64,000 bases of DNA from a virus: positions 31,827-95,826 of IMG/VR virus record IMGVR_UViG_3300020731_000012. One strand, 5' to 3'. Shown one piece after another: positions 1 through 64,000 of the stretch. Position 1 is the stretch's first letter. The number at the start of each line of letters is the position of its first letter. A model generated the notes under the pieces. It was given only the letters and a program-made list of their open reading frames with translations, searched no databases and was not told the DNA's origin. The position numbers and the translations under genes were made by a program.

Positions 1-2
1 TT

Positions 3-242
3 ACAGCCAACAGCGATAACATTGTACCGACCCAAAAAGCTATCAAGAGCTATATTACAGCCCAGATAGGTGGCGGAGCAAGTACTTTGAACGTAAATAC
101 ATTGACATCGGGTGTGATTTCAATTAGCGGTAACGTGATAACTACAACTAACTTTACAACTATTGTAGTCAGCACCAAAATGGATTTCAGAGCAGGTATC
201 GACGGAGCTCCTTTAGCTCTAGGATACTTCTTACAAAAATAA
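3..242 (+). CDS. 3' end of a virion structural/tail-fibre protein (truncated by window edge)
   Basis: Open frame TANSDNIVPTQKAIKSYITAQIGGG...LGYFLQK* ending TAA at 240-242; VPTQKAIKSY-type motif and Thr/Gly-rich composition typical of large myovirus structural proteins; co-oriented with downstream fibre genes. Confidence 0.7.
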   Translation, partial: TANSDNIVPTQKAIKSYITAQIGGGASTLNVNTLTSGVISISGNVITTTNFTTIVVSTKMDFRAGIDGAPLALGYFLQK

Positions 243-254
243 CGGAGAAATAAA

Positions 255-581
255 ATGCCAACAGGAAGAGTCGCAACAGTTAGCCCAAATGCTAGCACAC
301 TTACACAGTTATACTATGTTAACTCTGGTTACTACGGTATCTATAATATCAGTATTACTAATACCAATTCAACCCCAGTTACTATTCGTTTAGCAGTAAC
401 AAACGTAAGCCCAACAGCACCAAACTCAAATGAATATATTGAGTTTGGCGCTGTAATAGTACCCAACGGTGTACTTGAACGTACAGGTGTGGCGATACAA
501 GCAGGTTACTATTTGTCATGCTATGCAACTTCTGCCAACGTTAACTTCAACGTTTGGGGAATTGAGACATTATCATCATAA
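255..581 (+). CDS. small beta-rich virion structural protein (hypothetical)
   Basis: 108-aa ORF, GGAGA RBS, Thr/Asn/Val-rich, in fibre cluster. Confidence 0.6.
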   Translation: MPTGRVATVSPNASTLTQLYYVNSGYYGIYNISITNTNSTPVTIRLAVTNVSPTAPNSNEYIEFGAVIVPNGVLERTGVAIQAGYYLSCYATSANVNFNVWGIETLSS

Positions 582-598
582 TATAAGAGAGACAGCAT

Positions 599-1489
599 AT
601 GGCAAGATATAACACCTCAGGAGCTCTAGTCCCAACAGGCGCAAATAATGGAGTTAACCTAACAATTAGCAGTGCTACTGTGCTGTCAACTCCTCTTCAA
701 GGTACATTCTATGAATGTGCAGGAACTGCACCGTATCAAGTAACACTACCAAGCCCGTCGGCATTCTATGGTATTGCAATGACATTTTACAATACCACAG
801 GCGGTGCTGTAACATTATCAACTCCGAGTGGAAACTTTGTTGGTGCAATAGTAGGTACAGCGGCTAGTACTTTTGTTTTACCAGCAACTGGGTCTATGGC
901 AACTGTAATTTCAGACGGCACTTACTATATTGTAACTAGTGGTGGAGGTGTTAACGTACCTGCTAGTACACTCACAGCAAGTTCAACAGTAACACTGAAT
1001 CCATCTAACGCAAGTGTAACATTGAGCCCAACTGGGTCAGGTACTGTTACAATTAACCCTGCTACAGCAGGTAGCATCAGTAACGTGAGCGGATCATTTA
1101 CCAGCTTTACCAACACTGGCTTAAGCACGTTCCAGCAGATTCAAGAGGTATTAGTATCAAGTGCTAGTCCAGGTACATCACCTACATTAAACTATGCTTC
1201 AGGTGACGTATTTTATCTAACCAGTCTAAGCGGAAACTTTGTACCAAACTTTACCAACGTACCAACAACTGGTGCTCGTTCAACTACTATTACATTATTT
1301 TTAATACAAGGCGGTACTGCTTATTATCCAACAAGCATACAGATTAACGGTAGTGGATATTCAATTACTTGGCCAGGCGGCGTAGCGCCAACACCACGTG
1401 CAAACAAAGTCGACGTTGCTACACTTATTTTATTGAACCCAGCTGGTTCATTTGCAAACGTGTTAGGTCAATACGGATCATTTGGTTAA
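599..1489 (+). CDS. tail-fibre-like structural protein
   Basis: Thr/Ser/Gly-rich; C-terminal domain (FYLTSLSGNF.PNFTNVPT...LIQGG..YYP...ING...ITWPGG) paralogous to those of 50066..50893 and 50897..51412. Confidence 0.65.
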   Translation: MARYNTSGALVPTGANNGVNLTISSATVLSTPLQGTFYECAGTAPYQVTLPSPSAFYGIAMTFYNTTGGAVTLSTPSGNFVGAIVGTAASTFVLPATGSMATVISDGTYYIVTSGGGVNVPASTLTASSTVTLNPSNASVTLSPTGSGTVTINPATAGSISNVSGSFTSFTNTGLSTFQQIQEVLVSSASPGTSPTLNYASGDVFYLTSLSGNFVPNFTNVPTTGARSTTITLFLIQGGTAYYPTSIQINGSGYSITWPGGVAPTPRANKVDVATLILLNPAGSFANVLGQYGSFG

Positions 1490-1506
1490 TAAACTAGGAG
1501 AATTAC

Positions 1507-2733
1507 ATGCCATTTTTAGGAAGCATAGGCGGAAGCAACGAAGTCAAAGGGTTTGGAAGTTATCACCCAGGCGTTGGCCCACAAGATACATCTGGTAGCT
1601 CGGCAGCAGGTTCTCTTGGAACTACAACAGTTACCAGCAACACTGCATCAAACTCAGTCAGCGGCACTCGCGCTACATTTGATCCGTTTTTTAACGGCAA
1701 TATTACTTACACCATTAGTTCGGGAGCTTTGCCTCCAGGTTTTTCATTAAACAGTAGTACCGGTACAGTGAGTGGATCTTATACACCAAGCGGTCTTAAT
1801 ACTGATGCTCAAGTATATACATTTACTGTACGTGCCACTGATAACTCAGGATTCAACAGTTTTACAGATCGTACCTACACTGTAACACTATCAGTTCCAT
1901 GGTTGTATCAACAGATTTTAACAACTGTTTATATGCTTGGCGGTTATCAAAGTTCAAGCCTATGGTCAAACGTAAATCGTACAACAAATTCAACACAGAC
2001 TACTGTTAACCTAGGTGACGGTAACGTTGATAACTATCACTACAAGTCAGGTGGCACTAGCTATAACAAGACTTATATCTGGAATGGCGGTCCAACAGGA
2101 TTCAGCTTGCGTACAGAAACTAAAAACGTCTCAGGTAACAACGCAGGCGGTGGTGGCAACAATGGTACAATCTTTAACCAGCGTTATGCTTGTTATGTAA
2201 CAGGCGAAGGTACTGGTACGATCAATAAATTCTATTTCTCAAACGAAACACAAGCTAACTTAGGCAATGGTTGGAACGATCATGCCGCAGGCATCAGCGG
2301 ACAGTATCGTGGCATGTGGTGGGGTAACTCAGGACAAACTCAGCGTGTCTATTTCCCAACAGATGCTGTTGCTAACCTAGGTTATTCAGCTGGCGCACAC
2401 GGACAACAAAAAGGTCTAATGGCCAAATGGGGTTATGGCTACGGTGGCGGCGAAGGAAGCTATTCAGGTGGCTATACATATCGTAAGACCAACATTGAAA
2501 GTGAAAGTCAAGCTAGTAACTTTGGTCGCCCAGGTGGTTGGGGCTTTGGTGAAGACAACTATGGTATGGGCCAAGACTTTGGTTTCCTACTAGGCGAACA
2601 CGATCCTAGCGGCCAGAATAATCGTTCGTTTACATACTATTATAACTCAGATAGCGGAAGTCAAAACGGCGGAACACTTGAACCAAAAGGACACGGCGGC
2701 GCCAGTTCTGGTCATTGCGGTTGGAGAGATTAA
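1507..2733 (+). CDS. putative Ig-domain tail fibre / receptor-binding protein
   Basis: YTISSGALPPGFSLNSSTGTVSG...YTFTVRATD matches putative Ig (He_PIG-like) pattern, followed by Gly/Tyr/Trp-rich repeats; GGAGA RBS. Confidence 0.65.
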   Translation: MPFLGSIGGSNEVKGFGSYHPGVGPQDTSGSSAAGSLGTTTVTSNTASNSVSGTRATFDPFFNGNITYTISSGALPPGFSLNSSTGTVSGSYTPSGLNTDAQVYTFTVRATDNSGFNSFTDRTYTVTLSVPWLYQQILTTVYMLGGYQSSSLWSNVNRTTNSTQTTVNLGDGNVDNYHYKSGGTSYNKTYIWNGGPTGFSLRTETKNVSGNNAGGGGNNGTIFNQRYACYVTGEGTGTINKFYFSNETQANLGNGWNDHAAGISGQYRGMWWGNSGQTQRVYFPTDAVANLGYSAGAHGQQKGLMAKWGYGYGGGEGSYSGGYTYRKTNIESESQASNFGRPGGWGFGEDNYGMGQDFGFLLGEHDPSGQNNRSFTYYYNSDSGSQNGGTLEPKGHGGASSGHCGWRD

Positions 2734-2767
2734 TTAAATATTCAATATTAATTGATCGAGGATACTA

Positions 2768-3688
2768 ATGACTAACGAGATTCAAAACTTTTCTGAAAAT
2801 TTGCATGAAAAATACGCAGACATGGTCACAGCTGACAAGCTGACGCCAACTACACACGCAGATAAATTAGAAGAAGACAAACAAAGATTAGTTGAAATGG
2901 CTCTTAACGCTACGTTCTTAAATCCTAAATTTAAAATGGAACGTTTTGTTCCGTCAGGCCAACTAACTCCTTATGCTACAGTACGCCAATGGTTATTAGA
3001 ACTTAAGAGTATTGAAGAATCATGCGAACGCTATGTTACCATGATGGCCAAATACGAAATTGAATTACCGATGCTTCAAGCTAAGATTGATCGTGAAGAA
3101 GATCCAATTAAAAAAGCAGAAATTCAATTAAAACTATTAGAACAACAATATCAATATGTTTGTGATAAACGTCGTAAGGCACAGCATTTTATCGAGCGCG
3201 AACAATATTGTGATTTGTTAAAAGATTATCTAGCTGGCCCTCACGGTAAAACTCCAGACGGTCGTAGCTGGTTAGAAGTGTTTGGTAACCTAGATGAAGA
3301 AAACGAATGGGAAAAACACTATTGGACTGTTCGTCTAGCTAAACAAGCCGCAATGGATGTAGTTGGTTACGGTAAAGTTAGTGCCGGTAACATGGATGCT
3401 ATTACACAACTTGACGGCCAACAACAACAAGAAGCATTGGCACTTACGCATGAAATTGCACTCAGAGTAGAAGCTATGAGTAGTAGTTTACGTAATCAAG
3501 CCCACGGCCACTTGATGCAAACCGATAAAGACTATGCTGGTATTATGCAAGGCCATACTCCGGAAGATCTTAATAAAATAGAATTTAATGTCAACAATCT
3601 CGTTCCTGTAGAAGAGCGTCATACTACTGATCCGAACGCTGTTGATCAACCTACCGATGAGGAACTTAACGATGTTTATCGTCCTTGA
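2768..3688 (+). CDS. hypothetical helical/coiled-coil protein (possible fibre chaperone)
   Basis: 306-aa ORF, GAGGA RBS, Glu/Lys/Gln-rich heptad-like region. Confidence 0.55.
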   Translation: MTNEIQNFSENLHEKYADMVTADKLTPTTHADKLEEDKQRLVEMALNATFLNPKFKMERFVPSGQLTPYATVRQWLLELKSIEESCERYVTMMAKYEIELPMLQAKIDREEDPIKKAEIQLKLLEQQYQYVCDKRRKAQHFIEREQYCDLLKDYLAGPHGKTPDGRSWLEVFGNLDEENEWEKHYWTVRLAKQAAMDVVGYGKVSAGNMDAITQLDGQQQQEALALTHEIALRVEAMSSSLRNQAHGHLMQTDKDYAGIMQGHTPEDLNKIEFNVNNLVPVEERHTTDPNAVDQPTDEELNDVYRP

Positions 3689-4238
3689 AGCACTACCATT
3701 TAATCACCCAGCACTAGATCAAAAAATTGAAATTCTTGATCAGTACAGTTTTGGCCCATACACCTGCGCTTATATCGCACCAGAAAATGAATCTAGTGTT
3801 GATCTAAGCCAAATAAACTATATTCAAGTTCCTGAGAACATAGCTCGTGCGGCCAAATTTGCTAAAGTTACACATGAGCACAAGATTAAAATTGCAGTGG
3901 GATCAGAAGTACACGAAGAATTGATCATCCATTCTATGGAAGAGCATGCTGTAAAACCGCAACTTACATACAAGTTAAGCGATGCGGATCTTGCAGAAGT
4001 GGTAGAATTTTGGAAAGCGGTGATGCATCTAGCACTAACTGTCTACTACAAAAATTTAAGTCAAGAAGATCAAGATCGTAATGCCGCACTCAAAGCATCT
4101 ATTGCTAGCGAGATAGATGCCTGCACCGAAGTAATTCAAACACGAGCAATTTTACATAATCGTTTTGGAATTGCAACTAGCAGTGTGGTGGCAGAAGATC
4201 AACAATGGGGCGCGGCAACTGTAAATTTATCTGAATAA
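3672..4238 (+). CDS. hypothetical protein
   Basis: Start moved to ATG 3672 (GAGGA RBS upstream, short overlap with previous gene); stop overlaps next start (TAATG). Confidence 0.55.
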   Translation: MFIVLEALPFNHPALDQKIEILDQYSFGPYTCAYIAPENESSVDLSQINYIQVPENIARAAKFAKVTHEHKIKIAVGSEVHEELIIHSMEEHAVKPQLTYKLSDADLAEVVEFWKAVMHLALTVYYKNLSQEDQDRNAALKASIASEIDACTEVIQTRAILHNRFGIATSSVVAEDQQWGAATVNLSE

Positions 4239-4825
4239 TGATAGACGATATCATTGAGTTAGATAATTTTCTGCCAGTCGACTATGTTGATCGACTTGAA
4301 AAACGATTGATGCATCCAAGTTTTCCTTGGGCCCTTACTCTAGATTCAGTATATGGTGCTGACGGCAAAATAGAAAATGTTGGAGCAGTTGGTTTTTATC
4401 ATAATATAGTATTCAACAATAATCAACGTTCTGAAGATCTTTCAAAAGTAGAACCGGTACTAATGGGATTAGAAAAAGCACTAGGTGGTAAACTAGTGAT
4501 TGATGTTGTAGAGCGTATCAGAGTCGGGCTTTTTACATGTAATGCTGATCCTAGTCCGCATGCCGCACACGTTGATGCATATTTCCCCCATTGGACTGCT
4601 GTGTATTATGTAAATGACTGTGACGGGGACTTAACAATTTACGAAGAAACTTGGCCTACACTACTGCCTGATCAAGCCAAATTTAGTCAACTAACAGTTA
4701 AGAAAAAAGTTAAACCTGCCAAAGGGAAAATTGTATTATTCCCTGGACAGCACTATCACGCAAGCTCGTATCCTACTGTTAGCCCATTACGCATAGCTAT
4801 CACATTTAATTTCACTTCCAAATAA
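4238..4825 (+). CDS. 2OG-Fe(II) oxygenase
   Basis: HVD...YYVNDCDG...HYHASS...RIAITFN: HxD..H triad and distal Arg. Confidence 0.85.
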   Translation: MIDDIIELDNFLPVDYVDRLEKRLMHPSFPWALTLDSVYGADGKIENVGAVGFYHNIVFNNNQRSEDLSKVEPVLMGLEKALGGKLVIDVVERIRVGLFTCNADPSPHAAHVDAYFPHWTAVYYVNDCDGDLTIYEETWPTLLPDQAKFSQLTVKKKVKPAKGKIVLFPGQHYHASSYPTVSPLRIAITFNFTSK

Positions 4826-4863
4826 TTTCAGTAAATATACCTATATAATACTAGGGATAATGC

Positions 4864-5454
4864 ATGTTTACAGATTTTATAGGAGTGTTTGATAATTTTT
4901 TAACAGCCAAAGAATGCCAAACATTTATTGATTATTTTAATCATATGAAAGAATTAGACTTGGTCTATGACAGACAGTCTATGAAAGATGGCAGAGCTCA
5001 TCACAAAGACGACGAAACTGGCTTTGTCATGCAATTTGACAGTTTGCCTGTAATGAAAGCTAATCCCATAATGAAAACTTTCTTTGATAAATTTTGGAAA
5101 GCCTATGGTGATTATGCAGAAGAATTTAGCATATTACACGACATTGAAAAACATGGTGTTATAAGTGCTCGTTTACAGAAAACAGAACCAGGTGGCGGCT
5201 ATCATGATTGGCATTGCGAAAACGCCGGATTTGATGTCAGTACCCGAGTAACAGTATTTTCCCTGTATCTAAATGATGTAGAACACGGAGGCGAAACAGA
5301 ATTCCTCTATCAAAAACGCAGACTAAGTGCCAAGGCAGGACGACTAGTAATATGGCCAGCGGCATTTACACATACCCATCGAGGTAATCCTCCATTGAGT
5401 AATGAAAAATATATTTTAACCGGCTGGTTACAATACTTTGGAGAACCTAAATGA
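4864..5454 (+). CDS. 2OG-Fe(II) oxygenase (prolyl-4-hydroxylase-like)
   Basis: GGGYHDWHCE...YLNDVEHGGETEF...HTHRGNPP..KYILTGW. Confidence 0.9.
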   Translation: MFTDFIGVFDNFLTAKECQTFIDYFNHMKELDLVYDRQSMKDGRAHHKDDETGFVMQFDSLPVMKANPIMKTFFDKFWKAYGDYAEEFSILHDIEKHGVISARLQKTEPGGGYHDWHCENAGFDVSTRVTVFSLYLNDVEHGGETEFLYQKRRLSAKAGRLVIWPAAFTHTHRGNPPLSNEKYILTGWLQYFGEPK

Positions 5455-7136
5455 TTAACACAAAACCAAGAAAGATTTTCAGCATACCATTAAATCCAAA
5501 ACTAAATCAACAAGAGTTCACTCACTTTTATGCATGGTTGCAGATTTATAAAGATTGGATTGCTGACATTTATTTTACTAGCCGCATAGCACCTTTTAAA
5601 CAAGATGCTATGGGAGATGTTTTTTTAATTGAAGACAATCACTATTCACTAATTGATACTGCTCTTAACATTCAAAAACATCTAGGTATCCCCGTTAGTG
5701 CAACCTTTAATAACATACAAGTTGCACCTACGCAGGCAAACTTAGATACATTTATTGTTAATTTTAAAAAGTTATATGATGCTGGTATTAAGATTGCTAC
5801 AATTCCACATACCCACTGGATGGCAACCGGACAAATCAAAGCGGCATTTCCTGAACTCTACGTTAAAAACACAATTTTAAGAGAAGTTACACATGCCCAA
5901 GAAGTAGTCAATCTTGCACAAGCAGGATTTGACTACATTAATCTTGACCGTGATTTGATGCGCGATCGTGATCAACTGTTAAAAATTAAACGTGCCAAAG
6001 AGTATATTAAAGAAACTATGGGCAAAGACATTACTATCAGCCTGCTAGCCAACGAAGGCTGTCTAGGTAATTGTTCAATGATGGAAGAACATTTCCATTA
6101 TAACAATATTAGAAATGCCGAATCACCGCAGTATTTCAACGATCCAATTAGTCGTGTTAGCTGTCCCAAGTGGGAAGTAACTGATAGTTCAGTTCCTCTT
6201 AAAACTGCCAACCTAAGTCCGTGGCGAGCTGACTGGGATGAATATCTCGATGAATTAGGAATTGATGTGTTTAAAATGCACGGCCGTGAGGACAATCAAC
6301 GCTTGTTAGATACGCTATCTTACATTGAAAAATATGTAGGAGGAGAAGAAATACTTGCTCCAGGATTTATGCAATGGGCAGATGAAACAGGTATGACTGG
6401 CAAACCTATCGAACTATGGCGTGAAAAAATTAAAAATTGTAAATTTGACTGCTGGGACTGTCATTATTGCGATAAAGTATACGATCGTAAAAGCGACTTA
6501 GACTATAGTCCGTTAGTTAAACATGTAGCTGAGGCTATTCATCAATCAGGTATTCCTAAAATTTGGAATGATATTCCGGGGCTAACTAGTCCACGTGTTA
6601 AGACACTGTTGAATCATCTAGCTTCTGGTGTTGGTAGTTATTTAGAAATAGGTAGTTACCTTGGAGCAACAGCCGCGGCAGTACTTGAAAATAATCCGCT
6701 GAACGCTACATTTATCGATACCTGGACTGAAAATGTACAAGATAAAAACAATAAACTAAAACTCCCGCCTAACAGCAGAGCTCAGTTTGAACAAAATATT
6801 ACTCCGTATGTTGGTAATAGCAATGTTAGAATTATTGAATCAAACATGTTTGATGTTCAAACGGCAGACATGTATGAAACAATACAGATGTTTTTCTATG
6901 ACGGTCCTCATGATTATAAAACAACCTACGATGCAATCAGTTTATACTACAGTACACTGGCCCAAGAAGCAATTATCGTCATTGACGATGCCAACTGGAA
7001 GGAAACTGTAGATGGCACTGTAGCGGCATTGTACGATGCAGGTGCTCGCATAACCTATAAAAAACTATTGTTAAACAGCGAAGAAAATGGAAAAGAGTGG
7101 TGGAACGGATTATACGTACTGGTGATTAGAAAATGA
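5451..7136 (+). CDS. peptidase-U32-family Fe-S protein fused to class I SAM methyltransferase
   Basis: N-domain LLANEGCLGNC...SCPKW...FKMHGRE plus CKFDCWDCHYC; C-domain YLEIGSYLGAT, FYDGPHDY, IVIDDANW (Methyltransf_24-like). Confidence 0.75.
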   Translation: MINTKPRKIFSIPLNPKLNQQEFTHFYAWLQIYKDWIADIYFTSRIAPFKQDAMGDVFLIEDNHYSLIDTALNIQKHLGIPVSATFNNIQVAPTQANLDTFIVNFKKLYDAGIKIATIPHTHWMATGQIKAAFPELYVKNTILREVTHAQEVVNLAQAGFDYINLDRDLMRDRDQLLKIKRAKEYIKETMGKDITISLLANEGCLGNCSMMEEHFHYNNIRNAESPQYFNDPISRVSCPKWEVTDSSVPLKTANLSPWRADWDEYLDELGIDVFKMHGREDNQRLLDTLSYIEKYVGGEEILAPGFMQWADETGMTGKPIELWREKIKNCKFDCWDCHYCDKVYDRKSDLDYSPLVKHVAEAIHQSGIPKIWNDIPGLTSPRVKTLLNHLASGVGSYLEIGSYLGATAAAVLENNPLNATFIDTWTENVQDKNNKLKLPPNSRAQFEQNITPYVGNSNVRIIESNMFDVQTADMYETIQMFFYDGPHDYKTTYDAISLYYSTLAQEAIIVIDDANWKETVDGTVAALYDAGARITYKKLLLNSEENGKEWWNGLYVLVIRK

Positions 7137-8647
7137 GCATAACAAAAGTTAAAAAAATTATTATATTCGGTGGTGGTACAAGCGGCTGGCTAACTGCCGC
7201 ATACATCACTAGAAACTTAAAATTTCCTTGCGAAGTTACACTAATAGAAAGTACAGACATGGGCCCAATTGGTGTAGGTGAAGGAACGCAACCTGCCACC
7301 GCTAGATTCTTATTTGACTGCGGACTTGATCCTAAGTCATGGATGAAGCCAAGTCAAGCGGCTTTTAAATTAGGTGTGCATTTCAAAGGGTGGACACCTG
7401 AAAACTATTTTGTTGACAATGATTTTATTGAAAATACAGTTATTGCTCCGGACTTGTATACTACAGATTATTTTTTAGGACGTGACAAGAAAGAATTCTT
7501 TGATTGGCTGCCAGCTTATCAACTAGCTCTAGCTAATAAAAGTCCTAAACTTGCTGGTATGGACACTAACTACGCACAAACCGGTTATAGACAATTTGGC
7601 GCTGTGCATTTTAACGCCTATGAAATTATCAAAGCAATTAAAGACCTAATTATTGATCGTATCAACTATATTAACACTAAAATTGAAGATGTTGAAACAA
7701 ACGATGACGGGATTACTGCACTAGTAGACGGTGCTGGCAACAAGTATGTTGCCGATCTATATTTAGATTGCAGTGGCTTTGCATCAATATTGTTAGAAAA
7801 GAAACTGGGAATACCATTTACCAGCGTCACTGACATACTACCTTGTGATCGTGCAGTAGTCTTACAGACTCAATATACTGATCCAGAAGCTGAGTGTGTT
7901 CCATATACCAGTGCTACTGCTATGAACGCAGGTTGGATGTTTACTATTCCTATCTATACAAGACAAGGAAACGGTTATGTATACAGTAGTAAATTTATTA
8001 GCGATGAAGATGCTGAAAAAGAACTACGTGAGAAAGTAAATGAATTCTCAGCGCCGGCACGTATACTCAATATGAAGTGTGGAATACACAACCGGGTAGC
8101 TTATAAAAATGTCATGGGAGTTGGATTAGCGGCCGGATTCGTTGAGCCATTAGAAGCCACAGGCATTACATTTACCACTAAAGCGGTTGAAATGATCACT
8201 GAAGGGTTGAATAGAACACATGGCGTTTGGAGCCAACCTCTTAAAAATGAAGTTAACGAAATTTACGATCTCATGTTCTGGGAAATCGTAGCCTTTGTAT
8301 GGGCTCACTATCACTTTAGCACTAAGAATGATACACCGTTTTGGAATAACATACATCAACAGATGCCTGATATGATTCCTAAAAAGGTTTTAGACTTTGT
8401 AGAAAAGTTTGTACCAAGCCCTAATAGAGATTTCTTTATACATCCAACTAGTAGTTTCCATGTAGGACATTGGTTCAGTGTACTCAATGCAGGCGGAGTT
8501 TATGACGGCCATAAAAAGAAACTGTTTGGAGATGTAGAAAAGTATGCTGAATATTTTACCAACAGCCAAAGTCAACGAGTTGCTCTAGTAAAAGAAATGT
8601 TCCCTAACCATTATGCATTTTTAAAAGACTGGTATAGTGTTGAGTAA
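7133..8647 (+). CDS. flavin-dependent (tryptophan-halogenase family) halogenase 1
   Basis: GGGTSG FAD motif, IGVGEGT, AFKLG catalytic Lys region, DCSGF, GWMFTIP (variant WxWxIP), GNGYVYS, FVEPLEATG. Confidence 0.9.
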   Translation: MSITKVKKIIIFGGGTSGWLTAAYITRNLKFPCEVTLIESTDMGPIGVGEGTQPATARFLFDCGLDPKSWMKPSQAAFKLGVHFKGWTPENYFVDNDFIENTVIAPDLYTTDYFLGRDKKEFFDWLPAYQLALANKSPKLAGMDTNYAQTGYRQFGAVHFNAYEIIKAIKDLIIDRINYINTKIEDVETNDDGITALVDGAGNKYVADLYLDCSGFASILLEKKLGIPFTSVTDILPCDRAVVLQTQYTDPEAECVPYTSATAMNAGWMFTIPIYTRQGNGYVYSSKFISDEDAEKELREKVNEFSAPARILNMKCGIHNRVAYKNVMGVGLAAGFVEPLEATGITFTTKAVEMITEGLNRTHGVWSQPLKNEVNEIYDLMFWEIVAFVWAHYHFSTKNDTPFWNNIHQQMPDMIPKKVLDFVEKFVPSPNRDFFIHPTSSFHVGHWFSVLNAGGVYDGHKKKLFGDVEKYAEYFTNSQSQRVALVKEMFPNHYAFLKDWYSVE

Positions 8648-9225
8648 TGACTAGAGAACCACTGTTTAGATCCGATATTTTTATACAATCAGATGTAGGC
8701 AGTCTTACAGATCGCCAAGCACTTTTAAATCAAATACATACACTAGCGCAATCTAGCCCAACAATGGAATTTAGCAATCCAGGTTGCTTTAGAATGGACT
8801 TTCCTTTAAAAAATATAGGTTGGCTTTCATATGAAATTAGTGTATTATTGCTTGAAGCTGTGATATTCTATAACAAGGAGGATCCTGTCTTTAGAGCAAT
8901 TGAAAAAACACCTAATCCAAATTTAGTAGCTTGGGTCAATATAAACTCGCCAGGTAGTAGGAATACTATGCATACCCATAAAGAAGATGATTTTTCCGGA
9001 GTATACTATCTACAAGCTACTGATTGCGGAGATCTAAGATTTCCTAATCCTGCGAATCTACTAGGAGATTGCGGCAAGACTAGCCCGTTTATGCGAGACT
9101 TTAGTTTTGCGCCCAAGGATGGTGATTTAGTTATATGGCCAAGTTGGATGGCACACGAAGTGGAACCTAACTTGTCTAACCGAGACAGAATAAATTTAGC
9201 ATTTAATATTAGGATTAGAGCATGA
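8647..9225 (+). CDS. 2OG-Fe(II) oxygenase (TIGR02466-like)
   Basis: WVNIN..G..N.MHTH..FSGVYYL...IWPSWMAHEV...RINLAFN. Confidence 0.85.
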   Translation: MTREPLFRSDIFIQSDVGSLTDRQALLNQIHTLAQSSPTMEFSNPGCFRMDFPLKNIGWLSYEISVLLLEAVIFYNKEDPVFRAIEKTPNPNLVAWVNINSPGSRNTMHTHKEDDFSGVYYLQATDCGDLRFPNPANLLGDCGKTSPFMRDFSFAPKDGDLVIWPSWMAHEVEPNLSNRDRINLAFNIRIRA

Positions 9226-9965
9226 GAAAAATAACATTTTTTACAACAATACCGGGAATGGAAGAAGCCTATCCTATTATAGAAGCTAAGGATTATAAGC
9301 CTGACTGGGTAGAAGGTGCTAGGAAGATGTACCTTAGAAAACTAGAACAATCACAAGGAAAACAATTTGTTGATGTGTACCGCTGTCCCGGTATTTTTGA
9401 TCTAATGAGCACAGGCTATATCGTACCAATGCCATGGGACGTTATGATAGAAACTAACGGGGATATGGAAAATTTCAAATGGACTATTCCTAGCGAGTCT
9501 CTAGCAGAAAAGTATGGCGGGCATCTAGTGTCAGGACACATGGCCAATGAAATTGCCGCTCCCTTTCCGCCTCGTCCGGGATGCTTGCGTAGCATTATTA
9601 AATTTAACACTCCGTGGCATATTATTGCACCTCCAGGTGTAAAATTTATGGCGATTCCAATTCCCTATGGAGATGATTTTGCGTTTGAACATAACATGGG
9701 TATACTAGATCCAAGTTTAAGTACAGAAATAAATCCGCAGGTGTGGTGGAAAGTGCTAAATGATCGATTTTTGCTTAAAGCTGGCACACCTATTCTACAG
9801 TTAATACCAATGACTGATGAAAAATTTAAAATGGAAGTTGTAGTCGGCGACCAGAAAGCTCACAGTTGGTTAAAGCGTAGAGAATATTTCTTTAGTCTAA
9901 GTTTTAATTTCAAACGTAATCTCATGAAAGCCATGTATCTTAAACATTGGTTTGGGATAAAATGA
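9222..9965 (+). CDS. conserved hypothetical protein of phage oxygenase islands (DUF6065-like)
   Basis: RCPGIFD...GYIVP.PWD, KFNTPW...PPG, KAGTPILQLIP motifs; coupled by ATGA overlaps on both sides. Confidence 0.55.
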   Translation: MRKITFFTTIPGMEEAYPIIEAKDYKPDWVEGARKMYLRKLEQSQGKQFVDVYRCPGIFDLMSTGYIVPMPWDVMIETNGDMENFKWTIPSESLAEKYGGHLVSGHMANEIAAPFPPRPGCLRSIIKFNTPWHIIAPPGVKFMAIPIPYGDDFAFEHNMGILDPSLSTEINPQVWWKVLNDRFLLKAGTPILQLIPMTDEKFKMEVVVGDQKAHSWLKRREYFFSLSFNFKRNLMKAMYLKHWFGIK

Positions 9966-11560
9966 TAAAGCCTGTAGATCGTATCACTGTAGTCGGAGGC
10001 GGTAGTGCTGGCTGGATGACTGCGGCTATTTTAATCAAGGCGTTTCCTAATAAACAAATTACAGTCATTGAAAGTCCTACAGTACCAATCGTAGGTGTCG
10101 GTGAAAGCACGATCGCACAGATTAACGATTATCTACAATTTTTAGAAATTGACGAACAAGAGTTTATGGCTTATACAGATGCTAGTTATAAACTCAGTAT
10201 CAAGTTTACAGACTTTTACGAAAAAGATTCAGGAGGATTTCATTATCCCTTTGGTGAACCTGTACTAGACGATACAGTAGATGGCATACAGGATTGGTAT
10301 TATAAAAAAGCTCTTTATCCAGAGACTCCTGTACAAGATTTTGTACATAGTTACTATCCTACTGGGTATTTGCTAGATGCCAACAAGTTTAGCACTAACA
10401 GTCAAGGATTTTTTCACAAGTTTGATCCTAAATGGCATGCCGCCTACCATTTTGATGCTACAAAATTTGGTGCGTGGTTACGTGAACACTATTGTATCCC
10501 TAAAGGAGTGGTGCATATTTCTAACGAAGTAGTTGACATAGAATCTAATTCTGATGGAATTGAAGGTCTAGTATTAGACGGCGGTGAATACATTACCGCA
10601 GATTTATTTGTAGATTGCACAGGCTGGAAAAGCATGTTACTTGCAGGTGCTATGCGAGAACCATTTGACAGTTACGAAGACATGTTACCTAACAATCGTG
10701 CATGGGCTACTCGATTACCTTATCAAAATAAAGAATTAGAATTAGAACCTTATACAAATTGTACTGCTATAGAACACGGCTGGGTTTGGAATATACCTCT
10801 ATGGAGCCGTCTCGGTACTGGATATGTCTATAGCGACAAGTATGTTACACCAGAACAGGCATTGGAAGAATTTAAACAACATCTAATGAGCGATAAAGTT
10901 GCTTGTCCTAAAACAAGAGAACAAGTCGATGTATTAGAATATCGAGATATCTCTATGCGTGTAGGTATACACAATCGCACATGGGTAAAGAATGTTGTAG
11001 CTATCGGTCTTAGTGCTGGGTTTATAGAACCTTTAGAAAGTAACGGATTATTCACAGTACATGAATTTCTATTTAAATTGATTAAAACACTAGATCGGCC
11101 AGCAGTCAAACAGTGGGATATCGATGTCTACAATGCCAGTTGCCTACAGATTTTTAGAAACTTTGCAGAATTTGTAGCATTGCACTATGCACTCAGCATA
11201 CGCAACGATACAAACTATTGGATTGCTAACGGAGATAGAACCTATAGTCCAGGATTACCTAGCTTAAAACCTCAACCCTTCCAAGGATTTTATGATCTAC
11301 AGCATAGGAAAATGTTTTCAGGTATCGCTCCTGTAAGTGCAGGCATTACTAGAATTAGCATTGGTATGAACTACATGATTCTAGATCCTACAGCAATACA
11401 GTTAAAACAAAATAGAGATGGGGTTGACTATAAAAAGGTCTATGCTGAAACTTTTAAAATACTTGAAAAGAAAAAGACCTATTGGAAGGCAGCCACCGAT
11501 ATGGAGCCCACACTCTACGAGTATTTAAAAAATACGATTTACAAACATGAAGCAAGCTAG
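9962..11560 (+). CDS. flavin-dependent (tryptophan-halogenase family) halogenase 2
   Basis: GGGSAG, VGVGEST, SYKLSI, AYHFDA, DCTG, GWVWNIP, GTGYVYS, FIEPLESNG; start at ATGA overlap 9962. Confidence 0.92.
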   Translation: MIKPVDRITVVGGGSAGWMTAAILIKAFPNKQITVIESPTVPIVGVGESTIAQINDYLQFLEIDEQEFMAYTDASYKLSIKFTDFYEKDSGGFHYPFGEPVLDDTVDGIQDWYYKKALYPETPVQDFVHSYYPTGYLLDANKFSTNSQGFFHKFDPKWHAAYHFDATKFGAWLREHYCIPKGVVHISNEVVDIESNSDGIEGLVLDGGEYITADLFVDCTGWKSMLLAGAMREPFDSYEDMLPNNRAWATRLPYQNKELELEPYTNCTAIEHGWVWNIPLWSRLGTGYVYSDKYVTPEQALEEFKQHLMSDKVACPKTREQVDVLEYRDISMRVGIHNRTWVKNVVAIGLSAGFIEPLESNGLFTVHEFLFKLIKTLDRPAVKQWDIDVYNASCLQIFRNFAEFVALHYALSIRNDTNYWIANGDRTYSPGLPSLKPQPFQGFYDLQHRKMFSGIAPVSAGITRISIGMNYMILDPTAIQLKQNRDGVDYKKVYAETFKILEKKKTYWKAATDMEPTLYEYLKNTIYKHEAS

Positions 11561-12086
11561 ATTTGTTACACCCACGTGGCATGGCCGCATTGAATTATCA
11601 GATCAAATCATTAAAATGTATAATGAGTGGGTTAAATTTGAACGAGAACTTGACCCCGATGGTGCTGTAGAATCTACCACACAAAATGGCTGGCAATATA
11701 TTTTTAAATACGGTGAACCCGAACCTGATTGGCTAGGATTATTACATCCTGAAATTAATAAAATTAAGGAAGAAATTAAATTTGCAAGATTAAAAAATAT
11801 CTGGGCAGTCGAATATGATAACGGCGGATATCAAGATCCACATTTTCATAATGTAGGTATTGCAAAAGTTGTCACTACAATTATAAATCTGCAGGGCACC
11901 GGCGAAATAATCCTGCAAGAACCTAGACAGTTGGCTATGGCGCAAGGGATCAATTTCGCAGAAACAATTACTTTAAAACCAGGCGAGTGGATGAGTATGC
12001 CTGCATATTTGATTCACAATTCAAAACCTTGTAAAGGTCAGCGTAGTATCTTAGTGATAGATAGTTATGTCAACGATCCACTGTAA
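11547..12086 (+). CDS. 2OG-Fe(II) oxygenase-like protein
   Basis: W...Y..GGYQDPHFH...PAYLIHNS...RS pattern. Confidence 0.7.
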   Translation: MKQARFVTPTWHGRIELSDQIIKMYNEWVKFERELDPDGAVESTTQNGWQYIFKYGEPEPDWLGLLHPEINKIKEEIKFARLKNIWAVEYDNGGYQDPHFHNVGIAKVVTTIINLQGTGEIILQEPRQLAMAQGINFAETITLKPGEWMSMPAYLIHNSKPCKGQRSILVIDSYVNDPL

Positions 12087-12666
12087 ATTTTTTAATCCCA
12101 TACCCATAGCTCGAATACAAGTTGAGCAGGATATACTAGTTAAGGCCGATCAACTTAGTAGAGACTTGTTTACACGTAGTTCTACTGTAGAAGATTATCC
12201 TGTAAACGATTATCTTACTATCCGAGGCGGTGAGCAACGTAGAGTATGGCCATGTGTTGAAGATAGGAATTGGTTAGTTAATTGGATTGAACAACAGGCT
12301 AGAGAATATCAATTAAGTGCAGGCATAGATGCTGAAGACCTAGTGCCTAAAATAGCCAACTGCTGGACTATTACTCAACCAGAAAACAGTTATCAAGTAG
12401 CTCACACTCATCCTTACGGATCGATTTCTGGTAATTTATATTTAGAAGTTCCTGCATTTAATGACAATAGCGCCGAAACCGACGGCTGTATAAGTTTTTT
12501 ATTTGATGCTACTTCAAATCCCAAAGCTTCGAGATTTGTACATGTAACACCTAGTGTAGGAACAATGTTGATATTTCCAAGTTGGATACCGCATTTAGTG
12601 TATCCTTGGCAAGGCACAGGACAGCGTAGAGTTATTGCTTGGGATTGTCAGCTTTTACCCCAGTAA
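12067..12666 (+). CDS. 2OG-Fe(II) oxygenase (TIGR02466-like)
   Basis: YQVAHTHP..ISGNLYL...IFPSWIPHLVYP...RRVIAWD; paralog of 41638..42282. Confidence 0.85.
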   Translation: MSTIHCKFFNPIPIARIQVEQDILVKADQLSRDLFTRSSTVEDYPVNDYLTIRGGEQRRVWPCVEDRNWLVNWIEQQAREYQLSAGIDAEDLVPKIANCWTITQPENSYQVAHTHPYGSISGNLYLEVPAFNDNSAETDGCISFLFDATSNPKASRFVHVTPSVGTMLIFPSWIPHLVYPWQGTGQRRVIAWDCQLLPQ

Positions 12667-13178
12667 AATTTATCACTTTCAAGTGTTCCTATAGCAGGTC
12701 TTCGATCATATTTCCACTCTGCATAAGATCCGTTAGCATCTACCCAGTGTAAAAATACTTGTGTGCATCCTGTACCTTTGTATTCTTCACGCCAGTGAGT
12801 AAGTTCTATTCCAGGATATAATACAGCATCGCCTATTCCAAGCAATACCGGATCACGGTCTTGAAAACACAAGGGCCAACTTTCTCCTCCCACACATAAG
12901 CTCATGCTGTATTCGCAGGCGTTACGGTCGGTGTGCAGAGGCATCGTAGCACCTGTATAATATATTCTCGAATAACTATAAGTTGGATATAATTCTTTTT
13001 GAACTATATTACTAATCTGCGGAGTTAATTTTACAAGTAACTGTTCAGTTTCTAATAACGCATAGGCGCTGAAACTTTTTGGTACTAATCGATCTCCAAT
13101 AGGGCGTTCTCTAGCTCTAATGCTCTTGTCCAATTCTGCACAATCACTTGGACTAATAAGATTTTTTAAAATTTTCAT
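12648..13178 (-). CDS. 2OG-Fe(II) oxygenase
   Basis: PTYSYSRIY..GA.MP.HTDR.ACEYS...GDAVLY.G...HWRE....QVFLHWVD. Confidence 0.8.
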   Translation of the reverse strand: MKILKNLISPSDCAELDKSIRARERPIGDRLVPKSFSAYALLETEQLLVKLTPQISNIVQKELYPTYSYSRIYYTGATMPLHTDRNACEYSMSLCVGGESWPLCFQDRDPVLLGIGDAVLYPGIELTHWREEYKGTGCTQVFLHWVDANGSYAEWKYDRRPAIGTLESDKFYWGKS

Positions 13179-13206
13179 CACCTGTATTTACTTCACTAAA
13201 TATTCC

Positions 13207-13782
13207 ATGATACAAAATGTCTTCTTTACGCCAATATTTGCTCATAATTTTTCGGGTATTGCTTTGAATAAAATACAAGATGAAATTGATAAAGTATTGC
13301 CAGATGTTCGTAGTAAAGAAAATGCAAGCCCATGGGGCGATGCAGTAACAACAACATTTAATTTTGAAAAAGTTAACGATGTAGAAACATACAAACTAGA
13401 CATCTTTAAAGAGGCAGTGGGGTGGGCTATAAAAGAATACGCTAGAGAAATAAACTATCCAAATCCGATTTTTAAAATGAGCGAAAGTTGGTTTAACTTT
13501 TGTAAAAAAGGCGGCTTTCAGTATGACCACAGCCATCCTCGCAGTCGCATAAGCGGAGTATACTATTACCAGTCCAATGGTGACGACGGTAAAATACGTT
13601 TTCAAAATCCTAATCCTAATATTAATTTTAGTTATTTTCCAGCAGATGGTACTGATATAGATGCAGTAAGTTATCGACCTGCTGTAGGTAGACTATTGTT
13701 ATTCCCTAGTTGGTTATCTCACAGAGTTAATATAAACACAACTGATCATGAAAGAATCAGTATCGCATTTAATTTGGAGTAA
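13207..13782 (+). CDS. 2OG-Fe(II) oxygenase (TIGR02466-like)
   Basis: SWFN...GGFQYDHSHP...SGVYY...LFPSWLSHRV...RISIAFN; start reassigned to ATG 13207 (4 nt after TAAATA). Confidence 0.88.
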   Translation: MIQNVFFTPIFAHNFSGIALNKIQDEIDKVLPDVRSKENASPWGDAVTTTFNFEKVNDVETYKLDIFKEAVGWAIKEYAREINYPNPIFKMSESWFNFCKKGGFQYDHSHPRSRISGVYYYQSNGDDGKIRFQNPNPNINFSYFPADGTDIDAVSYRPAVGRLLLFPSWLSHRVNINTTDHERISIAFNLE

Positions 13783-13784
13783 TT

Positions 13785-14369
13785 ATGCCTGTTGAATATT
13801 GGTTTCCTACTCCTGTTTTTGTACGCGATCTCGAAGGAGACGAACTTCAAACTGTACAAGCTGAAATTGAGCAGGTACTTCCGCAGATTAGATCCAGATC
13901 TACACCTGCTATAACCGGAGGTGCAATGCTGACTACCTTCTTTTGGGGTAACGGTAATGCGCACGACATTGCCAAATATAATCTAATAAATTTAAAACAG
14001 GCAATACGTCGAGCTGTGGATGACTATACAGTTGCTATAAATTATAAAGGTCCGCCTTTTCAGTTCGGGGGATCTTGGTTTAATCTCAGCAGTCGAGGAG
14101 GAACACATTTTGATCATGTACATCCTTACACTAGAATAGCAGGAACTTACTATTATCAAACTAATGAAACCGATGGTAATTTAAAATTACAGAATCCCAA
14201 TCCATTGATGCACATGGGTGCGTTTCCAGCAGATGAAAGTCCGCAAGAAAGTTTAAAATTTCCTCCTAAAGCTGGAAGATTAATACTGTTTCCCTGCTGG
14301 TTAACTCACAGGGTAGAAATGAATGAAACTGATCATGAGCGCATTAGTATAGCGTTTAATATAAACTAA
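13785..14369 (+). CDS. 2OG-Fe(II) oxygenase (TIGR02466-like), tandem paralog of previous gene
   Basis: SWFN...HFDHVHP...GTYYYQ...LFPCWLTHRV...TDHERISIAFN. Confidence 0.88.
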   Translation: MPVEYWFPTPVFVRDLEGDELQTVQAEIEQVLPQIRSRSTPAITGGAMLTTFFWGNGNAHDIAKYNLINLKQAIRRAVDDYTVAINYKGPPFQFGGSWFNLSSRGGTHFDHVHPYTRIAGTYYYQTNETDGNLKLQNPNPLMHMGAFPADESPQESLKFPPKAGRLILFPCWLTHRVEMNETDHERISIAFNIN

Positions 14370-14875
14370 TGATTAAATTTATAGAAGATATTACTCTGCT
14401 AGAATTAACTGCTAGAAAGTATATGTTGTCTGGCATAGACAACAGTAAACTGGCTAAAGAAGTGCTACAACATATAGACGTTAGAGTAAGCCAAGATCCC
14501 AATAGCGGTCTTAGCGAAGACAGTCTGTTTGAAATACCAGAAGGCAGTGAAGGATTAAAACTAGTAAATCTAGTAAATGAAATAGCCGCTGAAAAAGGAC
14601 TGGTCAATACTAGTCAATGGGGGCAAATACATCGTCCATTAGAAAGTACTAACACTCATCATCATGGAGATAGTCCATTTGCTTGGACTTACTATGTTCA
14701 AATACCCCCAGGTGCAGGCGCATTGACATTTTGGTTTTTAGATAGGTTTAGGCACTCAATCGCACCAGAAGAAGGATCACTCATAATCTTTCCAGGATGG
14801 ATGAATCATTCGGTAAGTAAAAATAGAGGCACTGGCACACGAATCAGTGTTGCTGGAAATTTGGAGAAAAAATAG
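14369..14875 (+). CDS. 2OG-Fe(II) oxygenase
   Basis: WGQIH...TNTHHH...YYV...IFPGWMNHSV...RISVAGN. Confidence 0.8.
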   Translation: MIKFIEDITLLELTARKYMLSGIDNSKLAKEVLQHIDVRVSQDPNSGLSEDSLFEIPEGSEGLKLVNLVNEIAAEKGLVNTSQWGQIHRPLESTNTHHHGDSPFAWTYYVQIPPGAGALTFWFLDRFRHSIAPEEGSLIIFPGWMNHSVSKNRGTGTRISVAGNLEKK

Positions 14876-15930
14876 TGGAAATTTTTAATTATTTAGATGA
14901 CGAGATTTATCTTTTTGTCTTAATATCGATCATGGTAGTTAGCGGTATAGCTAAAGAACAAAATCTATTTGCCGGTACCTATGGATTTTTAAAAAGTAAA
15001 TTTAAGAGTAACAGATTAGTTATCATGTTGCTGAGTTTCGTATCGGGTATACTGCCAATTGAAGGTCGTGCTACAGTGTCAGCAGGTATATTAGATACGG
15101 CGACTGGCGTGAACGGTGATAATGCCAGCCGCAAAAAATTAGGTATTATCGATTTCTTAACCACTCATCATTTTTACATGTGGAGTCCGATTGAAAAACC
15201 CGTACTGCTACCTATGGCGGCTTTTGGTATTGGATATGCCGCATGGTTAGGCATGCTGGCGCCATTGATTGCTGTCAGCTTCCTGTTTATTGTACTGTAC
15301 TGTTGGTTAGCGGTAGATGAGAACGAAGTAGTGATTGCAGAATGTCCAGAGTCTACAGGATTCTTAGACTTTGCAAAAAATACACTGCCATTCTTGGCAG
15401 CCATTGTGGCCTATATGCTGATGGGCGGCGAAGGTCCCGAAGCAGTATTTCCAGTATTTGGTGCATTACTAGTATATTATATACTAATCACTCGATCGTT
15501 TGATATTAAAAAGTTAAACAGTTATATTAATTGGACTACAGTGGCTATCGTTGCTGTAGTATTTGCGAGCTCGGGATATATGCAAGAGCATCGCGCTTGG
15601 ATTGAAGAAGCTGTTAAGAGCATAGGATTAGATATGCACACATTTAAAGGTGTGTTCTTTATCAGTTTACTAACATTCTTAGCCAGTTTCTCAATGGGCA
15701 GTGACGGCAAATTTGCCGCACTGACTGTGCTAATGACAAGTGCCTTTGGTAGGGAATACCTACTTTGGTTCTTTGCATTAGACTATTGTGGTTACTTGCT
15801 GACCCCAATGCACGAATGTGTAATGATTGGTAAGCGTTATTTTGGAACAACTCTTACTACTTACTACACAGCACTAATCGGATGGGCTTTATTGCTCGTT
15901 TCGGTTGCAGGAGTTTTTACATTCCTGTAA
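14875..15930 (+). CDS. multi-pass inner-membrane transporter (ion-transporter/DUF401-like)
   Basis: About 9-10 hydrophobic segments; SGILPIEG and GYLLTPMHECV motifs resemble the DUF401/IT superfamily. Confidence 0.65.
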   Translation: MEIFNYLDDEIYLFVLISIMVVSGIAKEQNLFAGTYGFLKSKFKSNRLVIMLLSFVSGILPIEGRATVSAGILDTATGVNGDNASRKKLGIIDFLTTHHFYMWSPIEKPVLLPMAAFGIGYAAWLGMLAPLIAVSFLFIVLYCWLAVDENEVVIAECPESTGFLDFAKNTLPFLAAIVAYMLMGGEGPEAVFPVFGALLVYYILITRSFDIKKLNSYINWTTVAIVAVVFASSGYMQEHRAWIEEAVKSIGLDMHTFKGVFFISLLTFLASFSMGSDGKFAALTVLMTSAFGREYLLWFFALDYCGYLLTPMHECVMIGKRYFGTTLTTYYTALIGWALLLVSVAGVFTFL

Positions 15931-15966
15931 AATGACAGAGTTACACTTAATTAAGGAGATTTATAA

Positions 15967-16560
15967 GTGAATAAGATGTTAACATTAATTTTTGCCGCAT
16001 TATTGAGCGGTACAGCACTAGCTGAAACAGGTATCAGCACTGAGTTTGAACGTGAGCGTGGCACACAAGCCCCAAACACAATGACAAACACAATCAAGAT
16101 TGCACCATATGTCAAGTTTGACAACGGTGTTAAAGCCGACATTCAAGTAGGTGCTAGCCGTGATGATGGTTCTGTTAGCGGTAATAAAAACCCAATTGAG
16201 AATACAGCAGAAGCTCGTGTTCAAAAATTGTATGAAGTTTACCCAGGCTTGCACCTAGGTGGACGTTTGGGTCTAGGTGAAGTATTCAACGGTGTTAATT
16301 CTGCTGGTAACACAGTAGACTTTGGCTACTACACAGTAGAACCAAAAGCTGAATACTTTATCACTGACAAATTGTCTGCGTTAGCTAGTTGGAGATTCCG
16401 TGATTCATTTGCAGATAACAACAACTATCTAACACGCACTTGGAAAGCTGGTTTCGGTTATGACGTTACTAAGAAAGACTTAGTTGAAGTCAAGTACTTC
16501 CAAAACCGCGGTGACGAAAAGACTAATGGTGTTGCTCTAGAGTACACACGCGGTTTCTAA
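15967..16560 (+). CDS. outer-membrane beta-barrel porin
   Basis: Signal peptide MNKMLTLIFAALLSGTALA, alternating amphipathic beta strands, C-terminal Y-x-x-x-F BAM signal; AAGGAGA RBS. Confidence 0.8.
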   Translation: MNKMLTLIFAALLSGTALAETGISTEFERERGTQAPNTMTNTIKIAPYVKFDNGVKADIQVGASRDDGSVSGNKNPIENTAEARVQKLYEVYPGLHLGGRLGLGEVFNGVNSAGNTVDFGYYTVEPKAEYFITDKLSALASWRFRDSFADNNNYLTRTWKAGFGYDVTKKDLVEVKYFQNRGDEKTNGVALEYTRGF

Positions 16561-16577
16561 TCTAATTAGAACCCAAT

Positions 16578-16604
16578 AAAAAAGGACCTTCGGGTCCTTT
16601 TTTT
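16578..16604. terminator. bidirectional intrinsic terminator
   Basis: AAAAAAGGACC-TTCG-GGTCCTTTTTTT between convergent genes. Confidence 0.9.
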
Positions 16605-17052
16605 ATATTAGATCAACGAGATCAAACACAGTTTGTAGTTTAGTTCTTATAGTTTTATTTGAAAAACTATTACGCAGGCCTTGATGTAATGGTTTAGGAG
16701 CACGATCCATTATTGCCCAAGCCCAAGCAGAGTGTTCGTCACTAAGAGTTGGGATAAATTCGTTTTCTATTACGCACAAATAAGTATGGAAATTAAAAAC
16801 ATTGTCATTACTTACAAATGTTTCTAACGGAATAGTTTTAATTATTGAAGGAACAAAGCCTAATTCTTCTTGTATTTCGCGTTGTAGACCCTGCCAAGGT
16901 GTTTCTCCCTCGATAGTAGTACCACCTACAAGCCCCCAGGTGCCTTCGTGTTTGCCATGGGCTTTTTGTAATAACAAGAAACGTCGTGTAGATTTAGCGT
17001 AGAACAATGCTCCGCTACATACTATGCGTTCTGTTATAACTCTAGTCTCCAT
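16603..17052 (-). CDS. NUDIX hydrolase
   Basis: WGLVGG.....ETPWQGLQREIQEELG Nudix box; LSDEHSAWAW. Confidence 0.9.
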   Translation of the reverse strand: METRVITERIVCSGALFYAKSTRRFLLLQKAHGKHEGTWGLVGGTTIEGETPWQGLQREIQEELGFVPSIIKTIPLETFVSNDNVFNFHTYLCVIENEFIPTLSDEHSAWAWAIMDRAPKPLHQGLRNSFSNKTIRTKLQTVFDLVDLI

Positions 17053-18539
17053 GATCCTGTAGGATATTCACCTTCAAAGCTCTTTGTCCATGAAACTCCG
17101 TTCCATAGATACTGTACTCCAGTGTATATATTAGTTTGCCACACCATGGTACTTGCTTCTTGAGCATGTGAAAATATAACATGCCATCCTGTGCCTGTAT
17201 ATTCTATGATATCGTTGGCCTTAGCGACTAGTGTTCCCCATACTGATGAATAGTTTGTAGCAGACGCTCCAGGTGTTGCGCCAGTCCATTGATTGTCTTT
17301 AATGTTAGCAGTTGAACCGATATCTTCAATAATCAGATATCTAGTACCGGCAGCTGGACTTGTTGGAGTGTAGGTTAACGGGTTGATAATAGCATCAAAT
17401 GTTCCAGGACTGTTAGGTCGATAGCTGGCAGCCGCATTATAACCTGCCATATAATCAAATACACCTGAACTGTCTATACCAGTGTTAGACACTAGTGTAT
17501 CACGGTCCCAGTTGACAATCATAATAGTTGAATCAACTGGATTTAGTGCTACAGTTCCAACTATTTCTGTGCCGTTGCTTTGTGTTAAGAACAATCTACT
17601 TGAGCCTGCTGTGAATTTTCCAGGATATTGGCCAAGTGCTATGTTCCAATCAATCGGAGCACCATTACGAACAGGTATATCTAGAGTAGGTTCACGCGGT
17701 GTAAATCCTTCTGTTGGGCTGAGTATAACTGCTTGTCCATTATAAACTTGTAGGATGTAGTCAGTAATAGTCGTGATATTTTCAGCTAGTAGATCAGAGA
17801 AACTGCTAGTTCCTATAGATCCTGCCGGATCTTCTCCAAGTCCTTCGATATAGCCAGTAGGTGAAGTGTCTGTCGAGCCCCAAAGGCTGGTAACAATCTT
17901 AGTGATAACGCCAAGGTGTTTGACTTTGACTGGCGGACTGATCCAAATACCTGTATCCACAGTCAATGTAGAAATATCGATCGGAGTATCTGTGCCTACA
18001 GGAACTGTTCTTGAATCCCAGTTAATGTCTGTAAGGTTTAATACACTCAAACTGGTCCAGTCGATATAGTTGTCAGTGGTTTGTAATTCTAAACTAGGAT
18101 TAAACAATACCAATATTTGTTCTAGTATTTGTAATCGTTGATCAGTGTTGGCAGTCCAAATGTCTACTTTCATAGTGAGTTTAAAAGGAGTCGGCATTAG
18201 ACGTTCTACTGTGTAGTTACGTCCTTGACCGCTGGTATAATTTTGACCAGTTTGATCAAAATCTCTTTCACGGAAATGCATTTTGCTGACAAAAGTAGCA
18301 TCACTAGTACGTTCACGATCTAGTGCAAGTTGACTTACATACACACTGATACGTGGTACAGAGTTAACTTTGTTTTCAGAGTTGTTACGAATAATACTGG
18401 CCACTGCACGGTCAGCATCTCCATACATTACAGGAACACGTACAAGAGTTCCGTCTCCATATTTGACCGTAAAGTTACTGAACACACGTATTGTTTGTGT
18501 GATATATCTTCTTATTTGACCATCATAAAACCATAACAT
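17034..18539 (-). CDS. gp15: tail terminator/sheath stabiliser (T4 gp15-like) with C-terminal extension
   Basis: FYDGQIRRY...F......VPVMYG...PRIS...P.PF.L....DIW......LQILEQIL..FNP; adjacent to gp14/gp13 homologs. Confidence 0.8.
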   Translation of the reverse strand: MLWFYDGQIRRYITQTIRVFSNFTVKYGDGTLVRVPVMYGDADRAVASIIRNNSENKVNSVPRISVYVSQLALDRERTSDATFVSKMHFRERDFDQTGQNYTSGQGRNYTVERLMPTPFKLTMKVDIWTANTDQRLQILEQILVLFNPSLELQTTDNYIDWTSLSVLNLTDINWDSRTVPVGTDTPIDISTLTVDTGIWISPPVKVKHLGVITKIVTSLWGSTDTSPTGYIEGLGEDPAGSIGTSSFSDLLAENITTITDYILQVYNGQAVILSPTEGFTPREPTLDIPVRNGAPIDWNIALGQYPGKFTAGSSRLFLTQSNGTEIVGTVALNPVDSTIMIVNWDRDTLVSNTGIDSSGVFDYMAGYNAAASYRPNSPGTFDAIINPLTYTPTSPAAGTRYLIIEDIGSTANIKDNQWTGATPGASATNYSSVWGTLVAKANDIIEYTGTGWHVIFSHAQEASTMVWQTNIYTGVQYLWNGVSWTKSFEGEYPTGSWRLEL

Positions 18540-20011
18540 TAGAAATCCGCCTTAGGTTTAAGAGCTGAAGACAGGCTTTGTCTCTGAGCTTCTTTATAGT
18601 TATACAATGTTACAGCCCATACGCCTGCAAATGGAATTGTTTGTTGTACAGAATTAATCACAGGCAGTGTAATTTTAAGTTTAGAAGACTGCACACCGAT
18701 CGGGTCAGTATATGTGTACTGACTTAACATGCTGGTATAAACTGTAGTGTCAAAATCTAATACCTGTGTATCTAATTTTAATACAACATATGGTGCTGTA
18801 GTATAAGGTATTAGTGTGAATATTACTGTAGTGCCAGCTGTAATATATCCGTTAGGCTCGCCGGTGATTTGTGTAGGATTATGACTGAATCCTGTAGCCA
18901 CCTCATCATTATATGTGGCCGCAGTATTGTTGATAAATCCTGTTTTGAGAGTGTTGCGAGTATCGTTATTAGTCATATTCATGCGAACAGCGTCCTCTAC
19001 TTTGACCCAACGAGTACTGTCAAATCGGAACAGTCTGTTAGGCATGAAATCTGTGCGTAGGAAAAAGTCGTTGTCTGTAGGCGCTGCCGGAAATTGTATA
19101 CCAAAACCAAATGCATATCCGTTTTGAGGATAGCCATCGCCGATTAGATAACCGGTATAACCAGTACGTGGAGGTATGCCTACAGTAGTATCTGCTGTAA
19201 CATTTCCAACTGTACTGGCATCAATAGTAGCATCATCCGCAGTTTCAAGTACAGGAACGCCTTTGTCGTCAACAGCTAGTGTGTAAAACTGTCTAGTTTC
19301 GTAACCACTCTTAGGAGCATCTGCTTCAGCTTGTGCTACAACAGTGTCGTTAATAGACAGCTCTTGGTTGTGCGTACTTAATAGGTCGCGCAGAGTAGTG
19401 TTGGCCACTGGATCACCGTTGGCATCAACTGCTGGCTGATTAAAGATCTGTGCAAACTGTTGGTTGTCTACTACCTTCTTACACTTTAATCTGTACAAAT
19501 GTGGATACCAAGTAGAACTGAAACCTTCTGAAGCACGACCTACATCTTCAATAACATAATAGCGAGGCAGTCCTACGCTGAAATTATTGAGTGCAAAATC
19601 ATCACGCAAATGCGGCAATTCAAAAACATCGCCTGAAATAGGTTTACGGCCTATAGTATTAATAATATCGTTGATATGCACAGTCATGTAGATTGTGTCA
19701 TTGTCAATAAACAGGCCAAACTGACTTAGGTTAAAGTCAATGTTCGACACGCTGTAATGTCCTCGTAATCTGTAGATCTGCGTATCATATGCGCGATCTC
19801 GATTTTCTAAAAACAGTAGATCTTGTATGTTGGCCACGTTTTGTGTACCATATACGGGCTGATCAGCACTTTGCGTAACACCCTGGTTAGGTCCTAGGTA
19901 TTTGTGTAGGTACAAATCAGTACCTCCAACTTGAAACATTTCACTGGCCTGACGGTCCATGAACTTGTAATCAAGCCCTTTTTCTGGTTTATATAAAGAT
20001 AATCGTGGCAT
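18539..20011 (-). CDS. gp14: neck/head-closure protein (T4 gp14-like)
   Basis: LSQFGLF..ND......H.......GRKP.SGDV.ELP...YYVIEDV...W..HLYRLKC; start set at ATG 20011 (5 nt after TAAATA). Confidence 0.7.
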   Translation of the reverse strand: MPRLSLYKPEKGLDYKFMDRQASEMFQVGGTDLYLHKYLGPNQGVTQSADQPVYGTQNVANIQDLLFLENRDRAYDTQIYRLRGHYSVSNIDFNLSQFGLFIDNDTIYMTVHINDIINTIGRKPISGDVFELPHLRDDFALNNFSVGLPRYYVIEDVGRASEGFSSTWYPHLYRLKCKKVVDNQQFAQIFNQPAVDANGDPVANTTLRDLLSTHNQELSINDTVVAQAEADAPKSGYETRQFYTLAVDDKGVPVLETADDATIDASTVGNVTADTTVGIPPRTGYTGYLIGDGYPQNGYAFGFGIQFPAAPTDNDFFLRTDFMPNRLFRFDSTRWVKVEDAVRMNMTNNDTRNTLKTGFINNTAATYNDEVATGFSHNPTQITGEPNGYITAGTTVIFTLIPYTTAPYVVLKLDTQVLDFDTTVYTSMLSQYTYTDPIGVQSSKLKITLPVINSVQQTIPFAGVWAVTLYNYKEAQRQSLSSALKPKADF

Positions 20012-20053
20012 AATCATATTTAGCTAGGATAAATATACTTGGAGAGCAAAAAT

Positions 20054-20839
20054 ATGGATGATCTAGCACCGTCAGTAACGTCAAATTCCACAGCAGAACG
20101 TAATAAAGTATTTGATTATGTCAAACTTATGCTGGGCGACGGCATGGTTGAAGTTGAATTAGACCCTGCGCACTATGAAACTGCGCTAGATCGAGCGATC
20201 AATCGCTATCGTCAACGTAGCCCTAATGCTGTAGAAGAAAGCTATATGTTTTTAGAGCTGATACAGGATCAAAATGAATACAGATTACCGGATGAAGTTA
20301 TTACAGTTCGTCAAGTATTTCGCCGCGCTATCGGTAGCCGTACCGGTATTGGCGCTGGTGGTACTTTGTTTGAACCCTTTAACTTGGCATATACAAATAC
20401 ATATTTGATGTCAGGTAGCATGATGGGCGGCCTAGCAACATATGACATGTTTGCAGGATACCAAAAATTAGTAGGTCGTATGTTTGGTTCATACATAGAA
20501 TTTGTCTGGAAACCTACTACACACATATTAAACATACTACAACGTCCTTTCGCACAAGGCGAACAGATTCTAGTGCAAAGTTACAACTTCCGCCCTGACT
20601 GGGTCCTGTTGCAAGACACTTACGCTAAACAATGGTTAAAAGACTACACCTTAGCCACAGCTAAAATGATGCTAGGTGAAGCACGTAGCAAATTTACATC
20701 TATTGCGGGCCCGCAAAGTGGCATACAGTTGAACGGTACTGCTCTATTAAGCTCTGGTAAAGAAGAATTGGATAAACTAGATAAAGAATTAGAAACTCTA
20801 GTAGCAGGCGGTACTGGTTACTATTTCGTTCTTGGCTAA
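20054..20839 (+). CDS. gp13: neck protein / head-tail adaptor (T4 gp13-like)
   Basis: LMLGDGMVEVELDP..Y..A.D.A...WLKDYTLA.AK.MLGEARSKF..I.GP..GI.LNG; GGAGA RBS favours ATG 20054. Confidence 0.85.
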   Translation: MDDLAPSVTSNSTAERNKVFDYVKLMLGDGMVEVELDPAHYETALDRAINRYRQRSPNAVEESYMFLELIQDQNEYRLPDEVITVRQVFRRAIGSRTGIGAGGTLFEPFNLAYTNTYLMSGSMMGGLATYDMFAGYQKLVGRMFGSYIEFVWKPTTHILNILQRPFAQGEQILVQSYNFRPDWVLLQDTYAKQWLKDYTLATAKMMLGEARSKFTSIAGPQSGIQLNGTALLSSGKEELDKLDKELETLVAGGTGYYFVLG

Positions 20840-20846
20840 AAATAAT

Positions 20847-20875
20847 TTGACCTTGTAATAAAACTGTTATATAAT
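20847..20875 (+). promoter_or_regulatory. sigma70-type promoter for dNMP kinase
   Basis: TTGACC-N17-TATAAT. Confidence 0.7.
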
Positions 20876-20896
20876 AGCAGTAACTTAGGGGGTTCT

Positions 20897-21571
20897 ATGA
20901 TCATAGGTGTGTGTGGTTTTATTGGTTCGGGCAAAGATACCATTGCCGATTATCTTACTAATTTCCACGGATTTAGACGAGAAAGTTTTGCCAACAGTTT
21001 GAAAGATGCTGTAGCACAAGTATTTGGTTGGGATAGAACCATGCTTGAAGGCCGTACAAAAATGGCACGTGAGTGGCGTGAACAAGTAGATCCGTGGTGG
21101 TCAGAACGCCTAAACATGCCTAACCTAACTCCACGCTGGGTACTACAGTACTGGGGCACAGAAGTTTGCCGCAAAGCGTTCCATGACGATATTTGGATCG
21201 CATCATTAGAGAATAAACTACGCAACTCGAAAGATGACATAGTTATTAGTGACTGCCGTTTTCCTAATGAAATTAAGTCAATTAAAGATGCCGGCGGCAT
21301 TGTAATCCGTGTGGTTCGCGGTGCCGAACCTGATTGGTATCAAGTGGCAGAATACGCTAATCAAGGGCTAGAAATGTTCCAAGAAAAGCTAAAAACTCTA
21401 GGTATACACGCTAGTGAAACTGCTTGGGTTGGCACTAAATTTGACTACACTTTAGACAATAATGAAACTATTGACGACCTATACACTCAAGTGCAAAGCG
21501 TTATAGGTCTGGTACAAGATCCCCTTGACGCCAACGAACGCCCTCTTTATGTAGGACTCGAGCACAGTTAG
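20897..21571 (+). CDS. gp1: deoxynucleoside monophosphate kinase (T4 gp1-like)
   Basis: IIGVCGFIGSGKDT P-loop, SFA..LKD, TPRWVLQYWGTE, ISDCRFPNE, HASE. Confidence 0.92.
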   Translation: MIIGVCGFIGSGKDTIADYLTNFHGFRRESFANSLKDAVAQVFGWDRTMLEGRTKMAREWREQVDPWWSERLNMPNLTPRWVLQYWGTEVCRKAFHDDIWIASLENKLRNSKDDIVISDCRFPNEIKSIKDAGGIVIRVVRGAEPDWYQVAEYANQGLEMFQEKLKTLGIHASETAWVGTKFDYTLDNNETIDDLYTQVQSVIGLVQDPLDANERPLYVGLEHS

Positions 21572-21827
21572 CACACACAGTTTTCAGGTTAGAATGTCGA
21601 CAATTATCTAAGTTGCCGTCAACGTGAAACACAGTAAACACTTCACGATGCGGTGTTCTAAAACCACACTTGTCACACTTGTCTAGCATTTTATAACCAG
21701 CAGTTGCCCAGCGTGGTTGTTTAACTCCCCTGGCGCACAGCCCGCACTGACTCCTGTAAAATGCTTTACCATCCTTGTAATAGTTGATTGCAACAGGCGC
21801 TCGCCCGCATGTACACAAAGGTCTCAT
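21501..21827 (-). CDS. zinc-binding HNH-like protein
   Basis: Several CxxC pairs; HVDGNLDNCRHSNLKTVCANC HNH-like motif. Confidence 0.7.
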   Translation of the reverse strand: MRPLCTCGRAPVAINYYKDGKAFYRSQCGLCARGVKQPRWATAGYKMLDKCDKCGFRTPHREVFTVFHVDGNLDNCRHSNLKTVCANCARVLHKEGVRWRQGDLVPDL

Positions 21828-21932
21828 GTTTTTATTTAAGCCTTTTTGCGGCCTTTTTATAGGGTTATTACAGCTACAAATTATCCAAATGCCATAAATA
21901 CATTAACAGTATGTCATCATGGAGATAACACA

Positions 21933-24900
21933 ATGGCTCAATTAAGTTCACCAGGCGTAAGCGTAACCGTTATAGACGAAAGTTTCTATACACCCGCTGC
22001 CGCAGGAACCGTACCCTTATTCATCGTTGCTTCGGCACAAAACAAACAAAATGGCGCAGGAACAGGTACAGCACCTGGTACACTAAAAGCCAACGCAGGT
22101 ACTGTATACTTGCTAACAAGTCAGAAAGATCTAAGCGACACATTTGGTGTTCCAACGTTCTATACAGATTCTAGCAATAACCCAATTCATGCAGGCGAAC
22201 AAAATGAATATGGTCTAGAAGCTGCCTATAGTTTCTTGGGAGTTTCAAATCGTGCATACGTTGTACGTGCTGACATCGACCTAGCTGGCCTAACTGCTTC
22301 AGCTACAGCTCCAACAAGTCCTCCAGCAGATGGTACATATTGGTTAGATACAACCGATACAAAATGGGGTGTATTCCAGTGGAATCAGAATGCCGCAACT
22401 ACAACAGGCGGACAACAATTTGGTGTACAAAACGTAACAGTTATCACTGATTCAACACTAGTAAGCGGTGGCACTCCACTAGCGAGCTATGGTACTATTG
22501 GTCAGTATGTTATCGTTGCCACAACTACACTATTAAAACTATGGTTCAAGAAACCTCTTACTAGCACTCCAGCTGGTACATGGGTTGAAGTTGGTACAAG
22601 TTCTTGGGCCGCAAGTTGGCCAACAGCAACAGGTACAGTTGCAAGTCCAACACTATTAAGCGGTGATAGCATTGTTATTAACGGAACAAGTATTACTGGT
22701 GTTACTAACCTAGCTGGGTTGAACACAGCAATTAACAGTAACTCAACATTGACTTCAGCTGGTATTACTTCAGCTGTGATTAACAATTATCTAGTGTTGT
22801 ACAGCAATGGTACTAACACAAACAATCCTACATATCCAGGTGCGATCACAATCAGCGGTACAACAGTTGCCAAAGTTGGTCTAAATCAAGGTTCAAACTT
22901 GTCAGCAACCAGCTGGATTTATCTAGCTCCACAGCTACAGATCAGCGCACATACAAGTGTTCCACTATTCAAGATCACAGACGTTACAGCATCAGTTAAC
23001 GGTGCTCCAACAGGTAGCCTATGGTTGAAAACAACTACTGCTAACCTAGGCGCAGACTTTATTGTACAAAAATACAATGCGGCTGCTACAGCGTTCCAAG
23101 CACAAACAGTTGGCGTTTACCAAAACGGCAGTTCAGCTAACTACTACCTAGATCCAACAGGTGGTGGTATTAACTTGCCAATTGGTACAGTATATGCCAA
23201 GTATAACGACGGCGAAGCGGCTTCGTCATTAACTAACTTCAAACTCTACATCCGTACTGGTGTAGGCTATACAACCCTAGTGTCAAACATTATTGGTACT
23301 AGTACATTTACATCAGGAACTAACACATTCACCCTAAGTGAAAGTTATGTTGGTCAAGCCGCAATGGGCACACCACTAACAGTTTCATTTACAGCCGCAG
23401 GCACTAGTGCTGATGCACAGGCACTGTTAACAGCTATCAATGCCGCAGGATTTACTAATGTTCAAGCTAGCCTAAACACTAATAATTCAATTACAATTAT
23501 TCATAATGACGGCGGCGAAATGCGTTTTGTAGACGGTACTAATTTGCCAATCAGCAAACTGTTTGCAGTAGGTACAACAGCTAACTTCTTCTCTAACCCA
23601 GCAGGTACTGCCAATGCTTATGTAGCTAGCTTATGGAGTCCAACAATTTCAGGTGCAAGTTTCTACACAGCATCGGCAAGTGCCCCGACAGCGATTCCTG
23701 CAAACGGTACATATTGGTATGATTCAGCAGTTACTGATGTTGATATTATGGTCAACAACGGAACAAGTTGGGTTGGATATCTAAACTATACACAAAACCA
23801 AGCAGGTGGTTCAACAACAGATCCAAATGGTCCAATCGTTTCAGCATCACAGCCTACAACACAAAGCGGTGGAACTGCATTGGCCAACGGTGATATATGG
23901 ATCAGCACAGCTAACTTAGATGATTTCCCAACAATCTACAAGTATAATTACTTGACTAAACAATGGGTACTGATTGACAACACTGACCATACTAGCGAAA
24001 ACGGCATTATATTTGCCGATGCACGTTGGGGAACAAGTGGTGCAACATCAGGCACAGCTGGTTCAATCGTTGCACTATTAACTTCAAACTTTGTAGATCC
24101 AGACTGCCCAAGTCCAGCACTGTATCCAAAAGGAACATTGTTGTGGAATCTACGTCGTTCAAGCTATAATGTTAAGAAATATGTAAGTGGTTACATTAAC
24201 ACAACCTTACGCAACACAATTTATAACAACGAAGTAATGACCAGCTACTTTGCTGATCGTTGGGTTTCACAAGCTCCAAATGATTATCAAGGCGAAGGAC
24301 AGTTTGGCCGCCATGCTCAACGTGCAGTTGTATTGTCAGCACTAGAAGCACTGGCCAACAGCAATCAACAAATCCGTGACACAGAATCACGTGTGTTTAA
24401 CTTGATGGCTTGCCCAGGTTACCCAGAAATGATTCAACCACTAGTGAACCTAAACTATGATCGTGGATTAACTACATTTGTAGTCGGTGACACACCAGCA
24501 CGTTTAACACCTGATGCTACAACATTAAGTAATTGGGGTAACAACGTTAACCTTGCACCAGACAACGGTGATGTAGGACTAGTAACTACAGATCCATACT
24601 TGGGTGTTTACTATCCATGGGGTTATACAACTGACTTATTAGGTAACAACATTGTTGTTCCGCCAAGCCATATGATGCTACGTACAATCGCATTAAGCGA
24701 CAATGTTTCTTATCCATGGTTTGCACCAGCTGGTACACGTCGTGGTGGTGTTACAAATGCAAGTTCAACAGGTTATGTTGACACAGCTACCGGAGAATTT
24801 ACGGCTGTAGCACTGAACACAGGACAACGTGATACACTAGCAGGTGTACATGTTAATCCAGTAACATATCTAACAGGAACTGGTTTAGTTGCTTACGGTC

Positions 24901-25259
24901 AATACACTCGTCAGCTAACAGCTAGCAGTTTAGATCGTATCAACGTGGCACGTTTAGTAGTGTATCTACGTCGTCAGCTAGATTTATTGGCTAAACCATA
25001 CATCTTTGAACCAAACGATACAATTACACGTAACCAAATTAAACAGGCAGCAGAACAGCTATTGCTAGAACTAGTAGGTCAACGTGCTATCTATGACTTC
25101 TTAGTAGTTTGTGATACAAGTAACAACACACCTGCAAGAATAGATCGCAGTGAGCTATACCTAGATATTGCGATTGAACCAGTTAAGGCAGTGGAATTCA
25201 TTTACATTCCATTGCGTTTGAAAAATACTGGAGCAATTAAAGGCCTAGGCGGCGTATAA
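21933..25259 (+). CDS. gp18: contractile tail sheath protein (T4 gp18-like), enlarged
   Basis: N-term LSSPGVSVTVIDES; C-term YYPWG, VPPS, PWFAPAGTRRG, DRINVARL, FEPND, DIAIEPVKAVEFIYI; GGAGA RBS before ATG 21933. Confidence 0.95.
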   Translation: MAQLSSPGVSVTVIDESFYTPAAAGTVPLFIVASAQNKQNGAGTGTAPGTLKANAGTVYLLTSQKDLSDTFGVPTFYTDSSNNPIHAGEQNEYGLEAAYSFLGVSNRAYVVRADIDLAGLTASATAPTSPPADGTYWLDTTDTKWGVFQWNQNAATTTGGQQFGVQNVTVITDSTLVSGGTPLASYGTIGQYVIVATTTLLKLWFKKPLTSTPAGTWVEVGTSSWAASWPTATGTVASPTLLSGDSIVINGTSITGVTNLAGLNTAINSNSTLTSAGITSAVINNYLVLYSNGTNTNNPTYPGAITISGTTVAKVGLNQGSNLSATSWIYLAPQLQISAHTSVPLFKITDVTASVNGAPTGSLWLKTTTANLGADFIVQKYNAAATAFQAQTVGVYQNGSSANYYLDPTGGGINLPIGTVYAKYNDGEAASSLTNFKLYIRTGVGYTTLVSNIIGTSTFTSGTNTFTLSESYVGQAAMGTPLTVSFTAAGTSADAQALLTAINAAGFTNVQASLNTNNSITIIHNDGGEMRFVDGTNLPISKLFAVGTTANFFSNPAGTANAYVASLWSPTISGASFYTASASAPTAIPANGTYWYDSAVTDVDIMVNNGTSWVGYLNYTQNQAGGSTTDPNGPIVSASQPTTQSGGTALANGDIWISTANLDDFPTIYKYNYLTKQWVLIDNTDHTSENGIIFADARWGTSGATSGTAGSIVALLTSNFVDPDCPSPALYPKGTLLWNLRRSSYNVKKYVSGYINTTLRNTIYNNEVMTSYFADRWVSQAPNDYQGEGQFGRHAQRAVVLSALEALANSNQQIRDTESRVFNLMACPGYPEMIQPLVNLNYDRGLTTFVVGDTPARLTPDATTLSNWGNNVNLAPDNGDVGLVTTDPYLGVYYPWGYTTDLLGNNIVVPPSHMMLRTIALSDNVSYPWFAPAGTRRGGVTNASSTGYVDTATGEFTAVALNTGQRDTLAGVHVNPVTYLTGTGLVAYGQYTRQLTASSLDRINVARLVVYLRRQLDLLAKPYIFEPNDTITRNQIKQAAEQLLLELVGQRAIYDFLVVCDTSNNTPARIDRSELYLDIAIEPVKAVEFIYIPLRLKNTGAIKGLGGV

Positions 25260-25274
25260 TTAGGAGAATATTAA

Positions 25275-25925
25275 ATGTCAATCGCAAGTTTATCAAGATT
25301 TACAGTACCACTAGCTAGCAATCAAAGCTCTGCAACGCAGGGCTTGTTGATGCCAAAACTAAGCTATCGTTTTAGAATTAGCTTTGAAAACTTTGGTGTT
25401 AGCGGTCAAACTGTTGAATTAACCAAGCAAGTATCAGAAGCCGCTCGTCCAAACGTACAGTTTGAAGACAAGACTATTGAAGTTTACAACAGTAAAATTC
25501 ACTATGCTGGCAAACCAACATGGCAGAAACTAACTGTCAAACTACGTGATGACGTTACCAACGCTGTTACTAAGTTAGTTGGCGAACAGAATCAGAAACA
25601 ATTCGACTTCTTTGAACAAAGCAGTGCGGCTTCAGGCGGCGACTACAAGTTCTTGATGCGTATCGAAATGTTAGACGGCGGTAACGGTGCTGAAGGTGTT
25701 AATGTACTAGAAGAGTGGGAACTATATGGTTGCTATCTAGCCGACACCAACTACGAAGCGTTAAAATATGCAGGTGCAGATGTACAAATGATTACCCTAG
25801 GTATTCAATATGACAACGCACAGCAGATTATTCCAGCTGGCGGAATGGGCGCACAAGGATTTACACAAACACGTGGCACTATGGCAACTGGTGCTGGCGG
25901 TACACAAACCAACGGTGGTGGTTAA
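25275..25925 (+). CDS. gp19: tail tube protein (T4 gp19-like)
   Basis: Follows sheath; PK..YRFR..F...RP.V.F......Y......AGK..W......RDD...W.L.GC...I.YD. Confidence 0.88.
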   Translation: MSIASLSRFTVPLASNQSSATQGLLMPKLSYRFRISFENFGVSGQTVELTKQVSEAARPNVQFEDKTIEVYNSKIHYAGKPTWQKLTVKLRDDVTNAVTKLVGEQNQKQFDFFEQSSAASGGDYKFLMRIEMLDGGNGAEGVNVLEEWELYGCYLADTNYEALKYAGADVQMITLGIQYDNAQQIIPAGGMGAQGFTQTRGTMATGAGGTQTNGGG

Positions 25926-25926
25926 T

Positions 25927-25951
25927 AAAAACCCGCTTAGGCGGGTTTTTT
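25927..25951 (+). terminator. intrinsic terminator
   Basis: AAAAACCCGC-TTAG-GCGGGTTTTTT. Confidence 0.9.
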
Positions 25952-25998
25952 ATTAGGTTGCCATTAACTGACCAGTTAATTCATTCGATAAATACTGT

Positions 25999-27000
25999 AT
26001 GGCATTCACACTTAACAGTCAATTAAATAATAGCACTAATGTTCTGTTGCGAGACCAACAACATGCGGCTCGTCTATTTGTAGACGATCAGTTTCGTCTC
26101 GCTCCTAAATTTAATTTTTTATTCCATGTAGCTTTTGGTATTAACACAGGCACAGTTAAAACACTAGATCTAGTACAACGTTATGGTAACGAAATAGGCA
26201 TGTTAGTAAAAAGTGTTGCCTTGCCAAAATTTACTGTTACTGTTGATCAAGTTAATCAATATAACCGTAAAAAACAAATACAAACATTTCACAAGTACGA
26301 AGATATTACAATTAAACTTCATGACGACAACATGAGTTTGATCAACAACTTGTGGCAAAATTATTACAGTTACTATTTTGCAGACAGCACTAGTGCGACA
26401 TCTCCGGGTGCTTACAATAGAAATGCTACTAGAAGCTATGATTATATTAATAATCCATACGGTCTAGACAACGGCAGTACTCAACCATTCTTTAGCTATA
26501 TAAAAATCTATCAAATGGCCCGACACGAATATGTCAGCTATACTCTTTATAATCCTATAATCAAGTCGTGGGATCATTCACTGGTAGACTATGCTAGCAA
26601 AGACACTCACGATTTTCAAATGACTGTCAGCTATGAAGCTGTCAGCTATGACTTTGGTAATGTAACACAAGGAGATCCAATTGGTTTTGGTCAAGAGCAT
26701 TATGATCAGACTCTAAGCCCTCTGCAAGGACAGAAAGATCCGGTTAAAGTAACACCGTCTCTTGTCAATAACACTAACCTTACTAATAACGCCAGTTCGT
26801 TTTTGTCTAATCTAGTGACAACAAACAATGCTTATCAAAATACACAACAGACTGCTACAGCAGTTACTCCAGGATTATTAACACCGTCAGTTAGTCCAGG
26901 AGCTGGCGGCATACAAAATACTATATTTCCAGCGGCCGCAAATGCCGCTAATAGTGTCAACAATGCTCAATCATTAATATTAGGAGGTGGAGGTGGCTAG
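25999..27000 (+). CDS. tube-fold baseplate protein (gp54/gp48-like tail-tube initiator)
   Basis: PKF.FLFHV.F...VK.V.LPKF......NQYNRK......YE.I.I..HDD...L.NP.I..W...YE tube-like pattern. Confidence 0.65.
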   Translation: MAFTLNSQLNNSTNVLLRDQQHAARLFVDDQFRLAPKFNFLFHVAFGINTGTVKTLDLVQRYGNEIGMLVKSVALPKFTVTVDQVNQYNRKKQIQTFHKYEDITIKLHDDNMSLINNLWQNYYSYYFADSTSATSPGAYNRNATRSYDYINNPYGLDNGSTQPFFSYIKIYQMARHEYVSYTLYNPIIKSWDHSLVDYASKDTHDFQMTVSYEAVSYDFGNVTQGDPIGFGQEHYDQTLSPLQGQKDPVKVTPSLVNNTNLTNNASSFLSNLVTTNNAYQNTQQTATAVTPGLLTPSVSPGAGGIQNTIFPAAANAANSVNNAQSLILGGGGG

Positions 27001-27358
27001 TAATTTACCGGGAGGAGCTCCATCATCTCCTCCAGATACTAAACAATTTTTTGATAAATTTTTTGTCAATCAGCTGAGCTTCCCCGCAGGTGAAATTGAT
27101 GCCACTATAGCATTTTTTGTCAAACGTGGTTTTGACATTGAAAGTGCTCGTAGTACTGCTATAGTATTACTAAATCAAGCTCGCATTGACAATGTTAATG
27201 TGTTTCAACTGCTTGACACCATGAAGTCATTAACTGATGTACAGCTTAGTCAAGTGGTCGCTCAAGTACTTAATGCCTATAGAGAAAAGACAAGCCTATT
27301 AGGATATCGTGTAGCACCTGTAATTAATCTCTACGAATCACGTAACATTTTGGTGTAA
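26993..27358 (+). CDS. hypothetical protein
   Basis: ORF in late operon; GTG 26993 preceded by GGAGG. Confidence 0.55.
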   Translation: MASNLPGGAPSSPPDTKQFFDKFFVNQLSFPAGEIDATIAFFVKRGFDIESARSTAIVLLNQARIDNVNVFQLLDTMKSLTDVQLSQVVAQVLNAYREKTSLLGYRVAPVINLYESRNILV

Positions 27359-27359
27359 T

Positions 27360-27788
27360 ATGGCTAAATTTGCCCAAGGTAAATTTAATATGAAACACCC
27401 AGAAAAGTATGTAGGTACTAAGATTCCCACGTACAGATCATCATGGGAATGGAGTTTCATGAATTTTTGCGACACCAACGTAAATGTAGCCAGTTGGGCT
27501 AGCGAAGCTGTACAAATACCCTACAGAGATCCACTCACCGGCAAGCAAACAGTCTATGTGCCAGATTTCTTTATACAGTATAGAGATAAATTTGGACAGG
27601 TACTAACTGAACTAATAGAAATTAAACCAGCTAGTCAAACTATTCTAGAACGTGTAGGCAAAAACAAATACAATCAAGCACAGTACATAAAAAATCAAGC
27701 CAAGTGGGCTGCCGCTAATCTTTGGTGCAGACAGCAGGGTTTGAAATTCCGTGTAGTCAACGAAAATGATTTATTCAGCCAAACCTAG
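27360..27788 (+). CDS. gp4: head completion nuclease (T4 gp4-like)
   Basis: GKF..KHPEKY.G....YRSSWE..FM.FCD...WASE...IPY...YVPDF...EIKP...N.AKW.AA. Confidence 0.9.
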   Translation: MAKFAQGKFNMKHPEKYVGTKIPTYRSSWEWSFMNFCDTNVNVASWASEAVQIPYRDPLTGKQTVYVPDFFIQYRDKFGQVLTELIEIKPASQTILERVGKNKYNQAQYIKNQAKWAAANLWCRQQGLKFRVVNENDLFSQT

Positions 27789-27802
27789 GCATAAGTAATA
27801 GT

Positions 27803-28288
27803 ATGACTAAAAAACTTGAAGAACTTTTAAACTTACCTGAAAGCAAGAAAATTGTCAAACAGGATGATAAAAAACGAGCAGAGGCCCTGCCGGCCGCACA
27901 ACCGTTATTGCGCGACATTAGCGAATTTGACAAAATTGCTGCCGCACTACCCGCTGTAAAAGGACTGGGAGATATGGCAGATAGCGAGCTAGATGATCTA
28001 GCTAAACGTGCTACAGAAGCCTATGAAGACATCATGGATCTAGGTATGAATGTTGAAGCACGATACAGCGGACGTCTATTTGAAGTAGCCGCTAGTATGC
28101 TGGGCAATGCCATTCAAGCTAAGACTGCTAAACTAGATAAAAAGTTAAAAATGATTGATTTACAGTTGAAAAAGCAGAAATTAGACCAAGAAGCTAACTC
28201 AGCAGATGAGGGAGTTACACTACAAGGCGATGGAGTTATTATTACTGATCGCAATAGTTTGTTAGAAAAATTAAAGAACTTGAAATAA
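27803..28288 (+). CDS. probable terminase small subunit
   Basis: Helical; DIMDLG.NVE.R..GRLFEVA..ML resembles the gp16 core; upstream of large terminase. Confidence 0.55.
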   Translation: MTKKLEELLNLPESKKIVKQDDKKRAEALPAAQPLLRDISEFDKIAAALPAVKGLGDMADSELDDLAKRATEAYEDIMDLGMNVEARYSGRLFEVAASMLGNAIQAKTAKLDKKLKMIDLQLKKQKLDQEANSADEGVTLQGDGVIITDRNSLLEKLKNLK

Positions 28289-28309
28289 ATACTACATCAG
28301 GAATTGACT

Positions 28310-28972
28310 ATGAAATCGTACAAAGAATATTTAATGGAAAGCCAGAAAGTATACACTTTCAAGGTAAAAATTGCGGGCACTTGCCCTAAAGATTGTAAAA
28401 AAGTTATCGAATCAGGACTAGCACAGTTTGATGTAAGTTCAGTAAGTTCAGGTAAAACAACTCCAATCACAGTTAACCAACATGAATTTCCAGAGCACAA
28501 AAATATTGAAGTGACAATTTTTGATGTTACAACAAAATATCCAGCAACTAGTAAACAAGTACAAGATAAACTTTCACATGTCATTGGCAAACCATTAAAT
28601 GAAATCCGTGTACGCAACGAATGGGAAGAGCGTGAAATTGAAATTAATCACGAGTATGATGAAGTTACAGGTAAAGCTCTTGTTGGTACACCTTATGAAC
28701 CTAGCGATAATCAAGACAAAGTTGGTGTAAAACATGCCATGACTTTCCTGAAAGAATTAGAAAAGAATAAACTACAATTAGAAAAAATTGAAGGTATTAA
28801 TGATCAACTATTTCCTGCTACTGTAAGAGAAACTGAACAAGCAGAACAAAGCCGAACTGCTGACAAGTCAGGTATGACTAGCCCAGTCGGCACTAATAAA
28901 ACTAAACTAAATGCATGGTCAGCTAGTAGACATAATAGTCTAGAAGTTCCGGCCAAGGCAAAAGGAAAATAA
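28310..28972 (+). CDS. hypothetical protein, candidate internal head protein
   Basis: N-terminus MKSYKEYLME resembles the T4 capsid-targeting sequence. Confidence 0.55.
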   Translation: MKSYKEYLMESQKVYTFKVKIAGTCPKDCKKVIESGLAQFDVSSVSSGKTTPITVNQHEFPEHKNIEVTIFDVTTKYPATSKQVQDKLSHVIGKPLNEIRVRNEWEEREIEINHEYDEVTGKALVGTPYEPSDNQDKVGVKHAMTFLKELEKNKLQLEKIEGINDQLFPATVRETEQAEQSRTADKSGMTSPVGTNKTKLNAWSASRHNSLEVPAKAKGK

Positions 28973-28973
28973 T

Positions 28974-29897
28974 ATGAACTTTAGAGATCTTGCAGAACGC
29001 TTACGTAGCATCGAAGAAAGTCCAGCACAATTACAAATTGACGGTACACCGCCTGTAGAAGAGTGCGGCGAGATGCCTATGCCAACAGCTATGATACAAC
29101 ATGCTCCATCACAACAGGACAATGTATCAATGAGCGTTAACATGAATGGTCAAGGAGCCGGCGGCATCAAAGACCTAATGGACATTTTACGCAATATTGA
29201 AAAAGGTGCAGAACATGGTACAGCACCAATGACAAGCCCAGCGCACACTGCTGAACCAGAAATTAAAGTGTTAGATGATTTATTATCAGCTGATCCAGAA
29301 ACCAGTATCGCTGGTGGTGCAGGTGACGAGACAGTTGCAGGCGAAGGTAGCGAGCAAACTGTAATTGGTCATGATGTTGACGATGACAAAGAACATGATA
29401 TACAAAACCGTCCACATCGTGTAACCTATAACGTTGATACAATTACACGTCACGGCGATGATCTATTAAGCAAGGGCGATGTTAAACGTCTAAAAGTTAA
29501 TGGCGGTGAAAATCCATTACAAGAAGGCCTAGTTGAAAGACTACAAAGTCTATATGATTCAATTAAAGAAGCAGAAGGCGACAAGCGAACAATGAGTCGT
29601 GCCGCTAAAGGCGTTATGAAGTACGGTAAGGACGGAATGAAAGCTCTAGCCAAAGCTGGTAAAGAAGGCAAAGATTTAGACAAAGTCCGTGACAAATATA
29701 ACAAGTACGATGAAGCCTATAATCCCAACTCGGCAAGCGCAGAACATCGTCGTAAAATGGACAAACATACTCACGATACATTAAAAGCTGCCGCTGAAAA
29801 AGAAGGCGCAACTGATGCTGATAAAGCACGTTACAAACGTTACCAAGATCGTAAAGAAGCTATGAGAGATGAATACAACGCTCGTATGGAAAGATAA
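28974..29897 (+). CDS. hypothetical acidic/basic protein, candidate head core protein
   Basis: 307 aa, low complexity, acidic middle and Lys/Arg-rich C-terminus. Confidence 0.5.
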   Translation: MNFRDLAERLRSIEESPAQLQIDGTPPVEECGEMPMPTAMIQHAPSQQDNVSMSVNMNGQGAGGIKDLMDILRNIEKGAEHGTAPMTSPAHTAEPEIKVLDDLLSADPETSIAGGAGDETVAGEGSEQTVIGHDVDDDKEHDIQNRPHRVTYNVDTITRHGDDLLSKGDVKRLKVNGGENPLQEGLVERLQSLYDSIKEAEGDKRTMSRAAKGVMKYGKDGMKALAKAGKEGKDLDKVRDKYNKYDEAYNPNSASAEHRRKMDKHTHDTLKAAAEKEGATDADKARYKRYQDRKEAMRDEYNARMER

Positions 29898-29931
29898 GAT
29901 TCGTCGCAGTTAGCACCCTGTCCAAGGTGCC

Positions 29932-29959
29932 AAATAGACCCTTCGGGGTCTATTTTTTT
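29932..29959 (+). terminator. intrinsic terminator
   Basis: AAATAGACCC-TTCG-GGGTCTATTTTTTT. Confidence 0.9.
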
Positions 29960-29973
29960 ATGTAAATAATGTT

Positions 29974-31575
29974 ATGGCAAAATCATTAGACGGCGTCTTA
30001 ACCAAAAAGGCGCATAGCAAAGAAAAATTTACTGAGCAACAAGTACAGGACTTGCTGTTGTGCTCTGATCCCACCAATGGATACATACACTTTGCTAAAA
30101 ACTTCTTTCACATCCAACATCCGGTTAGGGGCAAGGTATTATTTGAACCTTATGATTATCAAATAAGACTTCTACACAGTTATCACGATTATCGATTCAA
30201 TATTAATATGCTACCACGTCAAAGTGGTAAGACAACTTGTGCAAGTGCGTACTTATTATGGTATGCCATGTTCCACCCAGATCAAACTATTCTAGTGGCC
30301 GCACACAAATACACAGGCGCACAGGAAATTATGCAACGTATACGCTATGGATACGAACTATGTCCTGATTTTTCACGAGCAGGTGTTGTAAGTTATAACA
30401 AAGGGAGTATAGATTTTGATAACGGATCAAGAATTGTATCAGCTACTACTACCGGTAATACTGGTCGTGGTATGTCAATATCCTTATTATACTGTGACGA
30501 GTTTGCGTTCGTTCAACCTAATATTGCAACAGAGTTTTGGACCTCGATCAGCCCAACACTAGCAACTGGTGGTCGAGCAATTATTACATCAACTCCTAAC
30601 AGTGACGAAGATGAATTTGCTATTATTTGGAAAGAATCACAAGACCTGTTCGACGAACATGGCAACACTAAAGACGATGGATTAGGTCGCAATGGATTCC
30701 ACGGATTCCGTGCAGAATGGAATGAACACCCAGACCGAGATGACGAATGGCGTAAAGTTGAGATGGGCCGCATCGGTGAAGAGCGTTTCCGTCGTGAGTA
30801 TGGTTGCGAGTTCTTGGTCTATGACGAAACTCTTATTAGTTCATTGAAACTAGCAGAACTAGTGGGCAGAGAACCACTGTTTAAGATGGGTCAAGTGCGT
30901 TGGTATAAGAAACCTACGCCCGGACATCTGTATGTTGCGGCCTTAGATCCTAGTCTAGGAACCGGGGGAGACTTTGGCGCTATTGAAGTATTTGAATTGC
31001 CTAATTTTGAACAGGTAGCAGAATGGCAGCATAATATTACGCCTATACAAGGGCAAGTTAAAATATTCCGTGATGTGTTAAAATATATCTCAGACGAGCT
31101 AGGCGGTGAAACTTATGATCAAATCTACTGGTCAGTAGAAAACAATACTGTAGGCGAAAGTGCTCTAGTAGTTATTAATAATCTGGGTGAAGAAACTTTC
31201 CCTGGATTGTTTTTAAGTGAACCTGCCCGCAAAGGACATGTTCGTAAATTCCGTAAAGGTTTTAACACTACATTTGGTAATAAAATATCAGCCTGTGCTA
31301 AGATCAAGTTTTTAATCGAAGAAGAAAAGTTGAAAATACACAGTCGTCCGCTATTAAGCGAGTTAAAAACCTATATTGCGGCTGGTACAACATTTAAGGC
31401 CAAAGTAGGACAGCACGATGACCTAGTTTCGTCCCTATTATTAATAGTACGCATGAGTGTAGTGCTGGCAGAATGGGATCCTAAAGTATTTGAGAACCTA
31501 AAAGTGACCAGCGACTGGGAAAATAACGAAGAACTAGAGCTACCACTGCCTATATACATCTCTACGGGCATGTGA
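29974..31575 (+). CDS. gp17: terminase large subunit (T4 gp17-like)
   Basis: PRQSGKTT Walker A, LLYCDEFAF Walker B, ITSTPN coupling motif, LDPS.G.GGD and HDDLV nuclease motifs. Confidence 0.97.
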   Translation: MAKSLDGVLTKKAHSKEKFTEQQVQDLLLCSDPTNGYIHFAKNFFHIQHPVRGKVLFEPYDYQIRLLHSYHDYRFNINMLPRQSGKTTCASAYLLWYAMFHPDQTILVAAHKYTGAQEIMQRIRYGYELCPDFSRAGVVSYNKGSIDFDNGSRIVSATTTGNTGRGMSISLLYCDEFAFVQPNIATEFWTSISPTLATGGRAIITSTPNSDEDEFAIIWKESQDLFDEHGNTKDDGLGRNGFHGFRAEWNEHPDRDDEWRKVEMGRIGEERFRREYGCEFLVYDETLISSLKLAELVGREPLFKMGQVRWYKKPTPGHLYVAALDPSLGTGGDFGAIEVFELPNFEQVAEWQHNITPIQGQVKIFRDVLKYISDELGGETYDQIYWSVENNTVGESALVVINNLGEETFPGLFLSEPARKGHVRKFRKGFNTTFGNKISACAKIKFLIEEEKLKIHSRPLLSELKTYIAAGTTFKAKVGQHDDLVSSLLLIVRMSVVLAEWDPKVFENLKVTSDWENNEELELPLPIYISTGM

Positions 31576-31585
31576 TAAATATAAG

Positions 31586-34180
31586 ATGAAATCAAACTTA
31601 AATAAAATTGCCAAGGAGCTGTATGGAAAGATACAGACTCGCTTTTCTGACATTAAAATCGGTGATGAACACGCTGAAGTTTTAAGCAAAAAAGAAGATA
31701 TTCCCAAGGCCCGTTTTTTTGAGTTTGAATACAAAGATAATGGTCGTAGTTTAGGCACTATTGCAATTACACTAGATGAAGATGACGGAGTTGTTGTACA
31801 AATCAGCGGAAACCTAGCTGATCGTAAACATCCAGGCGCTTATAAATTTATTCGTAGTTTTAGACAATTTGCCAAAGATCGTTTATTAAATTTTGATGTG
31901 CAGAATATTGGAAAAAATAATCTAGACAAACGCGATTATACTTTTCAAGCAAAAGCTAAGGAAGAAACACCGATGGAACCAATTATGGAAAATAGGCTGT
32001 ATGGAACAGCAAGAATGAGTTATCAAGATCTAGGAGAAGCTACACTAATCATCAAACATAGCCAACCAGTAAATCCAGATCTTGCCGCTGGACGTACAAT
32101 GCACATTGAAAGCATTTATGTAGAAAACAGTCAAGGTGAACGTTTCAAATATCCATTCAAACATTTAAGTGGTGCTCGTGCAATGGCCGAACACTTAAAG
32201 CACGGTGGTATTCCATATGATTCAATTGGTAAACATATTACTAGTCTAAGTGAAGAACTAGCACAACTACGTAAGTTTAAAGGCTATGTTGGTCGCAACG
32301 AAGCACTAAGTGAAGCTATGGGAGACATTACTAACAAGGTAATGGAACGCATTGAAGAAATTAAAAAAGAAGTACAAGGGCTACAACGTCCTGCTTATTA
32401 CGAACAGTTTGCCGAATCATTTGAAGATCGCGAAGAACAGATGATCCCAGAAGAGATCATGAGTGATTGGATTGATCGTCTAACAATCCGTACATTTAAC
32501 GAAGAATTAAAAACAGCATTTCCCTACATCTTCCGTCTAGTCGACGAAAGCTCTATTCCAGTTAAGGAATTAAACCCAGATGATTTACTAAGTGAAATGA
32601 ATCCAATAGAAAAAGAACTTGGAAAGGATTTAGTAAAACCGTTGGCTAAAGATGCTGAACTCGGTGCTAGTAAAACGGCTCAAAATGATATTTGGTATAA
32701 AGGAAATACTGCAACTGTTGGACGACTCAGTCGTGAAGTAGAAAAGATGGCTGAAGACAAGCTAGGAGAAATCCGTGCGCTAGCAAAACAAGTAGAACTA
32801 GGCCAGGCACAATTTCCAGCAGGTTATGCAAGCCATTTAGAAACTGAACTTTGGGCTGTGATGAGTCGTATTAAGGATGGATCACGCGAAGCGTTTGAAA
32901 TATTAGGAAATATTCGTGCCGTTGCACAACAATCTCAACGTGGCGCCCCATTGCCCAAAAATTTTGCAAATACACTAGTCAATGAGTTATGGCATGCTAT
33001 CACTTTAATGCGCGAAAAAGTAGTAGGTGAATCTATTGGTAATCCAGAAGATGCATTTGAAAATTTCTTAGATAGTATTGTTAATGAAGATGAATCTAGT
33101 GAATCTGGACAAGGTATTTTTGATCAAAATGAAACTACAAGAGATGCCGCAGTACAGCAATTAAATGATATTTTTAAGTCAGAACTTAAAGGCGGCGTAG
33201 CTGGTATCAATATTATTGATACATTAAAAGATCTAATTCCAGACAATGAATTTTTAGAAAAGATGAAAGATATTGATCCAGATCTTGATGCTAGAGCGGC
33301 AATTGAAGCAGAACTAGTTAATATGTCTCATGACAACGAAGATCTAGCTCGTGCAGTTACACAAATTAATTTCCACGGTGGTGATGACGAAGTAGGCGGC
33401 GAAGACGAAGTTTCTGCTGAAACTCCTCCAGCACCTGATGCTACAACTCCGCCACCAGAAGCTGTTCCAAATCCAGCACCTGATGCTACAGCTCCTCCGC
33501 CAGCTCCCCCAGCTCCTCCTGCGGGCGCACCAGCTCCTGTAGCTGAAGGCACTGCTAGACTTAAAGCCAAACTAATTCGAGTATTAGAAGCAGGTGCAAC
33601 ACTAGATACAAAACTTGATTTTGGCTATCGTGTAATGACTCTAGGCGAAGCTATGGAAGAATGTGGTATGAGTATGCAAGACCACGAACCGCATGGCGAT
33701 CCAACGCATGACATACTAAAGTCAATTGCAGGTTTCTGGAATCCAAAAGAGAAGAATTTTACAGTAGGCGGAACTCGTGCAAAGATTCGTGTATTAAAAG
33801 GATTCAAAGATGGAGAGTTTCCACATGCACAGCCAGAACACGTTAAGAAAGTTATAGAAATCATCGAAAAGATGGATCCTAGCACTGGAAGCCATGGTCA
33901 CGGTGAATTAGGACATATTAAAAAGCTAGCAGGTGTAAAAGGCGCAATGGATGAAGAGCAACAGGCTCAATTTGATTTAAATGCTCTAATGTCGCAACTA
34001 CAAGCACTGCAAAATGATCCGGAAGCACAGAAACAACTTGCAGATCAAGGCAAACAAATGATCGGTCAACAGTTACAAAAAGTGCAAGGTCAAGCGCCTG
34101 ATCAAACAGTTCAGTTCCCAGGAGGACAAATGAATCCTGCAGAACTTATGAAGGGAATTCTAAGTAAAATAGGAAGCTAA
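31586..34180 (+). CDS. large hypothetical late protein (candidate head/ejected protein)
   Basis: 864 aa, TAAATA upstream, acidic and Pro-rich linkers, internal ~45-aa duplication. Confidence 0.55.
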   Translation: MKSNLNKIAKELYGKIQTRFSDIKIGDEHAEVLSKKEDIPKARFFEFEYKDNGRSLGTIAITLDEDDGVVVQISGNLADRKHPGAYKFIRSFRQFAKDRLLNFDVQNIGKNNLDKRDYTFQAKAKEETPMEPIMENRLYGTARMSYQDLGEATLIIKHSQPVNPDLAAGRTMHIESIYVENSQGERFKYPFKHLSGARAMAEHLKHGGIPYDSIGKHITSLSEELAQLRKFKGYVGRNEALSEAMGDITNKVMERIEEIKKEVQGLQRPAYYEQFAESFEDREEQMIPEEIMSDWIDRLTIRTFNEELKTAFPYIFRLVDESSIPVKELNPDDLLSEMNPIEKELGKDLVKPLAKDAELGASKTAQNDIWYKGNTATVGRLSREVEKMAEDKLGEIRALAKQVELGQAQFPAGYASHLETELWAVMSRIKDGSREAFEILGNIRAVAQQSQRGAPLPKNFANTLVNELWHAITLMREKVVGESIGNPEDAFENFLDSIVNEDESSESGQGIFDQNETTRDAAVQQLNDIFKSELKGGVAGINIIDTLKDLIPDNEFLEKMKDIDPDLDARAAIEAELVNMSHDNEDLARAVTQINFHGGDDEVGGEDEVSAETPPAPDATTPPPEAVPNPAPDATAPPPAPPAPPAGAPAPVAEGTARLKAKLIRVLEAGATLDTKLDFGYRVMTLGEAMEECGMSMQDHEPHGDPTHDILKSIAGFWNPKEKNFTVGGTRAKIRVLKGFKDGEFPHAQPEHVKKVIEIIEKMDPSTGSHGHGELGHIKKLAGVKGAMDEEQQAQFDLNALMSQLQALQNDPEAQKQLADQGKQMIGQQLQKVQGQAPDQTVQFPGGQMNPAELMKGILSKIGS

Positions 34181-34181
34181 A

Positions 34182-34943
34182 ATGGCAAAGAAATTTATTA
34201 CTGAAAGTGAATTAAAAGCACAAGCCGCTCGATTAAAAGAAAAGCTAATTGCTGAAGACCAGAAGGTTGACGAGTGGAACTTATTAAGTCCTAGCTCATG
34301 GTTTAATGGCCGCGGGTATGGAGATGGAACTTCACGCGATGATGTACGTACACAAGACGCTGCCAAAAACTCGGCCGCTGGTGCAAATATGGCGCTAGTA
34401 CAAAACCGTGAACAAATGGTTCCGGGGTCTACCGGCAGTACTGAAGAAGGTGGTGTAACCTACGCTATCGATGATGCTGGTAATAAACTTGCTAAAATTA
34501 ATCCACAAACACAAAAATGGGAGATGATGCCTCAAGCGGCAGCACCTGAAGCTCCTGCGGCAGCTCCGGCAGCTCCGGCAGCACCTGAGCCATACACTGT
34601 GGTTAAAGGTGATAACTTAACTAAAATTGCTAAACAAATGGGTACGACCCTTCCTGAATTACTAAAAGCTAATCCACAGTTCCAAAAAAATCCTGACTTG
34701 ATTTATCCTGGTCAAAAGGTTAATCCTCCAGGAGCCGCGGCACCGGCGGCTCAGAACCAAGAAAAACCAGCTCCTGCGGCAGCTCCGAACCAAGCAAAAC
34801 CAGCTCCTACGGCAGCACCTGCGGCAGCTCCGGCAGCACCTGCGGCAGCTCCACAAAGTTCAGCACAATCTGTTCAACCATATTCAGATCCCGCTAAAGA
34901 AGCTCGTTATCAAGAATGGCTTAAGAAACAAGGAACTCAATAA
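34182..34943 (+). CDS. LysM-domain protein with Pro/Ala-rich linkers
   Basis: YTVVKGDNLTKIAKQMGTTLPELLKANP....PDLIYPGQKV is a canonical LysM. Confidence 0.9.
   Translation: MAKKFITESELKAQAARLKEKLIAEDQKVDEWNLLSPSSWFNGRGYGDGTSRDDVRTQDAAKNSAAGANMALVQNREQMVPGSTGSTEEGGVTYAIDDAGNKLAKINPQTQKWEMMPQAAAPEAPAAAPAAPAAPEPYTVVKGDNLTKIAKQMGTTLPELLKANPQFQKNPDLIYPGQKVNPPGAAAPAAQNQEKPAPAAAPNQAKPAPTAAPAAAPAAPAAAPQSSAQSVQPYSDPAKEARYQEWLKKQGTQ
34535..34855 (+). repeat. coding (GCGGCAGCWCC-type) repeats encoding APAAAP linkers flanking LysM
   Basis: Repeated gcggcagcacctg / gcggcagctccg units on both sides of the LysM domain. Confidence 0.7.
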
Positions 34944-35465
34944 ATGAGAGATATTTTAGAAAAACTCACAACACTGGTTGAAGCTTCCGAAGAAGAAGAG
35001 TTTGAGTTCCGAAGAAGAAGAGAACAGGAAATGAAGGCCAAGTCGGCGGCACCCGCCACTACTCGAAGTGTACCAACAGGCGGAAATGTAAAATATATAG
35101 CTACTCCTGACAAATACGCAGGTGAGACTCCTGAACAAAATGCGGCAAGACTAGCGGCATTAAATGCTAAAGCTGAAGCTGATGGAACAAAAGCCCGCAT
35201 ACAACAAGACTATAAAGACCAGACGGCCAGCGGTTTGTATGCCCAGCCTAATGGACAACCAGCACCATCAAAATATCCAGGTTTAATTCCGGTACCAGGA
35301 GATAAAGAAGGCGCATACATGGATCCTAAAACTGGCATGATCAGCTATCCAGACAGTAATGCGAAATCCACGGCTCAACCTAGTCCGGTTAAAGAATCAA
35401 CTGGTGTTACATTCAAAACTGATGATTCTCTAGCTAGAATTATCAGTTTGGTACGAGGCAAATGA
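34944..35465 (+). CDS. hypothetical protein
   Basis: 173 aa, abuts the LysM gene. Confidence 0.55.
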   Translation: MRDILEKLTTLVEASEEEEFEFRRRREQEMKAKSAAPATTRSVPTGGNVKYIATPDKYAGETPEQNAARLAALNAKAEADGTKARIQQDYKDQTASGLYAQPNGQPAPSKYPGLIPVPGDKEGAYMDPKTGMISYPDSNAKSTAQPSPVKESTGVTFKTDDSLARIISLVRGK

Positions 35466-35616
35466 TTGAGTAAAATACTCACATTTTAGACAAGATTTCT
35501 CTTGTAATACTAAATAAAAGTGCGTACAATAACATGTATGCACTTTTTCTTTTGTCAGGTGATAAAAGAAATACAGGCAAACTAAAAAATAAAAGGCTAT
35601 TAATAGGAGAATAATT

Positions 35617-36591
35617 ATGGCAACTTTAGCAGAAATCAGAGCAAAACTTAAGGCATCGGAATCAAAAGGTTCTGGAGAACGTACAGGCGGAGATAATTCA
35701 ATTTATCCGTTTTGGAATCTCAAAGAAGGTGGAGAATCGGTTCTACGATTTTTACCAGACGGCAATTCAGACAACACATTTTTCTGGGTTGAACGTGCAA
35801 TGATCAAACTTCCCTTTGCAGGCGTCAAAGGCGAATCTGAAAGCAAAAATATCACAGTACAAGTTCCATGCGTAGAAATGTATGGCGACACTTGCCCAAT
35901 TTTATCAGAAGTGCGCGGTTGGTTTAAAGACCCTGCATTAGAAGATATGGGTCGTAAGTACTGGAAGAAACGCAGTTATATTTTCCAAGGTTTTGTTGTA
36001 GAAGACGGACTAGGCGAAAAAGACTTGCCAGAAAATCCAATCCGTAGATTCATTATTGGTCCTCAAATCTTTACTTCAATTCGTGCGGCACTTGTCGATC
36101 CAGAGTTGGAAGATTTGCCAACAGACTATGTACATGGTCTAGACTATCGTATGAAGAAAGGTAGCAAAGGCGGCTATGCCGACTACTCAACATCTAGTTG
36201 GGCACGTCGTGAGCGTCCATTAAGTGATGCTGAAAATGCCGCTATCAAACAACATGGCTTGTTTAACTTGTCAGACTTTTTACCTAAGAAGCCAGGCGAA
36301 GTTGAATTGAAAGTTATGAAAGAAATGTTTGAAGCTTCAGTTGACGGTGAGCCATATGACATGGAAAAATGGGGTCAATATTTCAAACCAGCTGGCATGA
36401 GCCAGAATACGGGTGATCCTGTTAAATCAACACCAAAAGCAAGTGCTCCGGTAGATGACATTGATGAAGATGAAGCACCAGCACCAGTAGCAAAATCAGC
36501 TCCAAAAGCTGAAACAACTACTGAATCGGCAGGTGGCGATAGTCGTGCCCAAGATATCTTGGCAATGATTCGCAATCGTCAAAAGCAATAA
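35617..36591 (+). CDS. gp32: single-stranded DNA-binding protein (T4 gp32-like)
   Basis: LRFLPDG, VPC.E..G..CP, YWKKRSY, K..KGGYADYS.S.W, acidic tail; AGGAGA RBS; precedes uvsX. Confidence 0.9.
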   Translation: MATLAEIRAKLKASESKGSGERTGGDNSIYPFWNLKEGGESVLRFLPDGNSDNTFFWVERAMIKLPFAGVKGESESKNITVQVPCVEMYGDTCPILSEVRGWFKDPALEDMGRKYWKKRSYIFQGFVVEDGLGEKDLPENPIRRFIIGPQIFTSIRAALVDPELEDLPTDYVHGLDYRMKKGSKGGYADYSTSSWARRERPLSDAENAAIKQHGLFNLSDFLPKKPGEVELKVMKEMFEASVDGEPYDMEKWGQYFKPAGMSQNTGDPVKSTPKASAPVDDIDEDEAPAPVAKSAPKAETTTESAGGDSRAQDILAMIRNRQKQ

Positions 36592-36595
36592 GCAC

Positions 36596-36615
36596 AGGGG
36601 GACTTCGGTCCCCTT
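36596..36615 (+). promoter_or_regulatory. C(UUCG)G hairpin between gp32 and uvsX
   Basis: GGGGAC-TTCG-GTCCCC with no long U-tract; likely an mRNA stabiliser or weak terminator. Confidence 0.6.
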
Positions 36616-36638
36616 ACATCATTCAGGAGAATTAACTT

Positions 36639-37694
36639 ATGGCTACAAAAGCCTTTGATTTATCAAAATTTAGAAAGACCTTGACCAAAAGCATTGATGG
36701 TCTAGGAGTTGGATTTAATGATCCAACAGATTGGATCAGTACTGGCAATTATACGCTTAACTATCTAATCAGTGGAGATTTCCACAAAGGTGTTCCGCTA
36801 GGCAAAGTTACTGTATTTGCTGGAGAATCTGGTGCAGGTAAGAGTTTTATCTGTTCAGGAAATCTTATCCGTAATGCACAACAACAAGGCATCTATGTTA
36901 TCTTGATTGATAGCGAAAACGCACTTGATGAAAAGTGGTTGCATGATTTAGGTGTAGACACTAGCGAAGATAAACTGCTTAAACTCAACATGGCAATGAT
37001 CGATGACGTTGCTAAGACTATCAACGAGTTTATGAAAGAGTACAAGGAAATGACTGACCGTCCGAAGGTCCTCTTTGTCATAGACAGCCTTGGTATGCTC
37101 TTGACTCCAACTGACGTAAATCAGTTTGAGGCGGGTGATTTGAAAGGTGATATGGGCCGTAAACCCAAAGCATTAACGGCACTTGTTCGCAACTGTGTAA
37201 ACATGTTTGGTAACTACAATGTTGGTCTTGTAGCGACAAATCACACATACGCAAGTCAAGACATGTTTGATCCAGATGACAAGATTAGTGGCGGACAAGG
37301 TTTTGTCTATGCATCTAGTATTGTTGTTGCGATGAAAAAATTGAAGTTGAAAGAAGACGAAGATGGTAACAAGGTTTCAGAAGTAAACGGTATCCGTGCC
37401 GCTTGCAAGATCATGAAAACTCGTTATGCTAAACCTTTTGAAACTGTACAAATTAAGATTCCATACGAAACAGGTATGAATCCTTACAGTGGTATGGTTG
37501 ATATGCTTGAGAAACAAGGCCTGTTAAAACAAGAAGGCAACAGACTCAAGTGGGTTGATCCAGAGACAGGTGAGGAATTCAAATTCTACCGAAAAGAATG
37601 GAAAGATGATAAATTAGATATGATTATGGCAAAATACCATATCAAAGCTGAAACAACTATCATTCCAGAGGAGACAGAAGAGAATGTTGAATGA
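36639..37694 (+). CDS. uvsX: RecA-like recombinase UvsX
   Basis: ISTG...LN.LISG...G.P.G......GESGAGKS, IDSENA, VIDSLGML, NHTY, SGG.G..Y.SS. Confidence 0.95.
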   Translation: MATKAFDLSKFRKTLTKSIDGLGVGFNDPTDWISTGNYTLNYLISGDFHKGVPLGKVTVFAGESGAGKSFICSGNLIRNAQQQGIYVILIDSENALDEKWLHDLGVDTSEDKLLKLNMAMIDDVAKTINEFMKEYKEMTDRPKVLFVIDSLGMLLTPTDVNQFEAGDLKGDMGRKPKALTALVRNCVNMFGNYNVGLVATNHTYASQDMFDPDDKISGGQGFVYASSIVVAMKKLKLKEDEDGNKVSEVNGIRAACKIMKTRYAKPFETVQIKIPYETGMNPYSGMVDMLEKQGLLKQEGNRLKWVDPETGEEFKFYRKEWKDDKLDMIMAKYHIKAETTIIPEETEENVE

Positions 37695-37917
37695 AACACA
37701 AATTGGTGATGTTTGGTTACTGTTTGCTGACTATATCGACAAGAAACAAATCGATGTAGTGGCTGAACGTTACATTGACTTGCTAGCAGATTTTGGTGTC
37801 GGTGATCGTACACTACAAGGTGCTGCCGGAGTTGATGCTACATTAGATGCCGCTATTGAATACTATCTTGACGATGCAGACGGCGAAGATGACGACATTA
37901 ACGAATTGGAGTTTTAA
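37684..37917 (+). CDS. small acidic hypothetical protein
   Basis: 77 aa, overlaps both neighbours. Confidence 0.6.
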   Translation: MLNETQIGDVWLLFADYIDKKQIDVVAERYIDLLADFGVGDRTLQGAAGVDATLDAAIEYYLDDADGEDDDINELEF

Positions 37918-38369
37918 TGTGGTATACTAAGATAGCCAAGGATATCAGTTATATCCCCGATGCTGTTCAATATTATAATGATCAACTAGAAGAAGCTCGA
38001 CTAGAGGTCAAAGTACATGGTAATATTGAAAAAGCATCAGCCGGTATGCCTGGTATTGTCGAGCAAAGATTTAGTCAATTGCAAGAAATTGAAGCTATCC
38101 TAGAATACCTTAACATTGAACTACGACGACTCAAAAGTCAACACTTTCGCAAGTACTTAGAAAACTATCAACGTGCTCTTAGTAGTCGAGATTGTGAAAA
38201 ATTTGTTGAAGGTGAGGCAGATGTCGTTGATTTTGAAAAAATTATCAACGAATTTGCCTTGCTACGCAACAAGTGGCTAGGTATTACTAAAGGTCTAGAC
38301 ATCAAACAATGGCAATTAAGTAATATTATCAAATTACGTGTTGCAGGTATGGAAGACGCAACATTATAA
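37917..38369 (+). CDS. uvsY: recombination mediator UvsY-like
   Basis: Helical 150 aa with K.L..K.WQ..NIIKL C-terminal pattern; lies between uvsX and uvsW. Confidence 0.7.
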   Translation: MWYTKIAKDISYIPDAVQYYNDQLEEARLEVKVHGNIEKASAGMPGIVEQRFSQLQEIEAILEYLNIELRRLKSQHFRKYLENYQRALSSRDCEKFVEGEADVVDFEKIINEFALLRNKWLGITKGLDIKQWQLSNIIKLRVAGMEDATL

Positions 38370-38392
38370 TCAATTTACCCAAAAGGTATCCC

Positions 38393-38426
38393 ATAGGCCT
38401 TAAATAATATTGAGGCCTATTTTTTT
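38393..38426 (+). terminator. intrinsic terminator
   Basis: ATAGGCCT...AGGCCTAT followed by T-run. Confidence 0.7.
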
Positions 38427-38470
38427 CTAACTGGTTGACCTTTGACCTTTGTCAGTGTACACTTACTAAC

Positions 38471-39667
38471 ATGACTACTATTGATAATTTATTATTTGAA
38501 ATCTTGCAAGAACCCGACGATTATGCCAAGGGCTTGTTACCAAGACGTGACTATGATACCTTAATAAGTCTATCAACAGCAATAACTCGACCATTTTACA
38601 TTACAAAGAATCAAGGTCGACTGTTGATTAAAATTCTTCAAGAAAATTCAAAAAAATTAGAGAAATTTTCTGAAAAAATTTCCATGTCTATTACTACACC
38701 TATATGGTCAAAAGAGTTTAGATACGTCGAAGAAGTAAAAAACCTAAAAATACAAAATAATTCCGAAGCAGAACCTGAGTTGGTCATAGAATTCACATTT
38801 TCTGGTCAAATACGTAAAGTGTTAAGCACGTTGTCCAAGACTGTTGAAAATTTAATTCAAACAGCCAACACTAAAATATGGACTGCTGAGCTCAATGAGA
38901 AAAATATTGTGGCATTAGTTGATGCACTTTTGCCATTGGGCTTTAAAATTGACGAAATTGTAAAAAACCACTATGAAACCATAAAATCATGGTCTGAGCA
39001 AGAAATACGTGATCAGTTCTTAATTACAAATTTTGAAAATAAAAACTTTCAACATTACATAACCGAAGACTTAGGTATTGAAACTAGTATTGATCAAAAC
39101 ATCATTAATGACCGTAGTATGCGGTACCAATATTTTGTGGAAAATCCTAAAAATCCCGGTGAAAATTTGACCGAGTACATGGCCAACCGATCTAAAACAA
39201 AGTTGTGGGTTGATAAAAAATTGCACGATCTTGATGCAGTTATTAAAAGCATCATTGAATTAAAAAGATTACCTATGCTGGTAGTATTTGAAAATACCAC
39301 CGAAGAAAAAATCCTAAAAAATCTGGAAATTTTGTCGAATTTTCTGGAAAAAAATGAGGTCGATAAATCAGTGGGAATTTACTTTAGATTGCCTAACAGC
39401 GAAATTGGTAAAGAATTTAATCAACTGATTAAAAATAAAAGTTACAATAATGCACTGGATAAAGACACTCAAATCGCAGTTGTACAAAGTGGAAAAATAC
39501 CGAAATTTTTCCTAAAAAATGCCTGGCGTCCTATGAGTGTACTTGCATTGGATACCAAAATGGGTTTACGTCACGGCAAGACTAGTGTATACTCTAATTG
39601 TTGTGATTTAATTATCGAGTGGGCAGACGAACCGGTAATGATGGACATTAGGACCATTCTAAGATGA
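38471..39667 (+). CDS. hypothetical protein
   Basis: ~398 aa; TTGACC(38435)-N17-TACACT 7 nt before ATG 38471; ATGA overlap with uvsW. Confidence 0.6.
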   Translation: MTTIDNLLFEILQEPDDYAKGLLPRRDYDTLISLSTAITRPFYITKNQGRLLIKILQENSKKLEKFSEKISMSITTPIWSKEFRYVEEVKNLKIQNNSEAEPELVIEFTFSGQIRKVLSTLSKTVENLIQTANTKIWTAELNEKNIVALVDALLPLGFKIDEIVKNHYETIKSWSEQEIRDQFLITNFENKNFQHYITEDLGIETSIDQNIINDRSMRYQYFVENPKNPGENLTEYMANRSKTKLWVDKKLHDLDAVIKSIIELKRLPMLVVFENTTEEKILKNLEILSNFLEKNEVDKSVGIYFRLPNSEIGKEFNQLIKNKSYNNALDKDTQIAVVQSGKIPKFFLKNAWRPMSVLALDTKMGLRHGKTSVYSNCCDLIIEWADEPVMMDIRTILR

Positions 39668-41130
39668 CAGTAAAATTGGTGATTCGAGATGAAGTTAATA
39701 TTAAATTAGAAGGCCTTCCATTAGAAGCAAGGAAAAAATTAGCCAACACATTTAAGTATGAAATCCCTTATGCTCGGTATCATCCGGCATTTAAATTAGG
39801 TCGTTGGGATGGAATGGTTAGTCTATTTGGACTGGGCGGAAATGGTTATCTTAACCAGTTAGAAACTATATTGGGCATACTGAGTAAGATGAATATTTCT
39901 ATTGATGAAATAGAAGATCTTAGACTGACGCCAAAAATATCATTCACTCCTGTAACAGAAACCTATTGGGCAGATCAAGGAAAAGTATGGCCTAAAGGGC
40001 ACCAACAAGAAGGTCAGCCTATCATGTTGCGTGATTATCAAGTTGAAGCAATCAATACATTTTTAGAGAATCCTCAGGCCCTACAGGAAATCGCAACAGG
40101 TGCAGGCAAAACAATTACCACTGCAACATTAAGTCAATTATGCGAAAGTTTAGGACGTACTATCACTATCGTTCCTAACAAATCATTAGTAGAACAAACA
40201 GAAGAAGATTTTGTCAATGTAGGTCTAGATGTAGGAGTTTATTATGGGGATCGTAAAGATCTCAATAAAACTCATACAATCTGTACTTGGCAAAGTTTGA
40301 ACATTTTAGATAAGAAAAGCAAAAATCATGAGCATGATATTGTAACTTTGGCAGAATTTCTCGATAGAGTTAAGACTGTTATTGTTGACGAAGTACACAT
40401 GGCCAAAGCCGAAGTTCTAAAAAATCTGCTCACACAAAATTTATGTAATGCGGCAATTCGTTGGGGACTTACTGGAACAGTTCCTAAGGAAAAATTTGAA
40501 AGCGAAAGCATATTTGCTTCAATTGGTCCAGTAGTTGGTGGTATCAAAGCACATGAATTACAAGAAAAAGGTGTGCTATCAAATTGCCACGTGAATGTGG
40601 TACAGATGATAGATTTACCAGAATTCACTTCATACGCAGAAGAATTAAAATATCTTGTCACAGATGAAGACAGGATGATCTATATCTCAAAATTAATCAA
40701 AAAAATATCAGAAACAGGCAATACATTAGTTCTAGTCAATAGAATTGATTCAGGCAAATTTATTATTAATGAACTAGAAGAGGCAGTGTTTATTTCAGGC
40801 GAAGTCAAAACTACAGCCCGTAAGGAAGAGTATGACGAAATTAAAACCAGTGATAATAAAATCATTGTTGCAACATACGGTGTCGCCGCTGTTGGTATCA
40901 ATATACCTAGGATTTTTAATCTGGTTCTCTTGGAGCCCGGTAAGTCCTTCGTAAGAGTTATTCAATCAATCGGTCGTGGCATACGTAAAGCAGAAGACAA
41001 AGATTTTGTACAAATATGGGATTTAACATCTACATGTAAGTACGCAAAAAGACATCTTACTGAGCGTAAGAAATTTTACAAGGAAGCCAAGTATCCTTTC
41101 AATATTGAAAAGATAGACTGGCAAAAATAG
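39664..41130 (+). CDS. uvsW: SF2 DNA helicase UvsW
   Basis: G.WDG, LRDYQ, ATGAGKT, DEVH, GLTGT, G.NIP, QSIGRG.R. Confidence 0.93.
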   Translation: MTVKLVIRDEVNIKLEGLPLEARKKLANTFKYEIPYARYHPAFKLGRWDGMVSLFGLGGNGYLNQLETILGILSKMNISIDEIEDLRLTPKISFTPVTETYWADQGKVWPKGHQQEGQPIMLRDYQVEAINTFLENPQALQEIATGAGKTITTATLSQLCESLGRTITIVPNKSLVEQTEEDFVNVGLDVGVYYGDRKDLNKTHTICTWQSLNILDKKSKNHEHDIVTLAEFLDRVKTVIVDEVHMAKAEVLKNLLTQNLCNAAIRWGLTGTVPKEKFESESIFASIGPVVGGIKAHELQEKGVLSNCHVNVVQMIDLPEFTSYAEELKYLVTDEDRMIYISKLIKKISETGNTLVLVNRIDSGKFIINELEEAVFISGEVKTTARKEEYDEIKTSDNKIIVATYGVAAVGINIPRIFNLVLLEPGKSFVRVIQSIGRGIRKAEDKDFVQIWDLTSTCKYAKRHLTERKKFYKEAKYPFNIEKIDWQK

Positions 41131-41134
41131 ACGT

Positions 41135-41641
41135 ATGCAGATTTTAACATTAGAAGACCAAGCGTTTTCTCTAAACAATTTACCAGATGAGGTTGATGAA
41201 AATACTAGGTTTGCAGTATTAGATAATAGCAATCCGGCAGAGCCAGATTTCTTTTTCATGCCATTGATTTTCTTAGAAAGTTTCAATGCACCTGCAATGG
41301 TATTGCGTATAGGAGAAGACGAAGTTACTATGCCTATAGACTGGTGTATAGCAGTGGGTGATAGTCAAAGTGGGTGTGATATTGAAATCCTACCACTGAC
41401 TAGTTTAAATGATCGCGGATTTGAAGCACTATGTTTTAATCCACTAAGTTCATTTAGAGTAGAATTTAAAAAGGTAGAAATCGTGAATTTCTACAATGAT
41501 GTCAAATGGTATTTTCCTAAAATGAAGAACGGACAGTTGTTAGCTACACCTACACGTAACGGTAGTAAACCTAGCTGTGCATACTTTGTTAAAGAAATAT
41601 CAAGACAAAGTGAAATTATTCAATTGGACAAATTATTATGA
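41135..41641 (+). CDS. conserved hypothetical protein
   Basis: 168-aa beta-rich ORF in replication operon. Confidence 0.55.
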   Translation: MQILTLEDQAFSLNNLPDEVDENTRFAVLDNSNPAEPDFFFMPLIFLESFNAPAMVLRIGEDEVTMPIDWCIAVGDSQSGCDIEILPLTSLNDRGFEALCFNPLSSFRVEFKKVEIVNFYNDVKWYFPKMKNGQLLATPTRNGSKPSCAYFVKEISRQSEIIQLDKLL

Positions 41642-42282
41642 CACTTAGAGTAGCTTATTTTCAACCAACAATCATAGCCATTGACGATGTACCAGCTATC
41701 GAATTCAGCAAGTTATATAACCTGACAGAAGACCTACACGGGCACCCTGAACTAAACGACAGCGAAAATCCGTTGATTAGTATTCGTGGAGGCCAACAGA
41801 TACAAGTTTATCCTAATGAGTTAGGAATCGATGTAGGCTGGTTGGTCAAGTGGTTAGAACAGGCCTGCACCGGATACTTAAAGTTGGTGTCAGATCAAAG
41901 CGGCGCTGAAGAACTCAAGATGCTGAAACCAGTTATAGTGAGCATTTGGACTATTCAACAAGGCCCAGATCAGTATCAAGAAATACACACACATCCGTTG
42001 GGCAATCTTAGCGGAAACATTTATATCAGTGCTCCTGAGCTAGCAGAAGGCAGTTCACCTAGCGATGGTCATATTGCATTTCGTTTGCCGCAGACTAAAG
42101 ACATTGGCAAATTTATCATGAATGATACATGGAAATATGCGCCTACTCCTAGTACTATGATCTTATTTCCAAGCCATGTACCGCACATGGTTTATCCCTG
42201 GAAAGGTTCTGGAAAAAGAACTGTAGTAGCTTTTGATGCTAGACTTGTACCCAAGGAGGATGCAGACAATGGGCAGTCTTAA
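41638..42282 (+). CDS. 2OG-Fe(II) oxygenase (TIGR02466-like)
   Basis: IRGGQQ...WTIQQ...YQEIHTHP..LSGNIY...LFPSHVPHMVYPWKG..KR.VVAFD. Confidence 0.85.
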   Translation: MTLRVAYFQPTIIAIDDVPAIEFSKLYNLTEDLHGHPELNDSENPLISIRGGQQIQVYPNELGIDVGWLVKWLEQACTGYLKLVSDQSGAEELKMLKPVIVSIWTIQQGPDQYQEIHTHPLGNLSGNIYISAPELAEGSSPSDGHIAFRLPQTKDIGKFIMNDTWKYAPTPSTMILFPSHVPHMVYPWKGSGKRTVVAFDARLVPKEDADNGQS

Positions 42283-42553
42283 ACCCGGCGTAACATACAT
42301 ATACGAACGTGACGGTAACACCACGTATGCTAGAGAGTTTGGTGCCGATCCTAGTACTCGGCAGGCAATAGGTTGGGATTACGACCCAGAAGAATCAAAA
42401 AGATTTGATGTACGAACTGGCGGACAAAAAGAATTAGATGATCACAACGAATGGATCAAAATTCGACTGGCGGCAAAAACCAATCCCGCTTTACAAAAGG
42501 CCGTAGATCGTGTTAAAATGTTGTATAAACTGAGTCAAGAAAAATATGAGTGA
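42269..42553 (+). CDS. hypothetical protein
   Basis: Start ATG 42269 after AAGGAGG; MGSLKPGVTYIYER. Confidence 0.6.
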   Translation: MGSLKPGVTYIYERDGNTTYAREFGADPSTRQAIGWDYDPEESKRFDVRTGGQKELDDHNEWIKIRLAAKTNPALQKAVDRVKMLYKLSQEKYE

Positions 42554-43025
42554 TAAAATTGAGCTTAAAGAAAAGATCGCATTTGTTGATCTAAATGCCA
42601 GAGCCGTTTGGGATGAAATGACGCCCGAACAGCAAAAAAGTCTCAAGAGCGAATTCTTTATTCTCAATAGATATATCAGCAATGTCCAAGGACAAAAACG
42701 TGAAATACAGGAACATTTTGTCCTTACTGTAAATGAATATTTCAACAAACACTGGTCACTATTACAAAAGCATCCTAAACTGTTATGGTTGTTGTTGTGC
42801 ATGTGTAGTTGGAATGGTGAAGCTACTTTCTTTCATCAATGGTTAGGTAACAAGAAGAAAGAAGGTGCTGGTGGTAAGAAGTTAAAATTCTTACAAGAAA
42901 TATATCCTAGTAAGAAAAATGACGAATTAGAATTACTAGCAGATATATCAACAGACAAGGAAATTAAAGAACTAGCACGTAAGCATGGCATGGATGAAGC
43001 TACGATTGCTAAGAAATTAAAATGA
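42546..43025 (+). CDS. clamp-loader small subunit (T4 gp62-like)
   Basis: F..FILNRYIS...VNE..N.H......HP.L.W..L...F.QW....K pattern and size. Confidence 0.6.
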   Translation: MSDKIELKEKIAFVDLNARAVWDEMTPEQQKSLKSEFFILNRYISNVQGQKREIQEHFVLTVNEYFNKHWSLLQKHPKLLWLLLCMCSWNGEATFFHQWLGNKKKEGAGGKKLKFLQEIYPSKKNDELELLADISTDKEIKELARKHGMDEATIAKKLK

Positions 43026-43714
43026 TGGCGCTAGCTGAACAACCGTATATCTGTCAACATTGTAATAAAGGGTTTATGCAAGAAAAAACCCTGTTCGTAC
43101 ATGTTTGCGAACAAAAACGTAGATATCTAGCTCGTACAGAAAAACATGTGATATTAGGGTTTGATACATTTAATCGATTTTATAAACTGACTCAGAACCT
43201 TAAAGGTGAAAAGACCTACGAAGAATTTAGCAAGAGTCCTTACTACAATGCCTTTGTAAAATTTGGCAGTTTTGTCAGCAATGTCAATCCATTATATCCT
43301 GACAAATTCATTGATTATGTAGTACGTAGTGGAGTTAAATTAGATCATTGGTGTAGAGATTCTCTTTACGATGACTATGTAGTGCATCTAATTAAGAGTG
43401 AACCAGTTGAAGTGGCATTAGAACGTAGTATCAGTCATATGTTAGCATGGGCTAACGATAACAATGCACAATGGAATCATTATTTTCATTATGTAAGCCT
43501 AAGTCGTGCAACATTTGACATCAAAGATGGTAAAATAAGTCCGTGGTTAGTATTGAATAGTTCCAGCGGTAAGACTATGATAAAGAAATTTAATGACGAA
43601 CAGCTGATGGCAATTAATGTAGTTATGGATGTGCCTTTTTGGTTAAACAAATTTAAAAAATTACCTGCCGATGTAGAATTAGTCAAGCAAGTAGTTAAGG
43701 AAAGTGATTTATAA
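43022..43714 (+). CDS. zinc-finger-containing hypothetical protein
   Basis: N-terminal YICQHCNKGF..EKTL..H.C (C2H-C finger). Confidence 0.6.
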   Translation: MMALAEQPYICQHCNKGFMQEKTLFVHVCEQKRRYLARTEKHVILGFDTFNRFYKLTQNLKGEKTYEEFSKSPYYNAFVKFGSFVSNVNPLYPDKFIDYVVRSGVKLDHWCRDSLYDDYVVHLIKSEPVEVALERSISHMLAWANDNNAQWNHYFHYVSLSRATFDIKDGKISPWLVLNSSSGKTMIKKFNDEQLMAINVVMDVPFWLNKFKKLPADVELVKQVVKESDL

Positions 43715-44286
43715 TGCCAGATATTGACCTAGATTTTGCCGATAGGACTCGTGCATTAGATGTGTTAAAACATATCGATGCCAGTCTAGATGGCACTACT
43801 AAAAAGCACAATACTGGAGTATACTGTACTGCTATTCCGTATAATCCTCTTACAGGAATAAGTACTATTGATTATAAAACTGCTGAAGATAGAGGATATT
43901 TTAAGATAGATTTTTTAAATGTCAGCGTATATGAAGGTGTAAAAAATAAACAACATCTTACACAATTATTGGAGACAGAGCCTTTATGGGATCTATTACT
44001 AGAAGACGAATTCGTGAACAAGCTCTTTCACGTCAACGGGCATGGTTCTATCTTGAGACAGGTCAAACCTACCTCGATAGAACAGTTGGCCGCAGTTTTA
44101 GCTATGATTCGCCCAGCGAAACGTTATCTGATTGGGAAAGACTGGACTACGGTGATGAGCGAGATATGGACGAAACCGGAAGGGGATGAGTATTATTTTA
44201 AAAAGGCACACGCTGTTGCCTACGCACATGTAATTGTTGTGCAGATGAATTTAATTTGTGAAAATTTACTTAACTTTTCTGACTAA
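43714..44286 (+). CDS. miniature DnaE/Pol III alpha (family C) palm-domain protein
   Basis: PDIDLDF, KHNTGVY, GYFKIDFL, LAAVLAMIRP, YYFKKAHAVAYA in DnaE order within 190 aa. Confidence 0.8.
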   Translation: MPDIDLDFADRTRALDVLKHIDASLDGTTKKHNTGVYCTAIPYNPLTGISTIDYKTAEDRGYFKIDFLNVSVYEGVKNKQHLTQLLETEPLWDLLLEDEFVNKLFHVNGHGSILRQVKPTSIEQLAAVLAMIRPAKRYLIGKDWTTVMSEIWTKPEGDEYYFKKAHAVAYAHVIVVQMNLICENLLNFSD

Positions 44287-44640
44287 CTGAACACTTTTAC
44301 GCTTGACACGTTTAAGTGTTAAATTCATTAGATTTACAACAGGCCCTAACACAATGCGGGCATCTTTGCTGTTGAATGTTTTAATAGCATAGGCAAAAGG
44401 CCGTATTTGATCTCGACAAAATATATTAATAGGAAACTGTCGATTTGACTCCCACCACCAAGTTTCACCTATTTGTAAAAAAGCCGCTTTTTCTTCAGGA
44501 CTACGTATAGAATTTAAGTCATAGAAGCTGGTGACAAATTGATCCTGGTTTATAATGATGCCAACATACTCATCTTCGCCGTAGTTAATAACGCTGATAA
44601 ATGGTAAATTTTGTTCGATTTCGTCTCTTAGTTTTGCCAT
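44266..44640 (-). CDS. conserved hypothetical protein
   Basis: 124-aa ORF convergent with mini-DnaE, basic C-terminus. Confidence 0.6.
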   Translation of the reverse strand: MAKLRDEIEQNLPFISVINYGEDEYVGIIINQDQFVTSFYDLNSIRSPEEKAAFLQIGETWWWESNRQFPINIFCRDQIRPFAYAIKTFNSKDARIVLGPVVNLMNLTLKRVKRKSVQLVRKVK

Positions 44641-44665
44641 AAATACTATTAAAGGTTCCTGCCAT

Positions 44666-45532
44666 ATGCAAAAAGTTCAAAGTTATTTATATCCAAATAG
44701 AATCATTGTTACAGCTGATCTGGCAGGATTTACTGTGGAGTATAAAAACGTGTATCAACGACAAGTGAAAATTTATAAAGGCGTACCTAACGTCATAGAA
44801 TTCGACATTAAGAATGCGGATCAGAAACGTATTGATTTAACAACTGTATCAAGTATTAGTCTTAATGTTATGGACGCTGGAGGTAAGGCCTTGACTAACA
44901 GTCCTTATACTGTTACTCCTAATACTCCCCTAACTGGAATATGCACAGCGACTATACCAGCTAATGACTTAGCTAGTTTAGGACATCAATTTTTAACCTA
45001 CAGCTTAACTGCTGTCATTAACGGTGTTACTACATTACTCTATGCAGACAGTAGATTCGGAGCTACAGGCACTTTTGAATTGGTTGGTTGGGCAACACCC
45101 CAAACTAGAGCCAGCGGAGTGTACAATACGTTTACAGGAGAAATTGATTTTGCTGGAAATGTACAACATCGAAGTTCGGCGATACCTGCTAAATTCTATG
45201 AAGCTGTACCTACAACTAGTTTAACTTTTGCTGTAGATATCAGCTCGGGATTTTTAGGCACAGTATTTTTAGAAAGCACAACTGACATGACTGTAGCTGT
45301 GGGCAGTTGGCAAAATTCTACAAAAACTACCATTTTTGATAACACAGCAAGTGGTACGCCTACGTCAGCGGAAAGTGTTGTTACTATCACCCAAACAGTT
45401 GGAACAGCCAACTATTTCCGATTAACTTGGATGTGGCCATCAACTACTACAATGAGTTCTTATATAAACACCTATGGCGGATTTGGCTCAGATACTGGGC
45501 CCGGAAAGGTTGTTTCTGTCACTGTTTCATAG
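44666..45532 (+). CDS. hypothetical virion protein
   Basis: Thr-rich beta composition; TAAATA upstream. Confidence 0.5.
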   Translation: MQKVQSYLYPNRIIVTADLAGFTVEYKNVYQRQVKIYKGVPNVIEFDIKNADQKRIDLTTVSSISLNVMDAGGKALTNSPYTVTPNTPLTGICTATIPANDLASLGHQFLTYSLTAVINGVTTLLYADSRFGATGTFELVGWATPQTRASGVYNTFTGEIDFAGNVQHRSSAIPAKFYEAVPTTSLTFAVDISSGFLGTVFLESTTDMTVAVGSWQNSTKTTIFDNTASGTPTSAESVVTITQTVGTANYFRLTWMWPSTTTMSSYINTYGGFGSDTGPGKVVSVTVS

Positions 45533-45544
45533 TATAATTAGGCT

Positions 45545-46510
45545 ATGAGCCTAATTGCGGATACACTACAAACTTATCTACCTACAAAGCGAAAACATAC
45601 TCCAAGTGGTTGGATAAGTTTTAACGCCCCTTGTTGCGATGACAAACGGCAACGCGGTGGATTTATTGTAAATGCAGGTGATGCTGTAAGTTATCACTGT
45701 TTTAACTGCGGGTTCAAATGCTCGTGGCAACCAGGCAGACACATTAGTCAAAAAATGAATAAGCTCATGCGTAACTTAAACATTCCAGACGATATTATAA
45801 ATCAATTACGATTAGAAGCATTAAGACTAGATCAAAACTCAACAGCAGAAGTTCGTAGTATTATCCCCAAGTTTGATCATCGAGAGTTGCCAATAGACAG
45901 TGCCGGCATCACGGGGTTACTAGATAATCCTCCCGAAAAATTAATACCTATTCTTGAATATCTAGTGAATAGAAAACTTTTTCCTGAAGATTATCCTTTC
46001 TATTGGACTCCTAAAATAGGGTTTAGCAATAGAGTCATTATACCATTTTATTATCAAGGTGAAATAGTTGGTTATACTGCTCGTGCCATAGGTGACGCTA
46101 CCCCTAAATATATTAGTGAACAACAACCAGGTTATGTGTTTAATTTAGACAATCAACACGATGATCGCGAGTTCGTAATTGTTGCTGAAGGTCCCTTTGA
46201 TGCAATAAGTATTGATGGGTGTGCGCTGTTAGGTGCTGAAATTAAAGACAGTCAAAACTGGTTATTAAAACAGCTAGGTAAAGAAATTGTACTAGTTCCA
46301 GATAGAGATAAAGCAGGACAAGCAACTCTAGAGCAGGCATTAGAGTACGGGTGGTCGGTTAGTATGCCCGATTGGCCCGACGGTGTTAAAGATATTAATG
46401 ATGCTGTAATTAAATTAGGACGACTAGCAACACTTTGGTTAATAGCGTCAGCTAAAGAGACAAGTAATCTTAAGATACAACTAAGAGCAAAAAAATGGTT
46501 CAACGAATAA
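45545..46510 (+). CDS. gp61: DNA primase (T4 gp61-like)
   Basis: Zn ribbon (PCC...YHCFNCG), RVIIPF...GYTAR, TOPRIM EGPFDA...PDRD.AG...KD.ND. Confidence 0.92.
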   Translation: MSLIADTLQTYLPTKRKHTPSGWISFNAPCCDDKRQRGGFIVNAGDAVSYHCFNCGFKCSWQPGRHISQKMNKLMRNLNIPDDIINQLRLEALRLDQNSTAEVRSIIPKFDHRELPIDSAGITGLLDNPPEKLIPILEYLVNRKLFPEDYPFYWTPKIGFSNRVIIPFYYQGEIVGYTARAIGDATPKYISEQQPGYVFNLDNQHDDREFVIVAEGPFDAISIDGCALLGAEIKDSQNWLLKQLGKEIVLVPDRDKAGQATLEQALEYGWSVSMPDWPDGVKDINDAVIKLGRLATLWLIASAKETSNLKIQLRAKKWFNE

Positions 46511-46611
46511 TCAATTTTATTTTAAAGCCTTGGCGAATGTGGCAGGAAAATCGTAGACTTAATAAACGGTTGGAAGAGTTGCGGAAACGTGATCCTTTTA
46601 TCTACAAATGA
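46495..46611 (+). CDS. 38-aa peptide MVQRIINFILKPWRMWQENRRLNKRLEELRKRDPFIYK
   Basis: Not in ORF track; fills the primase-carbamoyltransferase gap; TGA overlaps the carbamoyltransferase ATG (ATGA). Confidence 0.7.
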   Translation: MVQRIINFILKPWRMWQENRRLNKRLEELRKRDPFIYK

Positions 46612-48080
46612 TCAGTTGGGGTATAAGTGGAAACAGCCACGATGCGGCGCTGGCGGTATTTGCTGACGAAAAACTAGTTTTTGCCAGTCATAGTGAACGT
46701 TATAGCGGTCAAAAGAACGACAGAGACTTGTGCAAAGAATTAGTAGCCGATGCTAAACGATTTGGCTATCCTGACCGTGTGTACTGGTATGAGCAACCTT
46801 TTAAGAAAACCCTACGCCAATTATGGGCTGGGCAAGGTTGGAAACGCCGTGATAATGATATTGATATTTACATGGCTAGATATGAAATTGATGCACCAAT
46901 CACATATACCGACCATCATCTTAGCCATGCCGCTGGTGGATACTATACAAGTGGATTCAATAAAGCGTGTGTTGTAGTAATAGATGCTATTGGTGAATTT
47001 GAAACTTTTACTATCTGGGAGGGGGAGGGAACTAAACTCAAAAAAAGATTCAGCAAGTCTTACCCATACAGCATGGGGTTGTTCTATAGTGCTATGACCC
47101 AGCGAGTAGGATTGAAACCTAATGAGGACGAATATATTTTAATGGGCATGGCCGCATACGGTGATGCCGATAAACATATTGGTCGTATGTATGAAGATTT
47201 TTTTAAAGGACGTTTTGACAGTTTCAAAATGAAAAGAAATCTTCATAGGGGATGTATGGACTGGGCCCCTGATTTGATTATAAAAGACAGTTTTGATATA
47301 GCGGCGGCTGTACAACTCTTGTATGAAGAGTGGCTCGATGAAATACTGGTCAAAGCAAGACTAATGGTAGACAGCGACAATTTAGTTCTAATGGGCGGCT
47401 GTGCCTTGAATTGCAGTGCTAATAGATTGACGGGAGAATACTACGGTAAAACGTGGATTTATCCAAACCCGGGCGATGCGGGTAGTGCTATAGGAACGGT
47501 ATTAGCACATAATCCGCATTATAAAGACTATACTGATTGGTCCAACAATTTCTTGGGTCATGATATGGGCTATCGTTCTTCTAATGAAGAAATTGTAGAA
47601 TATATTATACAAAATAAGATATGCGGTGTTGCTCGCGGCCGGGCAGAATTTGGACCACGGGCATTAGGTAACAGAAGTTTACTGGCAGACCCCCGGGGGG
47701 ATGATATAAAGGATAAAGTAAATGCAATCAAACAACGTCAAGAATTTAGACCCTTTGCTCCGGCAATACTCGAAGAGCTTACTGATATGTATTTCGATAT
47801 GCCTCACGGTTGGGATAACAGTAGGTATATGCAGGTCATCGCTCGTTGTAGGCATCCTCAGCTTTATCCTGCCATCGTTCATCGTGATGGAAGTTCACGT
47901 GTACAAACTGTTCCGAACGATGGAAGCCCGTTTAGACAACTCTTAGAATTATGGTATGCCCGTACTGGATGTCCTATGTTACTCAACACTAGTTTAAATA
48001 TCAAAGGACACCCTATGGTAAATGATCATGCCGACGCAAAAAACTTTGAACGCCATTACGGTGTTAAAGTGTTTAATTAA
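46608..48080 (+). CDS. carbamoyltransferase (NodU/CmcH/TobZ family)
   Basis: HDAA, HHLSHA, IDAIGE, MGMAAYG, GGCALNC, PGDAG, EFGPRALGNRS, FRPFAP, H.DGS.RVQTV, LLNTSLN. Confidence 0.95.
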   Translation: MISWGISGNSHDAALAVFADEKLVFASHSERYSGQKNDRDLCKELVADAKRFGYPDRVYWYEQPFKKTLRQLWAGQGWKRRDNDIDIYMARYEIDAPITYTDHHLSHAAGGYYTSGFNKACVVVIDAIGEFETFTIWEGEGTKLKKRFSKSYPYSMGLFYSAMTQRVGLKPNEDEYILMGMAAYGDADKHIGRMYEDFFKGRFDSFKMKRNLHRGCMDWAPDLIIKDSFDIAAAVQLLYEEWLDEILVKARLMVDSDNLVLMGGCALNCSANRLTGEYYGKTWIYPNPGDAGSAIGTVLAHNPHYKDYTDWSNNFLGHDMGYRSSNEEIVEYIIQNKICGVARGRAEFGPRALGNRSLLADPRGDDIKDKVNAIKQRQEFRPFAPAILEELTDMYFDMPHGWDNSRYMQVIARCRHPQLYPAIVHRDGSSRVQTVPNDGSPFRQLLELWYARTGCPMLLNTSLNIKGHPMVNDHADAKNFERHYGVKVFN

Positions 48081-48097
48081 ATGTTATAATAGAATAT

Positions 48098-49531
48098 ATG
48101 CCACAAAATACAGATTACAGTTACGATATACAAAAATTATACCTAGAAATGATGCTAGCAGATGCGGCAACATTTGTTCGTTGCCAAAGCATTTTTGATG
48201 CCAGCTTGTTTGATCGAAGATTACAAACGCCAGCAGAATTTATCAACAAGTATGTTGAAGATCACAATGTTATGCCTACACAAGATATTGTAAATGCGGC
48301 AACTGGTAGTGATTTTAAGGTGTCACAAGACTTGCGTGAAGAACATTTTGATTGGCTGTTGTCTGACTTTGAAACATTTATTAGACATAAAGGCCTAGAA
48401 AAAGCTATTCTCGAATCAGCTGATCTGCTTGAAAAAGGTGAGTATGGTCCTGTAGAAGAAATGATTAAAAAAGCGGTACAGGTGGGTCTAACCAAGGACA
48501 TGGGCACTGATTATTTCTTAGATCCACGTGCTCGATTGATGCGTATCAAAGACAATAATGGACAAGTGTCAACTGGTTGGAAGGCCATGGATGACAAATT
48601 GTTTGGTGGTATGAATCGCGGAGAACTGAATATTTTTGCAGGCGGATCAGGAGCAGGAAAATCGCTATTTTTAGCAAATTTAGGTATCAACTGGGCTCTT
48701 GCAGGTTTGAACGTAGTGTACTTAACTCTTGAACTTTCAGAAGAACTTGTCAGTATGCGTATGGATGCCATGGTGACTGGAATGGCCACTAGAGAGATTT
48801 TCAAGAATTTAGATGACGTAGAAATGAAGGTCAAAATGGTGGGTAAAAAATCTGGATCTTACCAGGTAAAATACATGCCAAGCGGTAAAACTGCCAATGA
48901 CATTCGTGCATACTTGAAAGAGTATGAAATTAAAATGGATCGAAAAGTCGATGTACTACTAGTTGACTATCTAGACTTGCTGATGCCACAAAGCAAGAAG
49001 ATCAGTCCAGCAGATTTGTTTATTAAAGACAAATATGTCAGTGAAGAATTACGAAACCTAGCGGTTGAAAAGAACTGTGTGTTTGTGACTGCGGCCCAGT
49101 TGAATCGTGGTGCTGTTGAAGAAGTTGAATTTGATCACAGTCATATTTCAGGTGGTTTAAGTAAGATTCAAACGGCAGATAATGTATTTGGTATCTTTAC
49201 AAGTCGAGCTATGCGTGAACGTGGTCGTTACCAAATTCAGTTGATGAAAACACGTTCATCAAGCGGAGTTGGACAAAAAATTGACCTAGAGTTTAACATT
49301 GACAGTCTGCGTATCAGCGACCTAGCTGATGAGGAAAGTTATGGTAATTTGAACAGTCAATCAGCTGGATCAACACTATTGAATTCAATTAAACAACGTC
49401 AAACTGTCAACACTTCAACTGGTGAAATTAGTGATCCTGCTAGTGGTATAGCAGTTCCAAAAGTTCGTGCTCAAGTAGAATCGAGCAAGCTGAGAGAACT
49501 GCTTAATAATCTTCCAGGCGATGATATCTAG
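48098..49531 (+). CDS. gp41: replicative DnaB-like helicase (T4 gp41-like)
   Basis: STGW...D....GG...GEL...AGGSGAGKS, TLELSE, VDYLDL, TAAQLNR, K...AD, KTR. Confidence 0.93.
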   Translation: MPQNTDYSYDIQKLYLEMMLADAATFVRCQSIFDASLFDRRLQTPAEFINKYVEDHNVMPTQDIVNAATGSDFKVSQDLREEHFDWLLSDFETFIRHKGLEKAILESADLLEKGEYGPVEEMIKKAVQVGLTKDMGTDYFLDPRARLMRIKDNNGQVSTGWKAMDDKLFGGMNRGELNIFAGGSGAGKSLFLANLGINWALAGLNVVYLTLELSEELVSMRMDAMVTGMATREIFKNLDDVEMKVKMVGKKSGSYQVKYMPSGKTANDIRAYLKEYEIKMDRKVDVLLVDYLDLLMPQSKKISPADLFIKDKYVSEELRNLAVEKNCVFVTAAQLNRGAVEEVEFDHSHISGGLSKIQTADNVFGIFTSRAMRERGRYQIQLMKTRSSSGVGQKIDLEFNIDSLRISDLADEESYGNLNSQSAGSTLLNSIKQRQTVNTSTGEISDPASGIAVPKVRAQVESSKLRELLNNLPGDDI

Positions 49532-49584
49532 GCATTTTTTGACAAAAGAGATAAGTACGTATATAATAATTTTATAAAACTGCC

Positions 49585-50028
49585 ATGGAACTATACCACC
49601 TACGATCGACCGATGATCCGTTAACTCGGGTCGTTAAGGACGATCCTGTGCGTCCACATATTCCATTAGAACAGCGCATTAACGATGCCGCTGAAATTCT
49701 TATTCTTAAGGCAGGTGAAGAAATCCTAGCGGCAACTTGCCTACAATGGCTCAGTGATATTCCAGAAGACGAGCAAGATCTTGTTGACATGGAAAAATCA
49801 AAAGATACCGCTGTTTTTTACACTATATGGAGTTATAAAGCCGGTGCAGGTCAAGCCCTAATCAAACAGGCTGCCGAATGGATTCTAGGCGAATTCAAAG
49901 ATGTAAAGAACATCGTTACACTTAGTCCACAAACAGAAACAGCTCGACGCTTTCATTTAAAAAACGGTGCTAAAGTTCATAAAACAAACGAAACTACCGT
50001 TAATTATCAGTACTACCGCAAAGAATAA
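49585..50028 (+). CDS. GNAT-fold protein resembling the malonyl-CoA decarboxylase catalytic core
   Basis: TAVFYTIWSY..GAG..LI...VTLSP..ARRFH.KNGA. Confidence 0.6.
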   Translation: MELYHLRSTDDPLTRVVKDDPVRPHIPLEQRINDAAEILILKAGEEILAATCLQWLSDIPEDEQDLVDMEKSKDTAVFYTIWSYKAGAGQALIKQAAEWILGEFKDVKNIVTLSPQTETARRFHLKNGAKVHKTNETTVNYQYYRKE

Positions 50029-50065
50029 AAGCAGGTAAATACTAGTTATAAAGGACTGGTATTAG

Positions 50066-50893
50066 ATGACTACTGCTCAGAGATCTCTTAGATTACAAAC
50101 GTATAGAACTAGCGATTTAACTAGCTTTACCTACAATAAAGGTGAGGTTTTCTATGACGCTGATCAGGGTGGTTTACGTCTGTTTGACGGTGTAACTACT
50201 GGTGGCAAAATCATTGGTAGTTCTGGTGCCGCAACAAGTGTAGGATCAACACCCCCTTCTAATCCAACTGCTGGACAATTATGGCTTAGTACAGATACAG
50301 GAAACTTGTATGTTTACTATGTTGATGCTAATGGCGGACACTGGGTTCAACCTTTACTGACATCTGTACCTGCAAGCACAGGATATTCATTACCTCCTGC
50401 AACTACAAGCACACTGGGTGGAGTTATTGCAGATGGTACTACAATTACAGTCAACGGCAGTGGTACAATATCTTATGTAAGTTCATATTCATTTACTAAT
50501 TCTAATTTACAAGGTAATACAGTACTGCAACACAGTGTTGATGTAGTGACTAATATTGCAGGCGTATCAGGAGGAACAGCTACATTTGATTGGTCAAGTG
50601 GATCTGCTACCTATTACCTAACAAACATCAGCGGTAATTTTACTGCTAATTTTTTAAATATTCCAACAACTAATAATCGATTATATGTATACAGCATTGC
50701 ACTGGTACAAGGAGCAACACCATATGTTCCTAATTCAACTGTTAATATTAACAGCGTAGGATATACAGTCAGTTGGGCAGGTGGAACTGCTCCGATAGGT
50801 GGTGCAAATGAAACTGATTTGTGTGTACTAACATTGTTTCGTGTAAGCAACAATTGGACTGTAGTTGGAACTTATACAACAAACGGAGTTTAA
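50066..50893 (+). CDS. tail-fibre-like structural protein
   Basis: PPSNP..GQLW..TDTG.LYVYY, LP.ATTS.LGGV, shared C-terminal fibre domain. Confidence 0.65.
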   Translation: MTTAQRSLRLQTYRTSDLTSFTYNKGEVFYDADQGGLRLFDGVTTGGKIIGSSGAATSVGSTPPSNPTAGQLWLSTDTGNLYVYYVDANGGHWVQPLLTSVPASTGYSLPPATTSTLGGVIADGTTITVNGSGTISYVSSYSFTNSNLQGNTVLQHSVDVVTNIAGVSGGTATFDWSSGSATYYLTNISGNFTANFLNIPTTNNRLYVYSIALVQGATPYVPNSTVNINSVGYTVSWAGGTAPIGGANETDLCVLTLFRVSNNWTVVGTYTTNGV

Positions 50894-50896
50894 TCA

Positions 50897-51412
50897 ATGG
50901 CAACAACATATACTTTACCGGCAGCAACTACATCATCATTAGGTGGTGTCATTGTCGATGGTGTGACTATTACAGTTAGTGGTACCGGTGTTATCAGTGC
51001 TGCCAGTAGCGGTGCATTTAATAGTGCTACATTAACTGGTACTACTACAATACAACATGCATCTGAAATAGTTACTCCCATAACCGGTGCTACTGGAACA
51101 GTAGTACACGATTTTGCTTCAGGCAGTGGAATTTTCTATCATACCAACATAGCCGGTAATTTTACAGCAAACTTTACCAATGTGCCTTTAGTAGTCAACA
51201 GAAGTATTTCAATTACACTAATTCTAATACAAGGTTCAAATCCTTATATTCCTTATGCAGTTTCTATCAACGGCGTAAGTCAAAATTTATATTGGAATGG
51301 CGGTATACAACCAACCGGATACGCAAACAAGAAAGATTTTGTAACATTTAACATGGTATACAATGCCGCTGGCACATGGGTAATTGCCGCAGGTTTAGCA
51401 AGTTACGGATAA
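50897..51412 (+). CDS. tail-fibre-like structural protein
   Basis: YTLPAATTSSLGGV plus C-terminal domain paralogous to previous gene. Confidence 0.65.
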   Translation: MATTYTLPAATTSSLGGVIVDGVTITVSGTGVISAASSGAFNSATLTGTTTIQHASEIVTPITGATGTVVHDFASGSGIFYHTNIAGNFTANFTNVPLVVNRSISITLILIQGSNPYIPYAVSINGVSQNLYWNGGIQPTGYANKKDFVTFNMVYNAAGTWVIAAGLASYG

Positions 51413-51415
51413 TAT

Positions 51416-52063
51416 ATGAGTTTATTATTTCCAGTTCCGACTTATGTAGGACAACAACAGAATTATAACGGCAACACATGGTCGTGGAACGGACTTGCCT
51501 GGGATTTACAGCCACCTGCAACTGAAACATTTACTAGCGTACTAGTTACTGGAACATTATCAGCTGGACAAATAACGGTTACTAACGGTAGTATCACTGC
51601 TAATATAACTGGCAATGCCGCTACAGTTACCAACGGGATCTATAATACAGACGTAGGTACAGTTAGTAACACTATGTTAAGTTCAAATGGGCAACTTATA
51701 GTCAATGGTACAACACTAACGCTAGGTGGAACAAGTACTATCACAGCGGCCGCAGGAACATTAACTGGTACGACACTAAATTCAACTGTAGTGTCAAGTA
51801 GTTTAACCAGCGTAGGAACGCTAACCAGTTTAACAGTATCGGGCACATCGGCACATGCCGCAGGAAGTTTTTCAGGCATATTGTCAGTGACCAATACCAC
51901 TGTATCTACTAGTACATCTACTGGTGCGTTAGTAGTTACTGGTGGTATCGCAACAGGCGACAGCATAAGAGCAGTAGGCAACATTTATTCTAATGGTAAC
52001 ATCTTTTCAAACGGTGTCAACTTAAAAACATTTTCAGTAGCTATGGGGGCCGCATTGGCATAA
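51416..52063 (+). CDS. tail-fibre-like structural protein
   Basis: FP..P..GQ......W.WNG.AW; SSLTSVGTL; STSTGALVV.GG; C-terminal SVAMGAALA. Confidence 0.65.
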   Translation: MSLLFPVPTYVGQQQNYNGNTWSWNGLAWDLQPPATETFTSVLVTGTLSAGQITVTNGSITANITGNAATVTNGIYNTDVGTVSNTMLSSNGQLIVNGTTLTLGGTSTITAAAGTLTGTTLNSTVVSSSLTSVGTLTSLTVSGTSAHAAGSFSGILSVTNTTVSTSTSTGALVVTGGIATGDSIRAVGNIYSNGNIFSNGVNLKTFSVAMGAALA

Positions 52064-52066
52064 ACT

Positions 52067-52993
52067 ATGACAGTACAAATAAAACTTAGACGGGATACGG
52101 CATCCAATTGGATAAATGTAAATCCTACGTTAGCACTTGGGGAGCCGGGCTTAGAAACCGACACCCTTAAGATCAAATATGGTGATGGTATAAACCCTTG
52201 GGTGAACTTACCGTATCCTACCAACTATGCCACTGTAGCGGCTGCTGGAACCTTAACAGGAACAACGCTAGCACCAAACGTGTATGCTAGTAGTCTTACC
52301 AGTGTTGGAACCCTAGTTAATTTAACTGTTACAAACCCTATCAACGGCAGTATCAGTGGCAATGCGGCCACAGCCAGTGTAGCAACTGCAATTAATGGAG
52401 GAATTAGTAATCAAATTCCCTATCAATCCGGTGCAAATACTACAGCGTTTATTGCAGTTCCAGCAACACCTAATACCTACTTGTCATGGACTGGATCAGG
52501 ATTTACATGGGCCGCTCCAAGTGCAAGTGCGGCAGCCGGACTACTAACTGGAACAACTTTGGCTTCTAATGTAGTAACATCAAACTTAACTACCTTAGGT
52601 AATTTAACAGGGTTAACTAGTTCTGGGCAAGTTAACGTAACTGCTACTACCGTTTCATCTGCTAGCAACGCTGGTGCATTAGTTGTAGCAGGTGGTACAG
52701 GAGTAGGGGGTGCTCTTAATGTTGCAGGAACAGTTGGGCTTGCAGGAGTTGTAAACATAACAAACAGCACAGCTAGTTCTGCATACACAAATGGTGCATT
52801 GGTTGTGTCAGGTGGTGTAGGTATTGCTGGCAATACTTATATTCAAGGTAATCTAGTAGTAGCTGGCAATATTACAGATACCGCTGGCAATGTTATAGTA
52901 CAGGCTGGTAATTTAACCGTGTCCGGATCAGCAACTGTAGGCGGTATAAACACAAAATCACTATCCATAGCTATGGCGGCCGCCTTAAGCTAA
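52067..52993 (+). CDS. tail fibre with major-tropism-determinant/hyaluronidase-type N-terminal domain
   Basis: QIKLRRDTASNW..VNPTLALGEPGLETDT.KIKYGDG...W..LPY; GALVV.GG.G repeats. Confidence 0.75.
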   Translation: MTVQIKLRRDTASNWINVNPTLALGEPGLETDTLKIKYGDGINPWVNLPYPTNYATVAAAGTLTGTTLAPNVYASSLTSVGTLVNLTVTNPINGSISGNAATASVATAINGGISNQIPYQSGANTTAFIAVPATPNTYLSWTGSGFTWAAPSASAAAGLLTGTTLASNVVTSNLTTLGNLTGLTSSGQVNVTATTVSSASNAGALVVAGGTGVGGALNVAGTVGLAGVVNITNSTASSAYTNGALVVSGGVGIAGNTYIQGNLVVAGNITDTAGNVIVQAGNLTVSGSATVGGINTKSLSIAMAAALS

Positions 52994-53021
52994 TAGGTAA
53001 ATACGAAATACGGAGAATTAA

Positions 53022-56000
53022 ATGGCAAAAGCACAACTTAGAACATACGTCTTTACCCCAGGGGCTGCGGGTGCAGGCACGATCGAAGTTCCAGGAAAAT
53101 ACGATCTACAACAGTTTTTAGTAATTACTAATACCACTAAAAACAGCATAATTTATAATTTTGCAGATACAACTTATGCAGGCACTACTGTTACATTCAG
53201 TAGAACGAACGATGCGGCATTTGTTAATGCACTAGATAATAGTGACGGAACTACGACAATTACGCTGGCTATAAACACCAGCACAATGTCATCTACTGAC
53301 ACGCTACAAATTCTCTACGAACAACCATTCCAATATGTACGTAGCCCAGAAATTGGAACAGATGCTTTTGAACGTCAACGTGTTGCCGCTCCACAGTCAT
53401 TACTAGACGCGGACTTTGAATATGGTATGCAACCTACTAAGTGGTTGACTATCAGCCAAGAACGTGGATATCCTTCAATTTATGAAGTTCCTGGTACTGA
53501 TCTTACTGTTACGGCTGCAACCACAGATGCAAGTACACTGTCTGGTGGTGCATCAACTGCGGAATCGATTATTACAATTACTACAGCAATAGCACACGGC
53601 TACCAAGTTGGTAATGCGATTACTATCAAAGGCTTTAACTCAGCTATTACAGGTTTTGACCGTGCTGAGGGATCATTTATTATCTATCAAGTACCGTCAA
53701 CAACAACATTTACCTATATTGCCAAAGGTAAAGTAGGTTTTAACAACGGTGACAACATTTATACTCCGTTCATACAGTTACGCCAAGGTGGATTGTATAC
53801 TGGTTCATCAATCAATGCTGTGATCAACCAAACTATTACAGCAACTACTACCAGTACTAACCTAGTAACTGTAGGTTCAACTACAGGTATGTTCCAAGGT
53901 TCTCCATTCCTAGTACAACAAGTTATTACCAACGCAGTTGCTACTAACAGTTCAAACAATCAAATTACTCTAGGCACTACCATCGGTTTGATAGTAGGTA
54001 TGCCTATTACAATGACTGGTGCAAGTTTTGGAGGATTGACTTCGGGTACTACATATTATGTAAAAACTATTGTAGATACTAGAACAATTACAATGACCAC
54101 AGATTCTGGTGGTACTACTGTATTTGTTCCATCAAGTACTTCACAAGGTGGTAACATGTATGTTACAGGCGGTGCAAGTTTTGGTGGATTAACAGCAGGT
54201 ACACAGTATTATATTGCAAGTGTATCGAGCGGTACCCAAGTAACCTTAAGTAACAACATCAACTACACAACTTCAATTACTAACACTTATGCTGTAAACA
54301 ACTCAGTACGTTTTTCAGCATATACATATCAAGGAATTAGCTATCCAGGTACTACCAACATGACCTTAGGTGAACAGATCACTATTACTGGTACTACTAT
54401 TGGTAACTTAGTAGCAGGTACATATTACGTTTACCAGATCATTGACGGTTATACAGCGATTCTAAGCACTAGTGCTACAGGCTATCAAACTGGTAGTTTC
54501 TTTGTTCAAACAACAGCAAGTGGTACTATGTCAGCGGCGGTTGGTACAACTATACCACTGTCAACAGCTACAGGTTATTTGTGGGCGACCAACATGAGTC
54601 AGCCAACATTTACATTCTCAACAGCGACTCAAGCGGCTTCGTTTACAGCCAGCATAACTGGTAACCAAATGACCGTTACTGCTGTGGCCAGCGGTACTAT
54701 TGCAGTTGGACAAGGTGTTGCCCTAACCACAGCTAATACAGTACCTAGTCTAACAGTGATTCTAGCCAACGTAAGTGGTGCGGCATACGCATCAGGTGGC
54801 GGTACTAGTGTATGGACAGTGAGTACAACAGTTGGAAGTCCAATTAGTTCAACATCAACATTCCAATCAACTACAACACAACCAACAATTACAGTTAATA
54901 CAACTAGTCCACATGGATTCACTCCAGGGCAAACTATTAACACCTATATCACATCAGATAACGGAACTAACAATCACGTGTTAGCTCAAGGTCCGTACTT
55001 TGTTGAAGCAGTTACAAGTGCTACAACATTTACCTATACATGTCGTGCTCCAGGATTTATTACTTCCGGTACAGCAATTTTAGGACTAGTATATGCTCGT
55101 TCAGACAGTAACTTTAGTCACAGACCGTTTGACGGTGGTGTACAATTAGGTACAGGTTTACCTAGTTATGCAGGACAGGCCATACGTATGAGTAAGAAGT
55201 ATATTCGTTACCAATCTGGTAAATCAATTAACTTCAACACTGGTTTGTTAATGGCACCTAACTACTTTGTACGTCAGGTAACAGCTAACGGTACAGCACC
55301 TGGTTCAACTATTACAATCACAACTGACGACGTTGATCACGGTTGTCAAATTGGTGCGCAGGTAACACTAAGCGGTGTTATTACCAGCGGATTTAACGGA
55401 ACATACACAGTGTCAGGTATTGTTGATGAGCGTACACTGCAAGTTATAGCAACACAAACGCTGGGCACCGTTCCTAATGGCGTTACTGGTGCAACAGTTA
55501 CTGACCCAGCATTGTTAAGTATTAACAGTTGGTATGGTGCTACTGTACGTTCTGGTACATTTGATGAACAAAACGGTGTGTTCTGGCAGTTTGACGGTCA
55601 GACTCCTCAAGTAGTTCGTCGTTCAAGCACTTTCCAGCTAGCTGGTACAATTACAGTTATAGTAGGTTCAGGACAGATTATTGGTCTAAACACTCGCTTT
55701 ACTACACAGTGTACTGTAGGATGCCGTGTTGTTATCCGCGGTATGACTCATATGGTTACACAGGTTGTTAATGATACACTAATGTATGTTAACCCACAGT
55801 ATCGTGGATCTACATCGATTAGCGGTATTAAGATGACTCGTACTATCGATCGTGTAGTTCCACAAAGTCAATGGAACATCGACCGTTGCGATGGAACTAA
55901 CAGTCCTTATAACCCAAGCGGATATTTACTAGTACCAATTAAAATGCAAATGGTCTGTGTACAATGGACATGGTACGGTGCTGGATTTATTGACTGGATG

Positions 56001-58004
56001 CTACGTGGACCAGAAGGCAAATACATTACTGTACACCGTCTACGTAACAACAACTTAAACAACGAAGCTTGGATGCGAGCTGGTAACTTGCCAGTACGCT
56101 ATGAAGTGCAGAACGAAGGTCCGTTCAGCTTTATCTCAGGTACAGTTGCAGTTGGTAATACTGACACAGCTATTCCAATCAATGATGCTAGTCGTTTCCC
56201 AACTCCAGCTGCCGGTAATACTGCTACGATCTACATCGATAATGAATTAATTTCATACACCGGTGTAGTCAGCGGATATGCTACAGCTACATCAGCTAGT
56301 ACCAACACTGTAACAGTATCAAGTTCAGCTAACATGGCTGTTAACCAACCCGTGGTATTTACAAACAATTCAACATACGCTAACTTGGGTAATATTGTAT
56401 CAGGTGTTACTTACTATGTTAATTCGGTTCTAAATTCAACTACAATTACACTATCTACAACAAGCGGTGGCGGTGTAATGACACAGATCAATGCAAGCAT
56501 AGGATCATGGCTAATGACCTATGGTACACTGACAGGTTGTACACGAGCTGTATCAATCAGCCCATGGGCGACTGGTGGTTATCGTTCATTTACAGCAGGT
56601 AGTGCCGCTAGCCATGCAGTTAGTACGGGTGTTATCCTAGTCAATGCCACAGCAAGTCCGATTGTAAGTCACTGGGGTGCGGCGTTTATTGAAGACGGTG
56701 GTTTTGATACTGACCGTTCATACATTTTCAACTACTCACAGCCTAACGTTAACATTACAACTAAAAAGACCACAGCGTTTGCTGTTCGACTAGCACCATC
56801 AGTTAGTAACGCTCTAACAGGCGACCTAGGACAACGTGAATTGATTAACCGTGCGTCATTCTTGTTACAAACACTAGAATCTAGTGCGGGTGCTGGTGCT
56901 GGTAACGCGGCCTTGGTTATTGAAGGTATTATCAATCCAAGCAACATGCCTAGTTTGACCAATATTAACTTTGCGTCATTGAACTCGGCAGCTAACCCAA
57001 CTGGACAACCAAGTTTCAGTCAAGTTGCTCCAGGGTCATCAATGGTGTTTACTGGGTCAGTTAACAATTACTTGACTAGCCCTGTTTACATTCCAGCTGG
57101 TACATTCTATGTTCCAACTACAGCGGCAGCCAGCGCAGTATCTCCGAACGTACTAGTAGGCGATGACGTATTTTTCCCAAGCTCAACTGGTAGCTTGTAT
57201 GGACAGACCAAAGTGGCACAGGTACTAGCCTATGCTCCAGCATTGACTTCAGCTACGATTACAGTTGGTTCAACAGCTACTATTGGTACTGCTACAATTT
57301 CAGGTACAACACTAAGTGGTGCAGTATCAGCAGGAACACTGGCAGTTGGTATGGTAATATCAGGAGCAGGTGTAGTCGCAGGCACATATATTGTGGCCAA
57401 CTTGACTGGTTCAGCTACAGCTGGTCCAAGTACATGGACTGTAAGTATTAGCCAATCATTGCCAAACCCAACAACCTTAACTGGTACACCTTATACACTA
57501 ACAGTTCCAACTGGTGTTGCAGGTAGCCCAGTATTACCAGGTGCGTTGTTAACAGGTACTGGTACAGTGGCCAATACGTTTGTAACCATACAGTTGACCA
57601 ATACTACTACACAGTCAGGTCTAGCTGGTACTTATGCATTGGTAAGTGCAACCAACACTATCACAGCACAGGCAGCAACTACCTTAACAGCTACATTCAA
57701 TGGTTTCTATCTAAACCAAGTAACTGCTACAGGTATCGCAGGTTCAAGCAGTCTAAGCTATACAGTCAACTTTAGCCGTGCTACATACGCATTGCCAGGC
57801 GAAACGGTATTTACGTACATTAACGCTCCTGCTAACAAAGACTCGTTAGATTTGACATCATTTAAGGAATTGACCAATACGCCAATTGGTGGACGTGGTA
57901 CATATCCAAATGGTTGTGATATCTTGTTTATTAATGCTTACATTACACAAGGTACGCCAATTAACCAGAACTTGGTTCTACGTTGGGGTGAAGCTCAAGC
58001 GTAA
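53022..58004 (+). CDS. giant (1660 aa) virion structural/fibre protein
   Basis: Thr/Gly/Ser-rich with repeated T...HG...G..I and GGL.AGT.YY modules; GGAGA RBS, TAAATA upstream, terminator downstream. Confidence 0.75.
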   Translation: MAKAQLRTYVFTPGAAGAGTIEVPGKYDLQQFLVITNTTKNSIIYNFADTTYAGTTVTFSRTNDAAFVNALDNSDGTTTITLAINTSTMSSTDTLQILYEQPFQYVRSPEIGTDAFERQRVAAPQSLLDADFEYGMQPTKWLTISQERGYPSIYEVPGTDLTVTAATTDASTLSGGASTAESIITITTAIAHGYQVGNAITIKGFNSAITGFDRAEGSFIIYQVPSTTTFTYIAKGKVGFNNGDNIYTPFIQLRQGGLYTGSSINAVINQTITATTTSTNLVTVGSTTGMFQGSPFLVQQVITNAVATNSSNNQITLGTTIGLIVGMPITMTGASFGGLTSGTTYYVKTIVDTRTITMTTDSGGTTVFVPSSTSQGGNMYVTGGASFGGLTAGTQYYIASVSSGTQVTLSNNINYTTSITNTYAVNNSVRFSAYTYQGISYPGTTNMTLGEQITITGTTIGNLVAGTYYVYQIIDGYTAILSTSATGYQTGSFFVQTTASGTMSAAVGTTIPLSTATGYLWATNMSQPTFTFSTATQAASFTASITGNQMTVTAVASGTIAVGQGVALTTANTVPSLTVILANVSGAAYASGGGTSVWTVSTTVGSPISSTSTFQSTTTQPTITVNTTSPHGFTPGQTINTYITSDNGTNNHVLAQGPYFVEAVTSATTFTYTCRAPGFITSGTAILGLVYARSDSNFSHRPFDGGVQLGTGLPSYAGQAIRMSKKYIRYQSGKSINFNTGLLMAPNYFVRQVTANGTAPGSTITITTDDVDHGCQIGAQVTLSGVITSGFNGTYTVSGIVDERTLQVIATQTLGTVPNGVTGATVTDPALLSINSWYGATVRSGTFDEQNGVFWQFDGQTPQVVRRSSTFQLAGTITVIVGSGQIIGLNTRFTTQCTVGCRVVIRGMTHMVTQVVNDTLMYVNPQYRGSTSISGIKMTRTIDRVVPQSQWNIDRCDGTNSPYNPSGYLLVPIKMQMVCVQWTWYGAGFIDWMLRGPEGKYITVHRLRNNNLNNEAWMRAGNLPVRYEVQNEGPFSFISGTVAVGNTDTAIPINDASRFPTPAAGNTATIYIDNELISYTGVVSGYATATSASTNTVTVSSSANMAVNQPVVFTNNSTYANLGNIVSGVTYYVNSVLNSTTITLSTTSGGGVMTQINASIGSWLMTYGTLTGCTRAVSISPWATGGYRSFTAGSAASHAVSTGVILVNATASPIVSHWGAAFIEDGGFDTDRSYIFNYSQPNVNITTKKTTAFAVRLAPSVSNALTGDLGQRELINRASFLLQTLESSAGAGAGNAALVIEGIINPSNMPSLTNINFASLNSAANPTGQPSFSQVAPGSSMVFTGSVNNYLTSPVYIPAGTFYVPTTAAASAVSPNVLVGDDVFFPSSTGSLYGQTKVAQVLAYAPALTSATITVGSTATIGTATISGTTLSGAVSAGTLAVGMVISGAGVVAGTYIVANLTGSATAGPSTWTVSISQSLPNPTTLTGTPYTLTVPTGVAGSPVLPGALLTGTGTVANTFVTIQLTNTTTQSGLAGTYALVSATNTITAQAATTLTATFNGFYLNQVTATGIAGSSSLSYTVNFSRATYALPGETVFTYINAPANKDSLDLTSFKELTNTPIGGRGTYPNGCDILFINAYITQGTPINQNLVLRWGEAQA

Positions 58005-58007
58005 AAG

Positions 58008-58033
58008 AAAAAGCACCGCAAGGTGCTTTTTTT
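58008..58033 (+). terminator. intrinsic terminator
   Basis: AAAAAGCACC-GCAA-GGTGCTTTTTTT. Confidence 0.9.
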
Positions 58034-58065
58034 ATGGCCCCATACCGCTAGGCATAATTAAGTGT

Positions 58066-58620
58066 ATGATACATTCTTGGGGACCTATGCTGTGGCAAAC
58101 TCGCGTTGATCAGTCAATAGCTGATGAGTTTGTCATGCGCGGCTTGTTAATTGACACTAGTATAGGCGATCGCTTGGCCAGCACTATTAAAGATGTACGT
58201 GAGTATACTGATCACGAGGATTTGTCTTGGATTGTCAACAGTCTTAGCCCCTACTGGGAACAGTACTTAAAACATCAAAAGCCCAAGCCCCAGCAGGTCA
58301 ATCTAGCCAAAACGTGGATCAACTTTCAACGGGCCAACGAGCTTAACCCCGAACACCTACATGACAGTGCGTTCAGTTGGGTCTTATATGCCAGTATACC
58401 CAAAGAGCTACAAGCTGAATATTCTGCCAATCCCGAGCAGGGTGCAGGCACGATCACATTCCGCTACGGTGAGCAGATGCCCTACAGTCGTAATCAAAAT
58501 TGGTTTTTCCCCGAAGCGGGCGACATGTTTGTGTTTCCCAGCTGGCTAGCACATTGGGTAACACCTTTTACCAGCAACTGCACCAGAGTCAGTGTCAGCG
58601 GCAATTTACTAGTCAGTTAG
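58066..58620 (+). CDS. 2OG-Fe(II) oxygenase (TIGR02466-like)
   Basis: WINFQ..NELNPEHLH...SWVLY...FPSWLAHWV.PF....RVSVSGN; start reassigned to ATG 58066, downstream of the terminator. Confidence 0.85.
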   Translation: MIHSWGPMLWQTRVDQSIADEFVMRGLLIDTSIGDRLASTIKDVREYTDHEDLSWIVNSLSPYWEQYLKHQKPKPQQVNLAKTWINFQRANELNPEHLHDSAFSWVLYASIPKELQAEYSANPEQGAGTITFRYGEQMPYSRNQNWFFPEAGDMFVFPSWLAHWVTPFTSNCTRVSVSGNLLVS

Positions 58621-59243
58621 CCCAGGCTGCCTGGCGTAGCATCACTATAGAACTTGGAGCCGCCAGCTACAAAACGTCCCACAGTGGCTACCAGTTCTTT
58701 CAACATGGCATAGGCCGATTCTAAAGCCCTTTCATGTATCTGTTGCATAACATCTTTGACAAACACAGGATCTACTAGAATGTCATGTTCAAATACACCG
58801 GTCAGTTCGGGATCTACAACACCTCTATGTCGGTCAATTTCACCATAGTAGATTGATCGTTCTAGCTGTGTAACTAACAGCGCGGCCACAGTCCATCCTC
58901 TGGTCAAGATCAGTCCGGCTACATCCATTAACACATCACCTAGGGTAAACTGCCATTGATCTACAGTAGAGTCTTTGTTTTTCCAAAGATCTGATATGCT
59001 CTTGCCATCTTCATAGAGCATCCAAATGTACAGAGCCTTGCCTATGATACTGGTCATGCTCATGGTCTTGATACTACGTCTTAGTGCTTGGGGTAGTAGC
59101 TGTTTGACTTCTTCACGTGTGATAGACAGGGCCTTTTTGACAGCGGGTTTGGTCAATTGATGTGCTACAGCACCGCCCGCTACAGCCTGCCCAGCGCCAG
59201 TGGCTGTGTTGGCTTGACTTGATGTAAGTTCGTATAATCTCAT
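58617..59243 (-). CDS. hypothetical protein
   Basis: 208 aa, MRLYEL start, TAAATA 5 nt upstream. Confidence 0.6.
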   Translation of the reverse strand: MRLYELTSSQANTATGAGQAVAGGAVAHQLTKPAVKKALSITREEVKQLLPQALRRSIKTMSMTSIIGKALYIWMLYEDGKSISDLWKNKDSTVDQWQFTLGDVLMDVAGLILTRGWTVAALLVTQLERSIYYGEIDRHRGVVDPELTGVFEHDILVDPVFVKDVMQQIHERALESAYAMLKELVATVGRFVAGGSKFYSDATPGSLG

Positions 59244-59281
59244 ACTAGTATTTATCGCTGATCAAACTATAAATATTTTAT

Positions 59282-59533
59282 ATGATCTACTTGCCCGAGT
59301 ATCATGACTTCAACCATTTGGCCTTGGTTCCTTGGCCACGTGATCCGCTTTACACTCAAGATGACTGGGTCTATGCTATAGAAACTATAGAATCCTGGCT
59401 AGAGCAGTATACAGGCCCACATTGGGTAGAATGGGCATTTGCCACCACTCAAGAGCAGGAATATTGGCAGGCCTGCATAGCATTTCGTAGAGAACGCAAC
59501 AAGACCTTGTTCTTGCTCACCTGGAGTGCCTAG
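59282..59533 (+). CDS. small Trp-rich hypothetical protein
   Basis: 83 aa; TATAAATA (exact T4 late consensus) at 59268-59275. Confidence 0.65.
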   Translation: MIYLPEYHDFNHLALVPWPRDPLYTQDDWVYAIETIESWLEQYTGPHWVEWAFATTQEQEYWQACIAFRRERNKTLFLLTWSA

Positions 59534-59723
59534 ACATACAAATACCAGCTATAAGTGCATTTGGGTTAGCACTGTTGGCATTGATACGTTCTATATCCTC
59601 TAGAGCCAATTCTAGCGAAGCAATGCGATCAGCCTGCAGATACACACGATTACGCAGATTACTAGCGTCCATCCACGACAGTAGCATGCTCAATAAACGG
59701 GGAATTAGACTGGTCCAGATCAT
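59517..59723 (-). CDS. small hypothetical protein
   Basis: 68 aa; GGCTATATACTGT immediately before ATG. Confidence 0.5.
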   Translation of the reverse strand: MIWTSLIPRLLSMLLSWMDASNLRNRVYLQADRIASLELALEDIERINANSANPNALIAGICMSRHSR

Positions 59724-59901
59724 ACAGTATATAGCCGCAGGGCGGCCGCAGAAATTTCAATCGCGAAGCGGCAGCGGAAAATTTTAGGATACCTACGCGA
59801 AGCGTAGCGGCACAACGCAAGTTCTGCTAGCGGTAGCGCCTCCCCGTGGCCTCTAGGATATGGAATGTAACTGGCTAGTTCAGGGCCGGAATAAATATAC
59901 A

Positions 59902-60438
59902 ATGCGATTAAGAGAACTATTCCAAGAAGGCCTTGTTAAACAACTGGCACAAGATCTCCTGCACTTGTCAGATCAAGAGTTTGTCAAACTCTACGGCAGA
60001 AGCAAAGCTGAGTTTAAACCAGCGGCAGCTCCTGTCAAATCAGCACAGTCTGCAACAGCTAGCGCATTTGATCTCAAACGTGTGCCCAAAGGTTACCCAC
60101 AACCTCCGTGGGATTTGAATACTGTAAAGAGCTATTGGCAGTTAATGGGCTATCGAGGTGATCCCTATGCGGCCTATATGAAAGGTTATCGCGGCCCCAA
60201 GCTGACTGAGCCTAGTGAAGCTGTAGGGGACAATGTACTAGCTCCATGGGGCGATAAAGGAGCTAGACATCACCAAATGGAAGCGGGTAACGCACCTAAA
60301 TACTATATAATACCCAATGGTGAAGACTCACGTGTAGTACACATTGAATCAGGCACTATACCCTACGCAGGCACTCTAGCTGAGTGTCAACTGTGGATTA
60401 GAGCACATGATCCACAGGGCACTTATAACTTTGAATAA
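59902..60438 (+). CDS. hypothetical protein
   Basis: MRLRELFQE start, 4 nt after TAAATA. Confidence 0.6.
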   Translation: MRLRELFQEGLVKQLAQDLLHLSDQEFVKLYGRSKAEFKPAAAPVKSAQSATASAFDLKRVPKGYPQPPWDLNTVKSYWQLMGYRGDPYAAYMKGYRGPKLTEPSEAVGDNVLAPWGDKGARHHQMEAGNAPKYYIIPNGEDSRVVHIESGTIPYAGTLAECQLWIRAHDPQGTYNFE

Positions 60439-60486
60439 GATCCCAAATGGGTCTAGCAAGATAAAAAAATAGTCTGCAAAAAAAAT

Positions 60487-60705
60487 TTACGAAGTACTTA
60501 GGGGAAACCCAGTGGCCAAATCACGGTCAAGATCTACTGGGGGACATGAGTCTGCGTACCATAGATAAAACTCTGTATATAAGTCTTCTGGCACCCAAAA
60601 GCGTGTGCGATTTAGGTGTACTTCAAACTGGATATCGTTGTGAAATATCCACAGAAATACTTCTCTTGAGTGTGGATGCATTGTGAGTATATAGTGCTGT
60701 CTCAT
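60487..60705 (-). CDS. small hypothetical protein
   Basis: MRQHYILT...EVHLNRTRFWVP; start uncertain (ORF extends to 60798). Confidence 0.5.
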   Translation of the reverse strand: MRQHYILTMHPHSREVFLWIFHNDIQFEVHLNRTRFWVPEDLYTEFYLWYADSCPPVDLDRDLATGFPLSTS

Positions 60706-60807
60706 TGATCTAGCCCGAGAAAATCCTGTAGTAGAATGCCTAGCCAACAGCATAACAAGCTGGAAATGGGAGTTAGTATACAGGTAAGGACGATCCAAAA
60801 TAGTTGT

Positions 60808-60972
60808 TCAAGCACGATGAGTTTCCAATTGATATTCTAGCTTACTTAACAATCGTCCAACGCCATTGTGTGTAGGATGTATATAGTAGGTTGATAACCA
60901 TACTAGACGGCCACTATCCACTCGAGTGGGCCACCATGCAAAACAAGGATGATATGTATAGACGCAGGACAT
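60808..60972 (-). CDS. small hypothetical protein
   Basis: FAWWPTRVDSGRLVWLSTY motif; GGCTATATACTGTAT before ATG 60972. Confidence 0.45.
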   Translation of the reverse strand: MSCVYTYHPCFAWWPTRVDSGRLVWLSTYYIHPTHNGVGRLLSKLEYQLETHRA

Positions 60973-61169
60973 ATACAGTATATAGCCCAAATGGGTCTTT
61001 TGCAGATAAAAAACGAGTCGCGTAAAAAATTATAAAGAAGTACTTAAACTTTTGAGGTGGTGTTTTTACCTCGGTACCCATGCGCTGTTGCGCTTGCACT
61101 ATTATTGTGCATGTATATACCCCTCACCCCTCGCCCTCATCACTGTCTCATGCCCCCGATGTCTCGACC

Positions 61170-61310
61170 AAAAAAATCCCCTGACCAACCGGGAGCGAAT
61201 CGGAATTATGAGTCAGGGGACACACTGCCGAACAACCTAGTGGGAGCGAATCACGTCAGCTGTTCTCCTGTAGGGGCTTATTCTCGTAGTAGTATGCCCC
61301 TACCCTACAG
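61170..61310 (-). ncRNA. candidate structured small RNA with two AUUCGCUCC loops and an intrinsic terminator
   Basis: Three consecutive hairpins; 11-bp repeat GGGAGCGAATC (+ strand) at 61191 and 61242, each in a loop; last stem followed by 7 T on the minus strand. Confidence 0.6.
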
Positions 61311-61316
61311 TATACG

Positions 61317-62210
61317 CTAGCGAGTGCCGCGCATACATGTAACTTCTGCTACAGCTTGCCACTTGTCGGGCATGCTGGCTGCCAAGTCTGCTACCTTGAG
61401 CACAGTACGCAAGCTCAGCTCACGCATGCGATGCTTGTTGGCATCTACGAACTCAACTACTTCTAGCTTGCGCTCATCACTAAGCTCGTATGAGTCCAAC
61501 ATGCCATGCTCTGTTACTACCTGCTTGATGCGCAAGACCTTCTCACGCTCTGTGTCGATAGTCAAGTCTAAGTAGTGGCAACGGCTTTCTAGTGCTTCTA
61601 AGTGATCGCGTAGTTTGGCACTCTTGACGTGATCGAACTTGATGTTGGTAATAAAGATAGCACCACCCTTGAACTCAAATGAGTTGGGCACACCTTCACT
61701 ACGTAGCAAGCGACTGTCAGTGTTCCAATGGATCATACGCTTCTTTGATGTATCCAGGGCTGCCTTTAGGATGTTCAAACTTAGATCATCTAACAGTACA
61801 GAGTCGCAGTCATCAAACACTAGGATTGACTTCTTGTCTGAGTACTCATAGAGCTTTGAGTACAGGCCAATGGCACTCATAGCACCTTTGACTACTTCGT
61901 ACTTCTTCAGCTTCTTGTCGTCTGCGATATCAGCAAACACATCATGCTTTGAGAGTACTTTCTCTACACCAAAGGATTTACCTACGCCTGGAGGGCCTGT
62001 TACGATCATAGCTCGCACATCACCACGCTTGACAGCACGGGTCATGTCATCTAAGATCTCAAAGCGATCGCGGAGTCTATTGAGAATTGACTCATCACTC
62101 TCGTGTGCAATGTCTTTCTTTACGGGTTCTACTTCAAGGCTTGATACCTTGGCTTTTGGTTGTTTCTGTAAGGCCATCATCATCTTTGAACTGTTAACTA
62201 CTGATACCAT
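61317..62210 (-). CDS. AAA+-type P-loop ATPase
   Basis: GPPGVGKS Walker A, ILVFDDCD Walker B, IFITN sensor, ALESR arginine finger. Confidence 0.85.
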   Translation of the reverse strand: MVSVVNSSKMMMALQKQPKAKVSSLEVEPVKKDIAHESDESILNRLRDRFEILDDMTRAVKRGDVRAMIVTGPPGVGKSFGVEKVLSKHDVFADIADDKKLKKYEVVKGAMSAIGLYSKLYEYSDKKSILVFDDCDSVLLDDLSLNILKAALDTSKKRMIHWNTDSRLLRSEGVPNSFEFKGGAIFITNIKFDHVKSAKLRDHLEALESRCHYLDLTIDTEREKVLRIKQVVTEHGMLDSYELSDERKLEVVEFVDANKHRMRELSLRTVLKVADLAASMPDKWQAVAEVTCMRGTR

Positions 62211-62242
62211 TGTCGCTCCTTATACGCTGTTGGAAAGTATTA

Positions 62243-62271
62243 ATTATAAGGGGTTTCCCCCTTGATGTCAA
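62243..62271 (-). promoter_or_regulatory. early sigma70 promoter
   Basis: TTGACA-N17-TATAAT. Confidence 0.9.
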
Positions 62272-62591
62272 TCCATTCGGCTGCCGCCGTAGGCCTTGAG
62301 TCCCAACTTGGTCAAGTAGTCAGCATAGGCATAGGCCCCTGCTTCTTTGACTGAAATGCTCTGTGTAGGAATGCCTGCTGGATCCCACATGCTCAAGCAC
62401 TTTGGTTTGTAGTCCTTGCGGAAACCTGCGGCAATCAACTCTTTTGCCTGGGCTGAGTTTGTGCGATCTACATAGACCTCAACCCAACCAAAACCACAAG
62501 CATCACGCTCGCCTACCTTGGCGTACATGTCACGACCTGCTTGCTCTGCTACTCGCTTACCTGCACGGATCAATTCTGCTGTTACTAACAT
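62268..62591 (-). CDS. conserved early hypothetical protein
   Basis: ACGFGWV...QS...KEAGA.AYA..L...G......SRMD pattern; GGAGCGAA RBS. Confidence 0.75.
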   Translation of the reverse strand: MLVTAELIRAGKRVAEQAGRDMYAKVGERDACGFGWVEVYVDRTNSAQAKELIAAGFRKDYKPKCLSMWDPAGIPTQSISVKEAGAYAYADYLTKLGLKAYGGSRMD

Positions 62592-62623
62592 AAGTTCGCT
62601 CCTTTTGTTAACGTTAAAACAAT

Positions 62624-62652
62624 ATTATATTATCTAAGTGTGGGATTGTCAA
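62624..62652 (-). promoter_or_regulatory. early sigma70 promoter
   Basis: TTGACA-N17-TATAAT. Confidence 0.9.
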
Positions 62653-62857
62653 CCAGTTTACGCATGGTTTCTTCAGTGCCAGAATTGGCATATCTTGCGC
62701 CCAGGGCTAGGAATGCCAAGCCGATCAAAGTGAATGCAAATAGATATAGACCGTCGTATGTAAGTAGATCCACTGACTGCTCGACTCCGCCTACTGAGCC
62801 TAGCAACATGATCAGGCCTGCGTTGAGGAATAAGACTGCTTTTTGCTGTGGTGACAT
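62630..62857 (-). CDS. small two-TM membrane protein
   Basis: Two hydrophobic segments around GSVGGVE; GGAGCGAA RBS. Confidence 0.7.
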   Translation of the reverse strand: MSPQQKAVLFLNAGLIMLLGSVGGVEQSVDLLTYDGLYLFAFTLIGLAFLALGARYANSGTEETMRKLVDNPTLR

Positions 62858-62890
62858 AAGTTTCGCTCCTTAAGTGTTTAATGTCTAATA

Positions 62891-62919
62891 ATTATAGCGC
62901 CTAGTGGGCTGGCTGTCAA
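62891..62919 (-). promoter_or_regulatory. early sigma70 promoter
   Basis: TTGACA-N17-TATAAT. Confidence 0.9.
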
Positions 62920-62922
62920 GCC

Positions 62923-63285
62923 CTAAATGAACTCGCAGACAAAGCCATCTGGCTCTACTTCTGCTAAGGGCAAGAGCATGACTGCAGGGTATGCGATGCT
63001 TCCTTCATACTCCAGCTGGCTCTTTTCGAACGGAGTCATGAATGAGTCCTCTACGATGCCGTAGCCTGTGATATACTGACGGCTACCAACATCATCCCAC
63101 TCAATGCGGGTACGGAGCACCTGGATCAACTCTTCGATGTGCTCGGCGCTAGGCTCTTGGGCACCCAACTGATAGAAATAGTCCTCACCACCTTTGAACT
63201 TCCAATGCTGGGGGCAAGCACCTAGACCGTCCCAATCGTGGGCACCGTAGTTTTCCATGTATTGCGTAACGATATGTAATTTCAT
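62923..63285 (-). CDS. conserved early hypothetical protein
   Basis: MKLHIVTQYMENYGAHDWDG...WKFKGG; GGAGCGA RBS fixes start at 63285. Confidence 0.75.
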   Translation of the reverse strand: MKLHIVTQYMENYGAHDWDGLGACPQHWKFKGGEDYFYQLGAQEPSAEHIEELIQVLRTRIEWDDVGSRQYITGYGIVEDSFMTPFEKSQLEYEGSIAYPAVMLLPLAEVEPDGFVCEFI

Positions 63286-63316
63286 TGCTCGCTCCAATTA
63301 ATTAACTTATACAGCT

Positions 63317-63345
63317 ATTATACGGCCTTTTGGCTTACTTGTCAA
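63317..63345 (-). promoter_or_regulatory. early sigma70 promoter
   Basis: TTGACA-N17-TATAAT. Confidence 0.9.
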
Positions 63346-63655
63346 GCCTGACGATCATACCCTGTGGCGTACTAACAACACTGTAGCCGTTAGCGGTAAA
63401 CAGGTCGAGGACTTCTCTAGCCAACTGATCTTTACGGCGAGCACCTTCTGCTTTGACTGCTATGAACTTCTTGCGATAGTTGATATAGAGCTTAGAGTAG
63501 GTAAAGGCTGTGTCGATTAGATCACGCACTGATAACGCTCTACGAATCTGCTCTTGTGAGTAGTGGCTCTTGTTGTTTGAATTGCGACGATCAGCATCAA
63601 TAGCCGCCGCGAATGCAAAGATGCCTGCTTCTTTAGTATCTAATTCTTGTAACAT
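63335..63655 (-). CDS. early hypothetical protein
   Basis: 106 aa, GGAGCGAA RBS, own promoter. Confidence 0.7.
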   Translation of the reverse strand: MLQELDTKEAGIFAFAAAIDADRRNSNNKSHYSQEQIRRALSVRDLIDTAFTYSKLYINYRKKFIAVKAEGARRKDQLAREVLDLFTANGYSVVSTPQGMIVRLDK

Positions 63656-63685
63656 GGTTCGCTCCTTTTATCTAACTATAAGTCT

Positions 63686-63714
63686 ATTATACGGCCTTTT
63701 GGCTCAGTTGTCAA
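63686..63714 (-). promoter_or_regulatory. early sigma70 promoter
   Basis: TTGACA-N17-TATAAT; shares 21-bp CTATTATACGGCCTTTTGGCT with the 63317 promoter. Confidence 0.9.
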
Positions 63715-63716
63715 CC

Positions 63717-63935
63717 TTAGAGTTTAATTAAATCAGTTGAACCGATGCTAGCCACTGTAGGGTCGATGTTAGTGAAGCTGGCCTTTACAGGGCGAACTTG
63801 AGCACGAACAGTGCCTAGCTTCTCAACTACCCCAATAACAAGACTGCCAGCATTGTGCCAGCTGACCATTGCTACACGATCGCCTACCTTGATCTCTTTA
63901 CCTTGCATGTCTTTGAGTTGAGTTGCTGTTTTCAT
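63717..63935 (-). CDS. small SH3-like early protein
   Basis: KDMQGKEIKVGDRVA pattern; GGAGCGAA RBS. Confidence 0.65.
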   Translation of the reverse strand: MKTATQLKDMQGKEIKVGDRVAMVSWHNAGSLVIGVVEKLGTVRAQVRPVKASFTNIDPTVASIGSTDLIKL

Positions 63936-63969
63936 AAGTTTCGCTCCTTATTTGTTAGTGTATGTGTAT

Positions 63970-63998
63970 ATTATAGCAAGTTCTAGCCAAACCGTCAA
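63970..63998 (-). promoter_or_regulatory. early sigma70 promoter
   Basis: TTGACG-N17-TATAAT. Confidence 0.85.
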
Positions 63999-64000
63999 CC

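Follow-up and report, generated by a model that had tools for sequence, protein, structure and literature searches.

In phage T4, RegA is a translational repressor and RegB is an endoribonuclease, and early messages are inactivated by RegB cutting at the GGAG of early Shine-Dalgarno (SD) sequences. Ribosome sites can also be closed by RNA; a duplex over the SD normally blocks 30S binding, as established for many sRNAs. In Staphylococcus aureus, C-rich (UCCC) loops in the 3' domain of RNAIII and in the Rsa sRNAs, that of the terminator hairpin included, pair with several SD regions. Anti-SD RNAs that control whole regulons are known from bacteria; to our knowledge, none serves a phage as its own switch from early to late genes, and none works with a dedicated tag that spares other genes. 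The described RNAs closest in architecture to the locus reported here are the Cuckoo RNAs of Alphaproteobacteria (RSs0680a-d/CcsR, alpha-r14, SmelA075, and others), which have two to four hairpins with variable stems and the loop CCUCCUCCC and are located behind a small ORF with a terminator downstream (PMC4615179). The closest phage case is the c4 RNA of phages P1 and P7, in which complementarity displayed in a loop binds around the ribosome-binding site (RBS) and blocks translation (PMC12197685). In this study, a stretch of 64,000 nucleotides from a virus (IMG/VR record IMGVR_UViG_3300020731_000012; hereafter, the window) was analyzed for a hairpin element whose loops are complementary to a tag in the ribosome sites of early genes.

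The element resembles the Cuckoo RNAs in its adjacent hairpins with variable stems (one to three motif hairpins here), its one anti-SD-like loop, its place behind an ORF, and its terminator. It differs in the loop, which is AUUCGCUCC, or UGCCCUC in a sister clade, rather than the general anti-SD CCUCCUCCC. Besides the SD, this loop matches a private extension on the 3' side of the SD that only early genes of the phage itself carry; the setting is an uncultured freshwater jumbo phage of virulent type rather than a bacterial chromosome. An Rfam scan of positions 60000-64000 at E <= 1 gave no match. Homology to c4 RNA was rejected on this ground, as was membership in the Cuckoo/CcsR/alpha-r14 group, the defining loop of which is also absent. 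Like c4, the element would be a phage-encoded RNA from the same transcription unit as its putative targets; whereas c4 is upstream of a single target, icd/ant, and serves temperate immunity, the element is at the 3' end and faces 6 to ~20 early genes. RNAIII and the Rsa sRNAs bind the generic SD of host genes, with no private tag and no phage context. RegB and RegA of T4 have the job proposed here for the element, class-wide early shut-off via ribosome-binding regions, and are proteins rather than RNA. For an anti-SD base-pairing RNA, the private class-wide tag and the phage setting are new here. A preliminary description of this DNA, made from the sequence alone, had named no phage precedent for such a design, and our literature search on the motif and on phage anti-SD sRNAs likewise found no published description of either motif or design.

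Structure, strand, and conservation of the hairpin element

The element is located directly behind the ATPase gene (61317-62210, minus strand), between its stop codon and the convergent plus-strand genes. The product of this last early gene is an AAA ATPase (phrog_1250) akin to T4 nrdC.10. Hairpin 1 (61270-61303, minus strand) is formed by the stems GTAGGGGC (61270-61277) and GCCCCTAC (61296-61303) and has no conserved loop. Hairpin 2 (GAACA...TGTTC; 61230-61265, minus strand) carries the loop GUG-AUUCGCUCC-CAC, with an 11-mer at 61242-61252. Hairpin 3 (61177-61220, minus strand; stem TCCCCTGAC.../...GTCAGGGGA), which was delimited by the fold, covariance model R1, and alignment A2, carries the tip CCG-AUUCGCUCC-CGG, with the 11-mer at 61191-61201 and a conserved 5' bulge, RUAANY. 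The loops of hairpins 2 and 3 thus both present GAUUCGCUCCC on the minus strand, and a search of both strands of the 64 kb found the 11-mer GGGAGCGAATC at 61191 and 61242 only. Hairpin 3 is G+C-rich and is followed by a U7 tract (61170-61176, minus strand; A7 on the plus strand), as in an intrinsic (Rho-independent) terminator; a simple terminator scan passed over it, the loop limit of the scan being 8 nt. All stem, repeat, and U7 coordinates in the preliminary description agreed with the sequence. The window had no megablast match among GenBank phages.

The hexamer TATACT (61309-61314), previously offered as a promoter of the element's own, is present; the promoter scan was negative there and the hexamer is not conserved in relatives, and this part of the preliminary description was abandoned. 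The promoter and terminator scan found no promoter before the element and no terminator between the six early genes, so nested early transcripts should share this 3' end. We infer from the lack of a promoter that the element is co-transcribed with the ATPase ORF, and it would be more simply explained as the common 3' end of nested early transcripts than as an RNA with its own promoter. Just past the terminator (61100-61165), the early strand has runs of G (GGGGG, GGG, GGGG, and GGGG) and the plus strand is C-rich; a similar GGGGTCGGGG...TATA stretch is kept at the same place in relatives. This stretch could form a G-quadruplex or serve as a C-rich Rho-loading site for convergent late transcripts.

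In the minimum free energy (MFE) fold of the minus strand, all three hairpins formed and AUUCGCUCC was unpaired in loops 2 and 3, as the preliminary description had anticipated. The fold energy is ordinary (MFE z = -0.99); hence, thermodynamics alone proves nothing, and the support comes from covariation across relatives. A closing helix between the region after the stop codon and the region before the terminator, seen in the MFE fold of the window, was rejected because it is not general in relatives. In the plus-strand fold, hairpin 2 was not formed because its G-U pairs turn into A-C; the two G-U pairs make this hairpin specific to the minus strand.

Relatives were fetched from IMG/VR with the ATPase as the anchor. 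Hundreds of freshwater jumbo-phage contigs of up to 383 kb were obtained. The loop is unchanged in ~95 distinct relatives, each of them a freshwater jumbo phage that has not been cultured. The number of UCGCUCC copies behind the ATPase, counted in 94 distinct regions, was two in 75, three in 2, one in 6, and none in 11. Among the loop-bearing relatives, ATPase identity drops to ~67% and the stems are fully replaced with compensatory changes. A covariance model was used to re-align 63 distinct terminal hairpins. The outer stem was 94% paired with 204 double-change cells, a score that was reached in 0 of 500 shuffles and was not approached in any slid register, and the tip CCG-AUUCGCUCC-CGG was invariant in all 63. 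In the upstream copy, the loop is kept while the closing pairs covary (GUG/CAC, CUG/CAG, UUG/CAA, GCG/CGC, and CCG/CGG). A T run follows the terminal hairpin on its 3' side in nearly all relatives and is conserved among the 63 re-aligned hairpins. Hairpin 1 is lineage-specific, and unrelated hairpins take its place in relatives. By these comparisons, the element is a genuine RNA structure of the minus strand and is strongly conserved.

In more distant lineages, whose ATPase is 67-72% identical, one or more genes are inserted behind the ATPase, and the CCGAUUCGCUCCCGG hairpin is retained on the same strand, a few hundred bases to ~3 kb downstream. Extra copies of the element occur between early genes in some genomes. 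The 11-mer has just two to three copies in the near-complete genomes of 345-383 kb, and a reversed control pattern had 0. In L102, L115, L123, L125, and L130, the ATPase stop TGA opens the first anti-tag hairpin (TGATTCGCTCCC), and the RNA element overlaps the coding end of the ATPase. In Pseudomonas phage PA5oct, the nearest cultured relative by ATPase (47% identity), the genes behind the ATPase are arranged differently and the hairpin element is absent.

The strand bears on a reading in which RNA of the opposite (plus) strand presents two GGA loops (GGGAGCGAAUC) as a decoy for a CsrA/RsmA-like protein; the CsrA recognition element is GGA in hairpin loops. In the plus-strand fold, the hairpin at 61177-61220 does have GGAGCGA in its loop, but hairpin 2 fails on that strand, the U tract is 3' of the hairpin on the minus strand only, and the element sits between same-strand early genes in several lineages. 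Just two sites are present, and Rfam gave no CsrB/RsmZ-type match. A CsrB/RsmZ-type sponge was rejected for the number of sites, the missing plus-strand hairpin, the wrong polarity of the U tract, and the Rfam result, and we regard the decoy as most improbable. As far as sequence can tell, the G-U pairs and the U tract assign the structure to the early (minus) strand, on which the preliminary description had also placed it; the genomic context agrees.

Early promoters and the ribosome-site tag

Six small early genes fill the right end of the window (62210-64000, minus strand). Each has a consensus sigma-70 promoter, TTGACA-N17-TATAAT (five score 12/12 and one 11/12), and a short, G-poor leader. 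The tag GGAGCGA was counted in front of all six starts (62210, 62591, 62857, 63285, 63655, and 63935), and its longer form GGAGCGAA in front of four, as previously claimed. For the ATPase gene, the tag is GGAGCGA at 62213-62219 (promoter 62271-62243), and GGAGCGA is also the form at 63289-63295 for the gene at 62923-63285 (promoter 63345-63317). The form GGAGCGAA is located at 62595-62602 for the gene at 62268-62591 (promoter 62652-62624), at 62862-62869 for the gene at 62630-62857 (promoter 62919-62891), at 63658-63665 for the gene at 63335-63655 (promoter 63714-63686), and at 63940-63947 for the gene at 63717-63935 (promoter 63998-63970); all are on the minus strand.

Sites of the other gene class differ, again as the preliminary description had it. 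GGAGCG has no copy elsewhere on the plus strand, and none of the 57 plus-strand gene starts carries it; these starts have GGAGAA, GAGGA, or no site. When the loop was paired against the initiation regions of the window, a ranking that had been proposed earlier and was done here within the window, the six early regions took ranks 1-6 of 71, with duplex energies of -13.1 to -14.3 kcal/mol; the seventh region had -10.6 kcal/mol, and the median was -5.5 kcal/mol. The CGA(A) extension is unable to pair with the 3' tail of 16S rRNA; therefore, the tag is not simply a stronger SD. The stretch GGGAGCGAA (tags 62595-63947) presumably equals a conserved 16S rRNA helix 24 stretch of many bacteria. Pairing of the loops with nascent host 16S rRNA is possible in principle, and we consider the match a coincidence. 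Two candidate late promoters, TATAAATA and ATAAATAC, were rejected, neither being enriched in the window.

Some features of the early cluster were noted in passing. Within the 17-nt spacer of the ATPase promoter (62243-62271, minus strand) is a perfect hairpin, GGGGGAAACCCC; the relative L150 has GGGGCAACCCC at this place. The promoters at 63317-63345 and 63686-63714 (minus strand) have an identical stretch, GCCAAAAGGCCGTATAATAG, which suggests that promoter cassettes were recently duplicated or converted. The first early gene (63717-63935, minus strand) encodes a protein of 72 aa with a weak, sub-threshold match to Pfam Phage_ProQ_C_like (E = 0.0047). Its PHROG matches are to families of unknown function, its only neighbors in the Atlas are DUF7205 phage proteins, and a search against solved structures was uninformative. 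A role of the protein as an RNA chaperone beside the anti-tag RNA would be interesting and is unsupported. In a complete 383 kb relative, G004 (L085), the early cluster has a T-arm-like GGTTCGAATCC at ~95.95-96.0 kb, just upstream of an early promoter, possibly as part of a tRNA gene; no tRNA is present in the window.

To see how far the tag extends, 938 distinct promoter-leader units were collected from relatives, and in 772 of them GGAG is no more than 16 nt from the ATG. In these 772 early leaders, the positions after GGAG are C in 87%, G in 76%, A in 66%, and A in 59%, and CGA as a whole is present in only ~56% of the GGAG-bearing early leaders. Variants with a displaced SD, e.g. GGAGAGCGA and AAGGAGAGCGA, still retain GAGCGA. 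In the complete 383 kb relative, early promoter units are found at 87.0-97.7 kb, 8 of the 9 tag-bearing units of the entire genome are within 11 kb just upstream of the element, and the double hairpin (99,088-99,168) closes the cluster. The 7-nt loop core is constant throughout the freshwater clade, so there is nothing there to co-vary. Loop variants outside the core, AAUCGCUCC and UAGUCGCUCC (flanks AAUCG and UAGUCG), occur with no matching changes in the tag, and pairing beyond the core of 7-8 nt was rejected for this reason.

Joint change of tag and loop among relatives

Variation in the core was found in a sister clade. Its GAGGGC-type loci were first met by a promoter-plus-tag pattern, and the clade was then re-fetched by ATPase homology alone to avoid selection on the tag. 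Behind the homologous ATPase of this clade are one to three hairpins, the last of which is the terminator, with loops (G/A)UGCCCUC; the early leaders carry GAGGGCA(A) tags, and the closing stems vary freely. Among 184 distinct ATPases, 89 loci combine UCGCUCC with GAGCGA, 18 combine GCCCUC with GAGGGC, and 0 are mixed. On the ATPase tree, tag and loop each switch once, on the same branch; the switch is therefore one evolutionary event, and the independent-pairs test has n = 1, which leaves formal contrast statistics without power. This event rewrote dozens of ribosome sites plus the loops with complementarity preserved. By our estimate, the odds that a new loop core of 6-7 nt would match by chance are about one in thousands, and the joint switch, as read from sequence comparison, argues for functional complementarity. 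The preliminary description had proposed to test whether the loop co-varies with the early RBS consensus of each phage. The joint switch in the sister clade agrees with such co-variation; the flanking loop variants that lack tag changes do not.

Tag and element also disappear together. In the lineage of L165/G006, the ATPase is surrounded by 16 early promoters and the ribosome site is GGAGAAAC; the early cluster (~220-234 kb of a 259 kb contig) has uniform leaders that end in ACGGAGAAACAAA-ATG. These leaders lack the GAGCGA tag, the 259 kb contain no exact copy of the 11-mer, and no anti-tag hairpin was found in the early cluster; the lineage appears to have lost the whole system of tag and hairpins. 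The loss is seen in one or two neighboring lineages, and a presence/absence test on the tree is underpowered, with two independent pairs. Within the GAGGGC clade, L358 (= L269) has mixed early sites, five of them GAGGGC and several of GGAGC type including one GGAGCGAC; the loops behind its ATPase are GCCCUC only. This member may be a mosaic or represent an intermediate state.

The hairpins might instead be a site for an RNA-binding protein of phage or host, such as a termination or antitermination factor or a chaperone of ProQ/Hfq type, with the RBS match secondary. The terminal copy, with its invariant CCG/CGG closing stem and conserved RUAANY bulge, could mark such a site, the second copy being located in the terminator tip itself, and the first early gene has the weak ProQ_C-like match mentioned above. 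However, a protein site would not explain why 7-8 nt are complementary to early RBSs in two sequence versions, and in the sister clade the loop has become complementary to that clade's new tag while the closing stems vary freely. We therefore consider a protein site quite unlikely.

A still simpler account would have an ordinary intrinsic terminator with stabilizing 3' hairpins and no regulation, the loop being kept for folding or termination efficiency. The transcription unit does end there, at a G+C stem followed by U7-8, and terminator hairpins are universal at convergent gene ends. It is not normal, however, for loops to stay invariant amid complete stem turnover; moreover, the upstream copy is no terminator, and the complementarity to the tag and the joint switch are left unaccounted for. 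Little credence is given to this account.

The joint switch would fit a DNA-level motif too, since complementarity on one strand amounts to the same duplex motif inverted, and one DNA-binding protein could read it at the early leaders and, inverted, at the cluster end. The fairly narrow distance between the -10 box and the tag (16-24 nt) would suit such a protein. However, covarying inverted repeats with G-U pairs flank every inverted copy and a U tract follows, which is the signature of RNA, and the tag holds SD spacing (2-5 nt to the ATG). A DNA-level motif is very improbable on this evidence.

Proposed action on early genes

Tag and loop very probably pair to control early protein synthesis, a view well supported by the comparison of relatives. 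Pairing between the loops and the early ribosome sites is the reading we prefer, and we think it probable, on the sequence evidence, that this pairing damps early translation. In the proposed course of events, the six promoters would fire into one strand, and the nested transcripts would all end at 61177-61220, each with both hairpins. The sequence AUUCGCUCC would be offered in a 9-nt loop, the core UCGCUCC of which could pair with GGAGCGA, the latter understood as the SD GGAG with a private 3' extension, CGA(A). Pairing would hide the ribosome site and lower the translation, and possibly the stability, of the early class; late genes with GGAGAA sites would be spared. The anti-tag RNA would be fed by every early promoter and would be more structured than the messages. 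Because of these two properties, it would accumulate and exert a delayed negative feedback that ends the early phase. As a 3' UTR, it might act in cis or in trans without being released; alternatively, it might act once excised as an sRNA of ~110-150 nt. As expected of a 3'UTR-derived sRNA, the element shares its terminator with the ATPase mRNA, and its seed is complementary to the initiation regions of the targets. Pairing leaves the invariant CCG/CGG and the RUAA bulge of the terminal copy unexplained, and these parts may contact a chaperone or nuclease.

The pairing could be real and have a positive effect. The loops would protect the GGAG site against a nuclease or hold the 5' and 3' ends of early messages together, and these messages would be stabilized or enhanced. 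Tags and anti-tags are on the same transcripts, which favors contact in cis, and a protective duplex is conceivable given the cleavage by T4 RegB at GGAG. The RegA and RegB Pfam families had no match in four near-complete relatives, the control genomes being equally silent. Against protection, an SD duplex normally blocks 30S binding, and general protection is unlikely with two loops per transcript for many tags (up to six or more). A positive effect is judged a live, if rather unlikely, alternative, and more likely than any of the other rival readings.

If damping of early translation by the loops is the correct reading, a wider one may be considered, at which we arrive more tentatively and with slightly less than even confidence. 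The tag would be a phage-private address code, in which an SD extension of 3-4 nt marks a temporal class, and an RNA made by that class reads the mark and closes the class. At least two mutually exclusive codes would then exist, GGAGCGAA/UUCGCUCC and GAGGGCA/UGCCCUC, a point held with the same reserve. Such a code, if true, would be rewritable across dozens of genes at once. The two natural pairs of tag and loop are a ready-made design for compensatory mutations (tag GAGGGCAA, loops UUGCCCUC) and may serve as orthogonal parts in the control of translation. The system would account for the odd ribosome site that lake and marine phages of a large, abundant group have in common in their early genes. 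If true, it would mean that a giant phage of virulent type times a whole gene class by one small RNA and a private ribosome-site tag.
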